From Actinomycetota bacterium (GTDB taxonomy: Bacteria; Actinomycetota; Acidimicrobiia; Spongiisociales; ZC4RG35), in the NCBI GenBank assembly GCA_046537785.1, contig JBKHKD010000007.1, forward strand, positions 10,832 to 74,831: a DNA stretch of 64,000 bases, written 5' to 3'. Made by a program: the position numbers and the translations under genes. Of the stretch, positions 1 through 64,000 are shown piece after piece. Position 1 is the stretch's first letter, and the number at the start of each line of letters is the position of its first letter. A model generated the notes under the pieces. It was not told the DNA's origin, made no database searches, and saw only the letters and a program-made list of their open reading frames with translations.

Positions 1-362
1 TCTCCGACGCAGGCGTCGATGCCGCCAGAGGAGCCATCGACGAATTGGTGGAGAGAGGGGAGCTGGAGATGGCAGCCGTGACCTACCTGAGGGGGCGTTC
101 TATCACCGGAGAGTTCGTGATCATCGACGAAGCCCAGAACCTGGAGCTGTCGACCCTGAAGGTGATTCTCACGCGTATGTCTCGTGACTCAAAGGTCGTC
201 TTCTGCGGCGATCTATCCCAGGTGGACAACCCCTACATATCGCCGTATGGAGGCATGGCCGCCCTCGTCGAGAAGTTCAAAGACTCCGCTCTGTTCGCCC
301 ACGTGTCCCTGGAGCGATCGGTCCGCTCGCCCCTGGCGGAGATGGCGGCCACCAGCCTCTAG
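1..362 (+). CDS. PhoH-like ATPase, C-terminal part (5' end outside window)
   Basis: The reading frame is open to the window edge. The motif string YLRGRS...FVIIDEAQNL...TRM..SKVVFCGD..QVD is typical of the PhoH-family NTPase C-terminal half. Confidence 0.75.
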   Translation, partial: SDAGVDAARGAIDELVERGELEMAAVTYLRGRSITGEFVIIDEAQNLELSTLKVILTRMSRDSKVVFCGDLSQVDNPYISPYGGMAALVEKFKDSALFAHVSLERSVRSPLAEMAATSL

Positions 363-373
363 GGGACCGCTTC

Positions 374-2935
374 CTACTTGTCCATCCGGTCGCGGCGGGC
401 CTGGAGCAGCTCGGCGGCACGTTCCAGGGAGATCTTCTCCGGGGAATCGCCTTTTCGCAGTGACGCGTTGACATCGCCGTCGGTGACGTAAGGGCCGTAG
501 CGCCCTGAGCGCACTGTCACCTTCTTGCCGGAGACCGGATCCTCGCCTAACTCCTTCAGCGTGGAGGACCGGGTTTGTCCTCGCCTCTTCGGTGGCTCCG
601 CCAGGAGCTTGAGTGCCTCGTCGACGGTGATCGTGAACAGCTGCTCCTCCGACTCGAGGCTGCGTCGATCGTCACCCCGCTGGATGTAGGGCCCGTAGCG
701 CCCGTTGAGCGCCAGTATCTCGACCCCGTTCTCGTCGGTGCCGATGGTGCGGGGGAGGGAGAGCAGCTTCAGGGCGTCATCGAGGCCGATCTCGTCCATC
801 TCCATGGTTTTGAGAAGCGAGGCGCGCTTCGGCTTTTCCTTCGAGCCTTCCTCCTGCTCTCCGAGCTGCACGTACGGTCCGAAGCGTCCGGTCTTGCCGT
901 AGACGGTGAGACCGCTCTCGGGGTCGGTGCCGAAGATCTTGTCGCCCTTGTTCTGCTCCTCGATGAGCTCGATCGCCTTCTCCACGGTCACCTCGTCCGG
1001 CGCCAGGTCTTCGGGGATCGACCCGCGTTCGTCACCTCGCTCCACATAGGGCCCGTAACGGCCCACACGGGCGACGATCTCGGTTCCCTCGTCGTCCTCC
1101 CCGATGGGGATCGAATTGATCGCTCTCGGGTCGATCTCGTCGAGACGCTTGGCCACCTTCTCTTTCAGCCCGTCGTCACCGAAGTAGAACGCAGAGAGCC
1201 AGGGCACAGTCTCCTCGTCGCCGCTGGCGATCCGGTCCAGGTCGGTCTCCATGGCCGCGGTGAACTCGTAGTCGACGAGGTTGGGGAAGTGCTTTTCGAG
1301 CAGGGTGACCACGCCGAAGGCGGTGAAGGTGGGTACCAGGGCCGAGCCTCTCTTGAAGACGTAGCCCCGGTCCTGGATTGTGGTCATGATCGAGGCATAG
1401 GTCGAGGGCCGGCCGACTCCCAACTCCTCGAGCTTTTGGACCAGCGAGGCCTCGGTATACCGCGACGGCGGTCGGGTCTCGTGTCCTGTGGGCTCGAGGC
1501 GCTCGACAGCCAGATCGTCGCCTTCTTCCAGCGGCGGAAGGATCTTCTCTCTGTCGTCCAACTCGGACTCCGGGTCGTCGCTTCCCTGCACGTAGGCCCG
1601 GAGGAAACCGGGGAAAGTGATGGTCCGCCCCGACGCGCCGAAGAGGACATCCTCACCTGAAGAGGCCATCGCCCCGATGCGAATCGAGACGGTGACACCC
1701 TTGGCGTCGGCCATCTGGGAGGCAACCGTGCGTTTCCAGATCAGGTCGTAGAGGGCCGCCTCGTCACGCCCGACGCTGGCGCCGACCTGTTCCGGGGTCA
1801 GGAAGTCGCCGGCAGGACGGATCGCCTCGTGGGCCTCCTGGGCGCCCTTGGCCTGTTTCCCGGAGTACTTCCGCGGGGAAGGGGAGAGGTATTCCTTGCC
1901 GTAGAGCTTGCTGATCTGGGAGCGGGACGCGGCGATAGCGGCATCGGAGAGCTCGACAGAGTCGCTCCGCATGTAGGTGATGTAGCCGTTCTCGTACAGG
2001 CGTTGGGCAACCGACATGGTGCGCGAGGAGGAGAAACGCAGCTTGCGGCCGGCTTCCTGTTGCAGAGTCGAGGTCCGGAACGGGGGATAGGGTCGGCGGG
2101 TGTAGGGCTTCGACTCCACGGACACGACCTCGAAGTCCGATTCCTGGAGATTGGTGGCCAGTTCGGTGGACGCTCCCTGGTCGAGGACCACGACGTCCTT
2201 GTTCGCCTTGCCCTTCGAGTCGAAGTCCTTACCGGTCGCCACCCGTTTGTCGTCGATGGAGAGGAGAGTGGCGTCGAACGTCTTGTCCAGGTCGTCGGCG
2301 GGGGCAAACGACCCCTCAATGGACCAGTAGCCGGCGGGCACGAACGCCATCCGTTCCCGCTCCCTTTCCACGACGATGCGCACGGCCACGCTCTGAACAC
2401 GGCCGGCGGAGAGCTTGGGCTGGACCTTCTTCCAGAGCACGGGGGAAACCTCGTAGCCGTAGAGGCGGTCGAGGATGCGACGTGCTTCCTGTGCCGATAC
2501 GAGCCGATCGTCGAGGTCACGGGGGTTGGAGAAGGCCTCTTCTATGGCGGGCTTGGTGATTTCGTGGAAGACCATTCGCTTGACGGGCACCTTCGGCTTG
2601 AGCACCTCCACGAGATGCCAGGCGATGGCCTCTCCTTCCCGGTCCTCGTCGGTGGCCAGGTAGAGCTCGTCGACATCGTTGAGCATGTCTTTGAGCTTCT
2701 TGACGTGGCTCTTGCGCTCTTTGGGGACGACGTAGAGGGGCTCGAAGTCGTCGTCCACATTCACCCCGAGGCGCGCCCAGTCCTCTCCCTTGACCTTGGC
2801 GGGGATCTCCGAAGCCGACCGGGGGAGGTCGCGGATGTGGCCCATCGACGACTCGACGGTGGCGTCAGGACCCAAGAAAGACGAGATAGTTCGGGCCTTT
2901 GTGGGCGATTCGACTATTACGAGACTCTTCGGCAT
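374..2935 (-). CDS. topA: DNA topoisomerase I
   Basis: It has a Toprim N-terminus (MPKSLVIVESPTKA), a DEDREGE motif, and repeated GRYGPY/GRFGPY C-terminal modules. I trimmed the track ORF (to 3139) to the ATG at 2935; the upstream 68 aa are Pro/Arg/Ser-rich. Confidence 0.95.
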   Translation of the reverse strand: MPKSLVIVESPTKARTISSFLGPDATVESSMGHIRDLPRSASEIPAKVKGEDWARLGVNVDDDFEPLYVVPKERKSHVKKLKDMLNDVDELYLATDEDREGEAIAWHLVEVLKPKVPVKRMVFHEITKPAIEEAFSNPRDLDDRLVSAQEARRILDRLYGYEVSPVLWKKVQPKLSAGRVQSVAVRIVVERERERMAFVPAGYWSIEGSFAPADDLDKTFDATLLSIDDKRVATGKDFDSKGKANKDVVVLDQGASTELATNLQESDFEVVSVESKPYTRRPYPPFRTSTLQQEAGRKLRFSSSRTMSVAQRLYENGYITYMRSDSVELSDAAIAASRSQISKLYGKEYLSPSPRKYSGKQAKGAQEAHEAIRPAGDFLTPEQVGASVGRDEAALYDLIWKRTVASQMADAKGVTVSIRIGAMASSGEDVLFGASGRTITFPGFLRAYVQGSDDPESELDDREKILPPLEEGDDLAVERLEPTGHETRPPSRYTEASLVQKLEELGVGRPSTYASIMTTIQDRGYVFKRGSALVPTFTAFGVVTLLEKHFPNLVDYEFTAAMETDLDRIASGDEETVPWLSAFYFGDDGLKEKVAKRLDEIDPRAINSIPIGEDDEGTEIVARVGRYGPYVERGDERGSIPEDLAPDEVTVEKAIELIEEQNKGDKIFGTDPESGLTVYGKTGRFGPYVQLGEQEEGSKEKPKRASLLKTMEMDEIGLDDALKLLSLPRTIGTDENGVEILALNGRYGPYIQRGDDRRSLESEEQLFTITVDEALKLLAEPPKRRGQTRSSTLKELGEDPVSGKKVTVRSGRYGPYVTDGDVNASLRKGDSPEKISLERAAELLQARRDRMDK

Positions 2936-3014
2936 TGGGGGGCAGTTGACACCAGTTCCCGCCCTTATGTCAATCTTTGGCTGTCTGTCACCCGGGCTGG
3001 TTACCGTGTTCGCC

Positions 3015-3602
3015 GTGACCAAATACATCGCCCTGGAAGGGGTGGACGGGAGCGGCAAGAGCACCGTGGGGAGAGCTCTGGTGGAGCGTTTGGGCAACCT
3101 TGGAGAGGAGGCGATCCTGGTCCGCGAGCCCGGCGGCACCGATGTCGGTGAGGCAGTCCGGCGTCTGTTGCTCGACTCCGATTCGCTCGATCACTGGGCT
3201 GAAGTGTTCTTGTTTGCCGCGCAGCGCGCCGAACTTGCCCGTGAGGTGATCGCGCCGGCTCTGGAGGAAGGGAAGTGGGTTGTCTCCGATCGCACCTATT
3301 ACTCGTCGATCGCCTATCAGGGCCGGGCCCGGAGCCTTGGCGAAGATACCGTGAGGTCGATCAACGAGACCGGTCTCGAGGGGGTGCTACCCGATCATGT
3401 CTTCGTTCTCGATGTGGAGCCCGATGTCGCCCTCGCCCGTCAGGATCGCCCCGACCGGATCGGCAAGGAGGGAGTCGAGTTTCAGGCGGCGGTCCGCTCG
3501 TGCTACCTCGACCTGGCCGACACCGAGGAGAAAGTCGTGGTGGTCGATGGAACCATGTCGGTCGAAGACACGGTCGAGAGGATCCTGGAGATCGTGAGAT
3601 GA
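3015..3602 (+). CDS. tmk: thymidylate kinase
   Basis: It has the P-loop ALEGVDGSGKST, LVREPGGT and SDRTYYSSIAYQG. The start is ambiguous (ATG 2967, GTG 3006 or GTG 3015). The stop overlaps the holB start (ATGA). Confidence 0.85.
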   Translation: MTKYIALEGVDGSGKSTVGRALVERLGNLGEEAILVREPGGTDVGEAVRRLLLDSDSLDHWAEVFLFAAQRAELAREVIAPALEEGKWVVSDRTYYSSIAYQGRARSLGEDTVRSINETGLEGVLPDHVFVLDVEPDVALARQDRPDRIGKEGVEFQAAVRSCYLDLADTEEKVVVVDGTMSVEDTVERILEIVR

Positions 3603-4621
3603 GCGACCTTTATGCCGACGTCATCGGCCACGACGCGATCCTGAGTCTGTTGCGGGCGGAGATCGAGCACCCCGCCCAGGCCTACCTGTTCGTCGGTCCC
3701 GAGTCGATCGGCAAGGAGGCGGTGGCGCTTCGCTTCGCTACCGCATTGCTGGGCGGTGCTGACGACGAGAGGGCGCGACGCCTCGCCCTGATGCGCGCCC
3801 ATCCCGATCTTCAGGTCCTCGAGCCGGAGGGTGCGGCCAGTCTGGGTGTCGACCAGGCCCGCGATGTGATCTCCCGGGCTTCCATGTCCCCCGTGGAGGC
3901 CTCCCGGAGTGTCTTCTTGTTCCCCGATGCGGGGGCCATGACCGAACAGGCCGCCAATGCGTTGCTGAAGACCCTCGAGGAGCCGTCGCCACAGGTGGTG
4001 TTTCTCCTGGTGGCCGGCTCTGAGGACGACTTCCCGCCCACTGTTGCGTCCCGGTGCCGGACCATTCACATGGGCCGGGTTCCAGTTCCCGACATCGTCG
4101 AGGCACTTCGGGCACGCGGACTTTCCGAGGACGATGCCTCCGGCGTGGCGGTGGTGTCCGGGGGACGCCCCGGTCTTGCCCTCGCGTTGATGAGTCAGCC
4201 GGAAGTAGCCAGGTTCAGGGAGATGTGGTTGTCGCTTCCGGGCAAGGTGACTCCGCATCCCGGCGACGGGCAGCGTCTGGCCATGGAGCTTTTGGAGGAG
4301 CTGGCGCCCCTGGTCGACCAGTCGGTCCCCGACGATTTGCCCAAGGACAAGGCGCAGCGGGCCAAGCGGCGTGCCGAGATGTCATTGCTGGTGAGCGGGT
4401 TGGAGATTCTCGCCTCCTGGTACTCGGACTCGGCCTCGCTTCAGCTCGGCGGGCCGATCCGCAACAGCGATCTGAATCTAGCTGCGTTCACCGACGTCCC
4501 GCCGCGCCGGGCGGTGTTATCGGCCGAGCAGGTGCTCGACGCCGTGGTCGACATCCACGCCAACCTCCGCCGGGAGCTGGTCCTCGCCAACCTGTTCGCC
4601 TCTTTGGGCTCGGAGGGTTGA
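3599..4621 (+). CDS. holB: DNA polymerase III delta' subunit (clamp-loader AAA+)
   Basis: AYLFVGPESIGKEAVA and LKTLEEP are typical of delta'. The ATG at 3599 overlaps the tmk stop. The part of the track ORF upstream of 3599 is an Arg-rich off-frame artefact. Confidence 0.8.
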   Translation: MSDLYADVIGHDAILSLLRAEIEHPAQAYLFVGPESIGKEAVALRFATALLGGADDERARRLALMRAHPDLQVLEPEGAASLGVDQARDVISRASMSPVEASRSVFLFPDAGAMTEQAANALLKTLEEPSPQVVFLLVAGSEDDFPPTVASRCRTIHMGRVPVPDIVEALRARGLSEDDASGVAVVSGGRPGLALALMSQPEVARFREMWLSLPGKVTPHPGDGQRLAMELLEELAPLVDQSVPDDLPKDKAQRAKRRAEMSLLVSGLEILASWYSDSASLQLGGPIRNSDLNLAAFTDVPPRRAVLSAEQVLDAVVDIHANLRRELVLANLFASLGSEG

Positions 4622-4783
4622 CAGAGGCGTTTCTGTCCTCGTCCTCGTGCAGGGTGAATCTCAGACTTAAGCCCCCCGCCAACGGTCAGAAGAGGCTTAT
4701 CCGATGTGCCAGTGATTTCACCGAAATCTAGAACCTCATCGGGCTGGCTCAATATCTGGAGGTTGAATACCATCGTCATCCCG

Positions 4784-4855
4784 GCCGGAGTAGCTCAGTG
4801 GTAGAGCGAGCGCCTCGTAAGCGCTAGGCCAGGGGTTCGATCCCCCTCTCCGGCT
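4784..4855 (+). tRNA. tRNA-Thr (anticodon CGT)
   Basis: I folded the cloverleaf by hand: acceptor GCCGGAG/CTCCGGC, D arm GCTC..GAGC, anticodon stem AGCGC/GCGCT with loop CTCGTAA, T arm AGGGG-TTCGATC-CCCCT. No CCA is encoded. Confidence 0.9.
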
Positions 4856-4862
4856 CTCACTC

Positions 4863-5366
4863 CTAACCGAAGGCCTTTTGCATCCAGCTTTCGGCGGTTC
4901 CATCGAATGGTCCAGCGCCTGCCCGCAGGAGCGTGGCGGCTTGGCTGGCCGCTTCGATGGCTCCCTGAACTAACTCGTCGGGGTAGCCGTAGGTGGCGCG
5001 GTTCCCTTCAAACTCCTCCTGGTCGATGATCTCCACGCTGCCGTCCAGCCGACAAATGACGTCGAGGTCCAGATCGATGAAGGTGAGACGGGAGCCGTCC
5101 CACTCGGGCGGGGTGGCGATGTCGACGTATACCGAAAGCTCGGGGTGAGTCGAATAGAAACTGGCGACCCACCACTCGTCCACCGGGGCTAGCGCCACGA
5201 AACCCCCCGGTAGCGGCCACGGCTCGTCCTCTCCCCGCGTGACGATCGTCCCGGCTGGTACATGAATCCATGCACCAGCCACGTCTCGACCCAGCCATCG
5301 GGCCTCGAGTTGGTAGTGCTCGCGGTCGGGCCATTTGCGCTGATCGACGTGCACGAGGTCGGCCAC
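4863..5366 (-). CDS. DUF402 domain protein (Ntdp/FomD-like fold)
   Basis: The core WWVASFYSTHPELSVYVDIATPPEW...TFIDLDLDV resembles the DUF402 family. I prefer the GTG at 5366 over the ATG at 5459, because 5459 would leave only 21 bp to the divergent sigH. Confidence 0.65.
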   Translation of the reverse strand: MADLVHVDQRKWPDREHYQLEARWLGRDVAGAWIHVPAGTIVTRGEDEPWPLPGGFVALAPVDEWWVASFYSTHPELSVYVDIATPPEWDGSRLTFIDLDLDVICRLDGSVEIIDQEEFEGNRATYGYPDELVQGAIEAASQAATLLRAGAGPFDGTAESWMQKAFG

Positions 5367-5480
5367 GCCCGAAACCCTATCCGGAGCGCATTCCGTATCG
5401 CTTCGCGCCACGTGGTGCCGCGCGAACCCGCACAGCCCTGAAGTCGTCGCATTTTTCACCCCCGGCTACCGTCCAAACCG

Positions 5481-6059
5481 ATGGCCGATCAGGCGAACTT
5501 CGAGCGCGACGCGATGCAATATTCCCGCCAGCTCTACTCGGCTGCGATGCGGATGGCCCGTAATCCCGCCGATGCAGAGGACCTCGTACAGGAGACCTTC
5601 TTGAAGGCTTATCGGGCCTACGACACCTTCGAGGAGGGCACCAATCTCAAGGCGTGGCTATATCGCATCCTCACCAACACCTACATCAACAAATACCGGA
5701 AAGACTCCCGGCGCCCGACCGAGACCGATCTGGAGGACGTCGAGGACCTCTACCTGTACCGGCGTCTCGGGTCGGAGGACACGATCGATGTTTCACGTAC
5801 TACCGAGGATCAGGTGCTCGACAGCCTCGTCGAGTCGGACATCAAGGCGGCTGTGGAGGAGCTACCCGAGAACTTCCGGATACCTGTTCTCCTCGCCGAC
5901 CTGGAGGGATTCTCCTACAAGGAAATCGCCGAGATCCTCGACATTCCGATCGGTACGGTTATGTCCCGGCTCCATCGCGGAAGAAAAGCGATGCAGAAGA
6001 GGTTGTGGGAATTTGCAAGCCAGCGAGGACTCATACCGGAGGACGCTGAGAGACCATGA
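5481..6059 (+). CDS. sigH: ECF sigma factor, SigH/SigR type
   Basis: It has sigma-70 region 2 ([14 protein letters not shown]) and region 4 ([25 protein letters not shown]). It is followed by a translationally coupled ZAS anti-sigma factor gene. Confidence 0.85.
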
Positions 6060-6289
6060 GCAACGAATGCGGAGAGGCACGGGACCAGATCTATCAGTAC
6101 CTCGACGCTGAGTTGGATGAGGACACCGCGGCAGCAGTGCGCATTCATCTGGACGACTGTCCGGGTTGTTTGAAGTCGTTCGACTTCGAGCGTCGGCTCA
6201 AGGGCGTGGTCCGCAGATGTCTCACCGAGGACATGCCCGAGAGGCTTGAGACCAGGGTGCGCGAGCTCATCCGGCGGGAGACTGCCTGA
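6056..6289 (+). CDS. rshA: zinc-binding anti-sigma factor (ZAS, RsrA/RshA type)
   Basis: It is 77 aa and carries the HxxxCxxC motif (HLDDCPGC) plus an upstream Cys. Its ATG overlaps the sigH stop. Confidence 0.85.
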
Positions 6290-6351
6290 ACCGCTCATTT
6301 CGGGTTTCGGGTAGTTCGCCCGGCGTTGGAGTGGCTTGTAGGCTTCGCCGC

Positions 6352-6669
6352 ATGAGTCGTACGCGTCGCAACTCACTTATGGTCTTGCTCGTCGGCATTC
6401 TCATCGTCGGGTCTTCGCTCGTGGCGATTGCCGCTGAGGAGGGTGGCGAGGAGGATGGAGCCGCCGACACGACGACCACGACGATCGACAGCGGTCTCGA
6501 GCCCGCAGTGTCGATGAACGGCGAGTCGCCTGTCGAGCCCCAACCCGAGTGGACTTACCGCTATCTGGTTCCGACCGGCCTGGCTCTGGCCGCCGTCATC
6601 GTTATCTTCACCGCTATCAAGTACTTCACCGACGTTGTGCGCAAGCGGTACCGCATCGTCGACGAGTGA
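6352..6669 (+). CDS. small membrane protein (N-terminal signal/TM, acidic Thr-rich linker, C-terminal TM)
   Basis: Two hydrophobic segments are present and GC3 is good. I recognise no family. The start could be GTG 6331 or ATG 6352. Confidence 0.5.
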   Translation: MSRTRRNSLMVLLVGILIVGSSLVAIAAEEGGEEDGAADTTTTTIDSGLEPAVSMNGESPVEPQPEWTYRYLVPTGLALAAVIVIFTAIKYFTDVVRKRYRIVDE

Positions 6670-7709
6670 CCTCTCAACGGCCCGGACGCGGCCGGCTCTC
6701 TAATCGGTTGGCGGGAACCTATCCACTCGCCGAGACCTACCACTCCCGATATTTGGCGGAGCAGATGGAGGACGTGACGCGTGAGGTGTCCGAGATCGTG
6801 CCCGCCGCCACCGGGCTGAGTCTGCCCGGTTCTCCATCGACCGTCGTGATCGATCGTGGGGAGTGGATCGATCGCAATGTCGCCACGTTCGGACACCTGA
6901 CCGAGCCGGCGCGGCGAAAGCTCGAGGAGCGGATGAAGGAGTCGGGAACCCGCGGCCAGACGGCAGCCGCGATCGCCAAGCGGGTCATGGCAGCCGAGAC
7001 CCGGGGGGTGCTCAGCATCCTGGCACGTCGAGTGTTAGGTCAGTACGAGCTCGTGCTCCCCACAGGTGGGCCCGGTGACACCGTTTCATACGTCGGGCCC
7101 AACATCCTCCAAATGGAACGAACCCATCAGTTCAAGCCGGCCGAGTTCCGCTACTGGGTCGCATTACATGAGCTGACTCACAGGGCACAGTTCCAGGGCA
7201 TCCCCTGGATGCGTGACTACTTCATGGGTCTCGTGACCGAGCTTGTGGAGAGTTCCCAGCCGGTGTCCGGCGCCCTGGGGCGGGTCATCGAAGAGATCAC
7301 TTCGCGAAAGGCAAGCGGGCGGCCGATTCTCGACGAGCGCGGGCTCCTCGGGTTATTCGGCTCGCCGGAGCAGAACGCCGTAGTAGACAAGGTCCAGGCT
7401 CTTATGTGTCTTCTTGAGGGGCACGGACACGTCGTCATGGATCGGGTGGGGTCGGAGCGTTTGCGCTCCCAGGACCGGATGAGCCGCGTGCTCAAAGGGC
7501 GCCGCCACGACAAGAGGACCGCGGCGTTCTTCCGTCTCACCGGCCTCGAGATGAAGATGAAGCAGTACAAGCTCGGCGAGAGGTTCGTCCTCGACATCGA
7601 GCGTGAAGCGGGATGGGAGACGATCAACATCGCCTTCCGGGGGGCCAGCAGCCTGCCTGATCTCGATGAGATCGAGAACCCGAAGAAGTGGCTGAGACGC
7701 GTCGCCTGA
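6666..7709 (+). CDS. zinc-dependent metalloprotease, DUF2342 family
   Basis: It has an HExxH motif (ALHELTHRAQF) and the overall DUF2342-like sequence common in Actinobacteria. The GTG at 6666 overlaps the preceding stop (GTGA). Confidence 0.75.
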   Translation: MTSQRPGRGRLSNRLAGTYPLAETYHSRYLAEQMEDVTREVSEIVPAATGLSLPGSPSTVVIDRGEWIDRNVATFGHLTEPARRKLEERMKESGTRGQTAAAIAKRVMAAETRGVLSILARRVLGQYELVLPTGGPGDTVSYVGPNILQMERTHQFKPAEFRYWVALHELTHRAQFQGIPWMRDYFMGLVTELVESSQPVSGALGRVIEEITSRKASGRPILDERGLLGLFGSPEQNAVVDKVQALMCLLEGHGHVVMDRVGSERLRSQDRMSRVLKGRRHDKRTAAFFRLTGLEMKMKQYKLGERFVLDIEREAGWETINIAFRGASSLPDLDEIENPKKWLRRVA

Positions 7710-8581
7710 GTGAGCTGGTCTCCGGGGCGCAGCAGAGACTCGTCCTTCCGGAAGGGCCCGTCGAAGTAGCCCTCTCGGGAGGCGCCGACTCGGCATCTCT
7801 CGCCTATCTGTGCCTAGAGAGCGGCCTCGATGTTCGCGCCCTGCACATCGACCACCAGCTCCCGGCGTCTCCGATGATGGCCCGAGCGGCCGGGGACATC
7901 GCCGGAAAGCTGGGCATCGAGCTGGAGGTGAGGCAGGTGACCCTCGCTGAAGGACCTTCGCCAGAGGAACAGGCCCGGGAGGCTCGGTATGCAGAGCTGG
8001 CCGAGCGCGCAGGCGCAATTCTGACCGGACACACCCGTGACGACAGCATCGAGACGATGCTGATCAACCTCATCCGTGGCACCGGGCCGACCGGGCTGAC
8101 GGGGATTCCTTCGTTCCGTCCGCCCAACATCTACCGGCCGATGCTCGCGGTTACCCGCAGCGAGACGAGGGAGATCGCCACCCTGGCCGGACTTCCCTTC
8201 GTCGACGACCCGATGAACGAGGACCTCTCGTTGACCAGGAACCGGATCCGCCTCGAACTGCTGCCCGTAATGAGGGAGCTGAATCCTCAGGTCGAGGCGG
8301 CGTTGGCCCGCACCGCGGCCACTCTCGAAAGAGACAGGGTGTATCTCGAGGAACGTGCCGACGAGCACTTCGGACGGGCGCTACCGGTATCGGCCGTTAC
8401 CACACTTCCCCCTGCCCTGGCCGATCGCGTTCTCTGTCGCGCCCTGGAAGAGAACGGCATCGGCCCGACCTCGGACCGGATCGGCAGAATGTGGTCCGTG
8501 GCGTCGGGCGAGAGCGAACGCCAGGAGTTAGCCGCGGGCCGGGTGGTGGTCCGACGCGGGGCCCTGTTGGTCATCGAGTAG
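7688..8581 (+). CDS. tilS: tRNA(Ile)-lysidine synthase
   Basis: It has the PP-loop ALSGGADSASL, and the tilS-hpt-ftsH synteny is conserved. Confidence 0.9.
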   Translation: MAETRRLSELVSGAQQRLVLPEGPVEVALSGGADSASLAYLCLESGLDVRALHIDHQLPASPMMARAAGDIAGKLGIELEVRQVTLAEGPSPEEQAREARYAELAERAGAILTGHTRDDSIETMLINLIRGTGPTGLTGIPSFRPPNIYRPMLAVTRSETREIATLAGLPFVDDPMNEDLSLTRNRIRLELLPVMRELNPQVEAALARTAATLERDRVYLEERADEHFGRALPVSAVTTLPPALADRVLCRALEENGIGPTSDRIGRMWSVASGESERQELAAGRVVVRRGALLVIE

Positions 8582-8652
8582 TCGACTCGGTGGAAACCTT
8601 CTCTGTCGATTACCTTTCCGTTCACCACCACAGCACCAGGGGATAAACAAGG

Positions 8653-9174
8653 ATGGACATCAAGCCGCTTATCACGGCCGAGGAGATCGAAACCAAGCTG
8701 GAGGAACTCGGCAGGCAGATCTCAGAGGACTACGCCGGCAAGGACCTGCTCCTGGTGGGGGTTCTGCGCGGGGCATTCATGGTGATGGCAGACCTGGCTC
8801 GTCACATCGACCTGCCCTGTGAGTTCGACTTCATGGCCGTCTCCTCATACGGCGCCTCCACACAAACCTCCGGTGTGGTGCGCATCCTCAAGGACCTCGA
8901 CGAAGAGATCGAGGGTCGCCATGTTCTCATCGTCGAAGACATCATCGACTCGGGGTTGACTCTCAACTACCTCATCAAGAGTCTCAACGTGCGCAAGCCT
9001 GAGTCCCTCGAGATCGCAGCGCTGCTCCTCAAGGAGGGGATCCAGAGGGTCCGGATCGACGTCAAGTACGTGGCTTTCTCCATAGGACCCGAGTTCGTCG
9101 TCGGCTATGGCCTCGACTATGCGGGCAAGTACAGAAACCTTCCCTACGTGGGAGTGATGGGCGAAGAAGCCTGA
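8653..9174 (+). CDS. hpt: hypoxanthine phosphoribosyltransferase
   Basis: It has the PRPP-binding motif VLIVEDIIDSGLT and matches the family in length and position. Confidence 0.9.
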   Translation: MDIKPLITAEEIETKLEELGRQISEDYAGKDLLLVGVLRGAFMVMADLARHIDLPCEFDFMAVSSYGASTQTSGVVRILKDLDEEIEGRHVLIVEDIIDSGLTLNYLIKSLNVRKPESLEIAALLLKEGIQRVRIDVKYVAFSIGPEFVVGYGLDYAGKYRNLPYVGVMGEEA

Positions 9175-9274
9175 GAACCCATCGCCGGAAGACGACACAG
9201 GGGTTCGACTATTCGGTCAATCGACGTACCATCTAGGGAAGCCCACCCAAGACCCACGCAAGAACCGAGGCTTA

Positions 9275-11275
<2,001 letters not shown>

Positions 11276-11280
11276 CCGGG

Positions 11281-11309
11281 GTCCCGCGCTTGAAACGTCA
11301 GAGCGGGAC
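11281..11309. terminator. hairpin between convergent ftsH and GNAT genes
   Basis: A GTCCCGC...GCGGGAC stem sits in the 58-bp convergent gap. There is no clear U-tract. Confidence 0.35.
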
Positions 11310-11333
11310 GAGCTGAGTTCTCTTCCCCGATGG

Positions 11334-12110
11334 TCAGGAGATCGGGTCTCCGACTCGGAGCCTCACAACGGTGTCCCGATCCCTGACCTCGATTGATTCG
11401 AAACCTCGTTTTTCATACATCGAGCGGGGCCCTCGGTAGTTGGCCGCGTCGGAGTCCTCGGGATCGTTGTATGGGTAGGCCTCGACCCAGGAGGCGCCCC
11501 GGTCGGGAGCGTCCTGGATGACACGATCGAGGAGCCGGTCGGCGATGCCGTGTCGACGGTATGGCGGCGCGATGACGAAACAAGACACTCCGATCACTTT
11601 CTCTGCCGGAGCCCGGTCGTCGGCGGGCCGATAGTAGGGGCTGTAGTCGGAGCGTTTCGAGGCGTTGACCCATGCCGCCGGTTTGTCGTCGACGTAGGCC
11701 AAATAACCGAAGGCTTCGCCGCCGCAAAGGCGACTGGCCATGGCGGCCCGGGTCTTCTGCCATGGAGTCGGCTCGGACTCCTCTTCCTGTTCTCCCGTCG
11801 GCCGAACATGCGGCTCGAGGCAGTAGCAGTCCGCCCACGCTGGATTCCCGGCGAAGGCGTCATGGTCGAAGAAGTCAAGCCAGTCTTCTGTCCGATCAGG
11901 GGTCACCGGGCGGATCACCGGATCTGGGATGTCTGCGAGGCGCTCCGACGCTCCGGTCAGCCTCTGGGTGGCCTCGGCATAGTTGCGGATGCTCTGGTCG
12001 GGATACGGCCAATCATGTCGGGAGCGAGCGTGAGCCACGAAGGCGTCGCCCAGTTCGGACAGGGCGGATGCTGTGACGGTCTGGCCGCATTCAAAGCATT
12101 GCAATTCCAT
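11334..12110 (-). CDS. GNAT N-acetyltransferase with N-terminal DUF1059-like module
   Basis: The C-terminal half has an acetyl-CoA binding-like motif (YRRHGIADRLLD). The N-terminus (MELQCFECG...AHARSRHDW) resembles small DUF1059 metal-binding proteins. Confidence 0.7.
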   Translation of the reverse strand: MELQCFECGQTVTASALSELGDAFVAHARSRHDWPYPDQSIRNYAEATQRLTGASERLADIPDPVIRPVTPDRTEDWLDFFDHDAFAGNPAWADCYCLEPHVRPTGEQEEESEPTPWQKTRAAMASRLCGGEAFGYLAYVDDKPAAWVNASKRSDYSPYYRPADDRAPAEKVIGVSCFVIAPPYRRHGIADRLLDRVIQDAPDRGASWVEAYPYNDPEDSDAANYRGPRSMYEKRGFESIEVRDRDTVVRLRVGDPIS

Positions 12111-12168
12111 GATGTTCCGAACGGTATCGGTGATAACGGACAGAAAATGTCCGCTATCTTCCCTGATT

Positions 12169-12930
12169 TCAGTCGGCTCTTTCGATCCTGAGGTCGCCCG
12201 ACACCAGCTTGACCCGGATCTCCATTCGCCGTTCTGGCTCGTCGTCCCCGGTCTCGGGTTCCGGGAGCTTCATCTTCCCGGAGAGCAGGTTCACGTCCAG
12301 TGAGACCTCGGTGCGGCGTGGGATGCCGAGATCGATGGTGCCCGACATGCCCTTGCAGTAAACGCTGCGGCCGGTGAATCGGCGCACCCGGGTATCTCCC
12401 GATGCGGTCTTCACATCGAGGGTGCCTTCACACTCGTCGATGTAGATGTCGCCCGACGCGGTGGACGCGCTAATACTTCCATGCACGGTGTTCTCGACCA
12501 CAAGATCGCCCGAAGCGGAGGTGAATCGGAGCGATCGGTCGACACGTTTGACCCTGGTGTCTCCGCTGGCGGTCTTCACGTTGAGTGTTTCGGCGCTTTC
12601 GACCTCGATGTCTCCGGAAGCCGTCTTGATGTCGACCTTGCCGAGAGAGAGGGCTGCCTGTGTCTGGGCCGAGGCGACGGCCATCAGAAGATCGCTGCCT
12701 TCGGGGGTCTCCACGACGACATAGGCCGAGCCGCGGGACAACCACGGTGTGGTCTTGTCGGAGGAAACCAGAATCGAGTTGCCCCGCTGCTCGACGATGA
12801 AGTCAGGGTTCTTGGTGTCGACCGTGACATGAACCGTCCCGGGCCTGCCACGGCGCAGCTCGACACGTCCCGACTCGACGCGGACCTCGATGTCGGGTGA
12901 GCTGTCCACCGAAAAGGTCTTGTCGATCAC
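12169..12930 (-). CDS. DUF4097 beta-strand repeat protein
   Basis: It has repeated (T/A)ASGD(I/T)x(V/I) units throughout. The GTG start overlaps the upstream stop (GTGA). Confidence 0.75.
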   Translation of the reverse strand: MIDKTFSVDSSPDIEVRVESGRVELRRGRPGTVHVTVDTKNPDFIVEQRGNSILVSSDKTTPWLSRGSAYVVVETPEGSDLLMAVASAQTQAALSLGKVDIKTASGDIEVESAETLNVKTASGDTRVKRVDRSLRFTSASGDLVVENTVHGSISASTASGDIYIDECEGTLDVKTASGDTRVRRFTGRSVYCKGMSGTIDLGIPRRTEVSLDVNLLSGKMKLPEPETGDDEPERRMEIRVKLVSGDLRIERAD

Positions 12931-13394
12931 AGCCGGATCGTTCCCTTGTGGTGGGTTCCATGAGAGGCGTGTCGCCTGCGGGCCTTGCTGTTGAGGACAT
13001 CGACCACGTAGGAGTTGATCGAGTCACCGGCCGACTCGGCCTCATTGGCGATCAGGTTCTTCAGATATCCAGGCAGACGCACCGTGATCCGTGCTTCGTC
13101 GGCATCCTCGTTCCCGGGAGACGGGGGCGGTGGCGGGGGAGGGGCCGCAGATGGGTCGTCGCTCACGACCAACTCGGGGTCGCCGTCGACCAACTTGATG
13201 TCGATCGTCTGGGTGTCGAGCTGGCTGGAGATCTCGGTGACCGCCATGTTGACCACCTCCATCATCGATTGGGTGATGGCGGGCTTGAGGGCTGCCATGA
13301 GTTGGGCGCCGGCCTCTGCCATCTCGGGCCCGGCCACCCGTAGCTGTGTCTCGACCGCCGACTCGAGGTTGGTGATTGCATGCGATAGCTGCAT
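12927..13394 (-). CDS. protein with C-terminal ribbon-helix-helix (HicB/Arc-like) domain
   Basis: The C-terminus RITVRLPGYLKNLIANEAESAGDSINSYVVDVL is RHH-like. I trimmed to the ATG at 13394. This pairing with DUF4097 is common in Actinobacteria. Confidence 0.6.
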   Translation of the reverse strand: MQLSHAITNLESAVETQLRVAGPEMAEAGAQLMAALKPAITQSMMEVVNMAVTEISSQLDTQTIDIKLVDGDPELVVSDDPSAAPPPPPPPSPGNEDADEARITVRLPGYLKNLIANEAESAGDSINSYVVDVLNSKARRRHASHGTHHKGTIRL

Positions 13395-13616
13395 CAGCGT
13401 TTCCTCTTCTTTCGGGTGTGATAGCGAATGCGCTCTTCGATGAGCGCCTCCACATAGTCCTGGGTCATGGTAACAAACATGGCGTCTCCTAGGCGTCAAT
13501 GCTGACACCCTGATGATGTCAAACTGATGTCACCATACAGTCATGCCGACGTCAGAGTCAACCCCCTTTGTGGATTTGGAGAAATACGAGCTCGGTGGCG
13601 GTAGTTTCCACCTGCA

Positions 13617-14192
13617 ATGAGCCAGATCGACAAGGGCCGGATAGAGAAGGCGGTTACCGAGATCATCGAGGCCCTCGGTGAGGATCCGCTTCGCGAGGGC
13701 TTGGTGGACACACCCGAACGGGTGGCAAGTTTCTATGAGGAAGTCTTCGAAGGCATCCACACCGACCCCGGAGATGTCGTCGATGCCTTCTTCGGTGAAG
13801 AGCACTACCAGGAGATCGTCATGGTGCGCGAGATCCCGTTCTACTCGATGTGCGAGCACCATTTCGTGCCGTTTCATGGTTACGCACACGTCGCCTACAT
13901 GCCCCAGGGGCGGGTCACCGGACTGTCCAAGTTGGCCCGTCTCGTCGAAGGCTATGCCCGCCGCCCGCAAATGCAGGAGCGTCTCACCGCCCAGGTGGCC
14001 GACTGCCTCGATGACCGTCTCGACCCTCTCGGTGTTCTCGTCGTGATCGAAGCCGAGCACCTGTGCATGTCGATGCGCGGAGTCAAGAAGCCGGGAGCGC
14101 GCACGGTGACATCCGCCGTCCGCGGGACCATGGAGTCGAATCCGGCAACCAGGTCGGAGGCCATGTCACTCCTGTTTGGCACCCGTTCTTGA
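13617..14192 (+). CDS. folE: GTP cyclohydrolase I
   Basis: It has the CEHHFVPF motif and matches the family along its full length. Confidence 0.95.
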
Positions 14193-14203
14193 GCACGGAC
14201 CGC

Positions 14204-15058
14204 GTGCGTTGGGTCGTTGCCGGTGACGAGATAGCACTCGACACCGGGGTGCTCATCGGGATCCTGAACGTCACCCCGGATTCCTTCTCGGATGGCGGCG
14301 AGCACGCCGATCCCGAGGACGCTGTCGCTCATGGCCTCTCCCTGGTGGCGGATGGAGCGGCCATTGTCGACGTGGGTGCTGAGTCCACCCGTCCGGGTGC
14401 CAAGCCCGTGGAACTGGATGAAGAGCTTCGCCGCCTCATGCCCGTAGTGGATGGCCTGGTCGACGCAGGGGTGGCAGTGAGCGTGGATACCTACAAGCCC
14501 GAGGTCGCCACCCGGGCTCTCGAAGCCGGCGCCGCGGTGGTCAACGACGTCACCGGGTTCCGCAACCCACAGATGGTGGAGACGGTTGCCGCCACGGAAT
14601 GCGGAGTCATCGTTATGCACATGCTGGGGAGGCCCATCGACATGCAGGTCGACCCAAGCTATGACGATGTGGTTGCCGAGGTGGAGGACTACCTGCTTGC
14701 CCGGACGGATCTACTGGCTCGCTCCGGAGTCAGCCGGGACCGTATCGCCATCGATCCGGGGATCGGTTTCGGGAAGCGAATGCATCACAACCTTGCCCTG
14801 CTCGCAGCCCTCGACCGGCTGGCCTCTCACGGCCTACCGGTAATGATCGGGACGTCCCGCAAGAGCTTTTTGGGGAAAATGATCGCCGGGGACTCGCGTG
14901 AAGGCCGTGACCGGGCGACGGCGATCACCACAGCGATGGGTTTCGCCAGTGGAGCGAGGCTCTTTCGGGTCCACGATGTGGCCAAATCGAGAGATGCGCT
15001 GCGAATTGCGGGCGCTATCGTGACCGGCCAGGAATGGGACGAATGGTCGCAGGGCTAA
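14204..15058 (+). CDS. folP: dihydropteroate synthase
   Basis: It has GILNVTPDSFSDGG and the pterin-binding domain. I chose the GTG at 14204, just after the folE stop; the track ORF start at 14063 lies inside folE. Confidence 0.9.
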   Translation: MRWVVAGDEIALDTGVLIGILNVTPDSFSDGGEHADPEDAVAHGLSLVADGAAIVDVGAESTRPGAKPVELDEELRRLMPVVDGLVDAGVAVSVDTYKPEVATRALEAGAAVVNDVTGFRNPQMVETVAATECGVIVMHMLGRPIDMQVDPSYDDVVAEVEDYLLARTDLLARSGVSRDRIAIDPGIGFGKRMHHNLALLAALDRLASHGLPVMIGTSRKSFLGKMIAGDSREGRDRATAITTAMGFASGARLFRVHDVAKSRDALRIAGAIVTGQEWDEWSQG

Positions 15059-15528
15059 AACCCCGGGGGTTCACCTGGGTTATATCCGATCGCCTCGCTG
15101 TCTCCGACCGCGTCGGCGGGTCGGGATTCCAGCACCGGCGGGTGCGTCGGGAAGAAGAGATCACCTGGCTGGTGGAAGAGGCCCAGATAAACACAATCGT
15201 CTCGATGCTGGCCGGCAACCAGAATCTGGCCGCATACCGCCAGGCCGGCATCGCGACCTACTCGGTGCCAATCTCCAACCCGCTCACCGAGCACGATGTC
15301 GGCCGCTTCTTTGCCACCCTCGACCAGGCTCTCGGGAGGAATCACGCCCGGGTCCTCATCCACAGGGAGACCATCGACGACACCATCGGCGGCCTGCTCG
15401 GCGGCTATCTCGTCGATTCCGGCATGGTCGACGATCCCATCCTCGCTCTTGCCTTGATCCAGCAGATACTCGGCCGGGCGCTGGGCCCCGAAGGCCGGTC
15501 GCTCATTCCGGACGCCAACGGCAGTTGA
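15034..15528 (+). CDS. PTP/DSP-fold-like protein lacking the catalytic Cys
   Basis: The layout resembles a dual-specificity phosphatase, but the P-loop position reads VLIHRETIDDTIGG instead of HCxxGxxR. It sits between folP and folB and overlaps both. Confidence 0.5.
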   Translation: MGRMVAGLKPRGFTWVISDRLAVSDRVGGSGFQHRRVRREEEITWLVEEAQINTIVSMLAGNQNLAAYRQAGIATYSVPISNPLTEHDVGRFFATLDQALGRNHARVLIHRETIDDTIGGLLGGYLVDSGMVDDPILALALIQQILGRALGPEGRSLIPDANGS

Positions 15529-15884
15529 ACGACCGCATCGACCTCACCGGGATCGAGGTCTATGCCAGACACGGGGTGCTCGACAGCGAGCAAGAGCGAG
15601 CGCAGGTATTCAGGATCGACGTCACGGTCTTCACCGATCTCTCCAGGGCGGGAGAGAGCGACGACCTGGGCGATTCACTCGACTACTCGGAGTTGGCCCT
15701 CGAGATCCGCGAAGTAGTGGGGGCCGAGCGAAACAGGCTGATCGAAACGGTGGCCACGAGGGTGGCAGACGCCATGCTCGGGCACGATCAGGTGACTCAT
15801 ACGGTCGTGACCATCCACAAGCCGAACGCACCGATCGACATGGCATTTGACGATGTCTCGGTGACGATCGAACGGAGCCGGTGA
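15525..15884 (+). CDS. folB: dihydroneopterin aldolase
   Basis: It begins IDLTGIEVYARHGVLDSEQERAQVFRIDV, is 119 aa, and sits in the fol operon. Confidence 0.9.
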   Translation: MNDRIDLTGIEVYARHGVLDSEQERAQVFRIDVTVFTDLSRAGESDDLGDSLDYSELALEIREVVGAERNRLIETVATRVADAMLGHDQVTHTVVTIHKPNAPIDMAFDDVSVTIERSR

Positions 15885-16831
15885 CCCGTTACGCCATCGC
15901 TCTCGGATCAAACGTCGGTGATCGGCTGGGTTATCTCGTAGCTGCGGCAGGGGCGCTCTCGGAGCGATTGGGAAGGGTGTCAGCCTCGTCGCTGTACGAA
16001 ACCCTGCCCGTCGGAGGCCCGAAACAGGATCCATTCCTGAACGCAGTGGTTGTCGTCGAGAGCGATTTGGACGCGGGACAAGTCTTGGAGATCTGCCAGG
16101 AGATAGAGCACACCCGGGGAAGAGAGCGGCAGCAACGATGGGGGCCACGCACTCTCGACCTCGACATCGTGACATCCGACGGGCCCGACCACGCCGACGA
16201 GCAGCTGACGATTCCGCATCCCAGAGCCGCTGAGCGCGAGTTCGTGCTCCGACCACTCTGCGACGTGTGGCCGGACGCGCCGGTAGGTGAAGGGATGACT
16301 GCATCGTCTGCCCTGGAGCGGGTGGGCGATCAGGGAGTGGACTATCTGACCAACGACTGGATCCCCCCGGTGTCGCGCTGGAAGGCGAACGCCCTCCTGG
16401 CCGGTCAAGCGGCCATCTTCGCGGCGGCGGCCATCGCGTTCGTCGCCGATGGAAACCTCCCCGAGGATTGGACCCCGATTCGTGTCGCTGGCGTGGTGCT
16501 GGCACTCGCCGGTGTTGGCCTGGCGTTCGCGGCGGCACGACGGCTCGGAGACTCGATAACCGCCAGTCCGGTTCCAAAGAGCGGCGCTCAGCTCGTGGTC
16601 AAAGGACCGTTTGGCTATGCACGTCATCCCATCTACGGCGGTGTGTGTCTGTTTCTGATCGGGACGGCGTTGGCCCTCGGGAGCGGTCTCGGCCTCGCGG
16701 TGTCGGCAACTCTCGTTCCCTATTTCCTCTTCAAGGCGAGGTACGAGGAGAGACAGCTACGGATGAGGTTCGCGGGCTACCTGGAATACACACGCCGGGT
16801 GCGGAAACGCCTGATCCCGTTTGTGGTCTAA
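15881..16831 (+). CDS. folK: HPPK (FolK) fused to ICMT/PEMT-like membrane methyltransferase domain
   Basis: The N-terminal ~160 aa are HPPK (GPRTLDLDIV). The C-terminal ~150 aa have several TM segments plus GPFGYARHPIYGG...YEERQLRMRFAGYLEYTRRV, typical of isoprenylcysteine carboxyl / phospholipid methyltransferases. Confidence 0.85.
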   Translation: MTRYAIALGSNVGDRLGYLVAAAGALSERLGRVSASSLYETLPVGGPKQDPFLNAVVVVESDLDAGQVLEICQEIEHTRGRERQQRWGPRTLDLDIVTSDGPDHADEQLTIPHPRAAEREFVLRPLCDVWPDAPVGEGMTASSALERVGDQGVDYLTNDWIPPVSRWKANALLAGQAAIFAAAAIAFVADGNLPEDWTPIRVAGVVLALAGVGLAFAAARRLGDSITASPVPKSGAQLVVKGPFGYARHPIYGGVCLFLIGTALALGSGLGLAVSATLVPYFLFKARYEERQLRMRFAGYLEYTRRVRKRLIPFVV

Positions 16832-17012
16832 AGACCCTGTTCGCCATTTCTCAGCGCCTGCTAGGTTTCGAGCATGGTTCGAGTGGCCAGACGCCAATAC
16901 GCAGGCGGCGTCTCTCCGGCCATCTACGCGCCCGCCCGGTCAGCGATGACGCGCGGGCGTTCCCCACCTCCCCGATCTAGATCACGACCCGTTCGACTAC
17001 AGGAGGTAACGC

Positions 17013-17348
17013 ATGGCCAGAAGGTCGCGAGAGCATCGCCAGGAGATTCCCGGATACGACGAGAGTCGACCGACGCGCGAGGAGCGCAAGCAACAGCATC
17101 GGGCAACCAGGCACGCCGCGCACCAGTTGCTCCAAACTCTCGAGGACCCGGAGGACATCGTGCTGCCGGAAGAGAGAAGGACACGCTCCGACGAGACCTA
17201 CAACGGTGGCGGCGATCCGGGAAAGAAGCACCGCTTCCGGGTGTGGAAGACGAAGTTTTGGAAGCGCCGGGATGAATACCGCTCTCGGAAGGCCGAGCTG
17301 GACGCCAACTGGCCGGTGATAACCCCTAACCAGATCCAGGAGGAGTAA
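17013..17348 (+). CDS. hypothetical highly charged protein
   Basis: A strong SD (AGGAGG) lies 6 nt upstream of the ATG. The protein is Arg/Glu/Lys-rich and 111 aa. I recognise no family. Confidence 0.5.
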   Translation: MARRSREHRQEIPGYDESRPTREERKQQHRATRHAAHQLLQTLEDPEDIVLPEERRTRSDETYNGGGDPGKKHRFRVWKTKFWKRRDEYRSRKAELDANWPVITPNQIQEE

Positions 17349-17556
17349 CCCCGACGGCTCAGTGCCCCGATCAGCAACGTTTGGCGGATTCAGAGCGGCC
17401 ATCGTCGCCACCAGCCGCGTCCTCCTCCTAGACGCACCTCGCCGGTGCGCCTTCGTCGTGCGTCCTTGCCGGATGACGACGCTGACTCGCTCTGACTCTC
17501 ACCAACGTCACTGGCCAGAGCACTAGCCTCGCCGCAATGCGGCGGCGAGATACCCG

Positions 17557-18348
17557 ATGCGCTTGATCATCGTCGGCCCGGGAAGGGCCGGAGGGTCGAT
17601 AGCCCTTGCCGCCGAGGAGGCGGGTCATGAGATCGTAGGCATCCTCAGCCGGCGGGAGAACGAATACGGCTGGCCGTCGCTCGAATGGGACACCGACCTG
17701 CCGGAGACGGATGTCGTCTTCATCGCGGTCCGGGACGAAGCGATCGTGGAGGTCGCCGAGCGACTTGCCCCTCACGTCGGTCACGCCGGGGTGGTCGCAC
17801 ATCTGTCCGGCTTCACGCCAGTGCTCGCCCTTCACGGGATCCAGGAGCGTGGGGTTGCGGTGGGGGGGTTCCATCCCCTCCAGTCACTTCCCGACCCCGA
17901 GACCGGATCCAGGGCGCTCAGGGGCGCCTTTGTAGGCATCGGCGGCGATCAGCTCGGTGTCGACATCCTCACCCACCTGGCCAGTTCCCTTGGCATGGAG
18001 CCGTTTCGTCTCGATGACGCTGCCCGTCCCGCCTATCACGCCGCGGCGGCGGCAGCAGCCAACTTCGTGGTGGCTGCGTTGGCGGTGTCCGCCGACCTCT
18101 ACGAGTCGGCGGGAGTAGATCCCCGTGTTTCCCGTCCCCTGGTGGAGAGGGCCGTTGCCAACGTCTTCGAGAAGGGTCCCGCGGCGTCGCTCACCGGGCC
18201 AATCGCCCGGGGGGACATCGAGACGGTGATAGGCCATCTCGAGGCCGCGCACGAGGTATCCCAGCACGTGGGGCGTCAATTTCGTCTCATGGCTGAGGCC
18301 ACGACAATCAGAGCCGGTCGTGAGGAGGATCTTCGCCGGTGGAAGTGA
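17557..18348 (+). CDS. Rossmann-fold / DUF2520 protein (pantoate-cluster oxidoreductase-like)
   Basis: The N-terminus IIVGPGRAGGS is a dinucleotide-binding motif. Its position immediately upstream of panC matches other Actinobacteria. Confidence 0.75.
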   Translation: MRLIIVGPGRAGGSIALAAEEAGHEIVGILSRRENEYGWPSLEWDTDLPETDVVFIAVRDEAIVEVAERLAPHVGHAGVVAHLSGFTPVLALHGIQERGVAVGGFHPLQSLPDPETGSRALRGAFVGIGGDQLGVDILTHLASSLGMEPFRLDDAARPAYHAAAAAAANFVVAALAVSADLYESAGVDPRVSRPLVERAVANVFEKGPAASLTGPIARGDIETVIGHLEAAHEVSQHVGRQFRLMAEATTIRAGREEDLRRWK

Positions 18349-19226
18349 CCAGGACGTTCGCGGAGACGCGTTCGATTTATGAGGGGAGGGTCGGCTTGCT
18401 ACCCACCCTGGGGTACTTCCATGAGGGTCACCTCCGTCTCATGGACCTGCTGCGCGATGAGTGCGACACCCTGGTGGTCTCACTCTTCGTGAACCCCACC
18501 CAATTCGACCAGAGCGATGACTTCGAGGCCTACCCCAGAGACGAGGAGCGCGACGCCACGCTGGCGGCGGAACATGGCGTCGACATCCTCTTTGCTCCGG
18601 ATGAGATCGAGGTCTATCCAGGGGAATCGGTCACGACGGTGGAGGTGATCGGCGTCACCGACGAGATGGAGGGAAGACACCGGCCGGGCCACTTCGTCGG
18701 AGTTGCCACGGTCGTGGCGAAGCTCTTTGCCGGGCTCCAACCCAATCTTTCCATGTTCGGCCGCAAGGATGCCCAACAGCTGGCGGTCCTCGAGGCAATG
18801 GTGCGCGACCTGAGGTTCCCTGTCGAGATCGTCGAGGCCCCTGTCGTTCGCGAGCCCGACGGGCTTGCTCTGTCGAGCCGCAATGTGCGGCTTGGCCGCG
18901 AAGACCGCGAGTTGGCGCTCGCCATTTCGCGAGGGCTCTTTCAGGCCGCGGAGCAGGTCGATGCGGGAGAGCGTCGCGGCCAGCGTCTGGAGGCGACCGT
19001 GGAGCGGGCGATGAAAGGCCTCGCCATCGACTACGTCAAGCTGGCATCACAGGAGACAATGAAGCCGATCGAAACCCTGGACCAGCCCTCGGTACTCGCG
19101 GTGGCAGCCCACGTGGGCCCGGTGCGTCTCATCGACAACGTCGCCTTCGACATGGTCGAGGGCGAGCCTGTGCCCGACCGCGGCATCCTCCTCGAGGAGC
19201 CGAGCGAATTGACCGCCATGGCATGA
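18339..19226 (+). CDS. panC: pantoate-beta-alanine ligase
   Basis: It has GYFHEGHLRLM and matches the family along its full length. Confidence 0.92.
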   Translation: MEVTRTFAETRSIYEGRVGLLPTLGYFHEGHLRLMDLLRDECDTLVVSLFVNPTQFDQSDDFEAYPRDEERDATLAAEHGVDILFAPDEIEVYPGESVTTVEVIGVTDEMEGRHRPGHFVGVATVVAKLFAGLQPNLSMFGRKDAQQLAVLEAMVRDLRFPVEIVEAPVVREPDGLALSSRNVRLGREDRELALAISRGLFQAAEQVDAGERRGQRLEATVERAMKGLAIDYVKLASQETMKPIETLDQPSVLAVAAHVGPVRLIDNVAFDMVEGEPVPDRGILLEEPSELTAMA

Positions 19227-19239
19227 TCCCCTGTCTGCG

Positions 19240-20718
19240 ATGAGCGAACAGAACGACACCAGCGGAGGCCGTGTCGAACGGCAAGACAAGCACGAAGCCG
19301 TCCTCGCCGCCGGCGGGTATCCACATCGTTTCGAACGGACCCATCTGAGTGGCGACCTGCACGCCAAATACCGGGGTCTCGAGCCCGGCACCGAGACCGA
19401 AGACGAGGTGACCGTCGCCGGGCGGCTCATGCTGCACCGGTCGTTTGGCAAGCTCCAGTTCGGGACGCTCCAGGACGTCAGCGGGACCATCCAGCTCTTT
19501 GTGGAGAGGGGGACGGCGGGATCGGAGACAGCGGATCGTTTCGCCGACCTCGATCTTGGCGACTGGGTCGGTGCGTCGGGTGTTGTCATGACCACCCGGC
19601 GGGGCGAGATCAGTGTGAAGGTCGACAGCCTCGACCTCCTCCAGAAGGCGTTGCGGCCCCTACCCGACAAGTGGCACGGGTTGGTCGACGTGGAGACCCG
19701 GAGCCGCCAGAGGTATGTCGACCTGATGGTCAACCCTGAGGCCCGCGACACCGCCGTCACCAGGGCAAGGGTCGTCTCCGAGCTGCGTCAGCAGTTCGAG
19801 GCCAGGGGATTCATCGAGGTCGAGACTCCTGTGCTGCTGACCCAGGCGACGGGGGCCCTGGCGCGGCCCTTCGTCACCCACCACAACGCTCTCGACATCC
19901 CGCTCCAGCTTCGCATCGCCACCGAGCTTCACCTCAAGCGTCTCGTGGTCGGGGGCATGGAGAAGGTCTTCGAGATCGGAAGGATCTTCCGAAACGAAGG
20001 GATTGACGCCACCCACAACCCCGAGTTCACCATGCTGGAGGCATATCAGGCGTTCGCCGACTACACCGACATCATGGTTCTCGTGGAAGACGTCATCGCC
20101 GCGGTGGCCGAGTCGGCGGTCGGAAGCATCACCACGACATTTCAGGATCGGGAGCTGTCTTTCGCCAAGCCCTTTGCCAAGGTGCGTCTCGTGGACCTCG
20201 TCTCCGACTTCGTGGGGGGAAAGGTAGATCTCGATACCGACCGGTCCGAGCTGACACGGTTGCTCACCGAGCGCGGGGCCAGCGTCGACGAGTCCTGGGG
20301 GCCGGGCAAGCTCCTATTCGAGCTGTACGAGTTGGCGCACCGGGAGGTGTGGGAGCCGACCTTTGTGATGGATTTCCCGACCGAGGTGTCGCCCCTGGCC
20401 CGCAAGAATCCCGACGACCCGCGGCTTACCCAGAGATTCGAGCTGGTCATCGCCGGGTCCGAGTACTGCAACGCCTTCTCCGAGCTGAACGACGCCGACG
20501 ACCAGAGGGAGCGGTTCGAGGCGCAGGCGGCCGTCAGGGCTGGTGGCGATGATGAGGCGCACGTGGTTGATCACGACTACGTCCGCGCCCTGGAATACGG
20601 GCTCCCCCCGACCGGCGGTCTGGGGATCGGTGTCGACAGGCTGGTGATGCTGCTGACGGACCAGCCTCACATACGGGAGGTCATCCTCTTTCCGATCTTG
20701 CGTCCTGAGGGCTCCTAG
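19240..20718 (+). CDS. lysS: lysyl-tRNA synthetase, class II
   Basis: It has an OB-fold N-terminus, FRNEGID..HNPEFT and GLGIGVDRLVMLL. Confidence 0.95.
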   Translation: MSEQNDTSGGRVERQDKHEAVLAAGGYPHRFERTHLSGDLHAKYRGLEPGTETEDEVTVAGRLMLHRSFGKLQFGTLQDVSGTIQLFVERGTAGSETADRFADLDLGDWVGASGVVMTTRRGEISVKVDSLDLLQKALRPLPDKWHGLVDVETRSRQRYVDLMVNPEARDTAVTRARVVSELRQQFEARGFIEVETPVLLTQATGALARPFVTHHNALDIPLQLRIATELHLKRLVVGGMEKVFEIGRIFRNEGIDATHNPEFTMLEAYQAFADYTDIMVLVEDVIAAVAESAVGSITTTFQDRELSFAKPFAKVRLVDLVSDFVGGKVDLDTDRSELTRLLTERGASVDESWGPGKLLFELYELAHREVWEPTFVMDFPTEVSPLARKNPDDPRLTQRFELVIAGSEYCNAFSELNDADDQRERFEAQAAVRAGGDDEAHVVDHDYVRALEYGLPPTGGLGIGVDRLVMLLTDQPHIREVILFPILRPEGS

Positions 20719-21704
20719 CCCCGCGCCGTCTCCACCCGGTCGAGCAGGTAGGCGCCGAGCTGCTCGAGGATTCGTTTGGGCTTCGACTTGGGAAGGGTTC
20801 CGAGTGCAGCATCTGCGATCGTCAGTCGGGTCGCCGCGGTCTGGAGAGCGGCATCGACATGGCCGCCGTCCCGAACGAGGAATATGACCTCTGCTACTGC
20901 CTCGTCGGAGTAGGGCCGGCCGGCACCCAGGATCTCCCTCACCCGCTCGCCTTGGGGCCCCGAGACCGCTCTGAGCACGGGGCCGGTGAAAGTCCCCTCC
21001 CTTATGTCCGATCCCGCTGGCTTGCCGATGGTCTCCTCGTCGGCGACCAGGTCGAGGGCGTCGTCTGCGATCTGGAACACCATGCCCACCTCCCACGCCC
21101 AGGTGGACAGTGCTTCGACGGTCTGCCTGTCGGCATCCGCAGCCATGGCCCCGAGGCGGGCCGAAGTGCGGATCAGCGACGCTGTCTTCCCCCCGATCAC
21201 CTGCTGGTAATCCTCGAGCGAGTGGCCCAGGTCGTCGGTGAGCTGAAGTTCGCGTGTCTGGCCCTCCACGAGCTCGGCATACGTGGAGGCGAGCAAACGA
21301 ACCGAGTCCTGGCTGAGATGGGTTGCCGCCACTTCTGAAGCACGTGCCATGAGGAAGTCACCGGCGAGAATTGCAACGGTGTTGGTCCAGTTGGCGTTGG
21401 CGGAACTGGCTCCCCGCCGGGTGTCGGCTTCGTCGATGACGTCGTCGTGATAGAGCGATCCGACGTGGATCAACTCGACCGCCACACCGGCTTCCACGGG
21501 ACGCCCGTCCCGGGACTCACCAAACTCGGCAGCCAGCAGGGCGAGCAGCGGGCGGAACCGCTTTCCGCCGGCTATCAGCAGGTGCTGGGCTATCTTGGTG
21601 AGATACGGGTCGTCGGCGGTGGAGGCTTCGAGGAGCCTTTCCTCGACGTCTTCCAATTGGTCCCAGATTCGGGGAATGCCGACGAGGCTTTGGAGGTCTT
21701 CCAT
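20715..21704 (-). CDS. polyprenyl diphosphate synthase
   Basis: It has the Asp-rich motifs LYHDDVIDEAD and FQIADDALD. Confidence 0.9.
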   Translation of the reverse strand: MEDLQSLVGIPRIWDQLEDVEERLLEASTADDPYLTKIAQHLLIAGGKRFRPLLALLAAEFGESRDGRPVEAGVAVELIHVGSLYHDDVIDEADTRRGASSANANWTNTVAILAGDFLMARASEVAATHLSQDSVRLLASTYAELVEGQTRELQLTDDLGHSLEDYQQVIGGKTASLIRTSARLGAMAADADRQTVEALSTWAWEVGMVFQIADDALDLVADEETIGKPAGSDIREGTFTGPVLRAVSGPQGERVREILGAGRPYSDEAVAEVIFLVRDGGHVDAALQTAATRLTIADAALGTLPKSKPKRILEQLGAYLLDRVETARG

Positions 21705-21803
21705 TGGTGACGATGGTATTACGGATCGGCCAGCTCAGAAGTGAGGTGGGGTTCAGTCCCCAGCCGATGCTAAAATCTGAGTTGCCAGGTTCAGGAGAAG
21801 CGA

Positions 21804-24281
21804 ATGTTTGAACGCTTTACAGATCGGGCTCGCAGGGTCGTTGTACTGGCCCAAGAAGAAGCCCGGTTTCTAAACCACAACTACATCGGCACAGAACACA
21901 TCCTCCTCGGATTGCTGAACGAGGGGGAAGGAATCGCCGCCCAGGCCCTCGAGAGTCTCGACATCGATCTCGCCTCCGTCCGGGACGAGGTCGTCAAGAT
22001 CATCGGCCAGGGCCAGCAATCCCCTTCGGGGCACATACCCTTCACGCCCCGCGCCAAGAAGGTTCTCGAGTTGTCTCTCCGCGAGGCGCTCCAGCTCGGT
22101 CACAACTACATCGGGACCGAGCACATCCTGCTCGGCTTGATCCGGGAGGGGGAAGGCGTCGCCGCCCAGGTCCTCCAGCAACTCGGTGCCGAGCTCCAGA
22201 AAGTTCGTCAGACCGTCATCCAGCTCCTGTCCGGGCCTGGTGGCAGCGAAGAGCAGCAGCCGAAGACCGCGGGTGCGGGTGGCCGCGAGGCCAGTTCGTC
22301 CGGCTCGACGGTTCTCGACCAGTTCGGTCGCAACCTCACCCAGTCGGCCCGGGACGGCTCCCTCGACCCGGTCATAGGCCGCACCCGGGAGATCGAGAGA
22401 GTCATGCAGATCCTCTCCCGTCGCACGAAGAACAACCCCGTGCTCATCGGGGAACCCGGCGTAGGCAAGACCGCCATCGTCGAAGGGCTCGCCCAGCAGA
22501 TCGTGTCCGAGGAGGTGCCCGAGAATCTCAAGGGCAAGAACCTCTACACCCTCGACCTCGGGGCCCTCGTCGCCGGCTCGCGTTATCGCGGTGACTTCGA
22601 GGAGAGGCTCAAGAAGGTTCTGAAGGAGATCAAGAACCGCGGGGACATCATTCTCTTCATCGACGAGATCCACACCCTCGTCGGTGCCGGTGCCGCCGAA
22701 GGCGCCATCGATGCCGCGTCCATCCTCAAGCCGATGCTGGCCAGAGGCGAGCTTCAGACCGTCGGCGCAACCACACTCGAGGAGTACCGCAAGTATCTGG
22801 AGAAAGACTCCGCTCTCGAGCGGCGTTTCCAGCCGATCCAGGTCGAGGAGCCGTCACTGACCGACACCATCGAGATTCTCATGGGTCTCAAGGATCGTTA
22901 CGAGGAGCACCACTCGGTCAGATTCACCGACCAGGCCATCGTCTCGGCAGCGAACCTGGCGGACCGCTACCTCGCCGATCGGTTCCTGCCCGACAAGGCC
23001 ATTGATCTAATCGATGAAGCCGGCTCCCGAATGAGGATCCACCGCAAGAGCGACATACCCGAGATACTCGACATCGACACCAAGCTCGCCGGGCTTCGCA
23101 GGAACAAGGTCGAGGCAGTTTCCGGCGAGAACTACGAACGTGCCGCTTCCCTCCGTGACGAGGAGCGGACCCTGCTGGTGGAGCGGGCCGAGCACGAAGC
23201 CGACTCGGACGCCAATGGCTGGGTCATCGACGAAGAGGAGATCGCCGAGGTCCTGGCGCAGTGGACCGGGATCCCTGTCCACCGTCTCACCGAGGAGGAG
23301 ACCTCCCGTCTGGTTCACATGGAGGACGAGCTCCACAAGCGGATCATCGGCCAGCACGACGCCATCCAGGCCGTTTCCAAGGCCATCCGCAGGACGCGCG
23401 CCGGGCTCAAGGACCCGCGTCGTCCCGCCGGCTCTTTCATCTTCCTTGGCCCCTCCGGTGTCGGAAAGACCGAGACCGCCAAGGCTCTCACCGAGTTCCT
23501 GTTCGGTCAGGAGGACTCACTCATCCAGCTCGACATGTCCGAGTACATGGAGAAGCACACTGTGAGTCGTCTGGTCGGCTCGCCTCCCGGCTATGTCGGG
23601 TACGACGAAGGAGGCCAACTGACCGAGGCCGTGCGGCGCAAGCCCTTCTCGGTGGTCCTCTTCGATGAGATCGAGAAGGCGCATCCAGATGTCTTCAACA
23701 CCCTGCTCCAGATCCTGGAGGAGGGTCGTCTCACCGATGCCCAGGGCCGCAGCGTCGACTTCAAGAACACCGTCATCATCATGACCTCCAACCTGGGAAC
23801 CCGTGACCTCCACAAGAAGGCGGTCGGGTTCCACGTTGAAGACGAGGAGCTGACCTACGAGCACATGAAGGAGCAGGTCACCGACGAGCTGAAGAAGAAC
23901 TTCCGGCCCGAGTTCATCAACCGGCTCGACGAGATCATCGTCTTCCACGAACTCAAGATGGACGAGCTCAAGCAGATCGTCGACCTGTTGCTGACGAGGG
24001 TCCGCGAACAGCTTGCCAGCCAGCACCTCGATCTCGCTTTGACCGACGATGCCAAGGAATTCCTTGGTGAGCAGGGGTATGACCCCGAGCTCGGAGCAAG
24101 GCCGCTCCGTCGTGCCATTCAGCGTCTTCTCGAGGATCCCCTCTCGGAGCGAGTACTGCTTGGCGAGTTCAAAGCGGGAACGACTGTCCTGGCCAGCTTC
24201 GACGCCGAGAACGAGGAACTGACCTTCGAGGGGATCACCTCCCCCGAGACACCGCCCGTGGAGCTGGCAGGCCAGGAGTAG
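21804..24281 (+). CDS. clpC: ATP-dependent Clp protease ATP-binding subunit ClpC
   Basis: It has a duplicated Clp_N repeat and two AAA+ modules ([16 protein letters not shown]). Confidence 0.97.
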
Positions 24282-24347
24282 AGGACTCCCCTTCAAACTC
24301 CTAAAGGCGGGTTCCCGAGCGGTCGATTCTGTACGGGCGCTTTAGCT

Positions 24348-25004
24348 ATGCCCACTCTTTTCGTCCTCCTGGCCGCCATGACCTTCGGCCTCGGATCCGG
24401 GGAGGAGCCCGAATACGCTCCGGCCGGTGACGAGGCCTACTCGCTTGATCTCGAATTGGACGGATACGTCAACGGAAGGATGGACCCCGACCGGATGCTG
24501 TCCGTGGGCGGCTGCACCCTGGAGCGCGACGCCGCCTATCTCTTCTCTCTGCTCATGGACGCGGCCCGCAAGGATGGGATCGACCTCCGCCACGAAGACT
24601 GCTACCGGTCCTATGACGTGCAGGCGAGGGCCTATGAGCGTCGCTGCCCTGTGGTCGAGACCGCGATCTTCAGGCTCGACCCCGACAGCGGCGAGAAAGT
24701 ACGAACGGGCACCAAGCGGGAACGCGAGTGCAGCGGCCCACCCATCGCTCCCGCCGGGCGCTCCAACCACGGCTGGGGACGCGCCGTCGACTTCGCCGCC
24801 CGCGACTCGGTACTCACCTGTTACGACGAGGAGTTTCACTGGCTCAAGCTGAACGCCCACCGCTTCGGTTGGGTGCACCCCGAGTGGGCTGAGTGCGGCA
24901 AGGTCACCCAGGAGCCGTGGCACTGGGAGTTCGCTGGCGTCACCGACCCCACCCTCGTCCAGTTCATCGACATCGACCCCGCCCTGGTCCCCGCCCTCGA
25001 GTAG
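24348..25004 (+). CDS. M15 (VanY-like) D-Ala-D-Ala carboxypeptidase family protein
   Basis: It has a signal-like N-terminus and the motifs SNHGWGRAVDF and EPWHWEF. Confidence 0.75.
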   Translation: MPTLFVLLAAMTFGLGSGEEPEYAPAGDEAYSLDLELDGYVNGRMDPDRMLSVGGCTLERDAAYLFSLLMDAARKDGIDLRHEDCYRSYDVQARAYERRCPVVETAIFRLDPDSGEKVRTGTKRERECSGPPIAPAGRSNHGWGRAVDFAARDSVLTCYDEEFHWLKLNAHRFGWVHPEWAECGKVTQEPWHWEFAGVTDPTLVQFIDIDPALVPALE

Positions 25005-25006
25005 CC

Positions 25007-25062
25007 GAAACCTGCAACCTCAGGTTGGGTGGCTCATATGTGGAACCCACAGCCTCGAGAAA
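25007..25062. repeat. left arm of an imperfect inverted repeat flanking the DUF559 gene
   Basis: By hand, an ungapped alignment to the reverse complement of 26027-26082 gives 43 of 56 matches, including the blocks ACCTCAGGTT, GGCTCA and AGCCTCGAGAAA. Confidence 0.6.
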
Positions 25063-25071
25063 GGGCCGGGT

Positions 25072-25983
25072 TCACCATCCTCGGGACTCAAGAGCGGCCT
25101 TGACGGTCTGAATCACCGTTGACGGTTCCGTCTGGATCATCCGCCATGTGATTCTGAGGATGATCCAGCCCGCGATTTGTGCAGCGTTGTCTCTGGTGCG
25201 GTCGCTTTCGAAGGCATCGAAGGTTCCGTGCCAGCGCCGACTATCTCCCTCGATCAAGATCTTGTACATGGGATAGGCGAGATCGACTCGACCGTTGAGG
25301 CGTTTCAGCCATGGCGCATGAAACTGCTTGACCGGCTCCGGGAGACCAGCGTTGACGATCAGCTCGATCAGGAGACGCTCCAACTCGCTCTCGGAGAGGG
25401 CGTTTCCTGTCAAGTTCTCGATAACGTGGCGCATTCGCTTGATGCCCACCTTGCCCCGGCGCGAAAGCGCGGTGGTCAGCTCGACCAAATCATCGAGGTC
25501 GATCTTCCCGGCGATGAGGGCGTTCTCGACGATGCGCTCCAGCCTGCGAGCACTGTAGACCTTGGAAAGGTCGACAACCGTTCTCGGCGGCGTCGTGACA
25601 CGCGTGCCAGATATCTCCATGACATGCTCATCGAGTAGATCGGTTGACTGGTGGACGATGACGCCGGGGAAGGAGTGGGTGCCTCGATGGGACACGGTCA
25701 CACTGGGAGGTGAGTCTTCGATTGGCTGCAGACCGTGGATGCGAGCCGCCGCCTGGTGTGAGACCACCGCCCCGAGTGTCTTCAGGGCGGCACGCATCGC
25801 GATATCGGGACGGGTGGCCGTTCCGGGAAGAGCAAGCACACCCGGAGCAATCCGGACAAAGATCCCGTCGGTAACTCGCCGACTGAGGGTTGCCTTGGCG
25901 AGCCCCAGTGCAACGGCTTCTTGAGTGGAGAAGATCCCACCATTCCGCCGGGCGAACTCGATGACCTCTTTGGTTGCTGACAT
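25072..25983 (-). CDS. AbiEi_4-like N-terminal domain fused to DUF559 (Vsr-like endonuclease fold)
   Basis: The N-terminus is FARRNGGIFSTQEAVALGLAKATLSRRVTDGIFVRIAPGV. The C-terminus is VDLAYPMYKILIEGDSRRWH...RDNAAQIAGWIILRITW. I trimmed to the ATG at 25983. Confidence 0.75.
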   Translation of the reverse strand: MSATKEVIEFARRNGGIFSTQEAVALGLAKATLSRRVTDGIFVRIAPGVLALPGTATRPDIAMRAALKTLGAVVSHQAAARIHGLQPIEDSPPSVTVSHRGTHSFPGVIVHQSTDLLDEHVMEISGTRVTTPPRTVVDLSKVYSARRLERIVENALIAGKIDLDDLVELTTALSRRGKVGIKRMRHVIENLTGNALSESELERLLIELIVNAGLPEPVKQFHAPWLKRLNGRVDLAYPMYKILIEGDSRRWHGTFDAFESDRTRDNAAQIAGWIILRITWRMIQTEPSTVIQTVKAALESRGW

Positions 25984-26026
25984 ATGCCAAACATGACGTA
26001 TTCGGTCACTGAATGGAAGGGGGTCG

Positions 26027-26082
26027 TTTCTCGAGGCTCTCGGTTTCATATGTGAGCCGTGGAACCTGAGGTACGCGGTTTC
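26027..26082. repeat. right arm of the inverted repeat flanking the DUF559 gene
   Basis: See 25007-25062. Confidence 0.6.
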
Positions 26083-26105
26083 ACGCGCCGCTAGCGTGCC
26101 CGAGC

Positions 26106-27005
26106 GTGGACGTTGTCGTCATCGGGTCGGTCAATCGGGATATCAGTGTGATGGCACCCCGGTTGCCGCGGCCGGGGGAAACCGTCACGGGGACCGGGCA
26201 CTTCTACGGGCCGGGCGGTAAGGGAGCGAATCAGGCCGTCGCGGCGGCCTGTCTCGGGGCGGAGGTGGCGATGGTCGGCCGGATCGGGGACGACGAGCAC
26301 GGTGCGTCTCTGGTCGAGGGGCTGAGAAGGGCTGGAGTGGACGCGACAGGCATCGGGGTGGACGACCGGGCGGGCACCGGCATCGCGGTCATCACCATCG
26401 ACAATCGGGCGGAGAACACCATCGTCATCAGCCCCGGGGCGAACATGGAGCTGGCACCCCACCACATCGAGGCGTGTCACGATCTCGTTGCCGGAGCCGC
26501 TGTCGTGCTGGCCCAACTGGAGATCCCCATGGATACGGTCCTGGCCGCGGCAGGGATCACATCCGGCGTGTTCTGTCTGAATCCCGCACCCGCCGAACCC
26601 ATGCCGGCGGAACTCTTGGAGCGTGTCGACGTGCTGGTGCCGAACCGTTCCGAGCTGGGTGTGCTCGCTGGGGTCGACGAGCCGGGGACGGCTGCCGAGG
26701 CGGTGGCCATCGCGCGGAGACTTCGCCACCAGGGGCCCACGGTCATCACCTTGGGGGCCGACGGTGCGGTGATCGTTGACGGTGATGAATCGGAGATTTT
26801 CCCGGCCCCGGAGATCGAACCGGTCGACCCGACGGGGGCTGGTGACGCCTTTTGCGGGGCCCTGGCGACAATGCTCGCCTGGGGGCGGGAGCTGGAGCGG
26901 GCTGTTCCGTGGGCGGTTGCTGCCGGTGCAGCGGCGGTCACACGTCGTGGAGCTCAGACCGCGATGCCCACGATTGACGAGGTCGAGACGCTTCTTTCGG
27001 AGTGA
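26106..27005 (+). CDS. rbsK: ribokinase
   Basis: It has GGKGANQA and DPTGAGDAF (PfkB family, ribokinase-type N-terminus VIGSVNRD). The start is GTG. Confidence 0.9.
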   Translation: MDVVVIGSVNRDISVMAPRLPRPGETVTGTGHFYGPGGKGANQAVAAACLGAEVAMVGRIGDDEHGASLVEGLRRAGVDATGIGVDDRAGTGIAVITIDNRAENTIVISPGANMELAPHHIEACHDLVAGAAVVLAQLEIPMDTVLAAAGITSGVFCLNPAPAEPMPAELLERVDVLVPNRSELGVLAGVDEPGTAAEAVAIARRLRHQGPTVITLGADGAVIVDGDESEIFPAPEIEPVDPTGAGDAFCGALATMLAWGRELERAVPWAVAAGAAAVTRRGAQTAMPTIDEVETLLSE

Positions 27006-27017
27006 TACGCTCCCGCG

Positions 27018-27953
27018 ATCTCGAAGCCAATCATCATCGACACCGATCCCGGCCAGGACGATGCCGTGGCGATCCTCACCGCCCTTGCCTCTCCGGCTGA
27101 GCTCGCGGTGCTCGCCATTACGGCGGTTGCGGGGAACGTGCCTATTGACCTCACCGTCAGAAACAGCCTCGCCCTGGTCGAACTGGCCGGTCGGGAGGAC
27201 GTTCCCGTTTATCGGGGCTCGGTCCGACCCATGGTCAAGGACCTGGTGACAGCTGAATACGTCCACGGGCCCACTGGACTCGACGGAGCCGATCTGCCGC
27301 CGCCGACACTGAAAACGAGCCCGGGCCATGCGGTCGAGGGGATCGTAGAGCTGGTGAACTCTTCTGATCGGCCGGTGACGGTTTGCACGCTCGGTCCGAT
27401 GACCAATCTCGCTCTGGCCCTGGTCCGTGATCCCTCCATTGCTCAGAAAATCGAGCAGATAGTGATGATGGGGGGAGGGTTCTTCGAGGGAGGCAACACC
27501 ACCCCGGCGGCCGAGTTCAACATCTTTGTCGATCCCCACGCGGCCCACGTCGTGTTCACCAGCGGCATTCCGATCGTGATGATGCCTCTCGACGTGACCC
27601 ACAAGGCGCTTACGACCCCGGACCGTCTCGACCGCTTCACCAAACTCGGCACCCCGGCCGGAGACGCGGTCGCCGGCATGCTCGGCTTTTACGACCGTTG
27701 GGACATGGAGAAGTACGGGCTGCCGGGTGGCCCGTTGCACGACCCGACCGTCATCGCCTACCTGCTCCAGCCCGACCTGTTCGACGGCCGGAACGTCTCC
27801 GTCGAGATAGAAATCACCCCCGGCCCCACGCTAGGGATGACGGTGATCGACTGGTGGGGGGTCACCGACGACCCACCGAACGCCCTGGTGATGAACGCCA
27901 TCGACGCTGATGGATTCTTCGATCTTCTCGTAGAGCGGATCGGCCGGCTCTGA
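27018..27953 (+). CDS. nucleoside hydrolase (IUNH family); start codon unresolved
   Basis: The essential N-terminal motif IIIDTDPGQDDAVAI is encoded at 27030-27074, but no ATG, GTG or TTG lies between the in-frame TGA (27003-27005) and that motif. The first canonical start (GTG 27066) would delete the motif. The coordinate 27018 is an ATC codon and is only a placeholder. Confidence 0.8.
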   Translation: MSKPIIIDTDPGQDDAVAILTALASPAELAVLAITAVAGNVPIDLTVRNSLALVELAGREDVPVYRGSVRPMVKDLVTAEYVHGPTGLDGADLPPPTLKTSPGHAVEGIVELVNSSDRPVTVCTLGPMTNLALALVRDPSIAQKIEQIVMMGGGFFEGGNTTPAAEFNIFVDPHAAHVVFTSGIPIVMMPLDVTHKALTTPDRLDRFTKLGTPAGDAVAGMLGFYDRWDMEKYGLPGGPLHDPTVIAYLLQPDLFDGRNVSVEIEITPGPTLGMTVIDWWGVTDDPPNALVMNAIDADGFFDLLVERIGRL

Positions 27954-28035
27954 AGCTGCGGAGACCCGTTTCCACCACTCCGGCCGTAATGAGCGCTGGT
28001 CGGATAACCAATAACCAATAACGTGGCGCCTCACA

Positions 28036-28671
28036 ATGGATAAAGCGGTGCGCTCGTTGCTGATCGTCGGCGGTGCCTACCTCGCTGCACAGATGATGGC
28101 GGACATCGCTTCCTTGCGGATCGTGGAGTTCGTCGGGAACGCCGTCGACGCCGGCACCATCGTCTACCCGTTCACATTCACACTGCGCGACCTGATCCAC
28201 AAGATCGGTGGTAAGACGGCGGCGCGAACGCTCATCGTGCTTGCTGCTGCGGTCAACCTGGTGATGGCCGCCTATTTCGGCCTTGTCGGTCGTCTCCCGG
28301 CCGACCCGGGAACCGGTCCCCAAACCGAGTTCGGGGAGGTTCTCGCCCCGGTCTGGGGGATCGTGATCGCGTCGATCGTCGCCGAGGTGGTAGCCGAGCT
28401 CATCGACACTGAGGCCTATTCCGTGTGGGTGCGACACTTCGCCGATCGACACCAGTGGGGAAGGGTCCTCGCCTCGAATGCCGTGGCGATCCCGGTGGAC
28501 TCAGCCCTTTTTGTTGGCCTTGCCACCCTGTTTGGCGTGTTCCCGGTGGTCGCGGCCTGGTCGATTTTCTGGGTGAACGTGGTGTTCAAAGGAGGGATCA
28601 CCCTGGTGTCGGTCCCGTGGATCTACCTGGTGCGCCCCACACCACTCTCGTCTACGCATAAGGGTGTTTGA
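28036..28671 (+). CDS. YhhQ/VUT-family (DUF165) queuosine-precursor transporter-like membrane protein
   Basis: It is polytopic, and its N-terminal region (...DAGTIVYPFTFTLRDLIHK) resembles the YhhQ family. Confidence 0.75.
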   Translation: MDKAVRSLLIVGGAYLAAQMMADIASLRIVEFVGNAVDAGTIVYPFTFTLRDLIHKIGGKTAARTLIVLAAAVNLVMAAYFGLVGRLPADPGTGPQTEFGEVLAPVWGIVIASIVAEVVAELIDTEAYSVWVRHFADRHQWGRVLASNAVAIPVDSALFVGLATLFGVFPVVAAWSIFWVNVVFKGGITLVSVPWIYLVRPTPLSSTHKGV

Positions 28672-28735
28672 ACAACTAGTCTGCTTCCGCGGGCAGGCCA
28701 CTGTTCGCATTCACAGTCACTGGAGGAAATTCAGC

Positions 28736-29929
28736 GTGAAACGGAAAATTAGGTATCTCGCCATCTTCGCCATCCTGGGCCTCGTCATCGCGGCCTGTGG
28801 TGGTGACGAGGGCGGCGACACCACCACCACCGAGGCCCCGGCGGCAACAACCACCGAGGCTCCCGACGAAACCACGACCACCAGCGGTGCCGAAACCACG
28901 ACCACCAGCGGTGACGAAACCACGACGACCGCCGGAGAAATGGGCGAGGCAATCAAGGCATGTCAGGTCACCGACACTGGCGGCATCGACGACCAGTCGT
29001 TCAACCAGACGGCTTGGGCCGGCGTCGAGGACGCGATGGAGGATGGACTTGCCACTGAGGACTCCGACTTCTTGGAGTCTGGGGCTGACACCGACTATGT
29101 GCCCAACATCCAGTCGTCCATCGACGCAGAGTGCGACCTGATCATCACGGTCGGGTTCCTGTTGACCGATGCAACGGAAGACATGGCCCAGGAGAACCCG
29201 GACCAGCTGTTCCAGATCATCGACTCGACGATGCCTGAGCCACTGGACAACGTCCAGGGTGCGATCTTCGGCACGGCCGATGCCGCATTCCTCGCTGGAT
29301 ATCTGGCGGCTGGTGCTACCGAAACGGGCGTCGTCGCTACTTACGGTGGTATCCAGATTCCCTGCGGTGTGACCTGTTTCATGGACGGCTTCGTCTATGG
29401 CGTCAGGTACTACAACGAGGTGAACGACACCGAAGTCGAGGTGCTGGGTTGGAACCCCGAGGAACAGGACGGCACCTTCACCGGTGACTTCGAGAACCTC
29501 GACAATGGCCGCAATACCACCCAGGCGTTCATCGACTCGGATGCCGACGTGGTTCTCCCCGTTGCCGGCCCTGTCGGTCTCGGCTCCGCAGCTCTGGCAC
29601 AGGAGGTCGGTGACGTATGGGTTGTCGGCGTGGACGCCGACTGGTTCGACACCGCTCCCGAGTACGAGGACGTCATCCTGACGTCGGTGCTCAAGGGTCT
29701 CGACGTTGCTGTCTACAGCGCCATCGAGAGCGTGGTCAACGACAACTTCGAATCCGGACCGCGTCTCTATACGATCGAGGAGGACGGTGTCGGTTTGGGC
29801 GAGATCTCGCCTGAGATCGATCAGGCTCTCGTCGACGAGGTCGAGGAGATCAGGTCAGGGCTCCAGGACGGTTCCATCGAGACCTGCGCCCAGGCGGAGG
29901 GTCCGAGCGACTCCTGCCCGGACGCCTAG
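28736..29929 (+). CDS. BMP-family (PnrA/Med-like) ABC substrate-binding lipoprotein
   Basis: The GTG at 28736 follows a GGAGGA SD. It has the lipobox LVIAAC, a Thr-rich linker, and then a Bmp-type domain (DDQSFNQTAWAG). Confidence 0.85.
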   Translation: MKRKIRYLAIFAILGLVIAACGGDEGGDTTTTEAPAATTTEAPDETTTTSGAETTTTSGDETTTTAGEMGEAIKACQVTDTGGIDDQSFNQTAWAGVEDAMEDGLATEDSDFLESGADTDYVPNIQSSIDAECDLIITVGFLLTDATEDMAQENPDQLFQIIDSTMPEPLDNVQGAIFGTADAAFLAGYLAAGATETGVVATYGGIQIPCGVTCFMDGFVYGVRYYNEVNDTEVEVLGWNPEEQDGTFTGDFENLDNGRNTTQAFIDSDADVVLPVAGPVGLGSAALAQEVGDVWVVGVDADWFDTAPEYEDVILTSVLKGLDVAVYSAIESVVNDNFESGPRLYTIEEDGVGLGEISPEIDQALVDEVEEIRSGLQDGSIETCAQAEGPSDSCPDA

Positions 29930-29956
29930 CCGACCATTTAGTCGCAACGACCATGG

Positions 29957-29992
29957 GAAGGCCCCCACTTCGGTGGGGGCCTTCTCTTTTTC
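29957..29992 (+). terminator. intrinsic terminator/attenuator after the binding-protein gene
   Basis: A 12-bp perfect stem (GAAGGCCCCCAC / GTGGGGGCCTTC) with loop TTCG is followed by TCTTTTTC. Confidence 0.8.
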
Positions 29993-30044
29993 CTCGGGTG
30001 GATTGTGGCCCCAGTGACCACTGAGTGCATGGGAACCCGGCGCG

Positions 30045-31595
30045 GTGTGGCTATGCTCCGGCCGTCATGGCTACCGGCGGTCGGTCTTGAAGCTCGAGTT
30101 TCGCAATGTGACAAAACGGTTTCCGGGTGTCGTCGCCAACGACTCGGTTGATTTGACGGTCGAGTCCGGAGAAATCGTCGGTCTCCTCGGCGAGAATGGT
30201 GCCGGCAAGACCACATTGATGAACATCCTCTACGGTCTGTATTCCGCCGACGAGGGTGAGATCGTCATAGATGGGCAGGTCGTCACCTTCGATGATCCGG
30301 GCGACGCCATCGCTGCCGGAATCGGGATGGTCCACCAGCACTTCATGTTGGTCCCGGTTTTCACCGCGCTCGAGAACGTCGTGCTCGGGGTGGAGCCGAC
30401 CACCGGTCCTGTGGGCAGCATGAACCTGAAAGAGGCGCGGCGTGAGGTGGAGGAGATATCCGAGCGGTATGGGCTGAATGTGGATCCCGATGCCCTCGTA
30501 GAGGACCTTCCAGTCGGTGTCCAGCAGCGAATCGAGATCATCAAGGTGCTGTTCCGCGAAGCAGAGATCATCGTGTTCGACGAGCCCACCTCCGTGCTCA
30601 CTCCCCAGGAGGTGGACGACTTCTTCAAGATCACCAACTGGCTCAAAGAGACCGGGAAAGGGATCATCTTCATCACCCACAAGCTCGGTGAGGTTCTCAA
30701 CGTCGCCGACCGAATCGCAGTCCTGCGTCGAGGGAAGCTCGTCGGCGAGGCAGACCCCAAGACGGCTTCCAAAGAGGAGCTGGCCGAGATGATGGTCGGC
30801 AGACCAGTCGATCTCGTAGTGGACAAGGGTCCGGCAGAGCCCAAGGATGTGGTGCTCTCAGTCAGCGATCTGGTCGTGCCCGACGAGCGCCAGCACACCG
30901 CAGTCGACCACGTCAGCTTCGAGGTTCGGGCTGGCGAGATCGTCGGAATTGCCGGTGTCCAGGGCAATGGCCAGACGGAACTCGTCCGGGCGCTCACCGG
31001 GCTCGCTGCTCCACTCGCCGGCCACGTCGAGCTCGACGGGGTCGACGTGACCCTGGCATCGCCCAGAGAGCTCCACAAGGCGAGTGTGGCCCACATCCCC
31101 GAGGATCGACAGCGATCCGGGTTGATCCTCGACTTCGACGTGGGCGAGAACATGGTCCTCGACAGCTATTACGCAGAGCCCTATAGCCATGGCATCCGCA
31201 TGGACTGGGAGCATGCACACCGACACGCCGACGAGCTCATCGAGCAATACGACATCCGCACCCCATCCTCCTGGGTGCCCGCCTCCACCCTCTCGGGGGG
31301 AAACCAGCAGAAGCTCATCGTGGCTCGCGAGTTCGCCAGAGAAACCAAGCTGATCATCGCTTCACAGCCGACCCGGGGGATCGACGTCGGGTCCATCGAA
31401 TACATCCACAATCGAATCGTCGAAGAGCGCGACGAAGGTGCCGCGGTGCTGATCGTCTCTAGCGAGTTGGACGAGATTCTCGCGCTCGCCGACCGGATAC
31501 TGGTCATGTATCGAGGCGAGATCGTCGCCGAGGTCCCCGGCGAGGAGGCAACTCCTCGGCAACTCGGCCTGTACATGGCAGGGCAGGTGGCATGA
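30045..31595 (+). CDS. ABC transporter ATP-binding protein with two NBDs (BMP/CUT2 type)
   Basis: It has GENGAGKTT in NBD1 and LSGGNQQK in NBD2. The start is GTG 30045 or TTG 30087. Confidence 0.9.
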   Translation: MWLCSGRHGYRRSVLKLEFRNVTKRFPGVVANDSVDLTVESGEIVGLLGENGAGKTTLMNILYGLYSADEGEIVIDGQVVTFDDPGDAIAAGIGMVHQHFMLVPVFTALENVVLGVEPTTGPVGSMNLKEARREVEEISERYGLNVDPDALVEDLPVGVQQRIEIIKVLFREAEIIVFDEPTSVLTPQEVDDFFKITNWLKETGKGIIFITHKLGEVLNVADRIAVLRRGKLVGEADPKTASKEELAEMMVGRPVDLVVDKGPAEPKDVVLSVSDLVVPDERQHTAVDHVSFEVRAGEIVGIAGVQGNGQTELVRALTGLAAPLAGHVELDGVDVTLASPRELHKASVAHIPEDRQRSGLILDFDVGENMVLDSYYAEPYSHGIRMDWEHAHRHADELIEQYDIRTPSSWVPASTLSGGNQQKLIVAREFARETKLIIASQPTRGIDVGSIEYIHNRIVEERDEGAAVLIVSSELDEILALADRILVMYRGEIVAEVPGEEATPRQLGLYMAGQVA

Positions 31596-32773
31596 CCGAC
31601 GAACCGAACACGGAGGTCAGAGAAGAGGACTCCGGGCCGGAACGTCCGAGTTGGCTGCAAGTCGTGGCTCCCGAAGGGATCGACTGGACCACGTTGCTCG
31701 TCATCCCGTTGCTGGCGGTCCTGTCAGCGCTGGTGGTGGGCGCGGTCATAATCGTTTTCACAGACGGTTTCGAGGCAGTCTTGCCTGCATATTCGGCCCT
31801 GTTCCGCGGTGCTTTTGCCGGTTGGGGCCCCATCTCGGAGACTCTGCTGGCATCGACGCCCCTTTTGCTGGCGGGTCTCGCCGTGGCAGTGGGCTTCCAG
31901 GCAGGGCTGTTCAATATTGGTGCCGAGGGTCAGATGACGATCGGTGGTCTCACCGCGGTGATCGTGGGATTCTCCTTCGATGGGCTTCCCCTCCTGGTCC
32001 ATCTTCCTCTCGCAGTGGTCGCTGGCTTCCTCGGTGGTGCCCTGTGGGGCTTCATCCCCGGCATCCTCAAGGCCAAGACCGGGGCTCATGAAGTGATCAT
32101 CACCATCATGTTGAACTTCATCGCCTATCGAACGCTCGACTACATGCTCACCAGACCCTTCATTCAGCGGGAAGGCCGATTCGACCCCGTCTCGAAGGAC
32201 GTCCTCGACTCCGCCACATTTCCGCCTCTCCTCAACTGGCTTCCGGTGGAGGCTGCCGGGCGATTCCGGCTGCACCTCGGGTTCATCTTCGCCCTAGCCG
32301 TGGCGTGGCTCATCTACTGGCTCCTCTATCGCTCGACGATTGGATTCGAGTTCCGGGCTGTGGGTGCCAACCCGCATGCGGCGAAGTACGGGGGCATCAA
32401 AGTCGCCACGGCGATCATTCTCGTCATGTCCTTGGCGGGGGGTCTGGCCGGCTTGGGCGGAGCCAATGAGACTCTCGGAGCAGTCGGTCGCGCTGTTCCC
32501 GGGTTCACCTCACAGATCGGTTTCGATGCCATCGCCCTGGCGCTGTTGGGGAGATCGCATCCAGGTGGAGTCGTGATGTCAGCGCTGCTGTTCGGAGCTT
32601 TGCGCGCTGGGGGACGCACGATGCAGGCGCAGAGTGACGTCGGCATCGACCTCATCGTCGTGGTCCAGGCGCTGATCATCGTCTTCGTGGCGGCACCCGA
32701 GCTGGTGAGGGCGATCTATCGGGTCAAGGGCGGCAAGAAACAGGGCCGGGTGACCCGAGGGTGGTCAGCGTGA
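31592..32773 (+). CDS. ABC transporter permease (BMP-type)
   Basis: It is polytopic. Its start overlaps the ATPase stop (ATGA). Confidence 0.85.
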   Translation: MTDEPNTEVREEDSGPERPSWLQVVAPEGIDWTTLLVIPLLAVLSALVVGAVIIVFTDGFEAVLPAYSALFRGAFAGWGPISETLLASTPLLLAGLAVAVGFQAGLFNIGAEGQMTIGGLTAVIVGFSFDGLPLLVHLPLAVVAGFLGGALWGFIPGILKAKTGAHEVIITIMLNFIAYRTLDYMLTRPFIQREGRFDPVSKDVLDSATFPPLLNWLPVEAAGRFRLHLGFIFALAVAWLIYWLLYRSTIGFEFRAVGANPHAAKYGGIKVATAIILVMSLAGGLAGLGGANETLGAVGRAVPGFTSQIGFDAIALALLGRSHPGGVVMSALLFGALRAGGRTMQAQSDVGIDLIVVVQALIIVFVAAPELVRAIYRVKGGKKQGRVTRGWSA

Positions 32774-34026
32774 CGATGCTGACCGGTCCGAGCGATACAG
32801 TTCGCGCACCCGCCGAGGTTCGCCGGGCACGCGTCATCGGGATCACCTATGTCCTGTTGGCGATTCTCGTCTACTTCGTCTTCGCCGCGGGCACCGAGGG
32901 CGATGTCACCTTCCGGTTTGGGGAGTCCGCAGGTGATCTCGACTGGACGGTTTCGTCCTCGATGCTGGCGACCGTGTCAGCGATCGTCTTCGGGTTCCTC
33001 GCCGGTGTCCAACTGACCCGGGGTTTCGGGACGAAGACGAACGTCGTCCTCGGAGTCGGCCTGGGGATCTTCGCCTTCACCTTCCTCGCCTGGGCCGGGG
33101 CCGGAAAGTCGATCGGGATCGTGGGGATCCTGGTGACTACTGTGGCCGCCGCCACCCCGATCGCTTTCGGAGCCCTGTCGGGTGTCATGTGTGAGAGGGT
33201 CGCGGTGATCAACATCGGCATCGAGGGGATGTTGCTCACCGGCGCTTTCACCGGTGCCCTGGTCGGCACAGTCGTAAGCCCGTTCGTCGGGATAATCGGC
33301 GCCACCCTGGCGGGCGGGGTGTTGGCGCTCGGGTTGGCGGTTCTCGCCATCCGCTACCGGGTCGATCAGATCATTGCGGGAGTCGTCATCAACATCTTCG
33401 CCCTGGGTCTGACGTCATTCGTCAGCTCCCAGGTGCTCGTCGAGAATCGGGAGGCCTTCAACCGTCCCGGCATCCTGGGGCCGATTCGAGTTCCGATCCT
33501 GGCGGATATACCGGTGTTGGGTCGGATCCTCTTCAACCAGAATGTCTTCGTCTACGTCCTGTACACGACGGTCGTTGTGCTGACCTATATGCTCTTCCGT
33601 ACCCGTTGGGGTCTTCGATCACGGTCAGTGGGCGAGCATCCCAAGGCCGCCGACACGCTTGGTATCGACGTATACCGCACCCGTTATCGCAATGTGTTCT
33701 ACGGGGGGCTCATCGCCGGGTTCGGCGGCGCCTACTTCACGCTGGGATCCGTCGGGGCATTCAACGAGAACATGACCGCAGGACGTGGCTTCATCGGGTT
33801 GGCCGCCATGATCTTCGGCCGCTGGCATCCGGTGGGTGCTCTGGCCGCAGCTCTCATCTTCGGTTTTGCCGAGTCACTTCAGATCAGGCTGAGCATCCTC
33901 GACATCGGCATACCCTCCGAATTCCTGTTGATGGCCCCATACCTGGTGACCATCGTCGTGGTCGCCGGTGTCGTCGGTGCCGCCAGGCCACCCGCCGCCG
34001 ACGGCCAGCCCTATATCAAGGAATGA
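32761..34026 (+). CDS. ABC transporter permease (BMP-type)
   Basis: It is polytopic. The start is GTG 32761, GTG 32770 or ATG 32776. Confidence 0.85.
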   Translation: MVSVTMLTGPSDTVRAPAEVRRARVIGITYVLLAILVYFVFAAGTEGDVTFRFGESAGDLDWTVSSSMLATVSAIVFGFLAGVQLTRGFGTKTNVVLGVGLGIFAFTFLAWAGAGKSIGIVGILVTTVAAATPIAFGALSGVMCERVAVINIGIEGMLLTGAFTGALVGTVVSPFVGIIGATLAGGVLALGLAVLAIRYRVDQIIAGVVINIFALGLTSFVSSQVLVENREAFNRPGILGPIRVPILADIPVLGRILFNQNVFVYVLYTTVVVLTYMLFRTRWGLRSRSVGEHPKAADTLGIDVYRTRYRNVFYGGLIAGFGGAYFTLGSVGAFNENMTAGRGFIGLAAMIFGRWHPVGALAAALIFGFAESLQIRLSILDIGIPSEFLLMAPYLVTIVVVAGVVGAARPPAADGQPYIKE

Positions 34027-34038
34027 CGCTGGGCCCTT

Positions 34039-34172
34039 GAGTATGAAGTATCAGGTATGAAGTATGAAGACCACCCGGTTCGTGATGTTTAGCTCTCGAG
34101 GGGCAGCCGTTCCTAGACGTTGACCTTGCCTGGGGAGAAGGTCGGTCCTGATACCTCATACTTCATACCTTC
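34039..34172. repeat. AT-rich inverted repeat element between convergent genes
   Basis: GGTATGAAGTATGA (34054-34067) is the exact reverse complement of 34156-34169. The left arm also carries a duplicated GTATGAAGTAT. Confidence 0.55.
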
Positions 34173-35224
34173 TACCCCTCGGTCGTGCTGGTGTCGCCCG
34201 GGACCGTGGTTCCGGTGGGAGCGGTGGTATCGGTGCCCACTACGGGGCGGCCGATGACTTCGATCTCGTCGATGGCGATCTCGTCGAATCTGTTCTCCTC
34301 CACGACCTCGGCTTCATAAGCCTCCACAACCCTGATGGTCAGGGTGGTCGTGTTCAGCGCCTGGAACGGGACTTGCTGGGTTCCCTGCTGGTCCTGGAGA
34401 CGCACCGGTACGGGTCCGGCAACCGAGTCCTGGGCTTCGATGGTGATGCTCTGGGCGCGGTAGTTCTGACGGAAGCGGACGGGGTCGTCGATGTTGGTCC
34501 AAAGGATCTGGGTTATGGCCATCGGCTCGAAGAAGCTGAGTTCTATGGTGATTCCCTGGTCGCTGGTTTCCTCCCAGCTCACCTGATACTCGTCGTCGGT
34601 TCCGGAGGTGAGGTTGGCACAGATGAAGCTGCTGATTCCCTGCGGGGTGCAGGTCTCTTCCAGGATCTCGATGGGCCCTAGCTCCTGCACCTGAGGAGCC
34701 GTGGTCGGTGTGCTAGTGGTTGATGTGTCCGGCGCGGGATCGTCTCCGGAGAAGATGTTGAAGAAAAGAGCGATGAGGATGACGCCGAGGAGGAGACCGC
34801 TGATACCTAGCGCGGCACGGACACCGGCGGTGGCCTGGACCGCGGGTCTCGGCGCAGTGGGGAGCGGGCCCTGGCGGAGACGGGCGCCACACTCCTGGCA
34901 GTGCCGGTTGTTCGAGGGGTTGACGGCACCACACGACGGGCACTGAACAGGTCCGCCGTTGCCGTTGCCGCCACCCCTGGGCGAGGCTTGATGCGGTGGT
35001 GGAACGTCTTCATTTGGAGGACCCGACTCGAGAGAGAACTCCTCATATGGCGAGTCATTGGAGGGCCCATCCGAGCTGACGCTTATCACATTGCCTTGTC
35101 CGCTCGAGGGGCCAGAGCGCGACTTCGGGGCGGCCATGGGATCCATGAACGCTCCGCATGACGGACAGAACTGCTCGTCGCTCGCGACTATCGAGCCGCA
35201 CTGCTCACAAGTGTGTGAAGCCAC
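34172..35224 (-). CDS. double zinc-ribbon / TM / discoidin-like (F5/8 type C-like) domain protein
   Basis: It has two CxxC...CxxC ribbons (CEQCG..CPSCG; CPSCG..CQECG), one TM helix, Thr-rich linkers and a C-terminal beta domain ending FDEIAIDEIEVIG. Confidence 0.6.
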   Translation of the reverse strand: MASHTCEQCGSIVASDEQFCPSCGAFMDPMAAPKSRSGPSSGQGNVISVSSDGPSNDSPYEEFSLESGPPNEDVPPPHQASPRGGGNGNGGPVQCPSCGAVNPSNNRHCQECGARLRQGPLPTAPRPAVQATAGVRAALGISGLLLGVILIALFFNIFSGDDPAPDTSTTSTPTTAPQVQELGPIEILEETCTPQGISSFICANLTSGTDDEYQVSWEETSDQGITIELSFFEPMAITQILWTNIDDPVRFRQNYRAQSITIEAQDSVAGPVPVRLQDQQGTQQVPFQALNTTTLTIRVVEAYEAEVVEENRFDEIAIDEIEVIGRPVVGTDTTAPTGTTVPGDTSTTEG

Positions 35225-35383
35225 GTCCCTCCTTTGAAGTTATTGTGCCACGGCATGTTGACCCTGGCTTTGAGGACGTACGAGCCGTGGACCCTGGCAA
35301 ACATCCTGGGGGGACTGGTCCTGTTGGCGATCCTCCTGGGGGTCTTGATTTTCGCATTGCATCGCGTCAATCGTTAACTCTAA

Positions 35384-36688
35384 ATGGCAACATCTTCCAC
35401 ATTCTCGTGCGTTTCCTGCGGCTATCGGTCTCCCAAATGGATGGGATTCTGCCCGCAATGCGGCTCATCCGACCAATTGACCGAGACTTCAGGACCGGCA
35501 GCGTCGTCACGACACAGGCATGCGGCGGCGGCGGTATCGATCGCCGAGGCCACCGCATCCCGGATGGAGCGCATCCCCACCGGCTGGAACGAGGTCGACC
35601 GTGTCCTTGGCGGAGGTCTGGTGCGGGGCTCAGCCGTTCTTCTCGGCGGGGAGCCTGGGGTGGGCAAGTCAACCCTCTTGCTTCAGATGGCCGGTGGGCT
35701 CGGCTCCAGCGGCCTACCCGTGGTCATCGCGTCAGCTGAGGAGTCGGCCCACCAGGTGGCGATGCGGGCGGAACGAATCGGGGTGGCCGCAGCCAGCATC
35801 GACCTCGTCTCGGACGACGACGTGGACGCGATTGTCGCTTTGGCGCAAGAGCAGAACCCGGACGTCCTTATCGTCGATTCGATCCAGACGGTCGGGGTCA
35901 CCGAGATCCCGTCGGCACCGGGTGGAGTGGCCCAGGTGCGGGAGAGCGCAGCGCGGCTGATCCGACTCGCCAAGACCACCGGGACGGTGGTGGTGCTTGT
36001 GGGCCATGTAACCAAGGAGGGCGGTCTGGCTGGCCCGAAGATACTCGAGCACATGGTCGATGTCGTGCTCTACATGGAGGGTGACCCCGACCGGGGGCTG
36101 AGAGTGCTCCGCAGCAACAAGAACCGTTTCGGGGCCACCCATGTCTCGGGGATGTTCGACATGCAGGGCGATGGACTGGTCGAGGTAGAGGATCCGTCGA
36201 AGTTGTTCCTGGACGGGTGGGAGACCAAGGTCCCGGGAACGATCGTCTACCCGGCAGTGGAAGGGCGGAGGTCGGTGCTCGTCGAGATCCAGGCCCTGGT
36301 TGCGCCCTCCAACCAAGCCCAGCCCAGAAGGTCCGTCCGCGGCCTCGACGCTGCGCGGGTCAATCAGGTGCTCGCCGTCCTCGATCGACACGCCGGGATC
36401 AAGATGGGAGACAAGGAGGTCTACGTCAACGTGGTCGGCGGGTGGAGACTCGATGAGCCCGGTTGCGACCTTCCCGTCGCACTAGCTCTGGCGTCATCGG
36501 CGGCCAACGAGCCGCTGGGACGAGTGGCCGCATGGGGCGAGGTAGGGCTCGCCGGGGAGGTTCGCTCGGTCCCGTTCGAGGCGAGGAGAGTCGAGGAGCT
36601 GGAGAGGATGGGTCTCGAGAAGAGAGTCGCTCCCGGTGGGGGTGAGCCCATGCGTCTCGCCGACGCGCTGCGCAGGGCTGGTCTTTGA
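35384..36688 (+). CDS. radA: DNA repair protein RadA/Sms
   Basis: It has a C4 zinc ribbon (CVSCGYRSPKWMGFCPQCG), Walker A GGEPGVGKST, the KNRFG motif and a Lon-like C-terminus. Confidence 0.95.
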   Translation: MATSSTFSCVSCGYRSPKWMGFCPQCGSSDQLTETSGPAASSRHRHAAAAVSIAEATASRMERIPTGWNEVDRVLGGGLVRGSAVLLGGEPGVGKSTLLLQMAGGLGSSGLPVVIASAEESAHQVAMRAERIGVAAASIDLVSDDDVDAIVALAQEQNPDVLIVDSIQTVGVTEIPSAPGGVAQVRESAARLIRLAKTTGTVVVLVGHVTKEGGLAGPKILEHMVDVVLYMEGDPDRGLRVLRSNKNRFGATHVSGMFDMQGDGLVEVEDPSKLFLDGWETKVPGTIVYPAVEGRRSVLVEIQALVAPSNQAQPRRSVRGLDAARVNQVLAVLDRHAGIKMGDKEVYVNVVGGWRLDEPGCDLPVALALASSAANEPLGRVAAWGEVGLAGEVRSVPFEARRVEELERMGLEKRVAPGGGEPMRLADALRRAGL

Positions 36689-37791
36689 GCCCGTCTGGCG
36701 AGGAAACGGCGTCTGATAGCCTGAGCATCGTGGGCGGTCCATCGATAAATGAGACACTGGAGCGGCTGGCGCCGGGTACGCCCATGCGTCATGCCCTGGA
36801 GCGGATCATCCAGCAGGGCAAGGGCGGTCTGGTGGTCCTGGGGCAAAACGCGAAGGTCGACGCCGCCAGCTCGGGCGGATTCCAGCTGGAGGACGCCGAT
36901 TTCACGCCGGCCCGGCTCGCCGAGCTGTCCAAGATGGACGGGGGGATCGTGCTGGACGACGACTGGGACAAGATCCTGGCCGCTAACGTCCACTTCGTAC
37001 CCGACGGGTCGATCGACACCGACGAGACCGGTGCCCGCCATCGCACCGCTGAGCGCCTCGCCAAAGAGACGAAGACGCCAGTCGTCGCGGTGAGCGAGGG
37101 GCGCCGCGTCGCCACCCTCTTCTACGGTGATCAGAAAATCGAGTTGGCCACTCCGACCGAGGTCGCCGCGTATGTGAATCAGGAGTTGCAGAGCCTGGAG
37201 CGGCTCAGAAGCCGGCTCCATGAGGCGGAGTCGCGCCTCAGCCGGCTCGAAGTCACCGGACTGGCCACCTACCGCGCCGTGGTCACCGTTGTGCAACGTG
37301 CAGAACTGGTTCGCCGGCTCGGGGCGGTCATCAGAGACCGCACCCGCACGCTCGGAGACGAAGGTCGGATCGCCACCCTCCAGCTCAACGATCTCCTCGC
37401 CGGGGTCGAGGCCACGCAAGAGCTGGTCCTCTCCGACTACATAAAGCCACTCCGATCTGGGTCCGTCGACCGTGCTCTCGGGCGTCTCGCCGATCTATCC
37501 GGCTCCGAACTGGAAGACCCTGCCCGGGTGGCCAAGGAGATTGGGTTCAGCGATCTCGACGATCCCGCCGATGCCCGGGGCCATCGCCTCCTGTCCCAGG
37601 TGGGAAGACTTCCAGACGGTGTGCGCGAGGTCATCGTCCGTCATTTCGGCTCGGTCGATCGCATTCTCCGTGCCTCCGAATCACAGCTGATCGCGGTGGA
37701 GGGTGTCGGAGAAGCCAGGGCCAAGCAGCTCCTCAGCTTCTTCCAGCGTCTCGAGACCGCGGCTCACGAATGGGAGCCGGTGCTTGATTGA
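36685..37791 (+). CDS. disA: DNA integrity scanning protein DisA (diadenylate cyclase)
   Basis: It has a DAC domain (GKGGLVVLG, DGGIVLD) and a C-terminal HhH (LIAVEGVGEARAKQL). The TTG at 36685 overlaps the radA stop; GTG 36730 is an alternative. Confidence 0.9.
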   Translation: MSPSGEETASDSLSIVGGPSINETLERLAPGTPMRHALERIIQQGKGGLVVLGQNAKVDAASSGGFQLEDADFTPARLAELSKMDGGIVLDDDWDKILAANVHFVPDGSIDTDETGARHRTAERLAKETKTPVVAVSEGRRVATLFYGDQKIELATPTEVAAYVNQELQSLERLRSRLHEAESRLSRLEVTGLATYRAVVTVVQRAELVRRLGAVIRDRTRTLGDEGRIATLQLNDLLAGVEATQELVLSDYIKPLRSGSVDRALGRLADLSGSELEDPARVAKEIGFSDLDDPADARGHRLLSQVGRLPDGVREVIVRHFGSVDRILRASESQLIAVEGVGEARAKQLLSFFQRLETAAHEWEPVLD

Positions 37792-37822
37792 ATGAGCCCA
37801 GCTGTACACTCCGGATTCGTCT

Positions 37823-38332
37823 ATGGCAGTTGATACCAAGTACTCGGTAGGGGACAAGGTGGTCCACCCCCAGCATGGGGCAGCCACCATCGCCAAGAAG
37901 ATCAAACAGGAGTTCGACGGGGAGAAGAGTGACTACTTCATCCTCGAGATCGCCACTGAGCAGCTCACCGTCATGGTTCCACTGGAGAAGGTGGAAGATT
38001 TGATCCGTCCGGTCATATCGAAGACCAAGTCCCGGGAAGTGCTCAAGTCCTTGAAGGGAGAGCCCGAGGAGGCAGGCTCCAACTGGAGTCGCTGGTACAA
38101 GGTCCTTAACGAGAAGATGGTCTCGGGTGACATTTTCCAGGTGGCCGAGGTGGTGCGCGACCTGTCCTACGCCCAGCAGACCAAAGGCATCAGCCCTGCT
38201 CTGAAGCGGATGCTGTCCAAGGCACGTCTGACTCTCAGCTCGGAACTTGCCTTCAGCCTCGACGTGGACGAGGAAGAGGCGATCAAGAAGCTCGACCGGG
38301 CACTTCCCAAGATAGAGCCCGAAGAGGAGTGA
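37823..38332 (+). CDS. carD: CarD-family transcriptional regulator
   Basis: It has the N-terminal RNAP-interacting domain (YSVGDKVVHPQHGAATI). Confidence 0.92.
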   Translation: MAVDTKYSVGDKVVHPQHGAATIAKKIKQEFDGEKSDYFILEIATEQLTVMVPLEKVEDLIRPVISKTKSREVLKSLKGEPEEAGSNWSRWYKVLNEKMVSGDIFQVAEVVRDLSYAQQTKGISPALKRMLSKARLTLSSELAFSLDVDEEEAIKKLDRALPKIEPEEE

Positions 38333-38826
38333 CCGCCAAGTCTTCGATTCCCCGGGTTGGTTGGGGATTCGACGCCCACCGACTCGACGACCAGCCTCCT
38401 CTGAAGCTCGGCGGGGTGGTCGTTTCAGAGACTCAGGGTGTGACCGCCACCTCGGACGGCGATCTCGTGGCTCACGCGGTCACAGATGCTCTCCTGGGGG
38501 CTTGCGTCCTCGGCGACATCGGTGAGCATTTCCCGTCTGATGACCCCAAATGGGCGGGGGCCGATTCCATGGAGCTGCTTCGGCTGTCCATCGACAAGGC
38601 GAATGGGGCGGGATGGAAGCCATCTCACATCGACGTCACCGTGATTGCCGAGTCAGTGCGGGTTTCGCCGCACCGAAACGAGATCACGGCGAGCCTCGCC
38701 GACGCCGCACGGATCTCGGCCGATGCCGTCTCGGTCAAGGCCACGAGCACCGATGGCCTCGGCGTTATCGGCCAGGACGAGGGGATTGTCGCGGTGGCGG
38801 TGGTCACGGTCATCCCATCGGCCTGA
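38329..38826 (+). CDS. ispF: 2-C-methyl-D-erythritol 2,4-cyclodiphosphate synthase
   Basis: It has GWGFDAHRL and is 165 aa. The GTG start overlaps the carD stop. ispD is not present at this locus. Confidence 0.92.
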   Translation: MTAKSSIPRVGWGFDAHRLDDQPPLKLGGVVVSETQGVTATSDGDLVAHAVTDALLGACVLGDIGEHFPSDDPKWAGADSMELLRLSIDKANGAGWKPSHIDVTVIAESVRVSPHRNEITASLADAARISADAVSVKATSTDGLGVIGQDEGIVAVAVVTVIPSA

Positions 38827-38896
38827 TCGAGCGTGACACCCATGCGGTGAGCGCGGCATCGTGGCCCATTCGGTCCGGTGACTTAACATCGCGGCC

Positions 38897-40255
38897 GTGA
38901 TTCGCGTCCACAACTCCATGGGCCGCACCCTGGTCGACTTCGAGCCCCGTGACGAGGGCAAGGTGGGCATGTACGTGTGCGGGCCGACAGTCCAATCAGA
39001 GCCGCATGTCGGACATGGAAGATATGCCGTGGCCTTCGACGTCATTCGCCGCTACCTGATCTGGCGTGGCTTCGACGTCACCTATGTATCGAACATCACC
39101 GACGTCGAGGACAAGATCATCGCCGCGGCGGAGGAGCGCGGTGAGAGCGTGGAGGAACTGGCGGTTCGTATGACCGAATTTTTCGCTAACAGCTTCAAGC
39201 GGCTGGGAGTGCTCCCGCCCGACATCGAGCCCAAGGCCACCGAGCACATTCCCGAGATGCTCGACCTCATCGGCAGACTCATCGACCGCGGGCTGGCCTA
39301 TGTACGGGGGGACGGCGACGTGTACTTCTCCGTCAAGACTCTGGAGCAGTACGGCCGGCTGTCGGGGCGCAAGCCGGAGGAGTTGCGGGCCGGGTATCGG
39401 ATCGAAGTCGACGAGTCGAAGGACGATCCTCTCGACTTCGCCCTCTGGAAGGCGGCCAAGCCCGGCGAGCCGACCTGGGACTCCCCATGGGGCCCCGGCC
39501 GGCCCGGGTGGCACATCGAGTGCTCCGCCATGGCCACCAAATACCTCGGAGACGACTTCGACATCCACGGCGGAGGACTCGACTTGATCTTTCCCCACCA
39601 CGAGAACGAAGTAGCGCAGAGCGAGGGCGCATCGGGCAAGACGTTCGCTCGCTATTGGCTCCACAACGGGATGGTGAACCTTGGTGGGGAGAAGATGGCC
39701 AAATCCACCGGCAAGCTGGTCGATCTCCAGGAGGTGCTCGACGCCCACGGTGGGCGTGCCCTGCGCATGCTCTATGTGCGCGCCCACTATCGCTCGCCTA
39801 TCGACTACTCCGAGGAGCTGCTGGGTGAAGCCGAGGACTCCCTCGACCGGCTCGACAGGTTTCGTGAGCGTGTCACCCCGGGTGAGCCCGACCCTGCTGC
39901 TATTGAGAGGTTCACCCGGGCGATGGACGAGGACTTCGGGACACCGCAGGCGGTCTCGCTCATGTTCGACCTCATCAGAGAAGGGAATCGTGTCCTCGAT
40001 GACGGCGGCGATGCCAGTGCGCTGGCCGGAGCCGTGGAGACGATCGTGGAGGTTCTCGGTCTCGACGATGCGGACGAGGCACCGAAGGCGGCCGCATCGC
40101 TGTCAGATGGCGAGATCGAGGCTCTGGTGGCCGAGCGTGACGAGGCGCGGGCAGAGCGGGACTTCGTCCGGGCAGACGAGATCAGAGACAGGCTGGCGGC
40201 TGCCGGCGTGACAATCGAAGACGGCCCCCATGGCACCCGCTGGCTACGGCGATAG
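38897..40255 (+). CDS. cysS: cysteinyl-tRNA synthetase
   Basis: It has a HIGH-type motif (HVGHGR) and a KMSKS-type motif (KMAKS). Confidence 0.95.
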   Translation: MIRVHNSMGRTLVDFEPRDEGKVGMYVCGPTVQSEPHVGHGRYAVAFDVIRRYLIWRGFDVTYVSNITDVEDKIIAAAEERGESVEELAVRMTEFFANSFKRLGVLPPDIEPKATEHIPEMLDLIGRLIDRGLAYVRGDGDVYFSVKTLEQYGRLSGRKPEELRAGYRIEVDESKDDPLDFALWKAAKPGEPTWDSPWGPGRPGWHIECSAMATKYLGDDFDIHGGGLDLIFPHHENEVAQSEGASGKTFARYWLHNGMVNLGGEKMAKSTGKLVDLQEVLDAHGGRALRMLYVRAHYRSPIDYSEELLGEAEDSLDRLDRFRERVTPGEPDPAAIERFTRAMDEDFGTPQAVSLMFDLIREGNRVLDDGGDASALAGAVETIVEVLGLDDADEAPKAAASLSDGEIEALVAERDEARAERDFVRADEIRDRLAAAGVTIEDGPHGTRWLRR

Positions 40256-40952
40256 CGTCGAGGGTGTCCATGCGGTGGCCGCGGCGCTGGCCGCCGGGCG
40301 TGTAGAGCGGCTCTACGTCGAAGAGGGCAGGCGGGAACGTATCGGCGAGCTTTTGAATGCAGCCGACGAGGACATGGTGAAGTTCGTTGAGGATGTCCGC
40401 TCGCTCGCCGACACGGACGCACCACAGGGTGTGGTCGCACGCTGTCGGCCTATTCAGCCGGTGACGCTGGACACCCTCTCATCTGAGGACGCCGCGGTTC
40501 TCGTGCTGGACCACATCGAGGATCCGCACAATGTCGGTGCTGCGGCGCGAAGCGCACGGGCGGCCGGGGTCGGTGGGATGATCGTTTCAGATCGGCGCGC
40601 CGCTCCTATGTCCGGGACGACGTTCAAGGCTGCGGCCGGAGCTCTGGAGACGCTGCCCGTGGCCATCGTCGGGTCCATCCCCGAGGCGCTGAGCCGGCTC
40701 AAGGACGATGGCGTCTGGGTTGTCGGCCTTGAGGCGGATGGTGATCAGAGTCTCTTCGATCTAGACCTGCTCACCGAGCCGGTGGCGGTGGTAGTCGGTG
40801 CGGAAGGCTCCGGTCTCGCCGAGTTGACCCGGAAGCGATGTGATGTGCTGGCTTCGATCCCGATGGCAACGAATACCGAGAGTCTCAACGCCTCAGTTTC
40901 CGCTGCGCTGGCGTGCTTTGAGATAATGAGGGTGCGCAGCAGGCCGCGTTAG
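40230..40952 (+). CDS. rlmB: 23S rRNA 2'-O-methyltransferase, SpoU/TrmH family (RlmB-like)
   Basis: It has SpoU motifs (HNVGAAARSA; ESLNASVSAAL). Its last 10 nt overlap the 5' end of tRNA-Thr. Confidence 0.85.
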   Translation: MAPAGYGDSVEGVHAVAAALAAGRVERLYVEEGRRERIGELLNAADEDMVKFVEDVRSLADTDAPQGVVARCRPIQPVTLDTLSSEDAAVLVLDHIEDPHNVGAAARSARAAGVGGMIVSDRRAAPMSGTTFKAAAGALETLPVAIVGSIPEALSRLKDDGVWVVGLEADGDQSLFDLDLLTEPVAVVVGAEGSGLAELTRKRCDVLASIPMATNTESLNASVSAALACFEIMRVRSRPR

Positions 40953-41018
40953 CTCAGTTGGTAGAGCAGCTGATTTGTAATCAGCAGGTCGTCGGTTCGA
41001 CTCCGGCACGCGGCTCCA
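40943..41018 (+). tRNA. tRNA-Thr (anticodon TGT), CCA encoded
   Basis: I folded it by hand: acceptor GCCGCGT/ACGCGGC, anticodon stem GCTGA/TCAGC with loop TTTGTAA, T arm GTCGG-TTCGACT-CCGGC, then T-CCA. Confidence 0.92.
40974..41016. repeat. attL core (43 bp, anticodon loop to 3' end of tRNA-Thr)
   Basis: It is identical base for base to 51132-51174 (TTTGTAATCAGCAGGTCGTCGGTTCGACTCCGGCACGCGGCTC). The flanking bases differ on both sides. Confidence 0.9.
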
Positions 41019-41119
41019 AGATAAGACAGAAACCCCGTTGTAACTGGTGGTTTCCGGTAATACCTCCTCGTGTCATTGACTCTGGTTAGACTGGCACTAC
41101 GCTAGCACAGCGGATAACA

Positions 41120-42010
41120 ATGGCAACTGATTCTCTCCCGATCCCCGACCTCCTCGACTCATTCGAACTTCACCTCCGCGCTAAAAACCGTGCTGAGAAG
41201 ACGATCAAATCGTATCGGGAGGCTGTGACACAACTCGCCGGCCACGTCGACGGCAAGCCCTCCGACCAGATAACCAACCAGGACGTCGAAAGCTATCTGG
41301 CCGCGGTCCTCGCCAAAAACGCCCCGGCGACGGCCCGCCAGAGGTACGCGTCACTCGTCCAGTTTTTCAAGTGGGCTCACGCCGAAGGCGAGATACCCGA
41401 CAACCCGATGGACCGCGTACAACCCCCACAACTCGCAGAGCAACCCGTCCCGGTGCTCACCCCCGCCGATCTAAGCGCCCTGATTCGGGCGGCGAAAGGT
41501 CAGGGGTTCGAGGAACGCCGAGACGAAGCCCTCATCCGAATGTTTGCTGATACCGGCGTCAGGCTGGGAGAAATGGCCGGTCTCCGCGTCGGTGACGTAG
41601 ACCTGAACCTCGCCGTCGCCGTCGTCAAGGGGAAGGGCTCGAGGTTTCGCACAGTCCCATACGGCGACAAGACCCGCGAAGCACTCGACCGCTACCGACG
41701 CCAACGGATGCGACACGAGTACGCCGACCTCGAAGCCTGGTGGCTCGGCCGCAAAGGTGCGCTCACCGACTCAGGGATAACGCAGATCCTCAGACGCCGC
41801 GCCAAAGACGCCGGACTCGACGGTCTACACGCCCACCAATTCCGCCACAGCTTCGCGCACCAGTGGCTCGCGCAGGGCGGCAACGAAGGCGACCTGCAAC
41901 GGATCGCCGGATGGTCAAGCCCGCAGATGCTGCAACGGTACGGCAAGTCGGCCGCGGACCAGAGGGCGCGGGAGAACTACCGCAATAATCCGTTATGGGG
42001 GGACCTGTGA
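41120..42010 (+). CDS. tyrosine recombinase / phage-type integrase
   Basis: It has a SAM-like N-terminal domain (LHLRAKNRAEKTIKSYREAV) and a catalytic domain with R (GVRLGE), HQFRHSF and LQRYGK (Tyr). Confidence 0.9.
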   Translation: MATDSLPIPDLLDSFELHLRAKNRAEKTIKSYREAVTQLAGHVDGKPSDQITNQDVESYLAAVLAKNAPATARQRYASLVQFFKWAHAEGEIPDNPMDRVQPPQLAEQPVPVLTPADLSALIRAAKGQGFEERRDEALIRMFADTGVRLGEMAGLRVGDVDLNLAVAVVKGKGSRFRTVPYGDKTREALDRYRRQRMRHEYADLEAWWLGRKGALTDSGITQILRRRAKDAGLDGLHAHQFRHSFAHQWLAQGGNEGDLQRIAGWSSPQMLQRYGKSAADQRARENYRNNPLWGDL

Positions 42011-42282
42011 CAACCTTTGTTGTCCGATGCAACGTCGACGGCCATCGCCAGGCCATCGGGACAATCGAACTCGGCCCGGACGGAATCGAACTGGTGCGCA
42101 AGGCCCCGATAGACGGAGTACAGACCGGCAATAAGCCACTCTGGCTGCACCGCCGGTCGCATCTCACGCACACAGAGCTATCTCAGGAGCCTGATTCCGT
42201 GGTTGAGTTCTACTGCCCGCGACACGGAATTGGTGAGAAGGCCTTTAGTGAAATCCAGCGAGCGATCCGAGAAGTCAGATAA
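42007..42282 (+). CDS. hypothetical protein
   Basis: The ORF has good GC3. The GTG at 42007 overlaps the integrase stop (GTGA); ATG 41995 is an alternative. I recognise no family. Confidence 0.45.
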   Translation: MTTFVVRCNVDGHRQAIGTIELGPDGIELVRKAPIDGVQTGNKPLWLHRRSHLTHTELSQEPDSVVEFYCPRHGIGEKAFSEIQRAIREVR

Positions 42283-42389
42283 CCAAGGTCCGCTGTGCTA
42301 TATTGAGAAGCACATAGGAATACGCCCCCAGGCCTAGCCGGAATAGGACCTCGCCCGTCGGGCACGGTGAGAGAACAGGAGTTCTCCAC

Positions 42390-42659
42390 ATGCCTAGGGG
42401 TATTTCCAACCTCACACCCGAAGAGCGGAGCCTCAGAGCCCGACTCGCAGCCCACACGCTGCATTCCAAGGTCGACCCGACCAAACACACCGAACCCGCC
42501 CGCGCGGCGTTCATGGATCGGTTTCTCGATGAAGTAGACCCGAACCGGGAGCTATCCGAAGCTGAACGCCACCGCCGAGCCGAACACGCCCGCAAAGCGT
42601 ACTTCTACCGGCTGTCGCTGAAATCTGCTCAAGCTCGCCGGAAGGCGGGTGTGGCATGA
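42390..42659 (+). CDS. hypothetical protein (basic helical, of a type recurring near actinobacterial integrases)
   Basis: An AGGAG SD lies 8 nt upstream. The protein reads ...PARAAFMDRFLDEVDP...ERHRRAEHARKAYFYRLSLKSAQARR. The family assignment is from memory only. Confidence 0.55.
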   Translation: MPRGISNLTPEERSLRARLAAHTLHSKVDPTKHTEPARAAFMDRFLDEVDPNRELSEAERHRRAEHARKAYFYRLSLKSAQARRKAGVA

Positions 42660-43075
42660 GCCGCTTCGACCAGAGAGAAAGCGGCCCCCGCCAAGAGGCC
42701 GCTTCCCAAACATCGGCTACCACACCGACCAACAAGGACAAGGATAACAGGCCAAGCCAATACGACCGAGTGCTTTCGGTCCTTCTGGAACACGGCGAAG
42801 TCTGCGGACACCACACGTTCTATGCGTCGATGATGATTCCCCGGTTCGGCGCGCACCTGAACCGCATGAAAAATCGGGGCATCCTCTGGTCTAAGCGGCC
42901 GTGTGACCGCCACAACCATGAGGGCACCGCGTACCTGTATCGGTTGGAGTCGGTCCCAGCGCCCGCGGAAGGCGAACCGTGCCCGGCTTGTGGCGGCCGG
43001 CTGGCCTGCGTGTCTGACTGTCGCGCCCGTTCTTTAGATATGGGCACTCTGCCTTTCGTGGAAGGGTCGGCGTGA
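42656..43075 (+). CDS. putative winged-helix DNA-binding protein with C-terminal CxxC
   Basis: It overlaps the previous gene by ATGA. The segment QYDRVLSVLLEHGEVCG...RFGAHLNRMKNRG looks wHTH-like, and CPACGG follows. Confidence 0.5.
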   Translation: MSRFDQRESGPRQEAASQTSATTPTNKDKDNRPSQYDRVLSVLLEHGEVCGHHTFYASMMIPRFGAHLNRMKNRGILWSKRPCDRHNHEGTAYLYRLESVPAPAEGEPCPACGGRLACVSDCRARSLDMGTLPFVEGSA

Positions 43076-43081
43076 CGGCTC

Positions 43082-43345
43082 ATGGCACTCTCACTAGTCC
43101 GCGCCATACCCGGCGCGCCCGAAGACGTCAGAGCCGCCGTAGAAGCCGCCCACGCGGCCCTACACGAGACCCGGTGTCAAGCCTGGCTGAGAGCCACCGG
43201 CCACCGGCCAGTCAGCCCGTATGCGGCGAACCGTCGAACCGCTGTCATGCTCGACGGGAAAGACAGTCCAGTCCCGGTCGCCAAGACCGCTGTCCCGGTC
43301 CGTGGGGAGTCCTGCGAATACCACCCGGTCGAGGAGTCGCCGTGA
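43082..43345 (+). CDS. hypothetical protein
   Basis: This frame has normal composition and GC3, unlike the Arg-rich overlapping frame of track ORF 43072. Confidence 0.45.
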   Translation: MALSLVRAIPGAPEDVRAAVEAAHAALHETRCQAWLRATGHRPVSPYAANRRTAVMLDGKDSPVPVAKTAVPVRGESCEYHPVEESP

Positions 43346-43947
43346 TTACCGGCGAAGCGTTCTGGACGGTCGCCCAAAGGGAATACGCCGCGGACCGATC
43401 CTGGCACGTCGAGCAAGCCGGTAAACCCTTCTTCTCGACGGTGTTCAATGAGACACTCGATGACTTCCTGGCCGACAACCCGGACAGACGCGGCGATGTA
43501 ATCGGCTATTACCTGCTCGCCTGGTACGAACTCTACGAGCCGCACGAACTCCCGAACGGCGACCCAACAATGGAGCGCGAGTTTTCAGAGGAATGCGACC
43601 GATTCGACGGCCACCTGCAAGCCCTCGCCAACGGCAAGCCAGCCAAGACCGAGAAGTCGGCTGGCGATAAGTGGGCGAGTCCTGGCCGTCTCGTCTGTAC
43701 CTGGCCCGACCTCGACCTAACCGCCCGCGCGGTCCTGTTCGTAATGGCCGCCCACGGACGCGACGACGGATCTAACTGTTTCGTCTCGCAGGCGACTATT
43801 GCCGAATACTTGGGGTTGTCTCAGGTCGAGACGGTGCGGCGAGCTTGGCGGCGACTCGAGAAGGCCGGGGCAATCAAGCAGACAGCGAAGGCGACTCAAC
43901 AGAAGCCGCCGACGTATCGGATCAACCGAGGACCGAGGGTCGTATGA
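43342..43947 (+). CDS. HTH-domain protein (replication-initiator or regulator-like)
   Basis: The GTG at 43342 overlaps the previous stop (GTGA). It has a C-terminal HTH (CFVSQATIAEYLGLSQVETVRRAWRRLEKAGAI). The iteron array starts 8 bp downstream. Confidence 0.55.
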   Translation: MITGEAFWTVAQREYAADRSWHVEQAGKPFFSTVFNETLDDFLADNPDRRGDVIGYYLLAWYELYEPHELPNGDPTMEREFSEECDRFDGHLQALANGKPAKTEKSAGDKWASPGRLVCTWPDLDLTARAVLFVMAAHGRDDGSNCFVSQATIAEYLGLSQVETVRRAWRRLEKAGAIKQTAKATQQKPPTYRINRGPRVV

Positions 43948-44201
43948 GCACCTATCCAGACCCCTACCACCGTAGGGGGGTACCAAGTCCAGACCCCTAC
44001 GACGACGCGCTCAGACCCCTACCGCCACGCGCTCAGACCCCTACCGCCGTAGGGACTAAGAGTCTTAAGAGACTCAAGAACGCTCCACCGCGCCGCCCTG
44101 AAGGGCGGGCGGCGTCGCTTCAAGAACGCGACCGTCTGATTCTGGACATCGTTGAGTGGGCTCAACTCGCCGCGGAAGGCATCGAGGGGTACCGCCGATG
44201 A
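43944..44201 (+). CDS. hypothetical Pro-rich ORF overlapping the iteron array
   Basis: The frame is open with an ATGA overlap, but its first ~100 nt are the repeats, so coding status is uncertain. Confidence 0.3.
   Translation: MSTYPDPYHRRGVPSPDPYDDALRPLPPRAQTPTAVGTKSLKRLKNAPPRRPEGRAASLQERDRLILDIVEWAQLAAEGIEGYRR
43955..44054. repeat. iteron array, 4 copies of CAGACCCCTAC
   Basis: The cores are at 43957, 43990, 44012 and 44034, giving spacings of 33, 22 and 22 bp. Copies 1 and 4 are embedded in CCCTAC..GTAGGG palindromes. Confidence 0.7.
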
Positions 44202-44428
44202 GAGAGTCAGCCTTCAACAAAGCCCGTCGATACCTCACCGAAGGCCGACTGTTAGTTGTCGCTGTCAATGAAAACCGCATCGACGCGTTATGCCGCGGAG
44301 ACGGCCGCATCTACTCGCTGGGACTCAACCCGGGAGGCGTCTGGTCTTGTGACTGTCCCGCGCGTACCGACCAATGCGCCCACCTACGAGCCCTCCGATT
44401 GGTCACGATTGAGGGAGGCCACCAGTGA
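44198..44428 (+). CDS. SWIM zinc-finger protein
   Basis: It has a CxCxnCxH pattern (WSCDCPARTDQCAHLRAL) and is 76 aa. Confidence 0.6.
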   Translation: MRESAFNKARRYLTEGRLLVVAVNENRIDALCRGDGRIYSLGLNPGGVWSCDCPARTDQCAHLRALRLVTIEGGHQ

Positions 44429-44700
44429 CCGAGAGATTGACATTCAGTTGCGCGGCATGTGGCTGGGAGTCCCGACCCCCCGCCGGCGTCGAAATGGTCT
44501 TCCACCCCTGCTCCGCCACCCGGACCCGCAGACAGCTCCGCCGGACCGCACACCGGGCCGTCGTCTCCCTCCAGGACCGCACCCTCGTAGACCGGGAGGA
44601 GATCCAGGAGGCTGACCGGGAACGCTGGCGGGAGGAGTCCCCCGTCGTCCAATCCCTCGAGACCGTGCTCGGGGAAGCCGCACTCAGGAGCGTCGACTAA
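44425..44700 (+). CDS. hypothetical protein (CxxC near N-terminus)
   Basis: It overlaps the previous gene by GTGA and has good GC3. Confidence 0.45.
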   Translation: MTERLTFSCAACGWESRPPAGVEMVFHPCSATRTRRQLRRTAHRAVVSLQDRTLVDREEIQEADRERWREESPVVQSLETVLGEAALRSVD

Positions 44701-44870
44701 TGGTGGCCTGGCGCGTCCAATACTTCCGTGAAGGCTCCCCCTACCCCGTCTCCCGATACCACCACGGCGACCAAGCCGAGAAGGAAGCGAAAGCCGAAGC
44801 CGCCGAACTCCGGGACCGCGGCGTCACCAACGTCGAAGTGAAGCGGATCGAGAAAGGATCGAAACCATGA
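44700..44870 (+). CDS. hypothetical small protein (56 aa)
   Basis: This ORF is not in the supplied track because it is under 60 aa. Its ATG overlaps the previous TAA. The translation is MVAWRVQYFREGSPYPVSRYHHGDQAEKEAKAEAAELRDRGVTNVEVKRIEKGSKP. Confidence 0.4.
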   Translation: MVAWRVQYFREGSPYPVSRYHHGDQAEKEAKAEAAELRDRGVTNVEVKRIEKGSKP

Positions 44871-44982
44871 ACCCGATTTTTTTAGAGGCGTTTAGGAGCG
44901 GCGAGTACACTCCTGGCGTCTCTCTCCCCTGCGTGCCGAGGCCCATTTTTGAGCGGCGCTCAAAGTCTGCGGGTGGCCGCTG

Positions 44983-45339
44983 ATGGCTGACTCACCGGGC
45001 GAGCGGCTCCGGGCGGCGATCCTTGAGACCTACACGCTCGACGCTGGCGAGATGGTCCTGCTCGATCAGGTGGTCGAAGTGTGTGACGCCCTGGAGCGGG
45101 TGAACCGGGACGTGGCCGCGTTGGACGTGCTGACCTCGACGGGTTCGGCCGGCCAGGAAGTCGAACATCCGTTGCTGAAAGCCCAGCGGGACTATTCGGC
45201 GTTGTTGGCGCGGATGGTCGAGGCGTTGCGTCTCCCGGCGCCGGGCGCGGCCGAGGACGAGGAGGGCGAGTCACAGATCACCCACTTGGCGCGGAAGGCC
45301 GCCCGCGCCCGTTGGGAGAAAGCGAGAACTGATGGCTAG
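44983..45339 (+). CDS. phage terminase small subunit-like protein (P27/actinophage TerS type)
   Basis: The pattern ...LDAGEMVLLDQVVEVCDALERV...TSTGSAGQEVEHPLLKAQRDYSALLARMVEALRLP...ARKAARARW matches my recollection of actinophage small terminases. I ran no search. Confidence 0.55.
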   Translation: MADSPGERLRAAILETYTLDAGEMVLLDQVVEVCDALERVNRDVAALDVLTSTGSAGQEVEHPLLKAQRDYSALLARMVEALRLPAPGAAEDEEGESQITHLARKAARARWEKARTDG

Positions 45340-45625
45340 ACGACAGAGACGCGACCGCGGGCCGTTCAAACTCCCGGCGAAGCTGGTCCCTGATCTTGAC
45401 GATTGGGGATCTGAGGCTGAGGAGGAGAAGCGGCGACTACGAAACGAGTGGCTTCGGGCGACCGACCAGGCAGACCGGTATTTCTTTGAGTGGCTGCCCG
45501 CGTACCTGGCCGAGCGGCGAAGGCTCGCGGGGAGACCAACACCGCCGCCGCCGAGACGCCGCGGGCCGCTCCCCGACCGCGTGAAGGCGTTGCTGGCCAG
45601 CATGGAGAGTGGGGAGGACGAGTGA
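45332..45625 (+). CDS. hypothetical protein
   Basis: It overlaps the TerS-like gene by 8 nt and is charged and Arg-rich with a Pro tract. Confidence 0.45.
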   Translation: MARRQRRDRGPFKLPAKLVPDLDDWGSEAEEEKRRLRNEWLRATDQADRYFFEWLPAYLAERRRLAGRPTPPPPRRRGPLPDRVKALLASMESGEDE

Positions 45626-45849
45626 GACGCCGCGCGTACCCGTTCACCGCGCCGGCGCGGGTGACCCCCGAGTCGGTGGTCGGTGTTGTCGTGACGGTCG
45701 ATCCGATATCGGTGGATATGCCGACGAGGGTTCGGGTGGAGCGCCAGCTGGCTGGTGCTCTCAAGGTTCTGGGAATGGAGATTGTCCCAGTTGAGAAAGC
45801 AAGCCGTCCCTGGTGGCGGCGCAAGACGAACCGAGGAGGTTCACAATGA
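45622..45849 (+). CDS. hypothetical protein
   Basis: The GTG at 45622 overlaps the previous stop (GTGA). It is the C-terminal part of track ORF 45490. Confidence 0.4.
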   Translation: MRRRAYPFTAPARVTPESVVGVVVTVDPISVDMPTRVRVERQLAGALKVLGMEIVPVEKASRPWWRRKTNRGGSQ

Positions 45850-46340
45850 GAAAAGAAGAAGTGTCGACAACTGAGACTGAAGTCTTGTCGATGTGTGACG
45901 GATGCCGGCTAATCCCGGTCAGTCATCTAGGGCTGGACATCACCGAGCCGGTGCGCGGGTTCGCGTACATGCTCGCCGCCAACGGCATCGAGGTTGTCGA
46001 GGACGACATCGGGCGCCCGTCGATTAGCCGGGATGACCTTGGCTGGCTTCTTGCGGAACGTCGGGAGCGTGAGGCACGCCGGGCCGCGGAAGCGGAAGAG
46101 CGCCGCGCCCAAGCCAAGCCCAATGTCGTCCTCGCCGGCGTCCCTGCCCAGGAAGGAGCGACCCCGTTCGAGGCGATGATGGCCGCGGAGAGCAACTACG
46201 TGACCCCCGACCGCGAGTTTGGTCGTCCTGGTGCCGGAACGGCGACGCAAGAGCTGCTGGAACAGCAATTCGCTGAGGGCCGGCGCCGGGACGCGGAGCG
46301 GAAGGCGAAGGCACGCAAGAAGAAGCAGGCCAAGTCGTGA
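45846..46340 (+). CDS. hypothetical protein with central charged helix and Lys-rich tail
   Basis: The ATG at 45846 overlaps the previous stop (ATGA). It contains an ERREREARRAAEAEERRAQ coiled-coil-like segment. Confidence 0.5.
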   Translation: MRKEEVSTTETEVLSMCDGCRLIPVSHLGLDITEPVRGFAYMLAANGIEVVEDDIGRPSISRDDLGWLLAERREREARRAAEAEERRAQAKPNVVLAGVPAQEGATPFEAMMAAESNYVTPDREFGRPGAGTATQELLEQQFAEGRRRDAERKAKARKKKQAKS

Positions 46341-46702
46341 GCCGGGTTACGTCGATTCCAGTTGTCGCTCTCGGCAAGGACTCTGATGGCCGGCCTACGC
46401 GGCTGTCGCTTCCAGGGACGGTCTCGAAGCCTGTCCCTATCAGGTCCGGCGGCCGGAAGATCGGCGAGGTTGCCCGCGACGGCTCGGTGTCATGGACTCC
46501 TGCCGGCAGCGCCGCGTCGTTCGAGGAAATGGTCGCCATTTCTGATGGTCTCGATCAGGCGAAATGGTCCCGGCGTCGGCTGCGTGCCGCCCTCTCCGGC
46601 GACAAGGTCGTGGCGGTTGTCGTACCAGCGAAGCGCCGTAAGACCGCGGTGGCGCCCCGGTTCGAGAAAGCCCCCGGCGGGTCTGTCCTCGACGTCCGGT
46701 AG
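46337..46702 (+). CDS. hypothetical protein
   Basis: It overlaps the previous gene by GTGA and has good GC3. Confidence 0.45.
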   Translation: MSRVTSIPVVALGKDSDGRPTRLSLPGTVSKPVPIRSGGRKIGEVARDGSVSWTPAGSAASFEEMVAISDGLDQAKWSRRRLRAALSGDKVVAVVVPAKRRKTAVAPRFEKAPGGSVLDVR

Positions 46703-46710
46703 ACAAGACA

Positions 46711-46965
46711 GTGAACGACGTCGCGCGTGTCCTCGAGCTACGGGATCGGCTCCCTAACGAGTGGGCCGGCCTGTTGACCCGGAGCGCGCAGGCCCTCGCC
46801 GCGGTCCAAGCCGAGACCGTCGACGAGGGCCGGTGCCGCGGCTGCGGGTCGGCTCTCCCGCCACAGGACCGCGGACGGCCGCGGAAGTGGTGCCAGGCCG
46901 CCCATTGCCAGCGAAAGTCGAAAAACGGCAGGAAAAAGGCGGGAAAAAGGACTATGGGGTCGTGA
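46711..46965 (+). CDS. hypothetical protein with C-terminal Cys-rich basic motif
   Basis: CRGCG...GRPRKWCQAAHCQRKSK resembles the GRPRxYCSxxCR tails seen in actinobacterial mobile-element proteins. This comparison is from memory. Confidence 0.45.
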   Translation: MNDVARVLELRDRLPNEWAGLLTRSAQALAAVQAETVDEGRCRGCGSALPPQDRGRPRKWCQAAHCQRKSKNGRKKAGKRTMGS

Positions 46966-47150
46966 TGGCTCCGATAGTCGACCAGAAAGCGTTAGAGGAC
47001 TTCATCGAGCACGCCGACCTCGATGAGGCTCGCCGGGCCGAGGCCGCGTTAGGGGCGATGGCCGCTTCGGTCCGGTTGAGAGTCGTCGAACTCGAAACCC
47101 GGCGCTCCAAGGAGTTGACCGTGTATCCCGCTGATCGAAAAGGAGACTAA
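46965..47150 (+). CDS. hypothetical small protein (61 aa)
   Basis: The ATG at 46965 overlaps the previous TGA. It is the C-terminal part of track ORF 46761. Confidence 0.4.
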   Translation: MAPIVDQKALEDFIEHADLDEARRAEAALGAMAASVRLRVVELETRRSKELTVYPADRKGD

Positions 47151-47153
47151 CCA

Positions 47154-49088
47154 ATGAGCATGCTTGCTCGACGACTTACAGTTCATAACCCTGCCGAAAA
47201 CGGGAACGGCGGGAACGGCGGAGAGACGACTGACGTGTTGACGTCCGATGCGGCGTGGACATGGTTCCACGACCCCCGCGCCACCTACCATTCGGGCACC
47301 CACAACCGAACCTATGTGACCTGGACTGCATCCGATGGGATCTGGGTCGGAGCCTACGACCATTCAACTAACGAGTGGTTCGACTTCCGGCTTACCGACG
47401 CCGACCAGGACGACCACCATGTCGCCGCGTTAGGCGTCCGCACCGACGGCCGAATCCTCGCCTGCTACTCCGAACACAACGGCGACCTGATGCAACGGAT
47501 CTCTGTCGACGCCGAGGACGTGTGGGACTGGCCGTTACCCGAAACACTCGACACGGCCCATTGCACCTACCCGAATCTGATCTATCTCTCATCAGAGAGC
47601 CGCTGGTATCTCTTCTACAGCACCGGAGAGGGTTCCACAGATAAATGGCGGTATCGCACTTCGGACGACGACGGCGACACCTGGTCCACAGACACGATTC
47701 TATGGGAACCCGGCAGTGGAAAGATCCCTTACATGAAGGTCGCCTCCGACGGTGTCGACCAGATCCACTTCGGAATGACCGACGACCACCCCGACGACGC
47801 CGACTCCAGCATCTACCACCTCCACTACGACGACGGAACCTGGCGCGACTCGGACGGCACCGACATCGGCTCCCCTTCCTTTGACACGACCGACGTGACT
47901 CAGGTGTACGACGGCGTGGCAGGAGATCCGGCGTGGATCTGGGATGTCGCCCCCGGCCCGGTGATGGTCTTCGCCACTCTGCCGTCGAGCACAGACCACC
48001 GTTACCAGTACGCCAAACTCAATGGCTCCTGGGATGTCAACGAAATCACAGGCGCCGGGAAACACATCTATGAAGGCACCAGCGAGCCGCAGTATTCCGC
48101 CGGGGTGGTGTTGGACCATGCGGACACAGACGTCGTTTATCTCGCCCGGGAAGTGGTGACAGATCGTTGGGAGTTGGAGAAGTGGACGACCAGCGACGGC
48201 GGCACGTCATGGTCGTCGACAGCTATCACGGAGAACTCCGACCCGGCTCCGGATAAGAACTTCCGGCCGATGGTGCCCCGCGGAGCCAGCCCGTTCGACG
48301 TGATCTGGTGCCGAGGCGAATACAACACTTACACCGACTTCGCCTCGGATCTGGCGGTCGAGCCTGCCGTCGTGGTCGACAACGCCGACCAGCCCACAGT
48401 TCCCACCTTGGACGTGACTTCCGGTCTTCTCCAGTGGGTCGACGCCAGCGAACTCACCGGCCTGGAGACTGGCGACGGAGTCGGAACTTGGGAGGACGAG
48501 TCGGGCAACGGCCACGACAAGACCGGCACCGCGGGCTCCTGGCCTATCTACACCGAATACATTTTCGGAACCCTGCCAGCAGTCCACTTCCGTCCGGGGG
48601 ACGTCATGGAGACAGCCGCCGGAGTGCCTGTCGCCGCAGCATCCGACTGGACCGAGTTCATCGTCCTCATCCCGACCGCATGGGAAGGCCTAAACCCTGG
48701 CTTGTGGCGGTCGGACTCTGACAGCAAAGGCGACACGTTCTTCATCTTTAATTCGAACACGGGGAGGCCGTGGGTCCGGTGGAACGGCACCGAGATCCTC
48801 CAACCATCCTCCGGATGGGCGGCGTCACTCGACGAGCGGATCGTCATCGCGTTGCAGGTCGAAGACGCCACATCGGTCGACTTCCGAGTCAACGGCACTC
48901 TCGAGCATTCGGACACTCACGCCGCTTCGAATCCGTCGATGTCGATCTACAACTGGTTCTGGCAGAACGACACCGGCCAGCGGGTGGAGGGCTATTACGC
49001 CGAACGGATCGCCTACGACCGCCTCCTCACCTCAACCGAAGTGGAGGACGTCGAGGACTATCTGATGGAGAAGTGGTCGGTCGCATAA
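47154..49088 (+). CDS. BNR_4-like beta-propeller protein with C-terminal LamG/concanavalin-like domain
   Basis: An AAAGGAG SD precedes the start. The N-terminal ~400 aa (WFHDPRA...DDHHVAALGVRTDGRILACYSEH...SDDDGDTWS...SSIYHLHYDDGTW) look like the sialidase-like BNR_4 family. The C-terminal ~200 aa are lectin/LamG-like. Confidence 0.65.
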   Translation: MSMLARRLTVHNPAENGNGGNGGETTDVLTSDAAWTWFHDPRATYHSGTHNRTYVTWTASDGIWVGAYDHSTNEWFDFRLTDADQDDHHVAALGVRTDGRILACYSEHNGDLMQRISVDAEDVWDWPLPETLDTAHCTYPNLIYLSSESRWYLFYSTGEGSTDKWRYRTSDDDGDTWSTDTILWEPGSGKIPYMKVASDGVDQIHFGMTDDHPDDADSSIYHLHYDDGTWRDSDGTDIGSPSFDTTDVTQVYDGVAGDPAWIWDVAPGPVMVFATLPSSTDHRYQYAKLNGSWDVNEITGAGKHIYEGTSEPQYSAGVVLDHADTDVVYLAREVVTDRWELEKWTTSDGGTSWSSTAITENSDPAPDKNFRPMVPRGASPFDVIWCRGEYNTYTDFASDLAVEPAVVVDNADQPTVPTLDVTSGLLQWVDASELTGLETGDGVGTWEDESGNGHDKTGTAGSWPIYTEYIFGTLPAVHFRPGDVMETAAGVPVAAASDWTEFIVLIPTAWEGLNPGLWRSDSDSKGDTFFIFNSNTGRPWVRWNGTEILQPSSGWAASLDERIVIALQVEDATSVDFRVNGTLEHSDTHAASNPSMSIYNWFWQNDTGQRVEGYYAERIAYDRLLTSTEVEDVEDYLMEKWSVA

Positions 49089-49755
49089 CCGCGAACAGGA
49101 CGGCGACGGCCAAACCATTGAACACCACCAGGCCCGCACGGTATTCGGGGACGAGCGTCCACACGCCGACAATGATCGCCGCGTGAAGGACCGCGCCGAA
49201 ATACAGGGCGAATCTGGGACGCCACCACAGAAGCGGCACCATTGCCAGTTCGGCGACGATCGTCCCCCAGACGATCAGACCTGTGGGGAGTGTGCCGAAC
49301 AACATAAGGGCGCCGTCCCGGTTCAATAACTCGCCAGATAGCCACCCTGGATGAAGTTTCGCGACTCCGGCGAACAAGTACAACGCAGTCATCTGAGTGC
49401 GTAGCAGAAGACGGCGTTGTGCCGTGTCGGGGAACCCGGCGACTAACACGGCGACGAGAAACAAGAACATCTCATGGTTGGTGTCGACGATCGGTGTGAG
49501 TACGACAGCGACGCCTGCAGCCCCCAACCTCGGCGCGACGAACCCGACAGCGGCCGATGCTAGGAGCGCTGCCGCGATCCAGACATTCGCAACGGTGAGT
49601 GCCTTGATGACCGCCGCAGCGAGCAGCGTCCAAACGATTACCCGGTGCTGTACATCATCCAACCGTAGGGCGTGACGTCGCCGGTCAACACGCGGTAGAA
49701 CAAAGCGGCCAGTGGCACTCCGAACTGGAGCACCAAGACCACTGATACCACCCAC
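49027..49755 (-). CDS. HTTM-like polytopic membrane protein
   Basis: It has multiple TM helices, and LYLFAGVAKLHPGWLSGE resembles the HTTM signature. Its 3' end overlaps the convergent 47154-49088 gene by 62 nt. Confidence 0.55.
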   Translation of the reverse strand: MGGISGLGAPVRSATGRFVLPRVDRRRHALRLDDVQHRVIVWTLLAAAVIKALTVANVWIAAALLASAAVGFVAPRLGAAGVAVVLTPIVDTNHEMFLFLVAVLVAGFPDTAQRRLLLRTQMTALYLFAGVAKLHPGWLSGELLNRDGALMLFGTLPTGLIVWGTIVAELAMVPLLWWRPRFALYFGAVLHAAIIVGVWTLVPEYRAGLVVFNGLAVAVLFAVMRPTTSPSDSPRRPPLRLR

Positions 49756-49887
49756 TGTGGACGCACTCCTTCCCGTTTCACGCCTTTCACCCTACCGCCC
49801 GACCCTGACCCGTCTATAGGGGATTAGCCCCATAAAGGAGGCTCGCCGTCTAAGCCACATTTCCCGGCCGAGCCTCACTCACCCTTG

Positions 49888-49925
49888 ACGAAAAGAACCC
49901 CCGCGGCACCACCCGCGGGGGTTCT
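49888..49925 (-). terminator. intrinsic terminator of the 3-gene minus-strand operon
   Basis: A 13-bp perfect stem (AGAACCCCCGCGG / CCGCGGGGGTTCT) with a 6-nt loop is followed on the minus strand by TTTCG. It lies 71 nt after the stop at 49996. Confidence 0.8.
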
Positions 49926-49995
49926 CGTGTTCCCGGCCCTTCCCGTCGAGCATCCGGGTAGAGAGCGAAAGGAGCCGGGCCGGGAAGATTGTGGG

Positions 49996-50433
49996 TTACA
50001 GGTGTTTCTCCCAGTAGGGGCGAAGCGTCTCGATGGCTTCATCGCACGCCCGGCCAACGACCCCGTCGGCAGGGGGTTCGTCTTGGAGGGCTCGCCACTC
50101 TGCCTCATACGCTGAGAGCACCTTCACTAGAAGCGAGTTCTTAGCCAACACCCGCGCCACGTCTTGGGCCATCTCCGTCGTCCCAAGGCCTGTGTCGGCG
50201 TATTCGACGACCAGGTCGACGATGCTCTCCACTCCTTTGATGCCAAGTTTCGTGGCCCCCGGCGCGGCATCCTCGATGGCCGTTCTGACCGCCCGACGCC
50301 GCGCCTTTTCCGCTTCATCGAACTTCTTGAACGCCGCCAAGAACGCTTCACTGTCACCCGCGTCCCGCGCAGCGTCTATTTCCTCGAGGCCCTTTTGGCG
50401 GGCTTCTTCGATCTTCTCCGTGGTGGTAGTCAT
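49996..50433 (-). CDS. hypothetical acidic helical protein (145 aa), operon gene 3
   Basis: A GAGGAGGAG SD precedes the start, which overlaps gene 2 by ATGA. I recognise no family. Confidence 0.6.
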   Translation of the reverse strand: MTTTTEKIEEARQKGLEEIDAARDAGDSEAFLAAFKKFDEAEKARRRAVRTAIEDAAPGATKLGIKGVESIVDLVVEYADTGLGTTEMAQDVARVLAKNSLLVKVLSAYEAEWRALQDEPPADGVVGRACDEAIETLRPYWEKHL

Positions 50434-50735
50434 TCTGTCTCCTCCTCTTTACAGGCAGCATTAGCCGCGGCCCGGACCATCGCCTTCGCGAATCCGGCCG
50501 CAATGTGCTGGCCGTCGCCCCGGCGCATCCGATCCGACCTGTTGGCCGAAAACGAGTCCATGATGCCGGCGACGATCCCGACGACGTAGACCCCGTCGTA
50601 TAGGTCGCTGTAGGTGTCCATGTGGGCTGCGTAGTCGTACAGCTCTGATCCGATGTCTTCGAGTCGGTTCTGGTCGCGGATCGCGTCCCAGTCGATGCTC
50701 TCGATCTCCTCGCGGATCTGTTCCTCAGTGGTCAT
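50430..50735 (-). CDS. hypothetical protein (101 aa), operon gene 2
   Basis: A GAAGGAG SD precedes the start, which overlaps gene 1 by ATGA. It has an acidic N-terminus and one hydrophobic stretch (GVYVVGIVAGIM). Confidence 0.6.
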   Translation of the reverse strand: MTTEEQIREEIESIDWDAIRDQNRLEDIGSELYDYAAHMDTYSDLYDGVYVVGIVAGIMDSFSANRSDRMRRGDGQHIAAGFAKAMVRAAANAACKEEETE

Positions 50736-51034
50736 TTCGTTTCTCCTTCTGTTGTTTCCGCCAGTCGGCGGTGGTCGTATGTGGCGTCGGCGTATACGTC
50801 GTGGTACTTCCCGGTGTCGCTGATGGCGATGTCGAGCGCTCCCCGGAGCAGGCGGTCGAGTTCTTCGACCATAAGACGAGCGAGGGACAGATCCGCCACC
50901 ACGGATGCCGGTATCTCGTCGTGCTTGTAGGCGAGCTGCATACGCGGCTCGAGGGCTTCTAGCTCAACCATGGCGATGGTGATAGACCGTCGTGCCCTCC
51001 GATAGTCGCCTCGATGGAACGGTGAGCGTGTCAT
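50732..51034 (-). CDS. hypothetical protein (100 aa), operon gene 1
   Basis: A GGGAGG SD lies 5 nt upstream of the ATG at 51034. I recognise no family. Confidence 0.6.
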   Translation of the reverse strand: MTRSPFHRGDYRRARRSITIAMVELEALEPRMQLAYKHDEIPASVVADLSLARLMVEELDRLLRGALDIAISDTGKYHDVYADATYDHRRLAETTEGETK

Positions 51035-51131
51035 GTACCTCCCTAGGTGGTGGACAGTGGATAACTTCCCCTGTCCGGTGGTTGCTGACCTGGGGTTTCA
51101 CCTATCTGGCACAGCGTTTACCCGGCCCTAC

Positions 51132-51174
51132 TTTGTAATCAGCAGGTCGTCGGTTCGACTCCGGCACGCGGCTC
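51132..51174. repeat. attR core (43-bp copy of the tRNA-Thr 3' part, no 5' tRNA half)
   Basis: It is identical to 40974-41016. Confidence 0.9.
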
Positions 51175-51470
51175 AGCCTTGATGGTGGACCGACTTTGAC
51201 CCTTGCCTCCGATCGTCGCCCGTTGCTCGTAGGCAGGGGGTTCCACCCTCACTGCCCGCGTCAGCAGTGATCAGGTGGGTTTAACAGACGCCGGTCGGCC
51301 TACATCGCCGCTCGGCCGAATCGCAAACAGACGCCGGGTCGGGCCGCATCGCTGATAGGTCGATTGGCGAATTGACCCCCAGCGTCACCCAAAGGCCGTG
51401 GCCGGTCGGCCCGCATCGTCGGACCGCCAAATCCTCAGTCGTGAACGTCGCCGGTCTTACTCTTTCTGCG

Positions 51471-51701
51471 ATGCTTAACGAAGAGGACAGGGCGATCCTC
51501 GACTTCGAACGTGCCGCCTGGCTCGAACCGGGACCAAAGGATCAAGCGATCGAGATGAGTCTCGGTTTGTCCGCGGCCGAGTACTACGAGCGGCTCCGCT
51601 CGATGGTGTCAGGTCGTGCTGCGTTGGCTTACGACCCGCTGACCACTAAACGTGTTCTGACCATCATCGAAGATCCGATCGAGGCCGGACTGGCAATCTG
51701 A
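51471..51701 (+). CDS. DUF3263 domain protein
   Basis: LNEEDRAILDFERAAWLEPGPKDQAI...SAAEYYERL is typical of DUF3263. I trimmed to the ATG at 51471. Confidence 0.7.
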   Translation: MLNEEDRAILDFERAAWLEPGPKDQAIEMSLGLSAAEYYERLRSMVSGRAALAYDPLTTKRVLTIIEDPIEAGLAI

Positions 51702-52258
51702 TGACCAACAAGGGGAGACACGCGTCGCAAACGCCGGGAACGTTCTATCGCGACCTGGCGATCATGATTCTTGGCATCCTCGTTGTGGGAGCGGCCGTCT
51801 TCTTTCTGCTCTACCTATTCGCCAACCAGCCGACGACGGGGCCGATCACGACCACCACAACCACCACGGTCGCAGAGACCACCACGACGGCCGATGCCAC
51901 CACCACCACGACGGCCGATACCGACACCACGACGACGACGCTGTCCGACACGTCCACGACTGTGGAGGTCAGGCAGCCTTCCGAGGTGACTGTCGTGGTG
52001 CTCAACTCGATGGGTCTCGACGGGGCCGCGGGGAGGAAGACGACCGAGGTGTCCGAAGCCGGATACCAAACGCTGACGCCCGACAACTTCACTCCGGAGC
52101 AAGACCCCTCCCGCATCTGGTATCGGGAAGGGTTCGCCGCCGAAGCATCGCGGCTGCTCGACTTTCTTCCCGATGCCACGGTCGAATCCCTGCCCGACGA
52201 AACGCTCCAGGAGGGAGCCGACGTCATCCTCGTGCTTGGTACCGGATACACGGAATGA
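51701..52258 (+). CDS. LytR_C domain membrane protein
   Basis: It has an N-terminal TM, a Thr-rich linker and a C-terminal LytR_C-like domain (VVVLNSMGLDGAAGRKT). Confidence 0.7.
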   Translation: MTNKGRHASQTPGTFYRDLAIMILGILVVGAAVFFLLYLFANQPTTGPITTTTTTTVAETTTTADATTTTTADTDTTTTTLSDTSTTVEVRQPSEVTVVVLNSMGLDGAAGRKTTEVSEAGYQTLTPDNFTPEQDPSRIWYREGFAAEASRLLDFLPDATVESLPDETLQEGADVILVLGTGYTE

Positions 52259-53112
52259 CCCGTCTGGCGGTCGGTTTCGGCCGTGCGTTCCCAAGAGTCT
52301 GGCTTCTGCCGATTGGCGCACTGACTCTGATCCTGGGGGTTGCGGTGAGCGGACGGCTGAGCCGATCGATCGCAGCCGATCTTCTCGCCTGGTGGCCGGT
52401 ATGGCTCGGGTTGGCTGCAGCGGCCTACTTCCTTCGCGACAAGAAGTTCGGCACTCTCCGTGCCGCGGGCCTCGTGCCTCTCGTTGCCTTGATCTTTGTT
52501 GGCCTGTTCCTGTGGGGGCATCTGGCCGGTTGGACGGTCATGCCCTCAGCGGCGCATCGCCTCGTCGGTCCGGAATCCGACGGCTTTACCGAGGCATCTC
52601 TTGAGGCCGGGATAGACGGCGAGATCAACGTCAGAGGGGGATCCGAGTTCCTCTACCGCGTCGAGCCGGTGAGGGCCGGGGGCATCATCGGGATACCAGG
52701 CGCCAACGAGCAACTAGTCGACTCCGCGGTCTCGGTCGAGCTCGAGGCGCCTGCCAACCCCGGTGTGTTTTCCTTTGCAGGATGGCACCTGTTCCTCTCA
52801 AAGACGCCACGCTGGTCGTTGTCGCTCAATGGGGCGATCGACGCCGATCTCACGAACCTCACCGTGAGCGAACTGGAATTCGACGGAGATGGCACCGTTC
52901 GGCTGGGTTCCGTCGACCAGGAGATCCCGGTGACGGTGGACGGCTCATTCGATGTGATAGTCCCACCTGACACACCCGCACGGGTTGTCGGAGTGGCTTC
53001 AGTTCCCGCGTCCTGGTCTGTGGTCGATCGAGGCGCCACGGCACCGGCTTCCGGAACGGGATGGGTTATCAACGTGGTCACCGACGCAGACGTGACCGTA
53101 GCCGAGGGTTAG
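52255..53112 (+). CDS. hypothetical membrane protein with beta-rich C-terminal domain
   Basis: It has 3-4 N-terminal TM helices. The start overlaps the previous stop. Confidence 0.5.
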   Translation: MTRLAVGFGRAFPRVWLLPIGALTLILGVAVSGRLSRSIAADLLAWWPVWLGLAAAAYFLRDKKFGTLRAAGLVPLVALIFVGLFLWGHLAGWTVMPSAAHRLVGPESDGFTEASLEAGIDGEINVRGGSEFLYRVEPVRAGGIIGIPGANEQLVDSAVSVELEAPANPGVFSFAGWHLFLSKTPRWSLSLNGAIDADLTNLTVSELEFDGDGTVRLGSVDQEIPVTVDGSFDVIVPPDTPARVVGVASVPASWSVVDRGATAPASGTGWVINVVTDADVTVAEG

Positions 53113-53137
53113 CCGACGACGATAGACTCATCTGACT

Positions 53138-54364
53138 GTGTCCAGCGACCGTCTGCGACAAATCGCACTTGCCATCTGGATCGCCGTCGGGTTGGTCGCT
53201 CTCGGGTGGGTGTTCCTAGTAATCGGAGAGGCAATCAGGATTATCTGGTTGCCTCTCGCTTTCGCGGCCGGCCTCGTCTTCCTCCTCGAGCCAGCGGTCA
53301 AGGTCTTCGAACGTCTTCGCCTCCCCCGGTTGGTCGGCGCGATTCTCGCCTTTCTGGCGCTGACTGCGGTGATTGTGGCCGTTGGTTCTCTGGTGTGGCC
53401 CACGGTTCAGGCACAGGGCGCCGAACTCATCGAACAACTACCCGACCTGTACGTGGCTGTCGTCGAGTGGCTGCGGGAGGCGGCCCGCACACTCGGAGTC
53501 AACATCGACGAACTTCTGTCCCAGGAAGCCATCGAGGCGTGGCTGCGCGATCCCGCCAACCAGGCGACCATCCAGGACCTGCTGTTCGGTTTCGGGGCCG
53601 GGGCTGGTGTCGTCCTGCGGGGGGTGGCCGAGACCATCGCCGTCGTAGGGCTGGCGCCCGTCCTGGCGATCTACCTGCTGATGGACCTCGACAGGTTCAA
53701 GAAGCAGTTTCTCGAGCTGACACCGCCGAACCATCGCAGCGAGGTGGCTTACGTGAGCGGAGAAGTGGGCACGGCGCTGGGTTCGTTCGTGCGGGGCCAG
53801 CTTATCGTGGCGCTGATGGTCGGTATCGGCTCCAGCGTGGGGATGTGGGCCATCGACCTCCCCTTCTGGCTGATCGTCGGAATCGTTGCCGGTTTCTTGA
53901 ACCTGATCCCCTTCCTTGGACCGGTCGTGGGTGGCGCCTTGGCCGCACTGGTCGCTCTCCTCAACGCTGATCCCTGGCAGGCGGTCTGGGCGGTACTCAT
54001 CATGACCCTGGTCCAGCAGATCGATAATCATCTGATCACTCCCGCGATCCAGAGGGCTCGGGTCAACCTGTCACCGCTGGCCATTGTCCTGGCTCTGATC
54101 ATTGGTGGTGCCCTCGCCGGCATCCTGGGAGTCCTGGTCGCCATCCCGGCGACGGCGGCAATCAGGATCGTCGTGGGCCACTTCTGGCGGACCCGGGTCC
54201 TGGGACAGTCCTGGGAGGAGGCAAGCGAGGCCATGATCGAGGTCACCCCGCCTCCGGAGCGATTCGCGCGCATGCGGAGAAACCCGGCCCAAACCCGGCT
54301 GTTCGACACCCAGGAGATGACCCGCCTGAGCGATACCGAGGTTCCAGAAGACGAGAAGGTCTGA
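53138..54364 (+). CDS. AI-2E family (PerM/UPF0118) transporter
   Basis: It is polytopic, and ...GFLNLIPFLGPVVGG... is typical of the family. Confidence 0.85.
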   Translation: MSSDRLRQIALAIWIAVGLVALGWVFLVIGEAIRIIWLPLAFAAGLVFLLEPAVKVFERLRLPRLVGAILAFLALTAVIVAVGSLVWPTVQAQGAELIEQLPDLYVAVVEWLREAARTLGVNIDELLSQEAIEAWLRDPANQATIQDLLFGFGAGAGVVLRGVAETIAVVGLAPVLAIYLLMDLDRFKKQFLELTPPNHRSEVAYVSGEVGTALGSFVRGQLIVALMVGIGSSVGMWAIDLPFWLIVGIVAGFLNLIPFLGPVVGGALAALVALLNADPWQAVWAVLIMTLVQQIDNHLITPAIQRARVNLSPLAIVLALIIGGALAGILGVLVAIPATAAIRIVVGHFWRTRVLGQSWEEASEAMIEVTPPPERFARMRRNPAQTRLFDTQEMTRLSDTEVPEDEKV

Positions 54365-54482
54365 AGGACTGAATTCGTCTCGAGAGTCGTTTCACGTCTC
54401 ACATGGCCGTGGCACGGTTAGTCTTGCGCCCTGGATGCCCACGGGCACCCTGCATGTATGAAAGACAAACCTGGAGGAATGA

Positions 54483-55808
54483 ATGAGTAGACGGTATATC
54501 CGCTTGCTCGCGTTGTTCAGCGTGTTGGCCCTTGTGGTGGCCGCATGTGGCGACGGCGGCGACGCCGGCGACACCACGACCACGGCAGCCGAGACGACGA
54601 CGACCGAAGCAGCGGAGACAACTACCACGGAGGACATGACCACGACCACCGAGGGCGAGGCGACGGATTTCGAGCCCGTACCGATGGCCATCGGCACGCT
54701 CCTACCCCAGACCGGCCAGCTGGCCGCCATCATCGACGCGCTCGAAGAGCCGATCAGGATGGGTGCTGAGGAAATCAACGAATACCAGGACGGCCTGGTC
54801 ACTCTCGAGCACCTCGACAGCGGCACCGACCCGAACGTCGCTTCGGAGAACGTCGACCAGCTGCTGACGGGTGACCACCACGGGATCATCGGCGCAGCTG
54901 CGTCCGGCGTCTCGACGGCGATCGTGGACAAGGTCCAGACCGCCGAAGTGGCGATGTGCTCAGGGTCGAACACAGCGGCTTCGCTGAGCGAGTTCGAGCC
55001 GTACTACAACCGCACGGCACCGTCCGACGAGCTGCAGGCCCCCACATTGGGCGACCTGATGATCGCCGACGGGATCGGCAACGCGGCGGTCATCTGGCGT
55101 AACGACGAGTACGGCGTCGGTTTCGGCGAGCGTCTCTCCGAGTATCTCGAGGAGAGCGGTGTCACCGTCAGCGTCCAGGAGGGCTATGACCCGCAGCAAA
55201 GCTCGTTCGCAGATCTCATGGACGAGATCGGAGCGTCTGGTGCGGAGGGTCTGGCGATGATCACCTTCGAAGAGGGTGGCCAGCTGGTCCTCGATGCCCA
55301 GGGCCGTTTCGACGGCACGCTCTACGTGGCCGACGGTTTCGTCGACACCGTGGGTGCTGACGCGCTCGGCGGTGAGGACAATCTCGACCTGCTCGAGGGC
55401 TTCCGCGGGACCTACCCGTCCTCGGCTCCCGAGACTGGTGAGCCCACCTTCCCGGACCGGTTCGCCGAGTACTCGCCCGACACGCCGACGATCTTCTCGG
55501 CCCACTACTACGACTGTCTGATGACTCTCGTGCTCGCCGCGCAGGTGGCGCAGAGCTCGGATCCGACGGACTACGTCGACGAGATAGTCGGAGTCACGGG
55601 CCCGCCTGGAGACAAGTGCGCTCTGTTCGCAGACTGCATGGAGATTCTCGAGGCCGGCGGTGAGATCGACTACGACGGTGCCTCCGGTCCGTTGGACTTC
55701 CTGCCCAACGGTCAGCCCGGTGCCGGCACGTACGACCTGTTCGAGTACGACGCCGAAGGCAACAACGTGACCTTCGACCAGGTGCTCGCTGAAGGAACCG
55801 ACGGCTGA
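54483..55808 (+). CDS. ABC substrate-binding lipoprotein, LivJ/Peripla_BP_6 type
   Basis: It has the lipobox LVVAAC and a Thr-rich linker. The LIV-type ABC genes lie adjacent on the opposite strand. Confidence 0.85.
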   Translation: MSRRYIRLLALFSVLALVVAACGDGGDAGDTTTTAAETTTTEAAETTTTEDMTTTTEGEATDFEPVPMAIGTLLPQTGQLAAIIDALEEPIRMGAEEINEYQDGLVTLEHLDSGTDPNVASENVDQLLTGDHHGIIGAAASGVSTAIVDKVQTAEVAMCSGSNTAASLSEFEPYYNRTAPSDELQAPTLGDLMIADGIGNAAVIWRNDEYGVGFGERLSEYLEESGVTVSVQEGYDPQQSSFADLMDEIGASGAEGLAMITFEEGGQLVLDAQGRFDGTLYVADGFVDTVGADALGGEDNLDLLEGFRGTYPSSAPETGEPTFPDRFAEYSPDTPTIFSAHYYDCLMTLVLAAQVAQSSDPTDYVDEIVGVTGPPGDKCALFADCMEILEAGGEIDYDGASGPLDFLPNGQPGAGTYDLFEYDAEGNNVTFDQVLAEGTDG

Positions 55809-55830
55809 TAACAACCGTCCATCGATCGAA

Positions 55831-55862
55831 GAGAGGGCCCCGGAATCTTCCGGGGCCCTCTC
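55831..55862. terminator. bidirectional hairpin between convergent genes
   Basis: A 13-bp perfect stem (GAGAGGGCCCCGG / CCGGGGCCCTCTC) has a 6-nt loop. Confidence 0.7.
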
Positions 55863-55878
55863 TCATGCCTGGACCGGC

Positions 55879-56616
55879 CTACTTGGCCCTGCCGAGTGTT
55901 CCCAGGTAGAGGTCGATGACGTTGGGGTCGTGGAGGAGCTCGCGGCCCGTGCCCGTGTAGGCGTTCTTGCCCTGGTCGAGGACGTAGGCGCGGTCGGCGA
56001 TCTGAAGGCACCGCCTCGCGTTCTGCTCCACCATCAGAATTGAGACACCTGCCTCGCCAATCGTCTTCACTCTCTCGAACACGGTGTCCTGGGCTTGGGG
56101 GGCAAGGCCGGCGGACGGCTCGTCCAGCAGCAGCAGCGACGGTGACATCATCAGGGCGCGGCAAATGGCAACCATCTGCCGTTCACCGCCGGAAAGGAAG
56201 CCCGCCCGTTGATCAGAGCGTTCCTTGACGAGGGGGAATAGGTCAACGACGGCGGCGAACCGCTCTTCCCAGGCGTCCGGGCGCAAATAGAGTCCCATGC
56301 GCAGATTTTCTTCGACAGAGAGTGAGGGGAAGACATTGGCCCGTTGCGGCACATATCCGATGCCTTGGGAGACCAGGTCGTGCGGAGGGGTGTTCGTTAT
56401 GTCTTCTCCCGCGCACGCGACTGAGCCCGATCGCACCGGCACCAACCCGAACACGGCTTTGATGAACGTCGACTTCCCTGCCCCATTGGGGCCGATCATC
56501 CCGACGATCTCCCCCTCGGTGAGTGTCAGGTCGACTCCTCTGAGGATGTCGACCTCGGGTACGTAGCCGGCGACGATGCCTCGAGCTTCGAGGAGCGGCG
56601 ATTGCTCTTCGTTCAT
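55879..56616 (-). CDS. livF: branched-chain amino-acid ABC ATP-binding protein (LivF type)
   Basis: It has GPNGAGKST and LSGGERQM. I trimmed to the ATG at 56616, which overlaps the livG stop. Confidence 0.88.
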   Translation of the reverse strand: MNEEQSPLLEARGIVAGYVPEVDILRGVDLTLTEGEIVGMIGPNGAGKSTFIKAVFGLVPVRSGSVACAGEDITNTPPHDLVSQGIGYVPQRANVFPSLSVEENLRMGLYLRPDAWEERFAAVVDLFPLVKERSDQRAGFLSGGERQMVAICRALMMSPSLLLLDEPSAGLAPQAQDTVFERVKTIGEAGVSILMVEQNARRCLQIADRAYVLDQGKNAYTGTGRELLHDPNVIDLYLGTLGRAK

Positions 56617-57443
56617 GATGCCGCCTCCCCGTGATGTTCTCCTAGATAGGCATCGATCACCACCGGATTGCCGGCGATGCCCGCGGGACGATCCTCGGCG
56701 ATCACCTTGCCCTCGGCCATGACCACCACCCAATGCGAGATCTCCTGGACGACATCCATGTCGTGCTCGACGAACACGACTGTGGCGCCTTCCGATTGGA
56801 GACCCGTGATGTGTTCGAGGAGGTTCTGGGTCAATGCCGGGTTTATGCCGGCCATGGGCTCGTCGAGCATGATCAGCTCGGGCTCAACCATGAGAGCTCG
56901 AGCCAGTTCGAGCAGCTTTCGCTGTCCTCCGGAGAGCGACCCGGCGTACTCGCCGGCCATGTGGCTCAGGCCGAAGCGCTCCAACAGTCGCTCGGCGCGT
57001 TCAGCGGCGGACTGCTCCCCGTCTCTCCAGCCGCCGAGAGCGGCCCGCCACAACGATTCGCCGGGGTTGTCCACGTCGGCGAGCATCACATTCTCCTTCA
57101 CGGTGAGCCGGGGCATGGCCCGGGTCAACTGGAAGGTTCGCACCATGCCCTTGCGGGCGACCTGATAGGCAGGGATCCCTACGAGGGGGCCTCCGTTGAG
57201 TTGCCAGGTCCCTTTGTCGGGATGGTCGAACCCGGTGAGGAGGTTGAAGAACGTGGTCTTGCCCGCACCGTTGGGACCTATCAATGCGGTGACAGTGTTG
57301 CGCTGCACTTCGAGGTGGTCGACGTCGACTGCTTTCAGCCCGCCGAAGGACCGTTGCACGTTGTCGACGACGAGTATGGGGTCGGGCTTCGAGACACCGG
57401 GCTCAGATGCCACGGTCGCTAGGGAGTCGGGGGTGTCAGGCAT
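56613..57443 (-). CDS. livG: branched-chain amino-acid ABC ATP-binding protein (LivG type)
   Basis: It has GPNGAGKTT and LSGGQRKLLE. Confidence 0.88.
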   Translation of the reverse strand: MPDTPDSLATVASEPGVSKPDPILVVDNVQRSFGGLKAVDVDHLEVQRNTVTALIGPNGAGKTTFFNLLTGFDHPDKGTWQLNGGPLVGIPAYQVARKGMVRTFQLTRAMPRLTVKENVMLADVDNPGESLWRAALGGWRDGEQSAAERAERLLERFGLSHMAGEYAGSLSGGQRKLLELARALMVEPELIMLDEPMAGINPALTQNLLEHITGLQSEGATVVFVEHDMDVVQEISHWVVVMAEGKVIAEDRPAGIAGNPVVIDAYLGEHHGEAAS

Positions 57444-58425
57444 CGATCGCTGCCTCCTCTCTGTTGCCCAAAATCCCCTGGGGACGGAACACCAGTAGCG
57501 CGATCAGCGCAACGCCCACGAGCACGAAACGCATCTGTCCGGCTCCAGCGGGATCGAGGATGGCTCCCACCCAGTCGACATTGCGCTGGGCCTCCCGCAT
57601 CATCGTGTCGAAGAAGAAAAAGAAGAACTGAAACACGATTGCTCCAACCAAGGGGCCCCAGATGGTCCCAGTCCCGCCGAGAATCATGACGACGAAGAGG
57701 ATGAACGTGAGTTGTGGGAGGAAGTTGTCCGGTGTGACGTTCTGTTGCTCGATGGCGATGAGGATTCCACCCATGGCGCCGAGCGCTCCGCCGAGGGTCA
57801 GGGCTTGGAGCTTGACCGCGAACACGTTCTTGCCAAGGCTCCGCGAGGCATCCTCGTCTTCACGAATGGCCCGGACCAGTCGGCCCCAGGGGCTCTTGAT
57901 CAGCCTGCGCGAGATCAGGATCAGGACCACAACCAGGGTCCAGCCGACGAGCATCACCCACAGTCGTCGACCGGTTATGTCGATCGGTCCGAGGTTGAAT
58001 AGCGCCGAGGCACCGAACGGGTTAAGCGCATGGAACTCGGAGGCGAAACCCTGGATACCGAAAACCCCGCCTGTCACCGGTCGGGTCACCGGAGACCGGA
58101 TCAGAAAACGCAGAGATTCGGCAGCAGCGATCGTGGTTATGGCCAGATAGTCGGCGCGCAGCCGGAGTGTGGGTATACCGAGGAGAAGGCCAAGGACCAC
58201 TGCCGCCCCGATGCCAACGGCGATGCCGAGCCACATCGAGCCACCGGCTGCGACCGTGGCTGCCATCCCGTAGGCACCCATCATCATGAAAGCGACATGG
58301 CCGAAGTTGAGTAGGCCTGTGTACCCGAACTGGAGGTTCAGTCCGATGGTCGAGATGGCATAAGCTGCTCCTATGGGGCCTATCGCGGCAATGAGGCCGT
58401 TCGAGAATGCATCGCCCCAGTCCAT
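57436..58425 (-). CDS. livM: branched-chain amino-acid ABC permease (LivM type)
   Basis: It is a polytopic permease and sits in the operon. Confidence 0.85.
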   Translation of the reverse strand: MDWGDAFSNGLIAAIGPIGAAYAISTIGLNLQFGYTGLLNFGHVAFMMMGAYGMAATVAAGGSMWLGIAVGIGAAVVLGLLLGIPTLRLRADYLAITTIAAAESLRFLIRSPVTRPVTGGVFGIQGFASEFHALNPFGASALFNLGPIDITGRRLWVMLVGWTLVVVLILISRRLIKSPWGRLVRAIREDEDASRSLGKNVFAVKLQALTLGGALGAMGGILIAIEQQNVTPDNFLPQLTFILFVVMILGGTGTIWGPLVGAIVFQFFFFFFDTMMREAQRNVDWVGAILDPAGAGQMRFVLVGVALIALLVFRPQGILGNREEAAIDA

Positions 58426-59708
58426 CAGCCGACCCGCTCCCTGACGCCCAAAATCCCCTGTGGACGCACCAACAGCACGATGATGAGAAGACCCAGACCC
58501 ACCACGTTCTTGATCTCAGTGGGGATGAAGAGGGTGCTCATCTCCACGGCTATCCCCACCACGAAGCCGCCGACCATGGCGCCGTACGCGGTGCCCAGGC
58601 CACCCAGGATGACGGCGGCGAACATGAGAAGCAGCAGCCGGAATCCCATGTCCCATTGCACCGACTCGGTTAGACCGAAGAACACCCCGCCGATGGCAGC
58701 CAGGGCAGCGCCCAGGGTCCAGGTGAGGGCGATGACCTTGTTCACGTTGATTCCCGACGACTCGGAGAGGTCAGGGCTGTCCCGGACTGCCCGCAAAGCT
58801 GTCCCGGCCCGGGTCTTTTCGAGGAACAGGCCAACCCCGACGAGGATGATCAGGGAGACGACGATGGTCACCACCTGCTTGGGCACCAGCGAGAAACCGA
58901 GAAACTGCACTGCGCCCTGTCCGGCGTATCCCGGATAGGCGCGAGGCAGTCCCCCGTAGAAGATGAGGATCAGGAAGCGGATGACGAAGCTGAGGCCGAT
59001 CGAGATCACGATCATGGAGATGAGACCCATGCCCCTCCGTCGCAACGGATGCCACAGGACCTTTTCCTGGCCCCAACCGAGGGCCGCCCCCAACAAGATC
59101 GCTGGTATCGCTGCCAGGACCAGGGGCCATTCCAGACCCGCGGCGTGGAAGAAGAACGCAACCACCGCCCCGAAGCTCACCAGCTCTCCGTGGGAGAAGT
59201 TGACCAGCCCGGTCACGCCGAAGACGAGAGACAGCCCCACCGAGGACAGTGCGATGATCGCCCCCAACTTGAGTCCGGTGACGAAGAGCGAGGCGAGCCT
59301 GCTGTAGGTGGACACCCCGCCAGCCGAGCCTTCACCGAGTTGAAAGATGACCTGTCGGGTCTGGCCCTCCCTAATGCTGATGTCGGTCAGTTCCGTACGT
59401 TCCGGGTCGGTCGGCTCGACTCCGACCGGAAGCGTGTCGACCTGGAGTGCGACGTCATACTCTCCGGCTCCAGGGAGTGGCACCTCCCATATTCCGTCTG
59501 GTCCGGATGTCCCCGTCCCGATCTCGTCCCCGTTCTCGGTGACCACGAAGACCACGCCTTCCACGGGAACCCGTTCCTCTCCCTCGGGGCGGGTGAGTGT
59601 CCCACCGATGGAGGTGTCGCTCTCCTGGGCCAGGGCGGGCAGAGCTGCAGGCAGGCAGAGGGCAAGGAGGATGAGAATGCCTATGACTGAACGAGCTGGT
59701 CTGCCCAC
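58425..59708 (-). CDS. livH: branched-chain amino-acid ABC permease (LivH type) with N-terminal secreted beta-domain extension
   Basis: A signal peptide and a ~110-aa domain (GTLTRPEGEERVPVEGVVFVVTENGDEIGTGTSGPDGIWEVPLPGAGEYDV), CarboxypepD_reg-like, precede the permease core. Confidence 0.85.
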   Translation of the reverse strand: MGRPARSVIGILILLALCLPAALPALAQESDTSIGGTLTRPEGEERVPVEGVVFVVTENGDEIGTGTSGPDGIWEVPLPGAGEYDVALQVDTLPVGVEPTDPERTELTDISIREGQTRQVIFQLGEGSAGGVSTYSRLASLFVTGLKLGAIIALSSVGLSLVFGVTGLVNFSHGELVSFGAVVAFFFHAAGLEWPLVLAAIPAILLGAALGWGQEKVLWHPLRRRGMGLISMIVISIGLSFVIRFLILIFYGGLPRAYPGYAGQGAVQFLGFSLVPKQVVTIVVSLIILVGVGLFLEKTRAGTALRAVRDSPDLSESSGINVNKVIALTWTLGAALAAIGGVFFGLTESVQWDMGFRLLLLMFAAVILGGLGTAYGAMVGGFVVGIAVEMSTLFIPTEIKNVVGLGLLIIVLLVRPQGILGVRERVG

Positions 59709-59802
59709 GGTGCCGGGAGTCTAGACGGCGACCGACGGGATCCGTTGGGGCGTCCGGGAAGTTGGGGAACCGGCTCCGGCGTCCGATGCGTAACGTTCGC
59801 AC

Positions 59803-60888
59803 ATGACGTCCAAATCGATGGTTGTCGAGGACGGGGTCGAAGAGACGAGACCTCCACGCCGGCCACGCCCACATTGGATCCTCGTCGCCGTCGGTCTCGG
59901 GCTTGGTTTCACGATGGGCACATTGGTCACCACCGGGCCGGACCTCGGCGAAGAGGCAACGACAACCCAAACCAGTGTCGCCGAACAGCTGTCATCGCCC
60001 GACTCGGCCGGGATCTCCTCGGTGGTGCCCGACTTTCCTGACGCACTGGTGGCGGTGGGAGGCGGGGTCGGAGCCGGTGTCGAAGTGTGGCACTGGCCGA
60101 GTGACGGTCCACTCGTCACGGGAGGGCTCACCGACGGGGAGGGGGTCAGGTTCGATGCCACGGGCCAGTTCGTTGCGGTCACCGAGCCGATACCCGGTCT
60201 TCAGGGCTATTTGTTGTCGATGGGACGCTTCAACAGGATCATGCCGGTTCGCTCAGGGGTGACCAGCTTCGCCTGGCACGACTCTCGTTCAGGTGAGGTG
60301 GCGTTCACCACCGAGGATGAGGGCCGCTGGCAGCTGTACCGCGCTGCGAGAACTCTCGTGCCCCAAATCGTCCTGGACGGTAGGTTCGAGACGGGCTCGG
60401 TAATCGCCTGGGGTGAGTGGGGATATGCCATCCAGATCGAGGACGAGCAGGTGGCGCTCGTGAACGCGGAGGGCGAGTTCAAGGACTTCGAAGAAGGCGA
60501 GGCGTACGCGTCCCATGAGTCGGGGTGGGTGTTCATGACCGACCAAGATCTGAAGATCGTGTCGGCCGGCGGCGGGGTACGGCGATTGATCCCACTGCCG
60601 GACCGGCTGGATCCGATCTCGGCGGCCTCTTTCTCCCCCGACGCGTCGAAGGTGGTCATGGCGGGGCGCTTCGGAGTTGTCGTCCTCGACCGTGATACGG
60701 AAGAACTCATCGAGCTCTCGCCGGCCATCCCCGGAGATTGGATCACCTGGTCGTCTGACTCCCGTTTCGTTCTGGCTCCGGCCCAAAGCGGTATCTACGT
60801 CCACGATCTGAAGACGGGGGATACCCACCACGTTCTCACTGGTCGGTCGGTGGCGGCCGCTTCGGCATTCCCGTCCGGTGTTTCCTAA
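59803..60888 (+). CDS. membrane-anchored beta-propeller-like hypothetical protein
   Basis: It has an N-terminal TM followed by beta-rich repeats (TolB/WD40-like in appearance). The family is not confidently recognised. Confidence 0.5.
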   Translation: MTSKSMVVEDGVEETRPPRRPRPHWILVAVGLGLGFTMGTLVTTGPDLGEEATTTQTSVAEQLSSPDSAGISSVVPDFPDALVAVGGGVGAGVEVWHWPSDGPLVTGGLTDGEGVRFDATGQFVAVTEPIPGLQGYLLSMGRFNRIMPVRSGVTSFAWHDSRSGEVAFTTEDEGRWQLYRAARTLVPQIVLDGRFETGSVIAWGEWGYAIQIEDEQVALVNAEGEFKDFEEGEAYASHESGWVFMTDQDLKIVSAGGGVRRLIPLPDRLDPISAASFSPDASKVVMAGRFGVVVLDRDTEELIELSPAIPGDWITWSSDSRFVLAPAQSGIYVHDLKTGDTHHVLTGRSVAAASAFPSGVS

Positions 60889-60898
60889 AGTCCGACCA

Positions 60899-61651
60899 AT
60901 GGCTGGACCTGGACCCACAGAAGAGCTGGCACCCAAGGACTCCTATCTCTCGACCGCCGAGGGACATGTTCTGGAAGTGACCGACGGCGGTCTTTTCCTC
61001 GACCGAACTGTTTTCTACGCCCGGGGCGGGGGACAGCCGGGAGATGTCGGGACGATCACCTGGGACGGTGGGTCGGTCGAGGTCATCGACACCGTCCGCA
61101 AGGACGGAAAGCCGTTGCACGTGGTGGCCGACGGGTCGCTTTTACCTGATCCGGGCACGCCCGTCGAGGGGGTGATCGACTGGGATCGCCGCTACACGAC
61201 GATGCGGACCCACACCGCCCTCCACGCGCTGTCGGGTGTGGTATATCGAGATTATGGAGCGAAGGTCACCGGCGGGAATATGACTCCCGGGGAGGCCCGT
61301 ATGGACTTCGAGCTCGAGGGCATCTCGATGGAATTCGGGAAGGAAGTGGAGCGCATACTCAACGAGGAGTTGGTGAAGGGCTATCCCACCGAGATCATCA
61401 CGATGGCCCGGGAGATCGCCCTCCAGGACCCCGACCTGATACGCACGAAGGTCAACCTAATACCCGAGTTCGTGAAGGAGATCAGGGTCGTCGACATCAA
61501 GGGTCTTGATCGGCAGGCCGACGGGGGTACCCACGTGAAGTCGACACTCGAGGTCGGACGCATCGAGGTGGTCAAGACGGAATCGAAGGGCAAGGCCAAC
61601 AAGCGTATGCGCATCCGGGTCGTCGATCCCGGTTCCGGGATCGACGAGTAG
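60899..61651 (+). CDS. alanyl-tRNA editing protein (AlaX-M like)
   Basis: It has HxxxH (HTALHAL) and a second motif that reads DGGTH where CGGTH is usual. The start is ATG 60899 or GTG 60878. Confidence 0.8.
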   Translation: MAGPGPTEELAPKDSYLSTAEGHVLEVTDGGLFLDRTVFYARGGGQPGDVGTITWDGGSVEVIDTVRKDGKPLHVVADGSLLPDPGTPVEGVIDWDRRYTTMRTHTALHALSGVVYRDYGAKVTGGNMTPGEARMDFELEGISMEFGKEVERILNEELVKGYPTEIITMAREIALQDPDLIRTKVNLIPEFVKEIRVVDIKGLDRQADGGTHVKSTLEVGRIEVVKTESKGKANKRMRIRVVDPGSGIDE

Positions 61652-61653
61652 AG

Positions 61654-61716
61654 AGTATCGAGTACTGAGTATCGAGATACCGGGGTCTCGATACTCGATA
61701 CCCGATACTCGATACT
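61654..61716. repeat. nested AT-rich palindrome built from GAGTATCGAG units
   Basis: The inner 11-bp stem pairs 61667-61677 with 61686-61696. The outer 11-bp stem pairs 61654-61664 with 61706-61716. It may act as a terminator for the upstream gene. Confidence 0.6.
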
Positions 61717-61720
61717 TCAG

Positions 61721-62677
61721 ATGATCGACTTCTTACTGGGAATCGCACTCGCGGCCATGCTCGTTCGAGGGTGGCTACGCGGATTCGTACGCGAAGCCCT
61801 CGACCTGGTGGGTCTCGTTGTGGGGCTTTGGCTCGCCTTTCGTCTCTCGGCGCCTTTTGGCGACTTCCTCACCGACAGCTTCGGGGTCAGCCCCGAAGTC
61901 GGTCGGATCGGGGGAGGGGTGCTTCTCTTTCTCCTGTTCGGCGCGTTGCTGAGTGTGGCCGCCCACTATCTGTCCAAGGTGATGAACCTTCCCGGGCTCT
62001 CGATGGTCAACCGGGTGGGTGGTGCGGCCGTCGCTGTCGGATGGGGGGTCGTCGTCGTTCTCATCGCAGTGAGCCTGGCGTCGGTGCTACCGCTGCCTGA
62101 TACCTGGCGCGAGGAGCTGGAGGAGTCCAACGTGGTTGAGCTCATCGCATCAGACGACGCGGTTTCGCGCCGCATCTTCGAGTCGATCGTTGGGGACAAC
62201 GTGATGGCCGCCGTGTCGTCGCTTCGGGATTTGTTCGGATCAACCCGCGCCGTGCCGGAGGAGGGCGAGGTCCTCGATATCCCTCCCGCTCCGGCAGACG
62301 AGATCCGTCAGGCGCGCGAAGAATCTGGACGGGTTGTCGACTCCCTCAACGAAGATAGGGTCGGCTCCGGACTGGGGGCGGTGAGACAGGTGGAGTTGAT
62401 GAACCGGCTCGCCGAGGAGCACGCCGAGGACATATACACCAGCGGTCGGCTGCGGCGGATCGAGGACTGTGCCGCAGCTCTCGCCGAGAGGTCTTACCAG
62501 GTGGCGGCCTGCGCTGATGGAGCGTCTCTGGCGGGAACCAGCGCCGGGGCCTACGAGGGGATCTATGAGTCTGACGACGGCCGGACAATGATCGAGACGC
62601 CGCGTTACGACCGGGTCGGGGTCGCGGTTGTCGACGGTCCGACGGGAAGGCTGGTCGTGATCATCCTTGCGGGGTAG
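61721..62677 (+). CDS. CvpA-family membrane domain fused to C-terminal CAP/SCP (YkwD-like) domain
   Basis: The N-terminus has 4 TM helices of CvpA type. The C-terminus (LNEDRVGSGLGAV...LAEEHAEDI...RYDRVGVAVV) is CAP-like. Confidence 0.65.
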   Translation: MIDFLLGIALAAMLVRGWLRGFVREALDLVGLVVGLWLAFRLSAPFGDFLTDSFGVSPEVGRIGGGVLLFLLFGALLSVAAHYLSKVMNLPGLSMVNRVGGAAVAVGWGVVVVLIAVSLASVLPLPDTWREELEESNVVELIASDDAVSRRIFESIVGDNVMAAVSSLRDLFGSTRAVPEEGEVLDIPPAPADEIRQAREESGRVVDSLNEDRVGSGLGAVRQVELMNRLAEEHAEDIYTSGRLRRIEDCAAALAERSYQVAACADGASLAGTSAGAYEGIYESDDGRTMIETPRYDRVGVAVVDGPTGRLVVIILAG

Positions 62678-63590
62678 GGGCTGCCTGTTGGCTCACCGGT
62701 GCCCGGCGCGCCCTGATCAGGGCAACGAACGCCACGCCTGAGAGCACGATCACTGCTCCCACGATCTGGAGCGCCGACGGTCTCTCGTCAAAGATCAGGG
62801 CTCCCCAGAGCAGGGTGAGCGCGGGCTGGAGGAGGATGATCGTCGCCGTCTCCACGGCGGGCAGGCGGGGAAGCGCGTAGCCAATCATCATCCAGCCGAC
62901 GACCTGAGCTCCCATGGCGAGGGCGAAAAGCCACCCGTGAGCCGGCCAGCTCGGCGTCAGGTCGAGCCCGGAGCTGATGAGCCCGAGCACCGTCGCCGCG
63001 AGGAGCATCCCGAAGGTGGCTTCCATGAGGGGACCGGCTCCGGGTGCGTGCGCCTCGTTGGAGCGGCGGAACCCGAGGAAGTAGGTCGCGTAGAAGGTGG
63101 CTGCGACCAGGCCCAGCAACGTCCCCCGTATCGGGTCGACACCGAAAGGATTTCCCTGTCCGAACCCGGACACGAGAGTGACACCGACCAGGATGACCGG
63201 AATCGCCCCCATCGTTGTGTTCCGGGGTCTCTCACCCAGCAAGATCCATGCGCCGATGGCGACGAAGATCACCGAAGTGTTGGCCAGGAGGGTGGCCAGC
63301 CCGGTTCCTATGAACTCAATGGCGGCGTGCCACGCCACGATGTCGGTTCCAAGGGCGGCACCGGCCGCGACTGCCATCCAGCGTCTGCGCATCGGGCGCC
63401 GGTCCTCCTTGCGTCGGACGAGCCACAGCGCGAGGAGCACGGGCAGGGCGTAACCAGCCCGGAAGAAGGCGCCCGTGGTGGCGGACACCTCCGAGAGCGC
63501 GAAGAAGATCGCCGAGAACGAGATCATCACGGCGCCAGCGAGGGCGGCGAAGAGAGTCCAAGGAGTCGACCCTGCGGAATTCGAGGTCAT
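62661..63590 (-). CDS. DMT-superfamily (EamA) transporter
   Basis: It has about 10 TM helices in two EamA-like halves. I trimmed to the ATG at 63590. Confidence 0.8.
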   Translation of the reverse strand: MTSNSAGSTPWTLFAALAGAVMISFSAIFFALSEVSATTGAFFRAGYALPVLLALWLVRRKEDRRPMRRRWMAVAAGAALGTDIVAWHAAIEFIGTGLATLLANTSVIFVAIGAWILLGERPRNTTMGAIPVILVGVTLVSGFGQGNPFGVDPIRGTLLGLVAATFYATYFLGFRRSNEAHAPGAGPLMEATFGMLLAATVLGLISSGLDLTPSWPAHGWLFALAMGAQVVGWMMIGYALPRLPAVETATIILLQPALTLLWGALIFDERPSALQIVGAVIVLSGVAFVALIRARRAPVSQQAAPTPQG

Positions 63591-64000
63591 GCAGCGGCTA
63601 GCTCTCGTAGCTCTTGGAACGAGGTGTGGAGTGCCGACACGAAGTCGTCGGAGTCGGGAAGGGTGTCGTAGTCGGCCTGTATGCCCCACAGGAGGCGGCC
63701 GTCGTAGGAGAACAACGCCACCCCGATTCCGTGCTGGTTCCAGAGTGGGACCATCGGGTAGTTGGCGATCATCTGGGACTCGAGCAGGTACATCGGGAAT
63801 TGGGGGCCGGGAATGTTGGTGACCGTCATGTTGAACGGCCTTATCCGCGGTCCGACGAAGCGACTGGCGAGCGAGAGGAGAGTCATCGGTGTGCCGGAAC
63901 TGAGTTCGACGAGTGTGGCCGCGCCCAGGGCATGGTTGGATCTCTTCAGCTCCGAGGTCGTAGCCCTGATCGCCTCATATCGGGCGGAGGGATCAGGCTC
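63587..64000 (-). CDS. wax ester synthase/diacylglycerol acyltransferase family, C-terminal part (5' end outside window)
   Basis: The frame is open to the window edge. It has the NIPGPQFPMY motif and a typical C-terminal region. Confidence 0.7.
   Translation of the reverse strand, partial: EPDPSARYEAIRATTSELKRSNHALGAATLVELSSGTPMTLLSLASRFVGPRIRPFNMTVTNIPGPQFPMYLLESQMIANYPMVPLWNQHGIGVALFSYDGRLLWGIQADYDTLPDSDDFVSALHTSFQELRELAAA

What the first reader, a model, noticed from the sequence alone, without database searches (positions are those of the whole stretch)
49888..51131. Self-contained 3-gene operon of orphan proteins in the attR-proximal accessory slot
Seen in the sequence:
- Three minus-strand genes of 100, 101 and 145 aa lie at 51034->50732, 50735->50430 and 50433->49996.
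- Each has a strong SD (GGGAGG, GAAGGAG, GAGGAGGAG).
- They are linked by ATGA overlaps.
- They have their own upstream region (51035-51131, abutting attR) and their own strong intrinsic terminator (13-bp stem at 49894-49925 followed by a T-run).
- They are transcribed opposite to the rest of the island.
- All three are predicted helical and largely acidic. The middle one has one hydrophobic stretch. I recognise no domain in any of them.

Known biology: in prophages and PICIs, the att-proximal, oppositely oriented cassette is where morons, superinfection-exclusion functions and anti-phage immune systems are carried and expressed from the integrated state. Inference: this is a candidate novel defence, helper-interference or TA-like module. 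That reading rests only on position and operon design.
Basis: inference. Interest (0 to 1): 0.65.

Follow-up and report, generated by a model that had tools for sequence, protein, structure and literature searches.

The report
Mosaic orphan gene cassette beside attR
Three real but uncharacterised small helical-protein genes sit as a self-terminated operon at the end of a tRNA-inserted mobile island; they are interchangeable phage-derived modules rather than a fixed three-gene system, and no known defence or toxin family fits them.

Summary
Three overlapping minus-strand genes, A (100 aa), B (101 aa) and C (145 aa), have strong ribosome-binding sites and a strong terminator. They lie just inside attR of a 10.2-kb integrase-bearing island in tRNA-Thr(TGT). 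All three are under purifying selection (dN/dS 0.1-0.4).

None matches Pfam, PHROGs, PADLOC, NCBIfam, PDB sequences, GenBank phages or plasmids.

The triad is not a conserved unit; it is a mosaic.
- A is the commonest (38 clusters, Acidimicrobiia). In phage contigs it directly follows a CI-like XRE repressor gene.
- B is rare. It is coupled to C in two other lineages and to an unrelated gene X in two more.
- C belongs to a family of about 45 clusters and also occurs alone. Its confident six-helix model has no neighbour in the solved or viral libraries.
- Integrase-less remnants at tRNA-Thr and tRNA-Leu carry A with other partners.

B has no membrane-grade segment.

Best reading (about 0.35): an accessory cassette expressed from the integrated state, made of protein-binding modules that act in phage-island-host conflict. 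Roles in repressor control, counter-defence or addiction are not excluded. Function is unproven.

The parts
51132..51174 (.). attR core: a 43-bp exact copy of the 3' part of tRNA-Thr(TGT) (the other copy is at 40974-41016)
51035..51131 (-). Leader between the att core and the start of A. About 75 nt are conserved with elements that use the same tRNA-Thr att site. It is probably the att arm of the element and must also hold the cassette promoter, which was not identified.
   Evidence: - The alignments show about 85% identity to L004 (there in front of B) and conservation in L008.
- It is not conserved in L018, which uses a different tRNA.
- No sigma-70 consensus was found.
- The host gene beyond attR is divergent, so no read-in is possible.
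50732..51034 (-). Gene A (100 aa): an alpha-hairpin protein, and the companion of the XRE repressor in Acidimicrobiia phages
   Evidence: - 38 homologue clusters.
- Contexts.
- Model with helices 8-37 and 43-72, pLDDT 80.
- dN/dS 0.11-0.32.
50430..50735 (-). Gene B (101 aa): a rare soluble acidic helical protein, always translationally coupled to a downstream gene (C, X or another)
   Evidence: - 6 homologues, plus L018 and L016.
- Absent from IMG/VR and from GTDB genomes.
- dN/dS 0.21-0.39.
- No transmembrane segment.
49996..50433 (-). Gene C (145 aa): a six-helix protein with the conserved C-terminal motif DG-x-x-G-x-A-x-D-x-A-x-E-x-L-x-P-Y
   Evidence: - 45 representatives by exhaustive HMMER; alignment A5.
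- Model with pLDDT 94.3 and pTM 0.85.
- No match in PDB or BFVD.
- No Pfam match in the family.
49886..49986 (-). 3' untranslated region with two hairpins. The distal one (about 49926-49893, 14-bp G+C-rich stem, 6-nt loop, U-run) is an intrinsic terminator.
   Evidence: -64.7 kcal/mol, z = -4.0; sequence.

Best explanation
This is an autonomous accessory ('moron'-type) operon at the attR end of an integrative, phage-related island. It is assembled from interchangeable phage-derived gene modules rather than being one co-evolved system.

**What the parts are**
- A is the conserved partner gene of the CI-like XRE repressor of Acidimicrobiia temperate phages. It is predicted to be a long alpha-helical hairpin.
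- B and C are a translationally coupled pair of soluble all-alpha proteins. The pair is otherwise found at the ends of phage-like elements.

**How it most likely works (inferred)**
- None of the three has an enzymatic domain or a membrane segment.
- The most likely mode of action is therefore stoichiometric binding to other proteins: those of an incoming or resident (helper) phage, or of the host.
- The operon would be expressed while the island is integrated. Its role would be to bias phage-island-host conflict through superinfection exclusion or helper interference.

**Shown:** gene reality, operon anatomy, att-proximal position, modular shuffling, phage provenance, and the A-repressor linkage.

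**Inferred:** expression in the integrated state, protein-binding action, and a conflict role.
For: - **Anatomy:** ribosome-binding sites, ATGA coupling, the terminator and the attR abutment.
- **Real genes:** purifying selection on all three.
- **A and the repressor:** in four phage lineages (L006/L007, L013, L014, L015), A lies 18-22 nt downstream of an HTH_3/HTH_31 gene with weak RstR/DicA-like similarity. That gene is divergent from the early operon and lies next to lysis genes.
- **A is the conserved module:** A stays 48-93% identical while the repressors are only 19-36% identical.
- **B-C pair:** it recurs in L001/L002, where it converges on a phage-family gene, and in L016.
- **B-X:** it converges on a tape-measure gene in L003.
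- **C alone:** it lies between a serine integrase and the capsid and tail-tube genes in L019.
- **Variable slot:** the same att arm carries different cassettes in the window, L004 and L008.
- **Precedent:** lysogenically expressed defence genes sit near prophage ends in actinophages (PMC6426596).
Against: - There is no expression data: no RNA run holds the stretch and no promoter was recognised.
- PADLOC, Pfam, PHROGs and NCBIfam give no hit.
- Structure searches return only generic helical matches.
- Known defence systems usually contain an enzymatic or membrane effector, and none is present here.
- C also occurs alone between MarR and STAS genes, with no mobile-element genes within about 6 kb upstream and 9 kb downstream (L021/L022).
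- In the L008-L011 remnants A has lost its ATG and carries an in-frame TGA. It is therefore not obviously kept for host benefit.
- The composition of the cassette does not differ from the rest of the island or genome.
Confidence: 0.35

Rival explanations
1. A, and perhaps the whole operon, belongs to the element's own lysis-lysogeny or induction control. A would be a co-factor that binds the conserved C-terminal tail of the XRE repressor. In the island, which has no recognisable repressor, A would manipulate the helper phage's repressor, much as the satellite P4 derepresses P2.
For: - A is next to the repressor gene in every phage context seen.
- Three otherwise divergent XRE proteins (L006, L014, L015) share a C-terminal tail, WFxRPIDxxxxxATLxAA, next to the conserved A.
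- The island has no XRE or other repressor domain among its small ORFs.
- About half of the A family ends in -LVA, -FVA or -LAA. These resemble ssrA-type degradation tags, which are common in switch regulators (the resemblance is from general knowledge).
Against: - A occurs without any XRE gene in the window and in L018.
- A is not basic (pI 5.8) and has no DNA-binding fold.
- A very conserved A beside very divergent repressors equally fits a passenger gene riding next to the immunity module.
- No interaction has been tested.
Confidence: 0.25
2. The cassette holds counter-defence or host-takeover genes: small inhibitor proteins, like anti-CRISPR or anti-restriction proteins, that protect the element when it enters a new cell.
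For: - The proteins are small, soluble, helical and acidic, with no enzymatic domain.
- They evolve fast and reshuffle as modules.
- They sit at a genome end and, in phages, next to an HTH regulator gene.
Against: - Acidity is the norm in this genome.
- The XRE gene is divergent from the early operon, like a CI repressor, not like an Aca regulator placed behind acr genes.
- Purifying selection with up to 93% identity for A is unlike typical fast-evolving anti-defence genes.
- No known anti-defence family matches.
Confidence: 0.15
3. It is an addiction (toxin-antitoxin-like) module. A would be a toxic or growth-arresting protein, kept in check by the XRE tail in phages or by B in islands. Alternatively, B would be an antitoxin for exchangeable toxins C and X.
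For: - In the seven lineages seen, an intact A always has an XRE gene upstream or B downstream. The only A with neither is disrupted.
- B is upstream of, and overlaps, variable partners, a mix-and-match pattern typical of TA pairs.
- The cassettes persist in integrase-less remnants.
Against: - No toxin or antitoxin domain was found.
- B has no DNA-binding domain.
- C occurs alone in L019 and L021, so it is not a toxin that needs B.
- B is far rarer than the A class that appears to carry a coupled downstream gene.
- The sample of contexts is small.
Confidence: 0.1
4. The genes are functionless passengers: leftovers of recombination between phages that are decaying in this island.
For: - A is pseudogenised in L008-L011.
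- B is frameshifted in L016 and carries an internal deletion in L018.
- The triad is unique to this window.
Against: - In this window all three are intact, with strong ribosome-binding sites, translational coupling and a terminator.
- dN/dS is 0.1-0.4 across lineages.
Confidence: 0.1

Closest known systems
Lysogenically expressed prophage defence genes of actinophages (Cluster N mycobacteriophages; Sbash gp30/gp31; lambda RexAB)
   Same: [quoted passage not shown]
- They are transcribed independently of the lytic operons.
- They vary between related phages (PMC6426596).
   Different: - Sbash gp31 and RexB are four-pass membrane proteins, and gp30 and RexA carry DUF4747.
- A, B and C have no membrane segment and no such domain.
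- No phenotype is known here.
Morons of temperate phages (general concept; from established knowledge)
   Same: - A self-contained unit with its own terminator.
- It is inserted between functional modules and is variably present among related elements.
   Different: - No promoter was demonstrated.
- Composition does not deviate from the neighbouring genes.
- The host element is a 10-kb island without capsid, tail or lysis genes, not a full prophage.
Rip1, a single-protein prophage defence that forms a pore around small-terminase rings
   Same: - A small (about 94 aa) helical protein carried by a prophage.
- Foldseek aligns the A model to 9oox_A with TM 0.57/0.61 over 67 columns.
   Different: - The match has E = 2 and is one of many generic alpha-hairpin matches (MexA hairpin, TerS gp16).
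- Rip1 lies between terS and terL (PMC13434031), whereas A lies behind a repressor gene or at att.
- There is no sequence similarity.
WXG100/Esx proteins and prophage-borne ESX-linked toxin cassettes of mycobacterial prophages
   Same: - A helical-hairpin protein of about 100 aa in an actinobacterial prophage end cassette.
- Weak Foldseek hits to EsxB and EsxEF.
   Different: - No WXG turn and no YxxxD/E signal in the sequence.
- No Pfam WXG100 hit even at E <= 1.
- No polymorphic toxin gene nearby.
Type II toxin-antitoxin modules with XRE antitoxins
   Same: - In phages, an XRE protein with a variable HTH and a conserved C-terminal tail is followed by a small conserved protein.
- The genes overlap.
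   Different: - The XRE gene sits at a CI/Cro-like divergent switch.
- A has no known toxin fold.
- A also occurs without the XRE gene.

Membership tests
Known anti-phage defence systems (PADLOC-DB v2 models) | At least one protein matches a model of a described defence system | tested here: not met
   no family for A, B, C or the two neighbouring cargo genes, even at E <= 1.
Moron / autonomous accessory transcription unit | Own terminator downstream | tested here: met
   a 14-bp G+C-rich stem followed by a U-run, z = -4.0.
Moron / autonomous accessory transcription unit | Own promoter upstream | tested here: inconclusive
   - One search found no sigma-70 consensus.
- The flanking host gene is divergent, so a promoter must lie in or next to the 97-bp leader.
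- No RNA data are available.
Moron / autonomous accessory transcription unit | Variable presence among otherwise related elements | tested here: met
   the same att arm precedes A-B-C (window), B (L004) or a broken A plus other genes (L008).
Moron / autonomous accessory transcription unit | Deviant base composition | tested here: not met
   G+C is 0.617 and GC3 is 0.68-0.80, like the neighbouring genes.
Type II toxin-antitoxin pair | Recognisable toxin and/or antitoxin domain | tested here: not met
   no domain in A, B or C.
Type II toxin-antitoxin pair | The putative toxin never occurs without its antitoxin | tested here: not met
   - C is alone in L019 and in L021/L022.
- For A the rule holds in seven lineages, but the sample is small.
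WXG100 / Esx | Helix-turn-helix hairpin of about 100 aa | tested here: met
   for A only.
WXG100 / Esx | W-x-G motif in the turn, and a match to the Pfam WXG100 profile | tested here: not met
   - The turn of A reads KHDEIPAS.
- No Pfam hit at E <= 1.
RexAB / Sbash gp30-gp31 type exclusion | A polytopic membrane partner and a DUF4747 sensor | tested here: not met
   - no segment with a Kyte-Doolittle mean above 1.25.
- no DUF4747.
Rip1 | Significant structural or sequence similarity, and a position between terS and terL | tested here: not met
   - E = 2.0, a generic hairpin match.
- The contexts show a repressor-adjacent position instead.
Recombination directionality factor / excisionase | A small basic DNA-binding protein (winged helix or MerR-like) next to att or int | tested here: not met
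   - A has pI 5.8 and an alpha-hairpin model.
- True DNA-binding proteins of this island are basic (integrase 9.4, HTH_36 protein 9.7).

The most novel reading that the evidence does not exclude
A may be a partner-dependent effector of a new kind. It would be held inactive by the conserved C-terminal tail of the phage's XRE repressor, or, in repressor-less islands, by B. It would be released when the repressor is destroyed or displaced. That would couple the immunity switch of Acidimicrobiia phages to an abortive-infection, addiction or induction function. B would be an exchangeable adaptor that also pairs with C or X, and C represents a fold with no neighbour in the PDB or BFVD libraries.
Probability: 0.12. 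Interest if true: 0.65.

Novelty: new member of a known kind. Interest (0 to 1): 0.36.

Why it matters
- Acidimicrobiia and their phages are almost unstudied, and there is no genetic system for them.
- This locus defines three uncharacterised protein families that ride in the lysogeny-linked and att-proximal slots of their mobile elements.
- A is the standard neighbour of the phage repressor. It would be a good marker for immunity regions in these uncultured phages.
- C gives a high-confidence model with no neighbour in the PDB or BFVD libraries.
- If any of the three proves to act in phage exclusion, repressor control or addiction, it would do so without an enzymatic or membrane domain. That is a less explored way for such systems to work.
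- As it stands, this is a well-delimited candidate, not a demonstrated system.

Tried and rejected
**Profile and sequence searches with no significant match**
- Pfam, PHROGs, PADLOC and NCBIfam on A, B and C.
- PDB sequence profiles for the three families.
- tblastn against GenBank phages and PLSDB plasmids: no match at E <= 1 and E <= 0.1 respectively.
- Rfam on the locus: nothing near threshold.

**Structure searches**
- Foldseek of the A model gives only generic alpha-hairpins, all with E > 0.4.
- Foldseek of the C model against PDB and BFVD gives nothing with a TM-score above 0.5 when normalised to the query.

**Collection scans**
- B in IMG/VR and in GTDB genomes: nothing.
- C subsets in IMG/VR and GTDB genomes: nothing.

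**Readings rejected**
- A membrane protein for B: hydropathy is too low.
- DNA mimicry argued from acidity: the whole proteome is acidic.
- WXG100: the motifs are absent.
- An excisionase role for A: it is not basic and has no DNA-binding fold.
- A back-joint in run X4 (51162 -> 40950, with 33 foreign letters, depth 2.3) was not accepted as a circular form. It lies in tRNA sequence shared with other organisms.

Full report
**1. Observation**

The sequence shows GGGAGG, GAAGGAG and GAGGAGGAG five to eight bases before the starts, and ATGA stop/start overlaps at both junctions.

ARAGORN finds tRNA-Thr(TGT) at 40943-41018. A perfect 43-bp direct repeat at 40974-41016 and 51132-51174 delimits a 10.2-kb island. 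The island carries:
- a tyrosine integrase (41120-42010);
- an HTH_36 replication-initiator-like gene;
- a BNR_4 protein;
- an HTTM-like membrane protein.

The cassette's 97-bp leader therefore abuts attR.

The 3' end folds into two hairpins. The distal one has a 14-bp G+C-rich stem followed by UUUUCGU. The fold is -64.7 kcal/mol, and none of 200 shuffles folds as well.

The HTTM-like ORF (49027-49755) is also on the minus strand. 'Opposite to the rest of the island' is therefore only mostly true.

**2. Are they genes?**

Yes.
- Each has homologues elsewhere.
- Pairwise dN/dS against those homologues is 0.11-0.32 for A, 0.21-0.39 for B and 0.26-0.33 for C, with synonymous sites saturated.
- Codon-position G+C resembles that of neighbouring genes.

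**3. What the proteins look like**

No Pfam, PHROGs, PADLOC or NCBIfam family matches any of them. PDB sequence profiles give nothing either.

- **A.** With a 38-sequence alignment, A models as a long alpha-hairpin (helices 8-37 and 43-72, pLDDT 80). Foldseek returns only generic hairpins, all with E > 0.4: the MexA hairpin, Rip1 and a small-terminase core.
- **C.** With 41 diverse relatives, C gives a very confident six-helix model (pLDDT 94.3, pTM 0.85). It has no neighbour in PDB or BFVD.
- **B.** B was not modelled. Its most hydrophobic 19-residue window scores only 1.25 on the Kyte-Doolittle scale, so it is not a membrane protein.

The median pI of 52 long ORFs in the window is 5.1. That fits the source, which is hypersaline-lake and microbial-mat metagenomes.

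**4. Relatives and their contexts**

*A is the most widespread.* It has 38 clusters at 90% identity; the only source name that gives an organism says Acidimicrobiia.

In phage contigs (L006/L007, L013, L014 and the IMG/VR contig L015), A lies 18-22 nt behind an HTH_3/HTH_31 gene of 107-113 aa. This pair is divergent from a small HTH gene and the early operon, and it is next to holin and amidase genes. That is the layout of an immunity region.

The repressors are only 19-36% identical to one another, while A is 48-93% identical. L014 and L015 have 93%-identical A proteins but 25%-identical repressors. Three repressors nevertheless share a C-terminal tail, WFxRPIDxxxxxATLxAA.

*B is rare.* Six relatives turned up among 5.8 billion proteins, one JGI metagenome locus, and none in IMG/VR or in 185,579 species genomes.

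*C looked like a pure orphan in the word-indexed search*. An exhaustive HMMER search then found 45 representative clusters.

The gene orders seen are listed below.

| Locus | Gene order and setting |
|---|---|
| Window | A-B-C |
| L018 | A-B-X, in a 2.3-kb integrase-less stretch bounded by a 46-nt repeat of tRNA-Leu(TAG) |
| L001/L002 | B-C |
| L016 | B-C, with B frameshifted there |
| L003 | B-X, converging on a tape-measure gene |
| L005 | B plus an unrelated 83-aa gene |
| L004 | B directly behind a leader about 85% identical to the one that precedes A in the window |
| L019 | C alone, between a serine integrase and the capsid and tail-tube genes |
| L021/L022 | C alone, between MarR and STAS genes on an Acidimicrobiia MAG contig |
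| L008-L011 | At the same chromosomal site as the window (rlmB/tRNA-Thr to DUF3263): a 1.65-kb att-bounded remnant with A plus a 144-aa possible remote C relative (hhalign probability 75%) and other small genes |

In L008-L011 the A gene has ATC in place of ATG and an in-frame TGA at about codon 19.

An HMM scan of all loci confirms this table. The A-B-C triad occurs only in the window. The recurring units are XRE-A, A-B, B-C and B-X.

**5. The leader**

The roughly 75 nt between the att core and the ribosome-binding site of A are conserved in the window, in L004 and in L008. They are not conserved in L018, which uses another tRNA. The conservation follows the att site, not the first gene. I therefore read this stretch as the att arm of this integrase type. 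The promoter of the cassette must lie within or beside it, because the host gene beyond attR is divergent. No promoter consensus was found, and no RNA run holds the stretch.

**6. Interpretation**

*Shown:* this is a real, compact, terminated operon in a variable att-proximal slot. It is made of phage-derived modules that recombine at gene boundaries.

*Best explanation (about 0.35):* it is an accessory cassette expressed from the integrated state, whose products act by binding other proteins in phage-island-host conflict. This rests on position and on precedent; in actinophages, lysogenically expressed defence genes lie near prophage ends (PMC6426596). It also rests on the lack of any enzymatic or membrane domain.

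*Rivals:*
- **Control of the repressor by A (0.25).** Supported by the strict XRE-A adjacency in phages, the shared repressor tail, and the absence of any repressor domain in the island.
- **Counter-defence (0.15).**
- **An addiction module (0.10).** In the seven lineages seen, an intact A always has an XRE gene upstream or B downstream, and the one A with neither is broken. However, C occurs alone, and no toxin domain exists.
- **Decaying passengers (0.10).**

**7. A further pattern in the A family**

The A family splits into two classes.
- 20 of 38 members end in -LVA, -FVA or -LAA directly after the conserved core. The phage-borne, XRE-linked copies belong to this class.
- The other 18 do not end this way. 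Most of them carry short tails rich in purine codons (GETK, GKET, GETT and similar) that look like the ribosome-binding site of an overlapping downstream gene, as in the window and in L018.

This suggests two standard configurations of A, but I could not fetch more contigs to test it.

**8. Verdict**

This is a new member of a known kind, namely att-proximal accessory cassettes of temperate elements. It is built from three uncharacterised families in a poorly studied phylum. Interest is moderate.

Noticed in passing
window 40987-51161 versus its flanks: In run X1 the two contigs that cover the island have word depth 27.5 and 28.8. The chromosomal contigs on either side have 40 and 36.8. The island is therefore probably absent from roughly a quarter to a third of this population. 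No empty-site contig was seen.
   Followed up: partly
L006:7647-7982, L014:7637-7978, L015:7650-7973: These CI-like XRE proteins have almost unrelated HTH parts (19-36% identity) but share a C-terminal tail, WFxRPIDxxxxxATLxAA. Like ssrA-type degradation tags, the tail ends in -AA. Many A homologues end in -LVA or -LAA.
   Followed up: partly
L008:7787-9476 and L018:3996-6353: These are integrase-less mini-islands bounded by tRNA-derived direct repeats: 1.65 kb at tRNA-Thr(TGT) and 2.3 kb at tRNA-Leu(TAG). Each holds an A-led cassette and, convergent on it, a gene for a secreted protein of about 117-140 aa with an HGSASF motif.
   Followed up: partly
window 51040-51131: The att-arm leader contains TTATCCAC, a near-consensus DnaA-box-like word. 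The whole stretch is about 85% identical in L004 and conserved in L008. Its significance is unknown.
   Followed up: no
L003:591-2426: A 611-aa tape-measure-like gene is the last gene before the convergent B-X pair, with no further tail genes on the contig. That is an odd end for a tail module.
   Followed up: no
L019 (whole 9.3-kb contig): This is a small phage-like element with capsid, tail tube, serine integrase, XRE, HTH_36 replication-like and WhiB genes. It shares with the window's island only the HTH_36 domain type (not compared by sequence) and a C-family gene.
   Followed up: no
window 49027-49755: The HTTM-like membrane ORF (Pfam HTTM, E = 4e-5, below the curated cut-off) is on the same strand as the cassette, directly after its terminator. 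Its 3' end overlaps the convergent BNR_4 gene by about 60 nt.
   Followed up: no
window 50283-50357 (inside gene C): Run X3 holds a variant contig with seven substitutions in 75 nt of C, so sequence variants of the cassette coexist in the same habitat.
   Followed up: no
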